Source: Candidatus Aenigmatarchaeota archaeon (GTDB taxonomy: Archaea; Aenigmatarchaeota; Aenigmatarchaeia; QMZP01; JAFGSV01). Taken from it: DNA of 29,333 nt. Positions 1-29,333 of this stretch are shown in pieces. Under the pieces are notes generated by a model. That model did not search any database, had not been told where the DNA came from, and worked only from the letters and a program-made list of their open reading frames with translations. The position numbers were made by a program, and so were the translations under genes. The stretch is taken from assembly GCA_020343635.1 (NCBI GenBank), contig CP070804.1, positions 591,009 through 620,341 on the forward strand. The letters are read 5' to 3'. The first letter of the stretch is position 1, and each line of letters opens with the position of its first letter.

Positions 1-291
1 AGCGTTGACCTTTTTGTCATCACCGGTCCACATGTCCCTGGCGTCCCTGCGTATGACCTTCGGGTTTTTGTCTATCAGAACAACATTCATCCCGCCCCCG
101 GAGAACATGCCCGAGACCTTATGTTTTCCCTTCTCGAAGGTCTGCAGGGGTTCCCCCTCCTTTTCAAGTATGGCGGTTTCGCCCTCAGAAAGCTCTATCT
201 TCTTGCCTGTGAATCCGCCAATCTGTGAGACACTGATTCTCTGGGCCACAACAGCCTCCGATCTCTCCCACTTCTTGGCCATCTTTATCAT
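1..291 (-). CDS. SPFH/band-7-like protein, N-terminal 97 codons, truncated by the window edge
   Basis: Not in the ORF track; translated by hand: MIKMAKKWERSEAVVAQRISVSQIGGFTGKKIELSEGETAILEKEGEPLQTFEKGKHKVSGMFSGGGMNVVLIDKNPKVIRRDARDMWTGDDKKVNA. The 'l.egEtAil...G.....f..G.h' and 'mwT.Dd..v' patterns resemble the SPFH N-terminal strands. Alternative start is the ATG at 282. Confidence 0.6.
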   Translation of the reverse strand, partial: MIKMAKKWERSEAVVAQRISVSQIGGFTGKKIELSEGETAILEKEGEPLQTFEKGKHKVSGMFSGGGMNVVLIDKNPKVIRRDARDMWTGDDKKVNA

Positions 292-312
292 TTTGTCGCG
301 TAACTTAAAAAT

Positions 313-2037
313 TCAGGCTTTGGTCCTCTGCACCACGGAGTCGTGTACATTGATATCCTTCTCAACGACTTCCCCTTCTTCCCCGCTCCCTATCTTGGAC
401 CTCTGGACAACAGAATCTATGATGTTTATTACCTTCTTTATCTCGACCTTCTCCACCTCATGCGCGTCCGTTCCGGTGGTTATGGTATGCCTTATTATGC
501 CGGCTATCCTGTCCAGGTTCTCATCGAGGTGCTCACGGCTTTCGGAGTAGAGTTTCAGTATGAGATGGACGAAGTCCTCGTCCTCCTTTATTACAACCGT
601 CAGCAGGTGGTGCACGTTCTCAAGCCTGAACGAGTACCTGAGCATCACCTCGCCTTCGAATTTGTGCTCAGATACAAGCTCCATGTCCTTGCAGTTATCC
701 GTGACGTGCTTCATCAGTATGCTCCCCTTTATGTTCCTGAACGTGTATCCCCTCTGCTGGTGGAAGAATTGCTTCTCCAGCTCATAGTACAGGCTTTGGG
801 CTACCGGGTACGCGGTTATGCTGCGGTCAAGATGGGCCTTTTCTGTCCTGAAGTGTTCATCACCCTCGAATGCCTTTTTCGGCGGACCAGCGGAGTCAGC
901 GACATTCGCTATTACGGGTCTTATATACTCCTCATATTTCACACCCTTATCGTCATGCATGGTGACACTTCCCCTTGCTATCCTGTGCTTCCCCGGAATT
1001 CCCATCTTCATGCTCCATGAGGCTCCATACTCGTCACCGGGCAAGAGCTTGTCGAATTCCTTGGGATTGCTATGGGGTGCCTGCACATTCTCATCGAAGT
1101 CTATGTCAACCTTTATGTCATAGAGCGTGTTTGATGAGAGGTTCTTTACGAGCAGCACGATCTTGCTGACCTTGCTTACAACGGGATCCGGGTGTATGTG
1201 GGGGGTTATCTGTATCTTCGGCCTTACCAGAACCGATATGGGGGCTATCTCGAAGTCCAGGGTGTCACCTTTCTCACTCTCCCATGTTATGAAGTTGTAG
1301 GGAGAATGGAGCCTGCCCACCTTGCCCGAGGTCTCATAGGAGAATATCCTCACCTCGCCCGGCTTGAGCTTATCCACATCATGGCTTATGCACGCATTCC
1401 TGTCACCTATGGATATTCTGTTCAGGGTCTCTTTGCTGTGATTCTCGACCACCACTTCAAACCTGACGTGCTCCCCTTCCACCACTTCCTCCTTTTCCGC
1501 GTACTGGTCCACACGCGGGTGGGAGATGGTATGCTTGAGCTTGTAGACCTCGTTCTTCAGGTCATCATCATGCTCTATGCTGCAGGCCTTCTCGTAGAAT
1601 TTTATGGCCTTGTCAGTTATTCCGTCATTCTTGCTTGCAAGTGCCGCGGTCTTGTAGCACCATTGGGCTGCGTAGACGCTCTTCGATTCCAGGAACTTCT
1701 CCGCGCCTCTCAGGGCATACTCCACGGTGCTCTTGTGGTCGCCCTTCTTCATCGCGGCCAGTGACGCGGACCTGTAGGACCACCCGGCATTAAAGGTCTT
1801 CTTCTCTGTCTCGCTGTATGACGCCGCCTGCAGGGCGTACTTTATGCCGTCGTCCCATTCTCCGGCTCTTCTTGCAAGTACAGAAAGCATGTGGTAAACG
1901 TAGGCTGCGTTGGCAAGGTCCCCCTTCTTCGCACTGCTTTCCCCCTTCTTCAGCAGCTTTACGGACATCTTTTCGTAGTCTTTCTTCTTTATCGAGGCAT
2001 CCGGGGGCTTTTTTGAGAGCCAGTCAAACATAGTCAT
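313..2037 (-). CDS. Multidomain hypothetical protein: TPR/SNAP-like repeats, two Ig-like (CARDB/DUF11-like) domains, alpha/beta platform-like domain, C-terminal DSVVQR repeats
   Basis: 574-aa ORF. Three helical repeats with an exact 40-aa period (GDLANAAYVY / KKTFNAGWSY / KSVYAAQWCY). Two segments with the Ig-like 'v.v.N.s...l..i.v ... l.PGe' pattern. No signal peptide or TM segment. Confidence 0.8.
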   Translation of the reverse strand: MTMFDWLSKKPPDASIKKKDYEKMSVKLLKKGESSAKKGDLANAAYVYHMLSVLARRAGEWDDGIKYALQAASYSETEKKTFNAGWSYRSASLAAMKKGDHKSTVEYALRGAEKFLESKSVYAAQWCYKTAALASKNDGITDKAIKFYEKACSIEHDDDLKNEVYKLKHTISHPRVDQYAEKEEVVEGEHVRFEVVVENHSKETLNRISIGDRNACISHDVDKLKPGEVRIFSYETSGKVGRLHSPYNFITWESEKGDTLDFEIAPISVLVRPKIQITPHIHPDPVVSKVSKIVLLVKNLSSNTLYDIKVDIDFDENVQAPHSNPKEFDKLLPGDEYGASWSMKMGIPGKHRIARGSVTMHDDKGVKYEEYIRPVIANVADSAGPPKKAFEGDEHFRTEKAHLDRSITAYPVAQSLYYELEKQFFHQQRGYTFRNIKGSILMKHVTDNCKDMELVSEHKFEGEVMLRYSFRLENVHHLLTVVIKEDEDFVHLILKLYSESREHLDENLDRIAGIIRHTITTGTDAHEVEKVEIKKVINIIDSVVQRSKIGSGEEGEVVEKDINVHDSVVQRTKA

Positions 2038-2050
2038 AATTAAATAAAGA

Positions 2051-2068
2051 ACCGAAAAAATTATATTA
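2051..2068 (+). promoter_or_regulatory. Archaeal BRE + TATA promoter for the small zinc-ribbon ORF
   Basis: ACCGAAAAAATTATATTA ends 21 nt before the ATG at 2090; GAGGGGTG SD-like motif at 2077-2084. Confidence 0.55.
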
Positions 2069-2089
2069 ATACCTGCGAGGGGTGTTCAT

Positions 2090-2206
2090 ATGGCTAAATA
2101 CGCGTGCGTCAAGTGCGGATGGGAAGGGAAACCCATTCTAATGGAGCCTGTCACAAAGGTGTGCCCGAAGTGCGGTTCCGTGCAGCTCGAGAAGCTTAAG
2201 AAGTAG
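2090..2206 (+). CDS. Small zinc-ribbon protein, 38 aa (CxxC-x15-CPxCG)
   Basis: Below the ORF-track cutoff: MAKYACVKCGWEGKPILMEPVTKVCPKCGSVQLEKLKK*. Has its own promoter and SD; the stop abuts the convergent RPA32-like stop at 2207. Confidence 0.75.
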   Translation: MAKYACVKCGWEGKPILMEPVTKVCPKCGSVQLEKLKK

Positions 2207-2857
2207 TCAGATCTTCTTTATCTTGCCCGGTGTAGGCTCATAGCAGACGCCTTCTCCCAGAAGCTCGTTTATGACGGCCTCCATGCCCTCCTCGGGGGCG
2301 CCGACCTGCGCAATCAGGTCTCCGTATTTTATCCCATCCTCGTTCTGCTCTATCACCGTAAGGATGTTCTTCCTCAAGTCGCTTTCCTCAGGCCTTGGCT
2401 CTTCAGGCGGGGGTTGCTGCAGATGGCCTCCTGCATGCCTTGGCTGGGGCTGTCTCTGGCCCTTCAGACCACGCAGTATGTCCAGCCTGGCCAGGGCTTC
2501 CTCGTCGGGCGTGATTTTCCTTATCATCTCCGGAACGACGTATATCTCTCCCTCATATTCCCGGACCTTGCCTATGAGGCTGACGATGTCTCCCATGTTG
2601 ACATCGTTGAGAAGCGCGATCTCCCTCCAGAGCTTGGCCCGGATGGTCGCTGTTGAATCATCAATGGTCACTGAAGAAAAGTTGCCGTCTTCGGATGTGA
2701 ACTTTCCGACAACGGTCCCGGCTATCTTCATGCGGGATATGTTCTCCTTGAGGGGGGTGATGATGTAGCTTGGCTCCATGCCTTCCTTCTTCACCCATTC
2801 ACCGCTGACGACATCCACTATCCGGACTTTCTTTGCGGTCTGTCTCTGCATTGGCAT
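2207..2857 (-). CDS. RPA32/RPA2-like ssDNA-binding protein (OB fold + C-terminal winged helix)
   Basis: OB-fold pattern 'IAGTVV..TIDDSTATIRAKLW..GDIVSLIGKVREYEGEIYVVPE', Pro/Gln-rich linker, C-terminal 'LINELLGEG.CYEP.PGKIK'-type wH end (actual: VINELLGEGVCYEPTPGKIKKI). Confidence 0.85.
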   Translation of the reverse strand: MPMQRQTAKKVRIVDVVSGEWVKKEGMEPSYIITPLKENISRMKIAGTVVGKFTSEDGNFSSVTIDDSTATIRAKLWREIALLNDVNMGDIVSLIGKVREYEGEIYVVPEMIRKITPDEEALARLDILRGLKGQRQPQPRHAGGHLQQPPPEEPRPEESDLRKNILTVIEQNEDGIKYGDLIAQVGAPEEGMEAVINELLGEGVCYEPTPGKIKKI

Positions 2858-2875
2858 ACGTAGAATATGTCCCGG

Positions 2876-2895
2876 ATATTTATAGCGTTTTCGGT
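2876..2895 (-). promoter_or_regulatory. Archaeal BRE + TATA promoter for the RPA32-like gene
   Basis: Minus strand reads ACCGAAAACGCTATAAATAT, ending about 19 nt before the ATG at 2857; same ACCGAAAA BRE as at 2051. Confidence 0.5.
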
Positions 2896-3959
2896 CAGGC
2901 GTGCAGTTCGACTATGTCTTTATCCCTAAGCTTATGGTACGGACCGACCTTCTGCTCAGGGAACCTTGCTGAAGGTCCCCATATGCGCGCATGCTTGAAG
3001 TACTTCTCCTGACCGCGAAGAATCTTCTTTGCGACACCCATTACGGTGCAGCCATCTTTCATTATTAGAGGTTCCTTCATGTCAGGGTCATGGCCTATGC
3101 GCTTCATGTACAGCCTTATCAGACCCAGCTTCTTCCATATGGCTTCCCTGAGGTCATCCAGGTTCTCGTCCCTTTCCGCTGATACCTTCACGATGTCTTT
3201 GGTCACCCTGCTGAAATCAAGCATAATGTCTATCTTGTTCAGCACGACAAGCGACGGAACGTATGCCCTGTTCTTCATCAGAGAGTCTATCAGCTGCTCC
3301 TCGTCGATGTTCTCCCTTATCAGTACATCGGCGTTGTGGATCCTGAATTCACCGAGCACCCGCTTTACACTCGCTTTGGAGAGTATCGGTTTCCTTACGG
3401 CTATGTTTATCTTGAGGCCGCCTGTATCCTTTTTCACTATCTTTACGTCAGGCGGCTGCCGGTCTAACCGGAACCCTCCGTTGTATAATTCCTTTCTCAT
3501 AGGCTCCAGCTGGTACACATCATCCAAAAGAAAGATTATGAGATCGGCGCTCCTCAGAGCAGAAAGCACCCGCTTCCCCTTTCCCGTACCCTTGGCAGCA
3601 TCAGCAATCAGCCCGGGAATGTCAAGAATCTGTATCTTCGCTCCCTTGTACACCATCATCCCCGGTATGACGTCGAGCGTGGTGAAATCGTAATGACCCG
3701 TCTTCGAATCGGCATTGGTAAGCCTGTTCAGGAGCGTGGATTTTCCCACCGAGGGGAAGCCCACCAGAAGGACTGTGGCATCACCGGACTTCTTAACGCT
3801 GAAACCCGGGCCGTAGCTGGTGCCGGAGCCCTTCTCGACCTCAGCGCGTAGCTTCGCAAGCTTCGCCTTCAGCATCCCTATGTGGCCCTGGGTGTGCTTG
3901 TTGTACTTCGTCTTCTCAAGCTCCTCTTCTATCTTCTTTATCTCCTCTTGGCGCGTGAT
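2895..3959 (-). CDS. drg: DRG/Rbg1-family (OBG-like) GTPase with TGS domain
   Basis: G1 GFPSVGKST, G2 YDFTT, G3 DIPG, G4 NKID, C-terminal TGS (ARIWG..QKVG..L.DKDIVELH). The track starts at 3875, but the frame stays open to 3965 and encodes the conserved helix TRQEEIKKIEEELEKTKYNKHTQGHIG; the codon at the expected start (3959-3957) is ATC. Confidence 0.9.
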   Translation of the reverse strand: MTRQEEIKKIEEELEKTKYNKHTQGHIGMLKAKLAKLRAEVEKGSGTSYGPGFSVKKSGDATVLLVGFPSVGKSTLLNRLTNADSKTGHYDFTTLDVIPGMMVYKGAKIQILDIPGLIADAAKGTGKGKRVLSALRSADLIIFLLDDVYQLEPMRKELYNGGFRLDRQPPDVKIVKKDTGGLKINIAVRKPILSKASVKRVLGEFRIHNADVLIRENIDEEQLIDSLMKNRAYVPSLVVLNKIDIMLDFSRVTKDIVKVSAERDENLDDLREAIWKKLGLIRLYMKRIGHDPDMKEPLIMKDGCTVMGVAKKILRGQEKYFKHARIWGPSARFPEQKVGPYHKLRDKDIVELHA

Positions 3960-4153
3960 AAATAATCAATATATTGATATTTATATTAAAGCTTAAGGCA
4001 TATTCCATGACCTACAAAGAAGCAGCAACATAAGCTGCAAAAGAAGCAGAAGCTATTCGTTAAATTCCGATGTTAAGATGAAAGCAATAAAACCGAGATA
4101 TAATTCATATTAACCACTTAAGAGTCCTCAAAAGATTTATAAAATTTTCTGTT

Positions 4154-4948
4154 ATGTTAATCCATATGAGGTCGAATGCATCGGAAAAATTGATTATACC
4201 TGAATCTAGGCACAGAGGCCTCTATATTCCAGAGTCGGAGTTGTCTCTGCCGCTGATAGATAATCTGGGTGACTGGTTCAGTGATGGGAAGCCGGCATAC
4301 AGGCTCATCAGGGAATCTGCGCCGTTGGAAAGGAGACTCCTGCTTCAGTTGGCAAGGTTGGACCTTGAGCGTGGTACCCGACATGCAAAATTAGTTCCCG
4401 AGCATGTAAGAGAGGCCGTAAGGCAAGCCGGTATTTACGAACAGGAAATTAAGAAAGGCTATGCCGCATGCCACAGTGACGTAATCGAGTTTTTGCCAAG
4501 GGTGTATGCAACCGAAGGGATGTGGCAATTCAGTAACGAAAATCGTGACCCTGCAATGTACTACCAAGAAATAAAAGACCTTAAGGAAACAAATGATGGA
4601 TGGGAGAAAGTGCGTTCTGAATACACAATTGTAAACTTTACATTGGTGCCGGAAGGTGGTATAATAGTCCCTCGAAAAGATACCAAATTATGGTACTATC
4701 CCTGTGGAATCCCACTAGAGACAACCATAGACCGTGAAGAGGCAATCCAAGAATGGGTGGATGTAGGGCTTACAGAGGAACAGGCAGAAAGAGGGCTTTT
4801 TAAATTTCACAGGCCAGATGAAGTTTCAGGCTTGTATACGGTTATTTCGTCTTATGACAAAGAAGGTACGTTTCACATTAGCATATGCGGCAGACCCGAC
4901 AAAAAGGCCTTTGATGTCGGCTCGTATTCAATGAGAAGGGCTGCCTGA
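4154..4948 (+). CDS. Hypothetical protein, 264 aa (260 aa if started at ATG 4166)
   Basis: Long ORF filling the gap between divergent/tandem genes. TATA-like TTTATAAA at 4136-4143. No motif recognised; third positions look more A/T-rich than the flanks. Confidence 0.7.
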   Translation: MLIHMRSNASEKLIIPESRHRGLYIPESELSLPLIDNLGDWFSDGKPAYRLIRESAPLERRLLLQLARLDLERGTRHAKLVPEHVREAVRQAGIYEQEIKKGYAACHSDVIEFLPRVYATEGMWQFSNENRDPAMYYQEIKDLKETNDGWEKVRSEYTIVNFTLVPEGGIIVPRKDTKLWYYPCGIPLETTIDREEAIQEWVDVGLTEEQAERGLFKFHRPDEVSGLYTVISSYDKEGTFHISICGRPDKKAFDVGSYSMRRAA

Positions 4949-4982
4949 AACCTATAAATGATTCCTTGGAGAAATATATTTC

Positions 4983-6833
4983 ATGGGGACCGAGCTCAAG
5001 AAAGAACTGGGACTTATACACGTAGTAATGCTGTGCACCGGCGCCATAATGGGCACAGGGATATTCATCATACCCGGCGTTGCAGGTGGTCTGATGGGCC
5101 CCGGTTCCATAATACTGTGGGTGCTTATAGGGCTTCTCACAATTCCCATAAGCCTCTGCTTCATAGAGCTGGCGTCAAGCTACAACGTGACCGGAGGACC
5201 CTACGTCTACATAAGGGAGGCCATGGGCGATTTCTGGGGTTTCATAACGGGATGGACCGCCTGGCTCATGGCCTGCATATACATAGGCACGCACACCATA
5301 GCGATACGCTACTATCTCGACTTCTTCTATGAAATGACGTTCGTCGAAGCCGCGGTGCTCTATGCCGGGGTCATAGGAGTGATAACGCTCATAAATTACG
5401 CGGGTGTAAAGCAGGGAGGACGGACACAATTATTCTTAACTTTGGGCACGTTTTCCGTCCTAGCCATATTCATAATACTAGGACTTCCCAAGGTCGATAT
5501 GACTAACTTCGATCCGCTGTTCCCGCTGGGGCTTTCAGCGCTCGGTATGACGGCAGTACTCATAGTCGAGCCCTTCATAGGATGGGAGACTACAACCGTC
5601 ATAGCAGGCGAGGTCAAGGACACCAAGAGGAACATACCTCTGGGACTTGTGATATCCACGATAATCATAATGACATTCTATCTCCTTGTCGTGTTCGTCA
5701 CCCTCGGCGTGATGCCCTGGCAGCTGCTGAAGGATTCCATATCGCCCATGGCTGACGTGATGGCACTGGCCTACGGCAGCGGGATGGGGGCGATTATGAC
5801 GGCTGGGGCAATAATAGTAAGCCTTGCGTGCCTCAATGCCTGGATACTGACGACCGCGAGGCTTCCCTACGCGATGGCCAAGGACAAGCTGTTCCTGGGG
5901 TCTTTCGGCAACATAAACAGGAAGTACAACACGCCCTCGAGGTCACTCCTTGTGCAGGCCGTGATAGCATTCATAATAACGCTGACAGGATCGTACGAAG
6001 GCGCAGTCTTCCTGCTCATGGCCAATGCCCTCATATTATATGCACTGTCCGCGCTGTCCGTCATAAAGCTGAAGAAAAAGCCCGTGGACAGGCTGATAGA
6101 CCTTCCTGTGGCCGTGCCTATGATGGCGCTCCTATTATGCATAATACTCTTCACACAGATACCCTTCGAACTCATGATTTCCGGGCTCATGCTCATAGCA
6201 TTCGGCGTACCCATATACACTATGATAAGGGTCACCTACGACAGGAAGTTCCTGGAGAAGTTCTACAACACGTTCTCCCCCCTTTATGACATATTGTCGC
6301 CCATGTGGTACGGAAAAGGCAGGAGGGAGAAGGTGATACTGAAGGCGAACATAAAAAAGGGCGACATAGTCCTCGACTACGGATGCGCCACTGGAGCGGA
6401 CGTGCTCATGCTCGCTGACAAGGTAGGACGCGAAGGAAAGATAGTCGCGGTGGACATTTCCATAAAGCAGCTCGAGAGGAGCGTAGAGAAGGTCAAGAAA
6501 CTGCCCGGGCACCCGAACGTAGTCTTTGTCAAAGAAGACAGGGAGCTGGTGCCCTTTGAGTCAAGCACATTCGACAGGATAATATCCGTCGGTGTCCTTT
6601 CATATCAGCCCGATCCGGGGAAGCTGCTGCATGAGTTCAGGAGGGTGCTGAGAAAGGGAGGCCGGGTGAGCATTATGGACTTCGGCAGGGCGCTTTTCAT
6701 ACCGAAGGCCAAGTACCTGAAGTCCCGTGAAAGCATAAAGAAGACATTTAATAGCGCGGGATTCAAAAAAATAAACATAGAAAAAACGAGCAGCATTTCT
6801 GCCGAGTACTACTACATAACAGCGGTGAAGTAG
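4983..6833 (+). CDS. APC-family amino acid permease fused to a C-terminal class I SAM-dependent methyltransferase domain
   Basis: TM1 'GAIMGTGIFIIPG', 'ELASSY...GGPYVYI.EAMG', 'GWETT..IAGEVKD.KRNIP', about 12 hydrophobic segments. Then motif I VLDYGCATG, 'VAVDIS' and 'PFESSTFDRII...LHEFRRVLRKGG'. Confidence 0.9.
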   Translation: MGTELKKELGLIHVVMLCTGAIMGTGIFIIPGVAGGLMGPGSIILWVLIGLLTIPISLCFIELASSYNVTGGPYVYIREAMGDFWGFITGWTAWLMACIYIGTHTIAIRYYLDFFYEMTFVEAAVLYAGVIGVITLINYAGVKQGGRTQLFLTLGTFSVLAIFIILGLPKVDMTNFDPLFPLGLSALGMTAVLIVEPFIGWETTTVIAGEVKDTKRNIPLGLVISTIIIMTFYLLVVFVTLGVMPWQLLKDSISPMADVMALAYGSGMGAIMTAGAIIVSLACLNAWILTTARLPYAMAKDKLFLGSFGNINRKYNTPSRSLLVQAVIAFIITLTGSYEGAVFLLMANALILYALSALSVIKLKKKPVDRLIDLPVAVPMMALLLCIILFTQIPFELMISGLMLIAFGVPIYTMIRVTYDRKFLEKFYNTFSPLYDILSPMWYGKGRREKVILKANIKKGDIVLDYGCATGADVLMLADKVGREGKIVAVDISIKQLERSVEKVKKLPGHPNVVFVKEDRELVPFESSTFDRIISVGVLSYQPDPGKLLHEFRRVLRKGGRVSIMDFGRALFIPKAKYLKSRESIKKTFNSAGFKKINIEKTSSISAEYYYITAVK

Positions 6834-6834
6834 C

Positions 6835-7332
6835 ATGAAAGTGAAAGACGTGATGAGCACGAAACTGATAACATTCAAGCCTGAGGATACGCTACACGAG
6901 GCTCTGCAGGTTTTCACCAGCAAGGGGATTTCCGGGGCCCCGGTCGTAAAGGACGGGAAGCTTGCGGGGCTCATAACAGAGCTCGACGTGATAAAGGTCA
7001 TAGACATATACACCCCCAAGGTGCATTTCACATCAATGCCGCATTTCTTCCTTGTGCTTGCGGGACTGAAGAGCAGAAAGAAGGCGACGGAGCTCAAGAA
7101 GAAGATAATGGCCGCCTCAAAACTGCAAATCCAGGATTTCATGACCCAGGATCCCGTCACCATAGAAGAGGACGTGGATATAATGGAAGCCGCCAGAATC
7201 ATAGACACCTATAAAGTCAACAGGATACCTGTGGTGGAGAAGGGAAAGGTCAGGGGAATCGTAACCAGAAACGACATAATAAAGGCCGTGGCCAGGCTGG
7301 ACACCATGCTTACAGAGCGAAGAAAGAAATAA
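6835..7332 (+). CDS. CBS-pair (Bateman) protein with a central insertion
   Basis: 'VKDVMS....ISGAPVV..GKL.GLITELD' and 'IQDFMT.DPVTI....VNRIPVV..GKVRGIVTRNDII'; starts 1 nt after the permease stop. Confidence 0.9.
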   Translation: MKVKDVMSTKLITFKPEDTLHEALQVFTSKGISGAPVVKDGKLAGLITELDVIKVIDIYTPKVHFTSMPHFFLVLAGLKSRKKATELKKKIMAASKLQIQDFMTQDPVTIEEDVDIMEAARIIDTYKVNRIPVVEKGKVRGIVTRNDIIKAVARLDTMLTERRKK

Positions 7333-7359
7333 TTTATTTCAATTTCTCAAATTAGATTC

Positions 7360-8799
7360 ATGCAAAGCGAAGTATGGCAGGATCCTGAACTCGATCAGGT
7401 TTTCATGATAGATGCAGAGATCATTGACAAGATAGTAGAATCCGCTGACCTGAAGAAGAGTGAGACGGTCCTTGAGATAGGAACAGGGCCCGGAAATCTC
7501 ACGGGGGCATTGGCGAAGAAGTGTAAAAAGGTTATAACCATAGAGATCGATGAGAGGCTGAAGCCGGGCCTCAAAAAGACGTTTGACAAAATCGGTAACG
7601 TTGAGATAGTCTGGGGAAATGCGTTGGACGTTCTCGAAAAGGGAAAGATCAGATTCGACAAGATAGTGGCAAATCCGCCTTACTCCATAAGCGAGGCCCT
7701 GATAAAGGCTCTGTTCGGGGTCAGGTTCGAGGCGGCGGTGCTCACCCTCCCGTGGCGGTTCGTTGAGAGGCTTACATCCAACCCTGAAGAGGAGGACTAT
7801 TCGAAGCTCTCGATGTTTGCCCAGTCATTCTTCAGTATAGAGACCATCCTGAAGGTGAACAAAGAGGCATGGCACCCAAGACCGGATACCATGAGCATGG
7901 TTGTCAGGATCAGGCCCAGGAAGCCGGGCCCCGACGATGTTTTCCTGAGGGAGATCGCCCTTCAGGATGACAAGAAGCTGAAGAACGCTCTGAGAGAAGC
8001 CATCATAAAAAGAAAAGGCAAGACCAAAAGGACGGCAAAGGATGAAATAGATGATATCGATTTACCCAAGAAACTGCTTGACAAGAAGATAAGCCAGATG
8101 TCTTTACTGGAGATAAAGCTGGTGCTTGCCAAGCTCGGAAAGAGGAAATACAGGCTTGTCTGCTTCGACCTTGACGGCACACTTCTTGACGAAATGAAAT
8201 ACATATGGACACTGATCCATGACGAACTGCATACGGACAGAGGCAAGAGGAACGAATACATGGAGAAGTACTACAGAGGCGATATCAGCTACAAGCAATG
8301 GGCCGAGATCGACATAAAGCTTTTCGTAGATAAGAAGACTAGCAGAGAAGACATCATCGGGCTCATGAAAAATATCAAGCTGATGAAAGGTCCAAGGGAG
8401 ACGCTGCTTGAGCTCAGGAAAAGGGGCTACGTGCTTGCCATCATATCCGGAGGACTGGATCTCGTGCTGTACCACTTCTTACCGGATGCGCACGAGCTGT
8501 TCGATCATATAATCATAAACAGGCTGCTTTTCGACGAGGACGGAAAGCTCAGTGGAGCCGAGATTCCGCAAGACTTCGGGAAGTCTGGGAACAAGGCCGA
8601 CTCTCTTAAGAGACTCGCTGAGAAGGAAAGCATAAGCATGGATGAATGCGTCTTCATAGGGGATTCTGATAACGACGTTGAAGTGATGGAAGTGGCGGGT
8701 TTTACCATAGGTTTCAATCCCACGGACAAGATAGCGAAAGTCAGTGACGTTATAATAAGGAAAAAGGACCTCAGGGAAGTTCTTGATCATCTCACTTAG
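7360..8799 (+). CDS. ksgA: KsgA/RsmA (Dim1) rRNA adenine dimethylase fused to a SerB-like HAD-superfamily phosphatase
   Basis: N-terminal 'DQVFMID..VLEIGTGPGNLT..IEID..IVANPPY'. C-terminal HAD motifs: FDLDGT (I), ISGG (II), K in 'GNKAD' (III), GDSDND (IV). One uninterrupted 479-aa frame. Confidence 0.85.
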   Translation: MQSEVWQDPELDQVFMIDAEIIDKIVESADLKKSETVLEIGTGPGNLTGALAKKCKKVITIEIDERLKPGLKKTFDKIGNVEIVWGNALDVLEKGKIRFDKIVANPPYSISEALIKALFGVRFEAAVLTLPWRFVERLTSNPEEEDYSKLSMFAQSFFSIETILKVNKEAWHPRPDTMSMVVRIRPRKPGPDDVFLREIALQDDKKLKNALREAIIKRKGKTKRTAKDEIDDIDLPKKLLDKKISQMSLLEIKLVLAKLGKRKYRLVCFDLDGTLLDEMKYIWTLIHDELHTDRGKRNEYMEKYYRGDISYKQWAEIDIKLFVDKKTSREDIIGLMKNIKLMKGPRETLLELRKRGYVLAIISGGLDLVLYHFLPDAHELFDHIIINRLLFDEDGKLSGAEIPQDFGKSGNKADSLKRLAEKESISMDECVFIGDSDNDVEVMEVAGFTIGFNPTDKIAKVSDVIIRKKDLREVLDHLT

Positions 8800-9427
8800 T
8801 CAGCAGGTCCCTGTTGTACAGCAGCAGGCCTATGACCACTATCCACACTATGGGCATCAGGTAGTTCGACTGCAGAATACCCACGACTATGGATGTTATT
8901 CCTATCGCTATTACGACCACGATGAGCAGTTTCGTGGTGTTGAAGAGGATAGAGAAGAACATGATGAGACCCATTAATCCCAGAATGATGGGTACAAATG
9001 ACATCCAATCGAGGACACCAACCAGCGTGACATCGCCCAGCTCCAGCTGGGTTATGTCCACAGTCTCGTTCAGCAGTCTGAGCTCCTCAAGTGCAGTCGG
9101 ATACTGAACTAACATTATGTCGATTATACCGCCTATGATCAGTATGACAGAAAGCGAGATTCCTGTAACGGACACAACCCTTATAATGTTGGATTTCGAG
9201 GCGTGGAGCTCTGATTTGGGCTTCGCAGGTTGAGCGACTTCTGCCTGCCGGACAGGCTGAGGAACCATCGCTTCAGGGGGCGCCGCTTCACCGAAACCCT
9301 TAAGAGCCTCATCAACAGCAGCGACATCCCACCCTTTTTTGATAAGCGCATCTCTTATCGCGTCTCGAGAATACCCTTTGCTAAAGGAGTCTCTTATGTA
9401 TATAGCCAGTCTCGGGTCGGTTGCCAT
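8792..9427 (-). CDS. Membrane protein with an N-terminal small helical domain and about 4 TM helices
   Basis: N-terminal 'YIRDSFSKGYSRDAIRDALIKKGW..AAVDEA', a pattern I associate with DPANN hypothetical proteins; Pro/Gln linker; several hydrophobic segments. Confidence 0.7.
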   Translation of the reverse strand: MATDPRLAIYIRDSFSKGYSRDAIRDALIKKGWDVAAVDEALKGFGEAAPPEAMVPQPVRQAEVAQPAKPKSELHASKSNIIRVVSVTGISLSVILIIGGIIDIMLVQYPTALEELRLLNETVDITQLELGDVTLVGVLDWMSFVPIILGLMGLIMFFSILFNTTKLLIVVVIAIGITSIVVGILQSNYLMPIVWIVVIGLLLYNRDLLTK

Positions 9428-9450
9428 GTTAATTAATTGGATATTTCCTC

Positions 9451-10602
9451 TTATATTATTGCTTTTATCCTCTCCATGCCCTTTTTGATGGTTTCTTCAG
9501 AACATGCATAGGACATTCTCACATGTCCCTCACAGCCGAATGCAACACCCGGAACTAAAGCGACTTTAGCCTTCTCGAGAAGCCTTTCCGAGAACGTCAT
9601 GGAATTCTTGCTGATCTCAGAGACATTGGGGAAGACGTAGAAGGAACCCCCGGGTTTCGGGCATGATATCCCGTCTATCGAATTCAGTCTCTTGACTATC
9701 AGGTCTCTCCTCTTTCTGAACTCCGCCGCCATGTGCCTGAAGGAATTCTGGCTGCCCTCGAGCGCTTCCAAGTATGCCGCCTGTGCGATGGAACTTGGAT
9801 TGGATGTCGTATGCGACTGGAAATCCGTCATGCCCTTTATCACATTAACGGGGCCGGCTGCCCACCCTATCCTCCAGCCTGTCATGGAATACGCCTTTGC
9901 AGCGCCGTTTATGGTTATGGTCTTGTCCTTTATCTCAGGACCCAGTCCAGCTATGGAAACGTGCTCTCCCTCGTACAGAAGATGCTCGTATATCTCGTCT
10001 GATATTACGTAAAAGTCATTGTCCACAGCGATTGATGCTATCTTTTTCAGTTCTGACCTTTCATAGACAGCCCCTGTGGGATTGTTGGGGGAGTTGATGA
10101 TAAGCAGCTTGGTCTTTTCACTCACCTTGTCCTCGATGTCACCAGCCTTCAGACGGAAGCCCTTCTCTTTTTTCAGCTCAGCAAACACGGGCTTCGCTCC
10201 TGCAAGCTTCACCTGCTCGGGATACGTGACCCAGTACGGGCTGGGTATCAACACTTCGTCACCCGGGCTGCACAGGGTCATTACGGCATTATAAAGGGCG
10301 TGCTTGCCTCCGCAGCTTGCTATTATCTGCTTCGGTTCATAATCGAGTCCGTTCTCCTTCCTGAGCTTCTCTGCTATCGCCTTTCTCAGTTCTGGGGTTC
10401 CCGAGGGATCTGTATACTTGGTGAAACCGGACTTTATGGCCTCGACAGCGGCTTTCTTGATGTTGTTGGGGGTGTCGAAGTCTGGTTCTCAGGCAGTGAA
10501 ATTAAGAACATCGAGTCCCTCGGACTTCATCTCCTTGGCCTTTGCGTTGAGCGCGAGCGTCGGAGATTCCCCTATCCCGCCGATTCTCTCTGAAACAGAC
10601 AT
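9451..10602 (-). pseudogene. aspC: Class I/II PLP-dependent (aspartate-type) aminotransferase interrupted by one in-frame TGA at codon 38
   Basis: The frame from ATG 10602 to stop 9451 spans 384 codons: MSVSERIGGIGESPTLALNAKAKEMKSEGLDVLNFTA*EPDFDTP..., then NSPNNPTG, SDEIY, 'GAAKAYSMTGWRIG' (PLP Lys) and 'GHVRMSYA'. TGA is at 10491-10489. The 276-aa track ORF is only the downstream part. Confidence 0.85.
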
Positions 10603-10617
10603 TAGAAAGAATAAGAA

Positions 10618-11436
10618 TCATTTTTTAAATTGCTTTACCTTCTTCTCTGCTTTGAAGTACCTGGTTCTGCCCCTCTTCCTTGTCCGCGGCGCTATGGCCT
10701 TCTCGCTCTTAGCCCTCTTTTCCTCGAGAGCGTCTGACCTTATCTTCTTGCCACAGCTCCAGCAGAACTTGTTCCTCACCTTGTTGGGGGTGTTGCAATC
10801 CGGGCACATGATAACCTTGGCGACCCTCTGCTCATTGACTATCTCTATGGAACCGGGTTCGACCTTGAGATGGGTCCTTCCTTCCCCGTCCTCTTCCGGA
10901 GTCTTTCTTCTCAGCTTGTTTCCGCATTTGAAGCAGAAGTAGTTCCTCTCCTCGTTAGCCGCACTGCATACAGGGCACATGAATTCGATGATGTCGGCCT
11001 CTGTGGGCACTATCTTGCCTTCCTTTATGTCATCTATCTCCAGCTGCATTATCTCTTCCTCTGAAAGCGGCTCATCCTGACGCCTTCTGAATGAAGCGAG
11101 GAACCTTCTGAAGCCGCCTCCCATAGAGGGTACCTGCTTGGGCTCTTCGGGTTCTTCCTCCGGAGGTGCTTCCTCTTCCTGAGGGAAATCTTCAGGCTGG
11201 GGTTTCTCGTCCACTCCTTCTGGCGGGCCCTCCTCCTTCATCTGGTCCATGTCGAACTGCCCCGTCATCCTCATTTTCCGGCCGTGGGCAGCACCTATTG
11301 CAGCAACAGCGAGTCCTACAAGCATTACCACGAAGCTCATGGGCCCGGGGCTGTTGACCAGCATGATTATGCCCACGATGATAATGAGAAGTCCTATGAG
11401 ATAGAGCCAGACCACCTGCATGTATTTGGGCATCAT
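10618..11436 (-). CDS. Membrane-anchored protein with 2 TM helices, acidic linker and two double-zinc-ribbon modules
   Basis: Two N-terminal hydrophobic helices; Glu/Pro-rich linker; CPVC-x10-CFKCG and CPDC-x10-CWSCG; basic tail. Confidence 0.8.
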   Translation of the reverse strand: MMPKYMQVVWLYLIGLLIIIVGIIMLVNSPGPMSFVVMLVGLAVAAIGAAHGRKMRMTGQFDMDQMKEEGPPEGVDEKPQPEDFPQEEEAPPEEEPEEPKQVPSMGGGFRRFLASFRRRQDEPLSEEEIMQLEIDDIKEGKIVPTEADIIEFMCPVCSAANEERNYFCFKCGNKLRRKTPEEDGEGRTHLKVEPGSIEIVNEQRVAKVIMCPDCNTPNKVRNKFCWSCGKKIRSDALEEKRAKSEKAIAPRTRKRGRTRYFKAEKKVKQFKK

Positions 11437-11530
11437 AATAAGATTAATAAGTTCCCATCAATATAAAATATTCTTCCTAGGCACGCAGTTTTATAATATG
11501 ATGCATCAATAAACACTATGGTGACAGCAC

Positions 11531-11845
11531 ATGAAAGAGCTTGAACAGATAAAAAGGGTCGAGAATGAAGTCTCAAGGAAGATAGAAAAGGCAAGAAAGA
11601 ACGCTGAAAAGAAGATAGCTGCCATGAAAAACGACAGGGACAGGCTGATTGAGGCCCGGCTTCAGGATACGATAAAAAAGCTTGAGAGAGATGCAGAAAT
11701 GAACAGGAAGGAAGCTGAACAGGAGGCTTCCATGATGCTCAGTGCCTCGGATGCAACGATCAGGGACATAGAGAAGAAAGCGGAGAAGAACCTCGATAAG
11801 GCTGTCAGGATGGTCTTGGAGGATTTGACGCATGACAAATCTTGA
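11531..11845 (+). CDS. atpH: A-type ATP synthase subunit H (G-like peripheral stalk)
   Basis: 104-aa charged coiled coil 'EQIKRVE.E..RKIEKARK.AE'; first gene of the operon; GGTGA SD at 11520-11524. Confidence 0.75.
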   Translation: MKELEQIKRVENEVSRKIEKARKNAEKKIAAMKNDRDRLIEARLQDTIKKLERDAEMNRKEAEQEASMMLSASDATIRDIEKKAEKNLDKAVRMVLEDLTHDKS

Positions 11846-12818
11846 GTATGCAAACGCGAGGATCAAGGGTCTTAAGGGCAGACTTCTGCAACAGAACGAT
11901 ATAAAGATAGCCCTTGAGCTGAAAGCGGTCCAAGACTTCGCAGTCTGGATGGAAAGCACCCCCTACAAGTCGGTTCTCGCCGGTAAGGGGATTTCTGATA
12001 TAGAAACCGCTCTGTTCAGGGAATGGATAAACACGAACGAGAAGATAATGAAGCTCATGCCCGAGGACATTCAGGGATTCTTTGCCGCCAGGACATCTTC
12101 CCAGGAGATTGAGGCGCTCAAGTTCATAGTCAGTGCAAAGAAGAGCGGCAGGGATGCAGGCGTGTATGCGGTGTTCCTTTCGAGGGGCATGAAAAGCCGG
12201 GGGAAGAAGCTCGCTGAAGCCGAGACAGTCGAATCGCTGGCTGACATACTCGGAAGGACAGACTATGGTTTCCTGCTGAAAAAGGCTCTCGAGGAGAAGA
12301 AGGACATATCGCACGAACTTGAGAGATACTACTTCGAGAATCTGTGGGCTCTGACCGAGAAGCTTTCCGGAGACTACAGGGAAACCGCCGAAAAGCTCAT
12401 TGGTACCGAGATAGACGCTGCAAACATAATGAGCATACTGCGTTCCAAGGCTCTGGGAAGACAAGAGCATGACATAATCCCGGTATACCACAGGTTTGGA
12501 AGAGGCGGGGTGCACGAGAGCCTGAAGGCCGACGGAGTCAGCGGAGTTCTTTCAGTCATTTCTCAGGGAACTTACGGAAAGGTCCTTGAAGAAGTGGCAC
12601 AGAAATTCGATAAAGACAAGTCGCTCTTCCACTTTGAGCAGGCTCTCAGCCGGCATGTTCTCAGGGTGTACAGGAAAGGCATAATGGATGTCCTGGGCAT
12701 AGGCGTCCCCCTCGCATACCTCAGGCTCAAGGAGACAGAGATAACCAACCTCAGGTCCATTGCGCTGGGGCTCGAAAACGGCCTGGATAAATCAGACATA
12801 GAGGAGATGATATCGTGA
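11832..12818 (+). CDS. atpC: A-type ATP synthase subunit C
   Basis: 'YANARIKGLKGRLL', 'ELERYYF', 'EIDAANIMSILR.K', 'LAYLRLKETEITNLRSI..G'. Confidence 0.9.
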   Translation: MTNLEYANARIKGLKGRLLQQNDIKIALELKAVQDFAVWMESTPYKSVLAGKGISDIETALFREWINTNEKIMKLMPEDIQGFFAARTSSQEIEALKFIVSAKKSGRDAGVYAVFLSRGMKSRGKKLAEAETVESLADILGRTDYGFLLKKALEEKKDISHELERYYFENLWALTEKLSGDYRETAEKLIGTEIDAANIMSILRSKALGRQEHDIIPVYHRFGRGGVHESLKADGVSGVLSVISQGTYGKVLEEVAQKFDKDKSLFHFEQALSRHVLRVYRKGIMDVLGIGVPLAYLRLKETEITNLRSIALGLENGLDKSDIEEMIS

Positions 12819-14845
12819 GCTTTTATCCGAAAGAGATGATGCATGTGAACATTCTTATCCCTAAGAGCAGGAAGGATGATGTAGTCAGGGAGCTGAAGGA
12901 GAACGGAACCCTCGAGCTGATGGAGGTCCAGGAGAAGGGCATAGATAATGCCCGGCTTTCTGACACGTATCCCAGAACATCCGAAGCCATCCGTATGATA
13001 GAGGAGGCCCTTGACACCTTCAGGTTAGTCGAGAAGAAAGGGAGGGGATTCAAGGAGAGGGTCGAGGTCGGTGACGAGAACGCCGCAAGCATTCTTAAGA
13101 AATTCGAGAAAAAGAGGCACGTCCTGGAGAAGATAATATCCATAAGGAGGGAGCTGAAGTCCCTGAAGGAAAGGGAGGCAAAGCTTGATGAAACAGAAAA
13201 GATCGCTTCTCTTCTTCAGTCTCTGAACGTTGATCCAAAGAGCCTTACAGGGCACCCCTTCGTTTCAGTGTTTATCGGAAAGATGGGAGAGCGTGATCAC
13301 GAGAACTTCGCAAAAGAAGTCAGCCCTCACTCAAAGAAGATATTCATAAAGACCATGCCGCTTGAAGGGGGAAATCTCATGCTTGCCGCGGCTGTCCCGA
13401 ACAGCCTTGAGGAAAGCGTGTCAAAGACGCTCAACATGAACGGCTTCGAGCCCCTCAAGATACCAGGGGAAATATCCGGATACAAGATCACGGATGCGAG
13501 GAATAACCTATTAGCGGAGTTCGAGAGCATAAAAGTGAAAGAGGCCAGGCTGCTCGGGAGCGTTGCCAAGTTCCTGAAAGAGAAAAAGGAATTCCTGGTT
13601 CTTCTGGAGATGCTCAGGATAGAGAAGAACACCGATGAATCGGGCATGCTTTTCGGAACGACTGAACGCACCGTCATGATAAGCGGGTGGACGCCTGCCA
13701 GGAATCTTAAAAGCCTGCAAGGCGTGGTAAAGAAATCCGCAGGGAACGCCTGCAGCATATCCAGCAGGCCTCCCCAGAAGGGTGAGACGCCGCCTACGCT
13801 CGTCCGCAATGCCGGACCGGCAGGGGGGCTGGAGATACTGACAAAGAGTTACGGCCTGCCTGATTACAACGAGCTGGATCCGACAAAGATCATAACCCTG
13901 ACATTCCCTATCATATTCGGCATGATGTTCGGCGATGTCGGCCACGGGGTGCTGCTTATGATTGCGGGATTCGCGATGTCAAGGAAGATCCCAGGCGATG
14001 GTGCAAACAGGCTTGGTAAAACCCTCATTGTCTGCGGCGTTGCTGCGACATTCTTCGGTTTCCTTTACGGAAGCGCGTTCGGGCTTACGCATGAGAACAC
14101 GCCAGGGATGTTCGAGCCCCTGTGGATGGAGCCCCTTGCAGAGGAGGGAAGGAACATAACCTCCTTCATAAGGTTCTCCATAACCATTGCTGTTGTCGTG
14201 CTCAGCCTTGGGTGCATACTCAACATCATCAACCAGGGCCGGCATTCCCTTAAGCACGCGTTCTTCCACCCTTGGGGAGTCCTGGGGCTCTGGGTGCTTC
14301 TTGCAGGGGCCAACCTGTTCTACACCCACGGCATAGACTTCATACCGCTTACGATCATGGGCATACTCGGGGACAGCGCAGCTCTGGGTACAGTGTTCAA
14401 CGGTCTCGTGCTGCTGGTCGTGCCCCTAGCCCTCGTTCCTCTAGGAGAGATATTCGTTGAAAAGAAGCCCCTGGTAGTGGGACTGTACAGCATCATGGAG
14501 GTCGGGCAGACCTTCCTCGTGAACACCATATCATACGTCAGGATAGTGATAATAGCCGTTGTCCACGGGGCCCTGCTGCTCATAGTTATCAGGATAATGG
14601 AGATGGTCACATCCGGGCTTACAGGACTGGCTGGTTCTGTGCTGGCGACCGTAATATTCATAGGAGGCAACGTCGTCGTGTTCGGGATGGAGGCCATGAT
14701 AGCGCTCGTGCAAACCACAAGGCTGCACTATTATGAATTCGTCTCAAAGTTCTACAGGGGGAGTGGCAGGAGTTTCGCCCCCTTCAGGGCTGAAAGAAGC
14801 TATACCGTGAGGAGGATAAACGGAAACAAGCTGAAACATATTTAA
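12815..14845 (+). CDS. atpI: A-type ATP synthase subunit I (a)
   Basis: 'YGLPDYNELDPT', 'FGMMFGDVGHG', essential Arg in 'NTISYVRI', 'QTTRLHYYEF.SKFY.G.G..F.PF'. GTG start overlaps the atpC stop. Confidence 0.93.
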   Translation: MSFYPKEMMHVNILIPKSRKDDVVRELKENGTLELMEVQEKGIDNARLSDTYPRTSEAIRMIEEALDTFRLVEKKGRGFKERVEVGDENAASILKKFEKKRHVLEKIISIRRELKSLKEREAKLDETEKIASLLQSLNVDPKSLTGHPFVSVFIGKMGERDHENFAKEVSPHSKKIFIKTMPLEGGNLMLAAAVPNSLEESVSKTLNMNGFEPLKIPGEISGYKITDARNNLLAEFESIKVKEARLLGSVAKFLKEKKEFLVLLEMLRIEKNTDESGMLFGTTERTVMISGWTPARNLKSLQGVVKKSAGNACSISSRPPQKGETPPTLVRNAGPAGGLEILTKSYGLPDYNELDPTKIITLTFPIIFGMMFGDVGHGVLLMIAGFAMSRKIPGDGANRLGKTLIVCGVAATFFGFLYGSAFGLTHENTPGMFEPLWMEPLAEEGRNITSFIRFSITIAVVVLSLGCILNIINQGRHSLKHAFFHPWGVLGLWVLLAGANLFYTHGIDFIPLTIMGILGDSAALGTVFNGLVLLVVPLALVPLGEIFVEKKPLVVGLYSIMEVGQTFLVNTISYVRIVIIAVVHGALLLIVIRIMEMVTSGLTGLAGSVLATVIFIGGNVVVFGMEAMIALVQTTRLHYYEFVSKFYRGSGRSFAPFRAERSYTVRRINGNKLKHI

Positions 14846-14870
14846 ATCCAGGAGGATAAAAGAAGAAAAC

Positions 14871-15176
14871 ATGAAAGGAAAATATCTGGCGTTTGTCGCA
14901 TTTTTGTTTGTAACGCTGGCGCTTTCTACCGGTGCATATGCACAAGAAGAAGCAGGGACCGGCGGCGGTGACATGCTGGCCATCGGAGCCGGCATAGCGA
15001 TGGGACTTTGTGCAATAGGTGCGGGTTACGGAATCGGAAAGGCTGGTTCTGCGGCCATGGGTGCCATAGCAGAGAAATCGGAAACTGCAACCTGGGGCCT
15101 TATCATAGTGGCTCTCGCAGAAGGTATTGCGCTTTACGGACTGATTATAGCATTCCTGCTTGTTACAAAGATATAA
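14871..15176 (+). CDS. atpK: A-type ATP synthase subunit K (c, proteolipid), single hairpin with N-terminal leader
   Basis: Gly-rich helix 'IGAGIAMGLCAIGAGYGIG' and ion-binding Glu in 'ALAEGIALYG'; signal-peptide-like N-terminus ending AYA-QEE. Confidence 0.92.
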   Translation: MKGKYLAFVAFLFVTLALSTGAYAQEEAGTGGGDMLAIGAGIAMGLCAIGAGYGIGKAGSAAMGAIAEKSETATWGLIIVALAEGIALYGLIIAFLLVTKI

Positions 15177-15227
15177 GCGGCCAAAAATTCTGGATTTGTT
15201 GTCACATCAGATGTCGGTAGATAGCTC

Positions 15228-15767
15228 ATGGGAATGAAGGATATAGAGCGCGAAATCCGGGAAAGCGGACAGAAGGAGATAGAACAGATAAAAAAGGATT
15301 TGTCCGCTCAGCTCGAGGCACTGCGCAAGAAAATTGACGAGAAGGCCGGATCCGAGATGAGGAAGCTCGAGGAGAGGGGCAGGAGCGAGCTAGAGCTCGA
15401 GAGGAAGAGGATACTCGCCAAGGCGAACCTCCGGATCAAGGAACAGGTCGAGAAGAAGAAGGACGAGATTATTGAGCATGTCTTTGAGGAGGCAGGTGCC
15501 CGTGTTATCAGGATGACCGGCCGTGAGAAGGCGAAGATAATGAAGTTCCTCGCTGACGAAGCCAGAGAGGGGCTCGACAGGCCCGAGGTCTTTGCTGACG
15601 GCAAATATGCGACACTGCTGAAGGGCGCCAAGCGCGCGAGCATAGGCGACTTCGGCGTTAAGGTTACTAGCGGACACATATCCGTTGACAACACGCTTTC
15701 ATCCAAGCTGAAGGAGATAAAGGAGAACTCGAGACACAAGGTTGCTGATGCACTATGGCCAGGCTAG
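15228..15767 (+). CDS. atpE: A-type ATP synthase subunit E
   Basis: N-terminal coiled coil 'MG...I..EI', C-terminal 'GVKV.SG.ISVDNTL..KL......KVADALW'; position in the operon. Confidence 0.85.
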   Translation: MGMKDIEREIRESGQKEIEQIKKDLSAQLEALRKKIDEKAGSEMRKLEERGRSELELERKRILAKANLRIKEQVEKKKDEIIEHVFEEAGARVIRMTGREKAKIMKFLADEAREGLDRPEVFADGKYATLLKGAKRASIGDFGVKVTSGHISVDNTLSSKLKEIKENSRHKVADALWPG

Positions 15768-16042
15768 CTGTGATAGGCGACGAGATGACGGCGCTGGGAA
15801 TGCGCCTCGCTGGAGTTGAGAACAGCTTCACTGCCACGCCTGAGAATGCGCAGGAGATTTACAACAGGGTTAAGGAAGAAGCAGACATCATGGCCATAAC
15901 GCACACAATCTTCGAATCTATAAAAGACCTGGATGATCATAAGATAACAGTCAGAATCCCTGACGCGTCCGGGGGCGGGGGCGACATGGTGAGGGACCTC
16001 GTCAAGAGCGTGGTGGGATTCGAGGTGAAGACCGATGGGTAA
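15755..16042 (+). CDS. atpF: A-type ATP synthase subunit F
   Basis: '[18 protein letters not shown]' and C-terminal 'VKSVVGFEV'. Confidence 0.9.
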
Positions 16043-17759
16043 TATCATAAGGGTTACAGGTTCTGCCGTTGAGGCGGACGGCATGCGCGGAAACACGATG
16101 TACGAGATGGTCCACGTAGGCAGGGAAGGACTGCTTGGAGAGATAATCAGGCTGGAGGGAGACACGGCATTCATCCAGGTTTACGAGGAGACAGCAGGCC
16201 TGACTCCTGGCGAACCGGTCAGGGGAACAGGGAAGCCGCTTTCTGTAGAGCTCGGCCCCGGAATCCTCAGGTCCATTTACGACGGCATACAGAGGCCGCT
16301 CGAGATTATCAGGGGCGAGCACGGGGATTTCATTCTCAGGGGCATAACAGTGCCCTCCATTGACAAGAAGGTCAAGTGGCACTTCGTTCCCAGGGTGAAG
16401 AAAGGTGACGAGGTGAAGCACGGAGATGTACTGGGGACTGTACAGGAGACAAGGCTCATCGAGCACAGGATAATGGTTCCAAAGGGCATTGCCGGAAAGG
16501 TGCAGAAGATTGAGAAGGGAGGATTCAGGGTAGAAGACGCCGTGTGCGCCATCCAGTCAGGCGGCAAGGTCCATAAAGTGCCGATGATGCAGACATGGCC
16601 GATCAGGAAGCCCAGGCCCGTGGACGAGAAGCTGGGACCTGAGATACCGCTTCTCACAGGACAGAGGATATTCGACACCTTCTTCCCGCTTGCAAAGGGC
16701 GGGACATCAGCCATACCAGGGGGGTTCGGGACAGGCAAGACGGTTTCGCAGCACCAGCTTGCCAAGTGGTCGGACGCCAGCATCATAGTCTATGTTGGGT
16801 GCGGAGAGAGGGGAAACGAGATGACAGAGGTGCTGCAGGAGTTCCCGCATCTCAAGGATCCGAAATCGGGACTGCCTCTCATGGAGAGGACCACGATGAT
16901 CGCAAACACATCAAACATGCCCGTAGCAGCCCGAGAGGCGTCTATTTACACGGGTATCACGCTTGCAGAGTACTACAGGGACATGGGTTACGACGTAGCC
17001 TTAATGGCAGATTCCACGTCAAGATGGGCGGAGGCCATGAGGGAGATGTCGAGCAAGCTGGAGGAGATTCCCGGTGAGGAAGGGTATCCGGCCTATCTTG
17101 CTTCAAGACTGGCGGACTTCTACGAGAGATCCGGCAGGGTCAAGAACCTCAACGGCTCGACAGGAAGCATCAGCGTCATAGGCGCTGTTTCGCCCCCCGG
17201 CGGAGACTTCTCGGAGCCAGTCACGCAGAACACGCTGAAGGTTACCAGGGTTTTCTGGGCGCTCGATACCACGCTTGCTGACAGGAGACACTTCCCGTCC
17301 ATCAACTGGCTTACGTCATACTCGCTTTACACGAACAAGCTTGGCGACTGGTTCAGGGAGAACGTCAACAGAGAGTGGCCGCATCTCAGGGGAAAGGCTA
17401 TGTCTCTTTTGCAGAAGGAGTCAGAGCTCAGGGAGATAGTTCAGCTGGTAGGACCTGACGCGCTTCCTGTCTCAGAAAGGGTGATTCTGGAGGTCGCCAG
17501 GATGCTGAGAGAGGACTTCCTGCAGCAGAATGCATACCACAAGGTCGATTCATACTGCTCCGCCGACAAGCAGTTCAAGATGCTGCATATAATCTTAGAG
17601 TTCCACAAGTACGCCAACAAACTCATCAACTCAGGGAAGACGGTCAAGGAGATAATGGACATGGACATGGTAACGGAGATATCCAGGATGAAGCACCTGG
17701 CAGAGAAGGAGTTCAATCAGATGTACACCAGAACTATCGAAAAGATGAAGGGTGGCTGA
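16035..17759 (+). CDS. atpA: A-type ATP synthase subunit A (catalytic), no intein
   Basis: Walker A GGFGTGKT, '[12 protein letters not shown]', '[13 protein letters not shown]', '[11 protein letters not shown]', 'GEEGYPAYL', 'HFPSINW'. Confidence 0.97.
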
Positions 17760-17761
17760 TA

Positions 17762-19135
17762 ATGGCGATAAAGGAATACAAGTCTGTGGAAAGGGTTTTC
17801 GGACCCCTTATAATCGTTGACAAGATAAGGGACGTCAGCTACAACGAGATGGTTGAGATAGAGACATCCGGCGGAGAGAGGAGATACGGACAGGTCCTTG
17901 ACGCGATGAAGGACAAAGCAGTGGTTCAGCTCTTCGAGGGCACTTCTGATCTTGACACCAAGGGAACGAAGGTCAAGTTCCTGGGCGACAGCATGAAGCT
18001 TGAAGTCGGAAAGGGAATGCTCGGAAGGATATTCAGCGGAGCCGGTAAGCCCATAGACAGGCTTGGAAAGCTGGTCCCAGAGGACAGGCTGGACATCAAC
18101 GGGGCCCCCATAAACCCGTCATCAAGGGAGTTCCCGCGGGAGTTCATACAGACCGGCATTTCCGCCATAGACGGCATGAACACCGTGGTGAGGGGGCAGA
18201 AGATACCGATTTTCTCCGCAGCAGGGTTGCCGCACAATGAACTTGCGGCACAGATAGCCAGGCAGGCCGCGGTGCTGAAGGGCAAGGAGAACTTCGCAGT
18301 TGTTTTCGCAGCCATAGGCATTACCGCAGAAGAGGCGAGATTCTTCAGGGAGGACTTCGAGAAGAGCGGGGCCATCGAGAGGATCGTCACGTTCCTCAAC
18401 CTTGCGGACGACCCGACGATAGAGAGGATAATAACACCAAGGTCAGCTCTGACGACGGCAGAGTTCCTGGCATTCAAGCACGACATGCACGTTCTTGTGA
18501 TACTTACGGACATGACCAACTACTGCGAGGCGCTGAGAGAGGTGTCCGCGGCCAGGGAGGAGATTCCCGGCCGGAGGGGATACCCGGGCTACATGTACAC
18601 AGACCTCGCGGTGAACTACGAGAGGGCAGGCAGGATAAAGGGCAAGAAGGGAAGCATAACCCAGTTGCCGATACTCACCATGCCCAGCGATGACATCACG
18701 CATCCTGTCCCGGACCTTACAGGATACATCACAGAGGGCCAGATCGTGCTTTCCAGGGAAATGCACAGGAAGGGGGTCTACCCGCCGATAGACGTCCTTC
18801 CCTCGCTCTCAAGGCTTATGCAGCAGGGCATAGGCAAGGAGAGAACCAGGGAGGATCATTCAGATGTTTCCAACCAGCTTTACTCCGGATACGCAGAGGG
18901 CAGGGACCTCAGGGACCTTGTCGCGGTCGTGGGTGAGGAAGCACTGGGCGAGAGGGAGAAGAAGTTCATAGAGTTCTCTGACAGGTTCGAGGGCGAATTC
19001 GTGAGCCAGGACAGGAAGGAGAACAGGACCATAAACGATACCCTTTCCATTGCCTGGGACATAATAAAAACTCTGGCTGAGAAGGACCTGAAGAGGATAG
19101 ATCCGGAGTTCATCAAGAAGTTCCTTAAGAAGTGA
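17762..19135 (+). CDS. atpB: A-type ATP synthase subunit B
   Basis: '[15 protein letters not shown]', '[12 protein letters not shown]', '[15 protein letters not shown]', '[16 protein letters not shown]'. Confidence 0.97.
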
Positions 19136-19140
19136 TCACC

Positions 19141-19761
19141 ATGCCTAAGCTCATCGAGGGGATTCATCCGACGAGGATGAACCTGATAAAGTTAAAGAAG
19201 AGAATAACCCTTGCCATAAGGGGGCACCAGCTTCTCAGCGAAAAGCTCGATACGCTCATGTCTGAATTCTTCAAGGTCATGGAACAGGCCAGGGGGATAA
19301 GGCAGGAGCTGGACGAATCCCTCGCCAAGGGGCGCCGGAACCTCGCAATTGCGAAGGCCATGTCCCCCTTCGGTGAGATAGAGTCCGCCGCTTCTTCTGT
19401 TGGTTCCGGCGGCGACATTCAGCTCGAGATACGGAACCTCATGGGCGTGAGGATACCCGAGATAAGCGCCCCCGAAGCTGACATCAAAATGCCCTACGGT
19501 TTAACCTTCACCTCATCAAAGCTTGACGAGGCTGCCAGGGACTTCGGCGAGGCGTTCAAGAAGATGCTGGTGCTCATAGAGAGCGAGGAGTCGCTGCGCA
19601 GGATAGGCGAGGAGATAACCAAAATTAAGCGCAGGACGAACGCCCTGGAGTACGTTCTCATCCCCAATCTCAAGCACACCCAGAACTACATCCGTTTCAT
19701 GCTGGAAGAGCTTGAGAGAGAAAACTTTTTTAGACTGAAGATAATAAAGAAGAAGCGGTGA
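19141..19761 (+). CDS. atpD: A-type ATP synthase subunit D
   Basis: 'HPTRMNLIKLKKR..LA.RGH.LL..K.D.L' and 'TKIKRRTNALE.VLIP'. ATG 19141 is preceded by GTGAT (the track starts at GTG 19132). Confidence 0.95.
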   Translation: MPKLIEGIHPTRMNLIKLKKRITLAIRGHQLLSEKLDTLMSEFFKVMEQARGIRQELDESLAKGRRNLAIAKAMSPFGEIESAASSVGSGGDIQLEIRNLMGVRIPEISAPEADIKMPYGLTFTSSKLDEAARDFGEAFKKMLVLIESEESLRRIGEEITKIKRRTNALEYVLIPNLKHTQNYIRFMLEELERENFFRLKIIKKKR

Positions 19762-19765
19762 TATT

Positions 19766-20053
19766 ATGTACGCGAGCCAGTGGGTACTGAAGAAACTGAA
19801 GGAACTTCTCGGCGATGCCGGCAACAACACGAAGGAGATAGAATCCATCTTCAAGAAGTACCCTGACGACTTCAGCCTCCAGAGTGTCAGCACGATGTTT
19901 ACTGACTACTCAAACAAGCCGGCCAAGGCCAAGCTCGATTCCATGCACAGCAAGATCGATGAGATAATCAACACGAGAAAGTTCGAGTCCTCGGGCGGAA
20001 CCAGGCTGTGGTTCGGAGACAGAAGAAAGCGCGGCTCCCAGACGACCAGGTGA
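19766..20053 (+). CDS. Hypothetical protein, 95 aa, directly after atpD
   Basis: Starts 4 nt after the atpD stop, has host-like GC3 codon use, and is followed by a T-rich tract. No recognised motif. Confidence 0.7.
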   Translation: MYASQWVLKKLKELLGDAGNNTKEIESIFKKYPDDFSLQSVSTMFTDYSNKPAKAKLDSMHSKIDEIINTRKFESSGGTRLWFGDRRKRGSQTTR

Positions 20054-20152
20054 TTAATCAATGCCTTTCAAACTCTTTTTAAACTTATTGTATATATCTA
20101 TATAATATATATATTTATATAACATTATTACAATTATTATCGGGGAAAGCAT

Positions 20153-20482
20153 ATGACAAATGAAGGCGGAGTACTAGTTAGAGGTAGAGATGAACATGAA
20201 GGATGCGGCTTCGAGGAAATCAGAAGAGAAGTTATCCATTTTCCCAGCCTTAAGACTGTCCTTATGGTTGAAAAAACAATTGAAAAGGCCGGCGAATTCA
20301 AGAATAAAAGACAACTCTGGACGTCTCTTCCAAAGAAAATTATGTATCAGACACTCCTTACTATACTTGACTACCTCGAATATTCTCATAAGATTCTTAT
20401 CGATAAAGATGGGAGCATCGTATGGATTTGGAATCCAAAACTCATAGAGAGAGTCATAAGGAGTGGTACGAGGCCATTATGA
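20153..20482 (+). CDS. Winged-helix-like protein, probable antitoxin
   Basis: 'HFPSLKTVLMVEKTI..AGEF.NKRQLW.SLPKK.MYQTL..ILDYLE.S.KILIDKDG.IVWIWNP' reads as helices plus a beta wing; ATGA overlap with the RelE-like gene. Confidence 0.65.
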   Translation: MTNEGGVLVRGRDEHEGCGFEEIRREVIHFPSLKTVLMVEKTIEKAGEFKNKRQLWTSLPKKIMYQTLLTILDYLEYSHKILIDKDGSIVWIWNPKLIERVIRSGTRPL

Positions 20483-20802
20483 CATACGAAGTTAGGTTCA
20501 TCACTAAGGATTTGGAAAAAGCATACGATTCTCTGAAAAAGATTGACCCTGTTCTTCACAAGTCTATAACAAAGGCTATTGATAAGCTTAAAGTTAACAG
20601 AAGGGCAGGACAGAAGATTCCTAAAGAGCAGGTATCTAAGACATATTCCAAACTTTATGGTACAGAACATTTTTGGAAATTAAAACTAAGCCGTGAATGG
20701 AGACTCATTTATACTATAGCCGGTGACCAAATACGAATTCTGACTATCATACTAAACTGGTACACCGATCACAAGCAATACAGGAAGGAAGTTTACAAAT
20801 AA
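20479..20802 (+). CDS. RelE/ParE-superfamily toxin-like protein, 107 aa
   Basis: From ATG 20479: 'MTYEVRFITK..EKAY..L......KSITKAIDKLK.N..AG......FWKLKLSREWRLIYTI..D.IRIL.I' fits the RelE fold pattern. AT-rich. Confidence 0.75.
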   Translation: MTYEVRFITKDLEKAYDSLKKIDPVLHKSITKAIDKLKVNRRAGQKIPKEQVSKTYSKLYGTEHFWKLKLSREWRLIYTIAGDQIRILTIILNWYTDHKQYRKEVYK

Positions 20803-21192
20803 TTACTTCTTGGCTTCTATAAGAACGGCATTGGCTATGCCCTGCTGTCCCGGTCTCGAGGTTACCCTGGCAAGGCCTGCCTCGGTCTCCACGACCGCGC
20901 CCTTTGTGACTATGTTTCGCCTTATGTAGTGCACGTTGGCCTTGTTATCCTTGACTGAAAGAACCTTCACCCTGGTTATCTTCCCGGTCTTGGGGTCAGC
21001 GACGTTGATCTTCTCCACCGCAGAAAGCTTGAGCTTTATCTTTCCGCCTTCCACCCGTTTCCGGGACACCTGCCTGGCGCCCACTCTGGTTTCTATTGGA
21101 AGGTTTCCCCTGTCAACCCTTCTCTTCTTCCTCGCCTTGTGGAGCCTTCCTCCTGAAGGCTTCCTTTTCGATCTCAGATGCCACAGCGCCAT
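20803..21192 (-). CDS. rps8e: 30S ribosomal protein S8e
   Basis: 'RSKRKPSGG', 'V.DNKAN..Y.RRNIVTKGAVVETEAG.ARVTSRPGQ.G..NAVL'. Confidence 0.97.
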   Translation of the reverse strand: MALWHLRSKRKPSGGRLHKARKKRRVDRGNLPIETRVGARQVSRKRVEGGKIKLKLSAVEKINVADPKTGKITRVKVLSVKDNKANVHYIRRNIVTKGAVVETEAGLARVTSRPGQQGIANAVLIEAKK

Positions 21193-21302
21193 AGAATCAC
21201 TTCACTTATATTGGGTGATATCTTTATATATATTTTCATAAAATTAATATAGACCAAGCGAGGACGGTGTCGCTTGATTTTAAAAAAAGGAAAGGTGATT
21301 CG

Positions 21303-21521
21303 ATGCAGAGACCTTTGGACGTACTAGGAAGTTCGCAGGATAAGAAGGTTATCATACAGCTGAAGTCAGGATCGAAGATCACGGGCACCTTAAGAGCCTT
21401 TGATTCCCACATCAATTTGTGGCTTGATGACGCCAGTTTAGAGGACAAGGAGAATACGCTGAAGCTAGGAAAAGTCCTCGTTAGGGGAGATAACATCGTG
21501 CTTATTTCGCCCGAGAAATAA
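21303..21521 (+). CDS. Sm-like archaeal protein (SmAP1/Lsm)
   Basis: 'MQRPLDVL', Sm1 'LKSG..I.G.L.AFD.H.NL.L', Sm2 'VLVRGDNIVLISP'. ATG 21303 has a GGTGAT SD; linkage with L37e is conserved in archaea. Confidence 0.95.
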   Translation: MQRPLDVLGSSQDKKVIIQLKSGSKITGTLRAFDSHINLWLDDASLEDKENTLKLGKVLVRGDNIVLISPEK

Positions 21522-21533
21522 CGGAGCTGAACC

Positions 21534-21719
21534 ATGGTAAAGGGAACGCCTTCTTTCGGTAAGAGAAACAAGCGGGTCCACATAGCCTGCAGAAGGTGCG
21601 GACAGCGCAGCTACCATGTCAGGGACAAGGTCTGCGCCGCATGCGGCTACGGAAAAAGCAGCAGGATGAAGAAGTTCTCTTGGCAGTGGAAGACGTTCAC
21701 GGGCGCAAGAAGAAAGTGA
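21534..21719 (+). CDS. rpl37e: 50S ribosomal protein L37e
   Basis: '[22 protein letters not shown]....CAACGYG'. Confidence 0.97.
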
Positions 21720-21772
21720 GTGAGCACCCGGCTAAGTTTTATTAAACTTAAATTATCTATATGCATTGAAGT

Positions 21773-21884
21773 GGGCCTGTAGCTCAGTCTGTTCAGAGCA
21801 CCCGGCTCTTAACCAAGCTTTCAGAAAAAGCTTGAGCAAAAGGGAGCAACCGGGGCGTCGCGGGTTCGAATCCCTCCAGGCCCA
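21773..21884 (+). tRNA. tRNA-Lys(CUU) with an intron at position 37/38; CCA not encoded
   Basis: Acceptor GGGCCTG/CAGGCCC, D stem GCTC/GAGC, anticodon stem CCCGG/CCGGG, anticodon CTT at 21808-21810, T loop TTCGAAT, discriminator A at 21884. Confidence 0.92.
21812..21848 (+). other. 37-nt tRNA intron with a relaxed bulge-helix-bulge motif
   Basis: Central helix CUCU/GGAG, 3-nt bulges UA^A and CA^A, internal hairpin CAAGCTTT/AAAGCTTG. Confidence 0.85.
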
Positions 21885-21923
21885 TACTATCACTTTTTAT
21901 TATTTTCTATCAATAATCAACAC

Positions 21924-22982
21924 ATGCCTTACACAGCAAGAAATCCTGATATTGTTTTGACGAATGACGACATTTTCGGTTATATGCTGGCCGAAGCACT
22001 TGACACTAAAATTGCTCCATTCAGGAGGGAATATCACCCGGATGGTGCACCTGCTCCAAGGATAGACCTTAATCACACACTTACAGATTATACAGATTTT
22101 AAACAAAGAAAGATTCTTACTTCATATAGAAGAAGACAACTTCCAGACAGGGATGCAGTAGCAAGACATCTTACAAACTATCCAAGGATTATATATAATC
22201 TGACGAATCCAGATACATTTGATGCTGAACAGGTTGATGTTCTTTGGCCTTATTGGATCAACGCAAGAGCTGACCATAATCCCAAACATGATAAAGACCC
22301 GTCTGTTAGAAGACGTGATGCTGGGAGGGGTATGGAGTATTTGTTCGATGCCCTAATGTTCAAAGCTGCAGGTGCTAATAGATTACTTACTTTTCATCCA
22401 CATTTCCATAGGGAACCTGGAGTAATAGACGTAGAAGGACTTGAGGTAGTATGTCTTGATGCGGTACCATCTATGGTTCGTTATGCAAGGGATGAGATAG
22501 GCATAAGTGATGATTGCCTTGTTCTGAATCCAGACATGAAACCAGCTAAAGAAGGTAAATATGACATAGCATTAGAATTCGCCAGAACTGCAGATCTAGA
22601 AATAGATCATCTTACGAAACAAAGATTGGACTCCGATGCTACAGATACCAAGGGATATATTGATGCGCAGGGAAGAGATGCAGCCATTGTGGATGATATA
22701 TTCGCTACTTTTGCAACAGTAAAGGGATCAGTCCAGAATATACATAACGTAAATAGGATATATGTAATAGGTGTCCATCCAGTACTCCCTCGTGATGGTC
22801 ATTCTACTGCAAGGGCCCTGATTTCAAGCGATGAATATCCTGTCGTCGATGTAGTGGGCACACATACTGTAGATTCTGACTTTTCAAGAATACCAGTACA
22901 TGATGAGGTAAGAAAGTTCTACAGAGGTGAGCTTGATTACATTGATGGACTCTCTGATGACTTCCCTGACATAGACGTATAA
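21924..22982 (+). CDS. Divergent ribose-phosphate pyrophosphokinase (PRS)-like protein
   Basis: Recognisable but altered PRS motifs: HPDGA (cf. FxDGE), PYWINARADH (cf. PYxxYxRQD), HPH (cf. DxH), NPDM, KQR, IVDDIFATFAT (cf. vDDxxxTGGT), GVHPV, GTHTV. More AT-rich than neighbours. Confidence 0.75.
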   Translation: MPYTARNPDIVLTNDDIFGYMLAEALDTKIAPFRREYHPDGAPAPRIDLNHTLTDYTDFKQRKILTSYRRRQLPDRDAVARHLTNYPRIIYNLTNPDTFDAEQVDVLWPYWINARADHNPKHDKDPSVRRRDAGRGMEYLFDALMFKAAGANRLLTFHPHFHREPGVIDVEGLEVVCLDAVPSMVRYARDEIGISDDCLVLNPDMKPAKEGKYDIALEFARTADLEIDHLTKQRLDSDATDTKGYIDAQGRDAAIVDDIFATFATVKGSVQNIHNVNRIYVIGVHPVLPRDGHSTARALISSDEYPVVDVVGTHTVDSDFSRIPVHDEVRKFYRGELDYIDGLSDDFPDIDV

Positions 22983-23015
22983 AAACAAATAAATCCCGCC
23001 TGTCCAATTATAACT

Positions 23016-24872
23016 ATGAAACTCGATTACAGGAAGCTGGGACTCAGATGCGGCATGGAGATACACCAGCAGCTGGATACTGCCAAAAAGCTGTTCTGCG
23101 CGTGTCCAGCGCGCTTTTCTGCGAGCGAACACTGCTGCGAGATGAAGAGGAAGATGCACGCGGTCACAGGAGAGATGGGAAAGATAGACGAGGCCGCGAT
23201 GCACGAGTTCATGCGCGACCGGGAGTTCCTCTACAGGATATATCACAGCGAGAACTGCCTCGTGGAGACGGACAGCGAGCCCCCGCATTCCCTGAACATG
23301 GAGGCGCTTATTACGACACTGAAGGCCGCCCTGATGCTGAACTGCGAGATACCGGACGAGGTCCACGTGATGAGGAAGACAGTCATAGACGGCTCGAACA
23401 CGGGCGGCTTCCAGAGGACACTTATAGCAGGGCTGAACGGAAGGCTCAAAGCGGGTAACTGTCAGGTCGGTATCACCAATGTCTGCCTCGAGGAGGATTC
23501 AGCGCAGATACTCGAGAAAGGCAGGGACATGACCGTTTACGGGCTTGACAGGCTCGGAATACCGCTGATAGAGATAGGTACGACCCCCGACATACATACG
23601 CCAGATGACGCGAAATACATAGCTGAGAAGATAGGCATGCTGCTGCGTTCCACTGGGAAGGCCAAGAGGGGCATCGGCACGATACGCCAGGACATAAACG
23701 TCTCCATAGCGGGAGGCGCAAGGATAGAGATAAAGGGTGCACAGGAACTGAGGCTCATACCCAAGCTCGTTCAGAACGAGGTGATGAGGCAGCTTTCCAT
23801 TCTGGAGATCGGGCGGGTGCTGAAGAAGAGGGGATTCAGGAAGGTCGTTTCGAAGATAAAGAACGTCGCAACCCTGTTCAGAAAGACTGAGAACAAGATC
23901 ATGAAAGGCAAACAGGTCTTTGCCATACTAGTCCCCGGATTTGAAGGAATGCTCGCAAGGAAGATCACAGACACCCGGACATTGGGTAACGAGATAGCGA
24001 ACTACGTAAAAGTGAAGGCGGGCATCCCTGGCATAATACACTCTGATGAGAACCTGCAGAAGTACAGACTTGATAACGAGTTCATCGAGATAGGAAAGAA
24101 ACTTGGTGCAAAAAAGGGCGACACCGTCATAATCATGGCTGCCGAAAAGGATCTCGCGAAGGAGACGGCAGGTGCGATAGAGGAGAGGATAAACCAGTTC
24201 ATGGAAGGAGTTCCCAGGGAGGTCAGGAGGGCGCTCGATAACGGGGACACGGAATACATGAGGCCCATGCCCGGGGCGGAGAGGATGTACCCGGAGACGG
24301 ACGTAACTTCCATCAGGATATCGTCAGGCATGCTGTCCGAGATAAGGGAAGACCTTCCCGAGATTTGGGACAACCGGATAAAGCGCATAGCTAAGTCCTA
24401 TTCCATTTCACATGAGATGTCCAGACAGCTCGTGCAGGCAGGTCACGATGAAGTCTTCGAAAGGCTAAGTAAGAAGTTCGACCCGAAGCTCGTGTCCAAC
24501 GTGCTTCTTTCGAGTTTCAGGGAGATGGAAAAGGAAGGGCTTGACACGCGGGTAATCACGGAGAAGCACCTTTCTGACATATTCGGACTCGTCGTAAAGA
24601 AGGCCATTGCAAAGGAGGCGCTGTCTGCCATGCTAAGGAAGGTCGTCAAGAGCCCGGCTAAGTCCTTGCAAGAGCTGGCAGGGACCGTCAAGTCACTGGA
24701 TGTACCCGATCTGGAGAAGCTTATAGTGAAAGTAATAGAATCAAAGAAGGAACTTCTGAAGAACCCCAGGAGGGAGAAGGTGTACATGGGGCTTGTCATG
24801 AAGGAAGTCCGCGGGGAAGTTGACGGCAAGACGGTCATGGAGACCCTGGTCAGGGTACTGAAGAAATACTAA
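23016..24872 (+). CDS. gatE: Glu-tRNA(Gln) amidotransferase subunit E
   Basis: 'GLRCGMEIHQQL..KLFC.CP', 'RKTVIDGSNTGGFQRT', 'CLEEDSA', 'LDRLGIPLIEIGT', 'RGIGTIRQDINVSI', 'RPMPGAERMYPETD'. Confidence 0.96.
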   Translation: MKLDYRKLGLRCGMEIHQQLDTAKKLFCACPARFSASEHCCEMKRKMHAVTGEMGKIDEAAMHEFMRDREFLYRIYHSENCLVETDSEPPHSLNMEALITTLKAALMLNCEIPDEVHVMRKTVIDGSNTGGFQRTLIAGLNGRLKAGNCQVGITNVCLEEDSAQILEKGRDMTVYGLDRLGIPLIEIGTTPDIHTPDDAKYIAEKIGMLLRSTGKAKRGIGTIRQDINVSIAGGARIEIKGAQELRLIPKLVQNEVMRQLSILEIGRVLKKRGFRKVVSKIKNVATLFRKTENKIMKGKQVFAILVPGFEGMLARKITDTRTLGNEIANYVKVKAGIPGIIHSDENLQKYRLDNEFIEIGKKLGAKKGDTVIIMAAEKDLAKETAGAIEERINQFMEGVPREVRRALDNGDTEYMRPMPGAERMYPETDVTSIRISSGMLSEIREDLPEIWDNRIKRIAKSYSISHEMSRQLVQAGHDEVFERLSKKFDPKLVSNVLLSSFREMEKEGLDTRVITEKHLSDIFGLVVKKAIAKEALSAMLRKVVKSPAKSLQELAGTVKSLDVPDLEKLIVKVIESKKELLKNPRREKVYMGLVMKEVRGEVDGKTVMETLVRVLKKY

Positions 24873-24921
24873 CCATAACGGACGAAAGTCTTATAAAATA
24901 AACAGACAAAAAATATTCGGT

Positions 24922-25092
24922 ATGATTTCTATGGGAGAGAAAATTGAGGAAAGTAAGTGTAACTGCACTATTTGCGGCTCCAGATTCAGGGTAAGGATAG
25001 ACAGGATAGGAAACATAAGACCCGTGGCCAAGTACTGCTCCTTCTGCAGGTCCCTGCTGGAGGAAGTAGAGGAGATTGAATACATCAAGTGA
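24922..25092 (+). CDS. Small zinc-ribbon protein, 56 aa (53 aa from ATG 24931), CxxC-x20-CxxC
   Basis: Below the track cutoff: MISMGEKIEESKCNCTICGSRFRVRIDRIGNIRPVAKYCSFCRSLLEEVEEIEYIK*. Fills the gatE-rpoN gap on the same strand. Confidence 0.65.
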   Translation: MISMGEKIEESKCNCTICGSRFRVRIDRIGNIRPVAKYCSFCRSLLEEVEEIEYIK

Positions 25093-25169
25093 TTCTGTTA
25101 CCATGTGAGCCCGGAAAGGAAACAATTTAAAGGTTAAAGTGGATAATTAAGAGATTGCAGGGTGGATTT

Positions 25170-25364
25170 ATGATCATACCGGTAAGATGCATGACATGCG
25201 GCAAGCCAGTAGGCCAGTTCTGGGAGGAGTTCATGGCAAGAAGAAAAAAAGGGGAAGACCCCAAGAAGATATTGGACGGGATGGGCCTTGTGAGGTACTG
25301 CTGCCGTTCGCTTTTTCTGACGCACGTCAACCTTACGGACAAGGTCGGTAAGTTCCAGAAGTGA
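25170..25364 (+). CDS. rpoN: DNA-directed RNA polymerase subunit N (Rpo10)
   Basis: 'MIIPVRCMTCGK' and 'RYCCR..FLTHV'. ATG 25170 follows GGGTGG (the track starts at TTG 25155). Confidence 0.96.
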   Translation: MIIPVRCMTCGKPVGQFWEEFMARRKKGEDPKKILDGMGLVRYCCRSLFLTHVNLTDKVGKFQK

Positions 25365-25365
25365 T

Positions 25366-25701
25366 TCACAGTCTCCAGTAAACTGTGAATATCCTTATTA
25401 TCATCTGTACCGTGAAGCCTATTGACACTATCAGGTTGAGCACGAACAGTGCCGTGAGTGACCACGTCCATTCAACACCGAAAACCGTCACTACCCACGG
25501 AAGGAAGCTGAACCATGCGACCCATGCGTACAGTATGACTCCTATAACGGGTATGATGCCCAGCAGCAACGTTAGCCCGAGAACTATCTGCGTTACTATC
25601 GCTATAAGTATGCCAGCCGGGCCGTATGTGATGAAGCAGAACAATATGCCGAGAACGAGTGCGATCAGGTTTGAGTATGCATAAAGCTTTTTCTTCACCA
25701 T
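25366..25701 (-). CDS. Small integral membrane protein, 111 aa, 3-4 TM
   Basis: Almost entirely hydrophobic with a basic N-terminus; fills the gap between rpoN and the TBP-like gene. Confidence 0.7.
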   Translation of the reverse strand: MVKKKLYAYSNLIALVLGILFCFITYGPAGILIAIVTQIVLGLTLLLGIIPVIGVILYAWVAWFSFLPWVVTVFGVEWTWSLTALFVLNLIVSIGFTVQMIIRIFTVYWRL

Positions 25702-25745
25702 AATAATTATTCTATAAGGAACCTAAAAAATAAAAGCTGGTGTGC

Positions 25746-26300
25746 ATGAGTATTTTGCCTGTTCATATAGAGGACGTGACAGTAAGGACGGACCTGAAGA
25801 CGGACATACCCCTGGAGAAGATGGTTTCGGCCGAGGAGAACGCCGATTATGATGCGGAAGGCTCGAAGGGGGTAGTTTACAAGATGGAGGAACCGAGATC
25901 AACCGCGCTCATCTTCTCCGACGGAAAGATAGTCTGTACAGGAGCGAAGAGCATACGTGAGGCCGAAGACGCTATAAAAAAGGTTGTCGGGAAGATAAAG
26001 GATCTTGGAGTCGAGATAAAAACAGAACCGGGCATTGAGATAGAGAAGATAGTCGCAGCCTTCCGTCTCAGGGATCCCCTAAACCTTGAGGAGACTTCAG
26101 GAAAGCTCAAAGGATCTAGGTACGAGAAAGAGAAAGTGCCCGCGGTCTTGTACAGGACCAGCAATCCCCGGGCAGACTTCCTTATACTGGAGAACAAGAT
26201 GATATGCACGGGATGCCAGAGCATAAAGGACGTGCAGGGGGCCGTCACGTCTATGAAGGAGACCCTTGAGAGCGCCGGCATAAAGGTAGAGCTTGTATGA
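25746..26300 (+). CDS. tbp: TATA-box-binding protein (TBP) paralog, degenerate
   Basis: Two direct TBP repeats: 'GVVYKMEEP..TALIFSDGKIVCTGAKS' and 'AVLYRTSNP.ADFLILENKMICTGCQS'. ATG 25746 follows GGTG. Confidence 0.85.
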   Translation: MSILPVHIEDVTVRTDLKTDIPLEKMVSAEENADYDAEGSKGVVYKMEEPRSTALIFSDGKIVCTGAKSIREAEDAIKKVVGKIKDLGVEIKTEPGIEIEKIVAAFRLRDPLNLEETSGKLKGSRYEKEKVPAVLYRTSNPRADFLILENKMICTGCQSIKDVQGAVTSMKETLESAGIKVELV

Positions 26301-26896
26301 TTTCCGTTTCTGAGATGCACGAAATAGAGAGGAAAGCCGTGAACATGGGCATCAGCGAGGAGCTGCTGATGGAAACAGCCGGTGCGAATGCCGCCAGTGT
26401 CACAGACAGTGAATTCCGTCTTCAGGGCAAGGAGGTTATGATATTCTGCGGCACAGGTAACAACGCTGGGGACGGTCTCGTGTTCGCGAGGTATGCCCTC
26501 ATTTACGGAGCTTCCGTGAAGGTCTATTTCGTGTGCGGGACCGGAAGTCTTAAGCCACTGCCGTCAAAGCACCACTCAGCGCTCAGAAGGCAGGAGAAAG
26601 TCGTTTTTGTCAAAAGAGCAGAAGACGCTGACATACTTGTCGATGCAATGCTCGGTACGGGCATAAAGGGCAGGGTTAGCGAGGAATATGCGCGCGCAAT
26701 AAGGGAATTCAACTCAATGAACGGCATAAAGCTGTCTCTGGACAATCCTTCAGGGATAGACTGTGACACAGGGGAGGTTCTAGGGGAAGCCGTGAAACCC
26801 GACATGACCATAACTTTCCACGCCAGGAAGAAAGGGATGAACGAAAAGAACTCTGGACGTATAGTAGTAGCCGGCATAGGTATACCGAAAATTTAG
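26297..26896 (+). CDS. nnrE: NAD(P)HX epimerase (stand-alone YjeF N-terminal domain)
   Basis: 'LMETAG', 'CGTGNNAGDGLV.AR', 'LVDAMLGTG', 'LDNPSG', 'TITF..RK.G', 'IGIP'. ATGA overlap with the TBP-like gene. Confidence 0.92.
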   Translation: MISVSEMHEIERKAVNMGISEELLMETAGANAASVTDSEFRLQGKEVMIFCGTGNNAGDGLVFARYALIYGASVKVYFVCGTGSLKPLPSKHHSALRRQEKVVFVKRAEDADILVDAMLGTGIKGRVSEEYARAIREFNSMNGIKLSLDNPSGIDCDTGEVLGEAVKPDMTITFHARKKGMNEKNSGRIVVAGIGIPKI

Positions 26897-27002
26897 ATTA
26901 CGTTACAGCTATCTGTTTTAAGTAAAAACAAACTCGTTTTTTGCCGCAACGTTTAAACTTTTATTTTTAAGTAAGGAAAACAACTAAGTCTTTGGTGGGG
27001 CA

Positions 27003-28187
27003 ATGAAGATATGCTATCTCTACCTGCACAGAATGGCCGGACGGGGCTCAGGCAGGTACATGCAGTCGCTTCTTACGTATTTCAAGGCGAAGAGACACAG
27101 TATATGCGTTGTGGAGGGGATGAGGTCCCAGCTTAAGGTTCTGAGAGGCATTGCCGTCAAGTACGTGCATTTCCCCTTCCAGATACCGGTCTATCAGGGC
27201 CGGGCAGACGTCAAGAAGAACGTCAAGATCTCAGGGATACCCGATTCCCAGCTGTTCAGCCTCATACGCAGATTTGCTGAATGGGAAGTTAAGATGAACG
27301 AAAGAACAGGCATTGACATAACCCACGCCAACCATGTCAGCATACTGCCGTTCTCTGCATCTCTGGCCAAGAAGATAAACCACGTCCCTTACGTAGTGAC
27401 AGCTCACGGGACGGGCATGCTGTCATCGCTTGAGAGCAAGAGGAACTTCGAGATTGCCAAGATGGGCCTCGAAGAATCCGAAAAGGTCATCGCTAACAGC
27501 AAGTTCACAAAGAGCAATCTCATAAAGGATTTCGGGATACAGAAGAACAAGATAAAGGTCATATATCCAGGGGTCGATACCGATGTCTTCAAACCTGCGT
27601 CACCAAGGGTGAAGAAGGCCATAAAGAGGAAGTATCGATGCACTGGTAAGAGGGTCGTCTTCTCATCGGGCTTCTTTACAGAGGAAAAGGGCTTCCAGTA
27701 CCTGCTCAAGGCTGCCAGCATCTACGAGAAGAAAGACCCGAACATAGTTACATTGATAACCGGACAGGGTGACTATCAGCATGAAATGGAGAAACTCATC
27801 GAGAAGTACGATCTTAAGAACACCAAGATACTGGGATGGGTTACCAGGAAGGACCTGATAAAGATTTACGGGGCAGCTGACCTATTTGTGACACCTTCCA
27901 CATGGCACGAGCCCTTCGGACTGGTCTCGGTCGAGGCGCTGGCTTCAAAGACTCCCGTGATCGCGACGAAGATGGGAGGCATACCGGAGATAGTTACGAG
28001 AGATGTAGGCGAAACAGTCGAATCCAAGTCCGGCAGCGCCATAGCGAACGCCGTCCTGGACAGGATAAACGACGACTGCTGGCTCAGGAAGAAGGGAAAG
28101 CACGGCAGGGAAAGGGTTATAGAACATTTCTCTGTCAAGGCCGGGGGAAGGGAGACAGAAAAGGTGTACAGAAAGGCAATAAGATGA
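27003..28187 (+). CDS. GT4-family (GT-B fold) glycosyltransferase
   Basis: 'TAHG', 'IANS', 'VIYPGVD...F', 'KGF.YL..A', 'PSTWHEPFGLV.VEALAS.TPVIAT..GGIPEIV' (EX7E motif). Confidence 0.92.
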   Translation: MKICYLYLHRMAGRGSGRYMQSLLTYFKAKRHSICVVEGMRSQLKVLRGIAVKYVHFPFQIPVYQGRADVKKNVKISGIPDSQLFSLIRRFAEWEVKMNERTGIDITHANHVSILPFSASLAKKINHVPYVVTAHGTGMLSSLESKRNFEIAKMGLEESEKVIANSKFTKSNLIKDFGIQKNKIKVIYPGVDTDVFKPASPRVKKAIKRKYRCTGKRVVFSSGFFTEEKGFQYLLKAASIYEKKDPNIVTLITGQGDYQHEMEKLIEKYDLKNTKILGWVTRKDLIKIYGAADLFVTPSTWHEPFGLVSVEALASKTPVIATKMGGIPEIVTRDVGETVESKSGSAIANAVLDRINDDCWLRKKGKHGRERVIEHFSVKAGGRETEKVYRKAIR

Positions 28188-28233
28188 TATTCTTCCTGCC
28201 TCCAAATTTATTATATCGCTACAAATAAAATAT

Positions 28234-29232
28234 ATGAGAAAAAAGATTTCCCAGAATCACATACGAAGGGACATTTTCGAAAGGGAAGTCATAATTGCAG
28301 GCAAGCGTTCCGAGCGTCCCGGGGCCAGCGTTAAAAAGAGAAAAAAACCTAGGAAGGAGGAATGCCCCTTCTGTCCTGGCAACGAAAAACTGACGGGGAG
28401 TACCGTGCTGGCGCTGCCGGACAAGAAGAACTGGAAAGTGAGGATATTTCCCAACAAGTTTCCGGTCGTCTTCTCTAACAGCTTCAAGAGTATAAGCAGG
28501 CATCCTTACAAGTGCTTCGCCCCGAGGGGCAGGCACGAGGTTATGGTCGAGACAAGGGACCATAACCATGAATACGAGGACATGAAACTTGAAGACCTTT
28601 CACTCGTTTTCAAAGCACTGAAGATACGCTACGAAGAACTGATGTGCATGAAGGACATAAATTACGTCACGGTGTTCAAAAACAGGGGGAAGACGGCAGG
28701 CGCCAGCATACCGCACACACACATGCAGATTATAGCATCGCCCCTATTCCCTGAGATTATATCAAGGGAAATGGACGAGTCCGAGGCATTCTTCAAGAAA
28801 GAGAAGAAATGTGGCATCTGCACAGTCGTTGAACAGGAACTCAAATACAAAGAGAGGGTGGTGACGCATAATTCTGACTGGATATGCATAAATCCTTATT
28901 CCTCCTCATGGCCGTATCAGATACAGTTCATGCCCAAGAGGCATTTCTCTGAGATAACGGACGCGGACGACAGCGAACTGGAGAATCTCGCCAGAATAAT
29001 CAAAAAGGTATTCATGGCCTTTTCAAAAATATTTGAAGACCTTCCGCTGAACATCATGTACCACAACTTTCCAAAGTCTGAATTATGGCATTTCCAGGTA
29101 CATTTATACCCAAGGCTCATGACACAGGCAGGTTTTGAGTTCTTCGGACTCAATGTAAATACAAAAACACCAGAAGAGGCTGCAGCGGAACTGAGAGAAG
29201 CCATGAAACATCTGGATGACAATCAGGTATGA
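28234..29232 (+). CDS. galT: Galactose-1-phosphate uridylyltransferase (GalT, HIT superfamily)
   Basis: 'R..RP', 'CPFCPGNE', 'PNKFP', 'G.HEV', 'FKNRG..AGASIPHTHMQI' (HxHxQ). Confidence 0.92.
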   Translation: MRKKISQNHIRRDIFEREVIIAGKRSERPGASVKKRKKPRKEECPFCPGNEKLTGSTVLALPDKKNWKVRIFPNKFPVVFSNSFKSISRHPYKCFAPRGRHEVMVETRDHNHEYEDMKLEDLSLVFKALKIRYEELMCMKDINYVTVFKNRGKTAGASIPHTHMQIIASPLFPEIISREMDESEAFFKKEKKCGICTVVEQELKYKERVVTHNSDWICINPYSSSWPYQIQFMPKRHFSEITDADDSELENLARIIKKVFMAFSKIFEDLPLNIMYHNFPKSELWHFQVHLYPRLMTQAGFEFFGLNVNTKTPEEAAAELREAMKHLDDNQV

Positions 29233-29236
29233 ACTT

Positions 29237-29333
29237 TTAACCGGACTTAACCAGCTTCCTGTACGTCTTCTCATAACCATCCGTCATGGCGCCTATGCTG
29301 AACTTCTTCTCCACCCAGCGCCTGCAGGCCTTA
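29237..29333 (-). CDS. C-terminal end of a probable second GT4 glycosyltransferase, truncated by the window edge
   Basis: Not in the track; hand translation ...KACRRWVEKKFSIGAMTDGYEKTYRKLVKSG* matches the usual GT-B C-terminal helix 'r..v...Fs...m...y...Y..l'. Confidence 0.65.
   Translation of the reverse strand, partial: KACRRWVEKKFSIGAMTDGYEKTYRKLVKSG

What the first reader, a model, noticed from the sequence alone, without database searches (positions are those of the whole stretch)
4983..7332. APC transporter fused to a SAM methyltransferase domain and coupled to a CBS-pair protein
Seen: one uninterrupted frame joins a 12-TM APC permease to a complete class I MTase domain (motif I DYGCATG, acidic VDIS, UbiE-like 'FY..FSPLYD' lead-in). 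The CBS gene starts 1 nt after the stop. Established: CBS pairs bind adenosyl ligands (AMP/ATP, in some cases SAM/MTA), and APC carriers are often regulated by cytosolic C-terminal domains. Inference: an importer gated by SAM/adenylate status, or one that methylates its cargo or a partner on entry. I know no characterised example of this architecture.
Basis: partly seen in the sequence, partly recalled or inferred. Interest (0 to 1): 0.62.

Follow-up and report, generated by a model that had tools for sequence, protein, structure and literature searches.

The report
DPANN permease–methyltransferase fusion with CBS partner
A tiny symbiotic (DPANN) archaeon encodes an amino-acid-type membrane carrier permanently joined to an intact SAM-binding methyltransferase domain and followed by its own small CBS sensor gene; the arrangement is real, conserved and uncharacterised, and what it carries, senses or methylates is still open.

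Summary
ORF 4983-6833 (616 aa) joins an AA_permease_2 carrier (residues 9-395) to a class I methyltransferase fold (457-616). A CBS-pair gene starts 1 nt after its stop.

The fusion is not an accident. It is uninterrupted in 42 of 201 Aenigmatarchaeota genomes, down to about 32% identity, and it also occurs in Woesearchaeota. No convincing split form was found. All three parts are under purifying selection, and SAM motif I and the strand-2 aspartate are conserved.

The CBS gene abuts the fusion in 22 of those 42 genomes, in both deep clades of the fusion tree. Its sister clade, found in genomes without the fusion, sits behind methionyl-tRNA synthetase.

The genome has MetK and SAH hydrolase. 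No methionine synthase was found in its single 742-kb contig.

Best reading (about 0.4): a specialised importer whose cytoplasmic face is tuned by methyl-cycle status through the SAM-binding tail and the CBS protein. Cargo or lipid methylation (about 0.3) is not excluded.

I found no paper describing this. The scan noted the same architecture earlier on other genomes (e1-712549 and others).

The parts
4952..4959 (+). TATA-box-like element (CTATAAAT), ending 24 nt before the ATG; candidate own promoter for a nearly leaderless fusion-CBS transcript
   Evidence: Read directly from the sequence. Inference only: the promoter scan tool does not cover archaeal promoters.
4983..6833 (+). Whole fusion gene, 616 aa (P0001): APC carrier plus class I methyltransferase fold
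4983..6224 (+). Carrier domain, residues 1-414. It has the LeuT/APC fold and the TM1 motif GAIMGTGIF. Subfamily-specific residues are E196, W201-E202 and W287.
   Evidence: Pfam PF13520 at 169 bits. phmmer to xCT, GkApcT, BasC and AdiC. Foldseek target-normalised TM-scores 0.78-0.87. Motif comparison with plain relatives.
6225..6350 (+). Linker and lid, residues 415-456: two helices after TM12 with the conserved D420-x2-F423 and WYG, UbiE-like
   Evidence: Ubie_methyltran match from residue 422. Helices 421-430 and 432-454 in the model. Conservation in alignment A1.
6351..6830 (+). Methyltransferase core, residues 457-616. Motif I is at 6369-6395 (VLDYGCATG). The strand-2 acidic residue D491 is at 6453-6455.
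   Evidence: Pfam. L464, G467 and D491 are invariant; D465, G471, S493, F530, D531 and P545 are conserved in at least 90% of 39 family members. Domain model pLDDT 89; Foldseek hits to 3dh0, RebM, PMT, ArsM, UbiG, Coq5 and PmtA with TM 0.6-0.74.
6835..7332 (+). CBS-pair protein, 165 aa (P0002), probably translationally coupled to the fusion
   Evidence: Directly downstream of the fusion in 22 of 42 fusion-bearing genomes.
7003..7119 (+). Insert of about 39 aa between CBS1 and CBS2, with the signature TPK(V/I)HF...LAGLKSR. P61, K62, F71 and K79 are invariant among the 12 aligned fusion-linked copies.
   Evidence: Alignment A2. The signature is not kept in the MetRS-linked sister clade (A4).

Best explanation
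This is a specialised amino-acid-type carrier of DPANN archaea, belonging to the APC superfamily and resembling SLC7 carriers and AdiC. Its cytoplasmic C-terminus has been replaced by an intact SAM/SAH-binding methyltransferase fold. In many lineages it works with a dedicated CBS-pair protein made from the same transcript.

Most likely the carrier imports a methionine-related or cationic amino-acid-type substrate that the cell cannot make. The tail reports methyl-cycle status (SAM or SAH occupancy) to the carrier's inner face, and the CBS pair adds a second adenosyl-ligand input.

Shown: the architecture, its conservation, the conserved SAM-site residues, the gene linkage, and the methionine and SAM gene complement found in the 742-kb contig. 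Inferred: ligand binding, the gating itself, and the substrate.
For: 1. The C-terminal slot is a regulatory slot in the nearest relatives. The next-best homologues of the carrier carry PTS_EIIA_2, TrkA_C or Usp domains there. Solved APC-superfamily carriers with cytosolic C-terminal domains (KimA with c-di-AMP, NKCC1, NCC) appear in the fold search.
2. The SAM-site residues are conserved over 39 members at 29-86% identity. dN/dS of the domain is 0.07-0.2.
3. No conserved residues beyond the generic SAM-binding and fold motifs point to a substrate. The structural neighbours are an unspecific mix.
4. A few members keep the domain but have an eroded motif I (P0146, P0185, P0132). A sensor or scaffold tolerates this better than an enzyme does.
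5. The CBS gene lies 2-31 nt downstream in 18 of 29 fetched loci, and in 22 of 42 fusion-bearing genomes overall, in both deep clades of the fusion tree.
6. The CBS copies of fusion-bearing genomes form one side of a 100/98 split. The other side, from genomes without the fusion, sits directly behind methionyl-tRNA synthetase in three families. This gives a methionine theme.
7. The window's genome has MetK and SAH hydrolase, but no MetE or MetH was found. Methionine must therefore be imported to make SAM.
8. 39 of 42 fusion-bearing genomes also have a plain APC carrier, so the fused one looks specialised.
9. There is a precedent for a class I methyltransferase fold used purely as a SAM sensor: SAMTOR (PMC10883374). 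SAM-binding CBS pairs are also known (human CBS enzyme, PMC4276868, listed but not opened; that it binds SAM is from its abstract and my own knowledge).
Against: No methyltransferase-fold regulator of a transporter is known. The domain keeps a UbiE-like lid and loops that in enzymes line the substrate cleft, and its nearest structures are active small-molecule methyltransferases.

13 of 42 fusion-bearing genomes have no detectable SAM synthetase of either type, so 'SAM made from imported methionine' cannot be the whole story.

The CBS partner is missing from half of the loci and from the Woesearchaeota-type loci. The MetRS link is guilt by association in small genomes with conserved synteny.
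Confidence: 0.4

Rival explanations
1. The tail is an active methyltransferase held at the membrane by the carrier. It methylates the incoming cargo as it leaves the carrier (vectorial methylation), or a membrane lipid head group, or a partner protein such as the CBS protein.
For: Motif I, D491 and the beta-4 FD motif are intact and under purifying selection. The lead-in is UbiE-like. The nearest folds are small-molecule and lipid enzymes: RebM, phosphoethanolamine N-methyltransferases, ArsM, UbiG, Coq5 and bacterial phosphatidylethanolamine N-methyltransferase, with TM about 0.6-0.74. One singleton protein (P0124) keeps only TM12 plus the domain behind a zinc-ribbon-like N-terminus, which would mean the domain can act without the carrier.
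Against: No acceptor-specific residues were recognised. The NCBIfam equivalog cut-offs for UbiE/MenG and ArsM are missed by a wide margin. No cysteine is conserved outside motif I, so an ArsM-like cysteine set is lacking. No pathway genes recur nearby. Motif I is eroded in some members. P0124 is a single sequence on a 1.8-kb contig and may be a chimera.
Confidence: 0.3
2. The protein is a SAM importer, or a SAM/SAH exchanger, and the tail captures or releases the ligand at the inner face.
For: 13 of 42 fusion-bearing genomes lack both kinds of SAM synthetase, although they must use SAM. These include whole families f17 and f29 and most of f20. Fungal SAM permeases (Candida Gap4) belong to the amino-acid permease family (PMC5177730, title seen). 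The carrier has extra acidic and aromatic residues at positions that line the AdiC substrate path (E196, E202, W287), which would suit a cationic substrate.
Against: This genome and 28 other fusion-bearing genomes do have MetK. The share without MetK is about the same with the fusion (13/42) as without it (40/159). The roles of the AdiC residues are recalled from memory, not tested here.
Confidence: 0.12
3. The fusion is a chance or decaying gene fusion with no joint function, and the CBS adjacency is mere synteny.
For: DPANN genomes hold many odd fusions; the next gene, KsgA-HAD, is fused only in this genome and one congener. CBS genes are common here: 20 CBS domain matches in about ten reading frames within the 742-kb contig.
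Against: The fusion is kept open in 42 genomes of 11 families and in a second phylum. dN/dS is well below 1 in each part. No split forms were found. The CBS adjacency is kept across fusion clades that share only about 35% identity.
Confidence: 0.03

Closest known systems
Prokaryotic APC / SLC7-type carriers with solved structures (GkApcT 5OQT/6F34, BasC 6F2G, AdiC 3L1L/5J4N, ApcT 3GIA; human xCT, LAT1, y+LAT1)
   Same: Same 12-TM LeuT-type fold, with target-normalised TM-scores of 0.74-0.87. Same TM1 motif G(S/T)G-I-F and TM6 G-W/F-E/D motif. The TM6-TM8 segment aligns without gaps to AdiC, so that E202 falls on AdiC E208 and W287 on AdiC W293.
   Different: None of them has a methyltransferase tail. 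The TM5 lysine of GkApcT (K191), also a lysine at the aligned position in BasC and xCT, is Thr155 here and Thr or Ser in most of the family. E196 is specific to the fused subfamily. The substrate is unknown.
APC-superfamily carriers with cytosolic C-terminal regulatory domains: KimA (c-di-AMP bound, 8B70), cation-chloride cotransporters (NKCC1, NCC), and uncharacterised APC-PTS_EIIA_2 / TrkA_C / Usp fusions
   Same: The logic matches: a LeuT-fold carrier followed by a soluble ligand- or signal-binding domain on the inner face.
   Different: The appended domain here is a class I SAM methyltransferase fold, which I did not find described for any carrier. In addition, a separate CBS protein is encoded with it.
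SAMTOR, the SAM sensor of the mTORC1 pathway
   Same: A class I methyltransferase fold that binds SAM and SAH and signals by changing protein contacts. The paper reports no catalysis (PMC10883374).
   Different: SAMTOR is eukaryotic and soluble, and acts on GATOR1-KICSTOR. Its GxGxG is altered to GSCF/YN, whereas the motif here is near-canonical. No sequence relationship was tested or claimed.
CBS-domain regulation of transporters and enzymes (MgtE, ClC, OpuA, CNNM/CorC; SAM-binding CBS pairs of cystathionine beta-synthase and MJ0100)
   Same: A CBS pair with two G-h-h-T-x-x-D ribose-binding motifs: G45-D51, and G141-D147 with R145 in at least 90% of the family. CBS2 matches MJ0100 at 57 bits.
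   Different: Here the CBS pair is a separate 165-aa protein with a conserved insert of about 39 aa between the two domains. Its ligand and its contact with the carrier are untested.
Small class I methyltransferases of the Methyltransf_11/25/31 and UbiE/Coq5 type (3DH0, RebM 3BUS, PH0226 1VE3, UbiG, PmtA 8YS9, ArsM)
   Same: Same fold, same size, and the same motif I / post-I / beta-4 FD motifs.
   Different: Identity is only 18-26%. The equivalog cut-offs are missed. No conserved cysteine set like that of ArsM is present. The domain is tethered to TM12 of a carrier.

Membership tests
APC superfamily, AA_permease_2 (PF13520) | Profile score above the curated cut-off | tested here: met
   169.1 bits against 27; PF00324 154 bits against 24.6.
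APC superfamily, AA_permease_2 (PF13520) | 12-TM LeuT-type fold | tested here: met
   Model pLDDT 88.6. Foldseek to GkApcT, BasC, AdiC and LAT1 gives target-normalised TM-scores 0.78-0.87 over about 430 columns.
APC superfamily, AA_permease_2 (PF13520) | Unwound TM1 G-(S/T)-G motif and TM6 aromatic-G-aromatic-acidic motif that hold the alpha-carboxylate and alpha-amino groups | tested here: met
   GAIMGTGIF and FIGWE; identical or near-identical to GkApcT. The role of these motifs is from established structural work, recalled from memory.
TIGR00909 (2A0306, archaeal/bacterial amino-acid transporter subfamily) | Score above NCBIfam's curated cut-off | tested here: not met
   247.3 bits against 556.8. 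It is the best-scoring subfamily model, but this protein is not a member by the curated rule.
Class I SAM-dependent methyltransferase fold (Methyltransf_31/25/11) | Profile scores above the cut-offs | tested here: met
   77.6, 66.3 and 61.8 bits against 27, 27 and 21.2.
Class I SAM-dependent methyltransferase fold (Methyltransf_31/25/11) | Glycine-rich motif I after strand 1, and an acidic residue at the end of strand 2 | tested here: met
   VLDYGCATG: G467 is invariant and G471 is conserved in at least 90%. The middle Gly is Ala in this clade and Gly in most others. D491 is invariant. A few distant members are eroded.
Class I SAM-dependent methyltransferase fold (Methyltransf_31/25/11) | Seven-stranded sheet flanked by helices | tested here: met
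   The domain model (pLDDT 89, pTM 0.88) has seven strands. Foldseek probability is 1.00 to many class I enzymes.
Class I SAM-dependent methyltransferase fold (Methyltransf_31/25/11) | Binds SAM and transfers a methyl group | not testable with these tools
   Needs binding and turnover assays.
UbiE/MenG quinone C-methyltransferases | Equivalog-level score | tested here: not met
   60-61 bits against cut-offs of 216-235 (NF001243/NF001244) and 57 against 420 (TIGR02752). Only the generic Pfam PF01209 model passes: 63 against 20.1.
ArsM arsenite methyltransferase | Subfamily score and the conserved As(III)-binding cysteines | tested here: not met
   82.7 bits against 263. The only recurrent Cys is in motif I, and it is replaced by S or A in several members. 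That ArsM needs a conserved cysteine set is from memory.
CBS pair (Bateman module, PF00571 x2) | Two CBS domains above the cut-off, with ribose-binding G-h-h-T-x-x-D motifs | tested here: met
   111.7 bits, two stretches. GLITELD and GIVTRND are conserved.
SAMTOR-like non-catalytic SAM sensors | SAM/SAH binding changes partner contacts, and there is no methyl transfer | not testable with these tools
   Functional analogy only (PMC10883374). No membership is claimed.

The most novel reading that the evidence does not exclude
The tail is catalytically active and methylates the cargo as it emerges from the carrier. This would be 'group translocation by methylation': uptake becomes irreversible, or a methylated product (for example a compatible solute or a lipid head-group precursor) is made in one step, under the control of the CBS protein.
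Probability: 0.15. Interest if true: 0.85.

Novelty: new variant of a known kind. Interest (0 to 1): 0.55.

Why it matters
DPANN archaea cannot make amino acids. A published survey of Aenigmarchaeota found a single uncharacterised amino-acid transporter family, arCOG00009 (PMC8407114). How these cells control uptake is therefore central to their dependence on hosts.

A carrier hard-wired to a SAM-binding fold would be the first case of methyl-cycle status acting directly on a transporter. If the domain is an enzyme, it would be the first case of methylation coupled to import.

The family is compact (616 aa plus a 165-aa partner), models confidently and has clear mutational targets (G467, D491, E196, W287, and the TPK(V/I)HF insert). 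The question is therefore directly testable in proteoliposomes.

Tried and rejected
I took neighbourhoods from genome-search loci and the fetch from genomes instead.
- The search for related loci with a seven-sequence alignment of the Woesearchaeota-type clade failed, because no stretch was conserved enough. A single-protein scan gave three usable loci, none with a CBS neighbour.
- Split-gene test: the closest hits to the tail are all fused. All five short hits lie on contigs of 0.5-1.8 kb. P0137, P0132, P0133 and P0152 begin inside the carrier, so they are truncated gene calls.
- UbiE/MenG and ArsM membership was rejected on the curated cut-offs and the lack of conserved cysteines.
- 'SAM importer for cells without SAM synthetase': the share without MetK of either type is about the same with the fusion (13/42) as without it (40/159). 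Related genomes are not independent, so I ran no statistical test.
- Congruence of the fusion and CBS trees as evidence of co-transfer failed. The family f1 CBS groups with f14 (98/94), whereas the f1 fusion groups with f20, f16 and f29. The fusion tree is only the quick version.
- The TM5 lysine as a discriminator was dropped. It is also missing from the EIIA-fused relatives and from the plain paralogues.
- Conserved neighbours other than the CBS gene are housekeeping genes or cation exchangers: Na_Ca_ex upstream in six loci, and Na_H_Exchanger in one Woesearchaeota-type locus. They give no pathway clue.
- Literature searches for the architecture found nothing.
Full report
**Observation**

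The window comes from a single 742-kb contig of an Aenigmatarchaeota (DPANN) archaeon. Close homologues are named so by their sources. An intron-bearing tRNA at 21773-21884 fits an archaeon.

ORF 4983-6833 (+) encodes 616 aa. Pfam places AA_permease_2 on residues 9-395 and several class I methyltransferase models on residues 422-576, all above their cut-offs. The CBS-pair gene 6835-7332 starts one base after the TAG.

A TATA-like CTATAAAT ends 24 nt before the ATG, and a T-rich stretch follows the CBS gene. I infer a two-gene transcript; this was not shown.

**Is the fusion real and selected?**

A search of 5.8 billion proteins found about 38 clusters with the same architecture, at 29-86% identity. 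In 201 genomes of the phylum, 42 hold a match covering both parts with no internal stop. Two of these matches are cut by a contig end. They fall in families f1 (8/8), f11, f13, f14, f16, f17, f18, f20, f23, f29 and f31. None was found in the sister families f2-f4 of the same order, which have only plain carriers.

More distant members belong to Woesearchaeota, and Atlas clusters agree.

With the tail alone as query against 1.8 billion representatives, the best hits are all fused. The only short hits lie on contigs of 0.5-1.8 kb, or start inside the carrier.

Within the genus, dN/dS is about 0.04-0.13 for the carrier, 0.07-0.2 for the tail and 0.06-0.14 for the CBS gene. dS is saturated, so these values are rough.

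**The carrier**

It aligns end to end with xCT, GkApcT, BasC, AdiC and ApcT. The model (pLDDT 88.6, pTM 0.83) superposes on them. The TM1 motif GAIMGTGIF is nearly that of GkApcT.

The subfamily has its own marks:
- E196 is present in every fused member compared and in none of the plain relatives.
- G-W-E occupies TM6.
- W287 in TM8 is conserved in the Aenigmatarchaeota members compared.

The TM6-TM8 stretch aligns without gaps to AdiC. This puts E202 on AdiC E208 and W287 on AdiC W293. From memory, W293 stacks on the guanidinium group of arginine in AdiC, so a cationic group on the substrate is a lead, not a result.

The TM5 lysine of GkApcT, BasC and xCT is Thr155 here, but that lysine is also absent from other relatives.

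39 of the 42 fusion-bearing genomes have at least one further, plain APC carrier. In this contig the fused gene is the only AA_permease_2 match. The genome's marker-gene completeness is 72%.

**The tail**

The domain model (pLDDT 89) is a seven-stranded class I fold. Its Foldseek neighbours are a mix: 3DH0, RebM, SpnF, phosphoethanolamine N-methyltransferases, ArsM, UbiG, Coq5 and PmtA, at 15-26% identity.

- L464, G467 and D491 are invariant.
- D465, G471, S493, F530, D531 and P545 are conserved in at least 90% of members.
- D420, F423 (both at least 90%) and the WYG motif in the lead-in helices are also conserved.

These are the generic SAM-site and fold residues; I could not find an acceptor signature. 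The UbiE/MenG and ArsM equivalog cut-offs are missed by a wide margin. A few distant members have an eroded motif I.

One singleton protein, P0124, joins a zinc-ribbon-like N-terminus to TM12 plus the tail. It sits on a 1.8-kb contig and has no counterpart in 14 genomes of the family.

**The CBS partner**

The gene lies 2-31 nt downstream of the fusion in 18 of 29 fetched loci. By coordinates, it is adjacent in 22 of the 42 fusion-bearing genomes: f1 ×8, f14 ×4, f20 ×5, f16 ×4 and f23 ×1.

The adjacent copies share an insert of about 39 aa between the two CBS domains, with invariant P61, K62, F71 and K79.

The orthologue group is wider than the fusion. 91 of 201 genomes have a full-length match, including 37 of 42 in family f12, which has no fusion.

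In seven of twelve loci fetched from genomes where the gene is not next to a fusion, it lies just behind methionyl-tRNA synthetase, usually with that enzyme's split tRNA-binding domain. These loci come from f12, f10 and f2.

In the tree, these MetRS-linked copies form one side of a 100/98 split. All copies from fusion-bearing genomes form the other side, including the unlinked ones of f13 and f31. The f1 copies are sister to f14 (98/94), not to f2 of their own order.

The quick fusion tree has two deep clades, and the CBS adjacency occurs in both. It places f1 with f20, f16 and f29. The linkage is therefore old or repeatedly kept, but simple co-transfer is not shown.

The three Woesearchaeota-type loci have no CBS neighbour.

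**Metabolic setting**

The contig encodes a bacterial-type MetK and SAH hydrolase. No archaeal-type MetK, MetE or MetH was found. Aenigmarchaeota are reported to lack amino-acid synthesis and to have one uncharacterised amino-acid transporter family (PMC8407114). Methionine must therefore be taken up to make SAM.

Across the sample, 25 fusion-bearing genomes have bacterial-type MetK, 4 have the archaeal type and 13 have neither. That is about the same share as among genomes without the fusion.

**Reading**

The position of the tail matches where relatives carry PTS_EIIA_2, TrkA_C or Usp domains, and where KimA and the cation-chloride cotransporters carry regulatory domains.

These points lead me to favour a regulatory role, at about 0.4:
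- the conserved SAM site;
- the lack of an acceptor signature;
- the dedicated CBS partner;
- the methionine-linked sister clade of that partner;
- the precedent of SAMTOR.

An active enzyme (about 0.3) and a SAM carrier (about 0.12) stay open. None of these can be settled without binding, turnover and transport assays.

**Novelty**

I found no paper on this architecture. The scan had noted it before on other genomes (e1-712549, e1-5237119, e1-4810747, e1-5774688).

- the count across 201 genomes;
- the alternative MetRS context and the two-clade structure of the CBS partner;
- the MetK cross-tabulation;
- the subfamily-specific carrier residues.

Noticed in passing
window 7360-8799 (+): The next gene fuses KsgA/RsmA (residues 11-213) to an archaeal PSP-like HAD-IB phosphatase (residues 262-461). 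In six of the seven other family loci fetched, the two parts are separate genes in different frames. Only this genome and G054 (locus L002) show one continuous frame.
   Followed up: partly
window 4154-4948 (+): A 264-aa ORF directly upstream of the fusion has no Pfam or NCBIfam match. It lies in a low-GC kilobase (0.43 against about 0.51 in the flanks) and has no tblastn match in the equivalent loci of seven relatives. It may be a recent insertion.
   Followed up: partly
window 21773-21884 (+): Rfam finds a 112-nt tRNA (49.7 bits) that ARAGORN misses. The length implies an intron, as is usual in archaea.
   Followed up: no
G000 contig, 703421-703753 (-) and 704422-705198 (+), outside the window: Another CBS-pair gene lies just upstream of the bacterial-type MetK gene on the opposite strand. 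This is a second CBS gene next to a methionine/SAM gene in the same genome.
   Followed up: no
L009, L010, L015, L025, L027, L028 (upstream of the fusion); L047:4642-5886: A Na+/Ca2+-exchanger-family gene (PF01699) ends at or overlaps the start of the fusion gene in six loci from three families. A Na+/H+ exchanger sits in the same place in one Woesearchaeota-type locus. This may hint at the coupling ion.
   Followed up: partly
phylum sample, (for example G015:C5:102514-104283, G123:C3:160115-161878): SAM synthetase type switches between families: bacterial type in f1-f4, f13 and f14; archaeal type in f7, f10, f15 and f27; both types occur in f12. Five genomes have a bacterial-type MetK split across an open frame of about 840 aa, which looks like an intein. 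About a quarter of the genomes show neither type.
   Followed up: no
P0124 (ENA, 1835-bp contig): This protein has a zinc-ribbon-like N-terminus (two CxxC pairs), one TM helix homologous to TM12, and a tail 69% identical to this one. It is either a carrier-less membrane-anchored form or an assembly chimera.
   Followed up: partly
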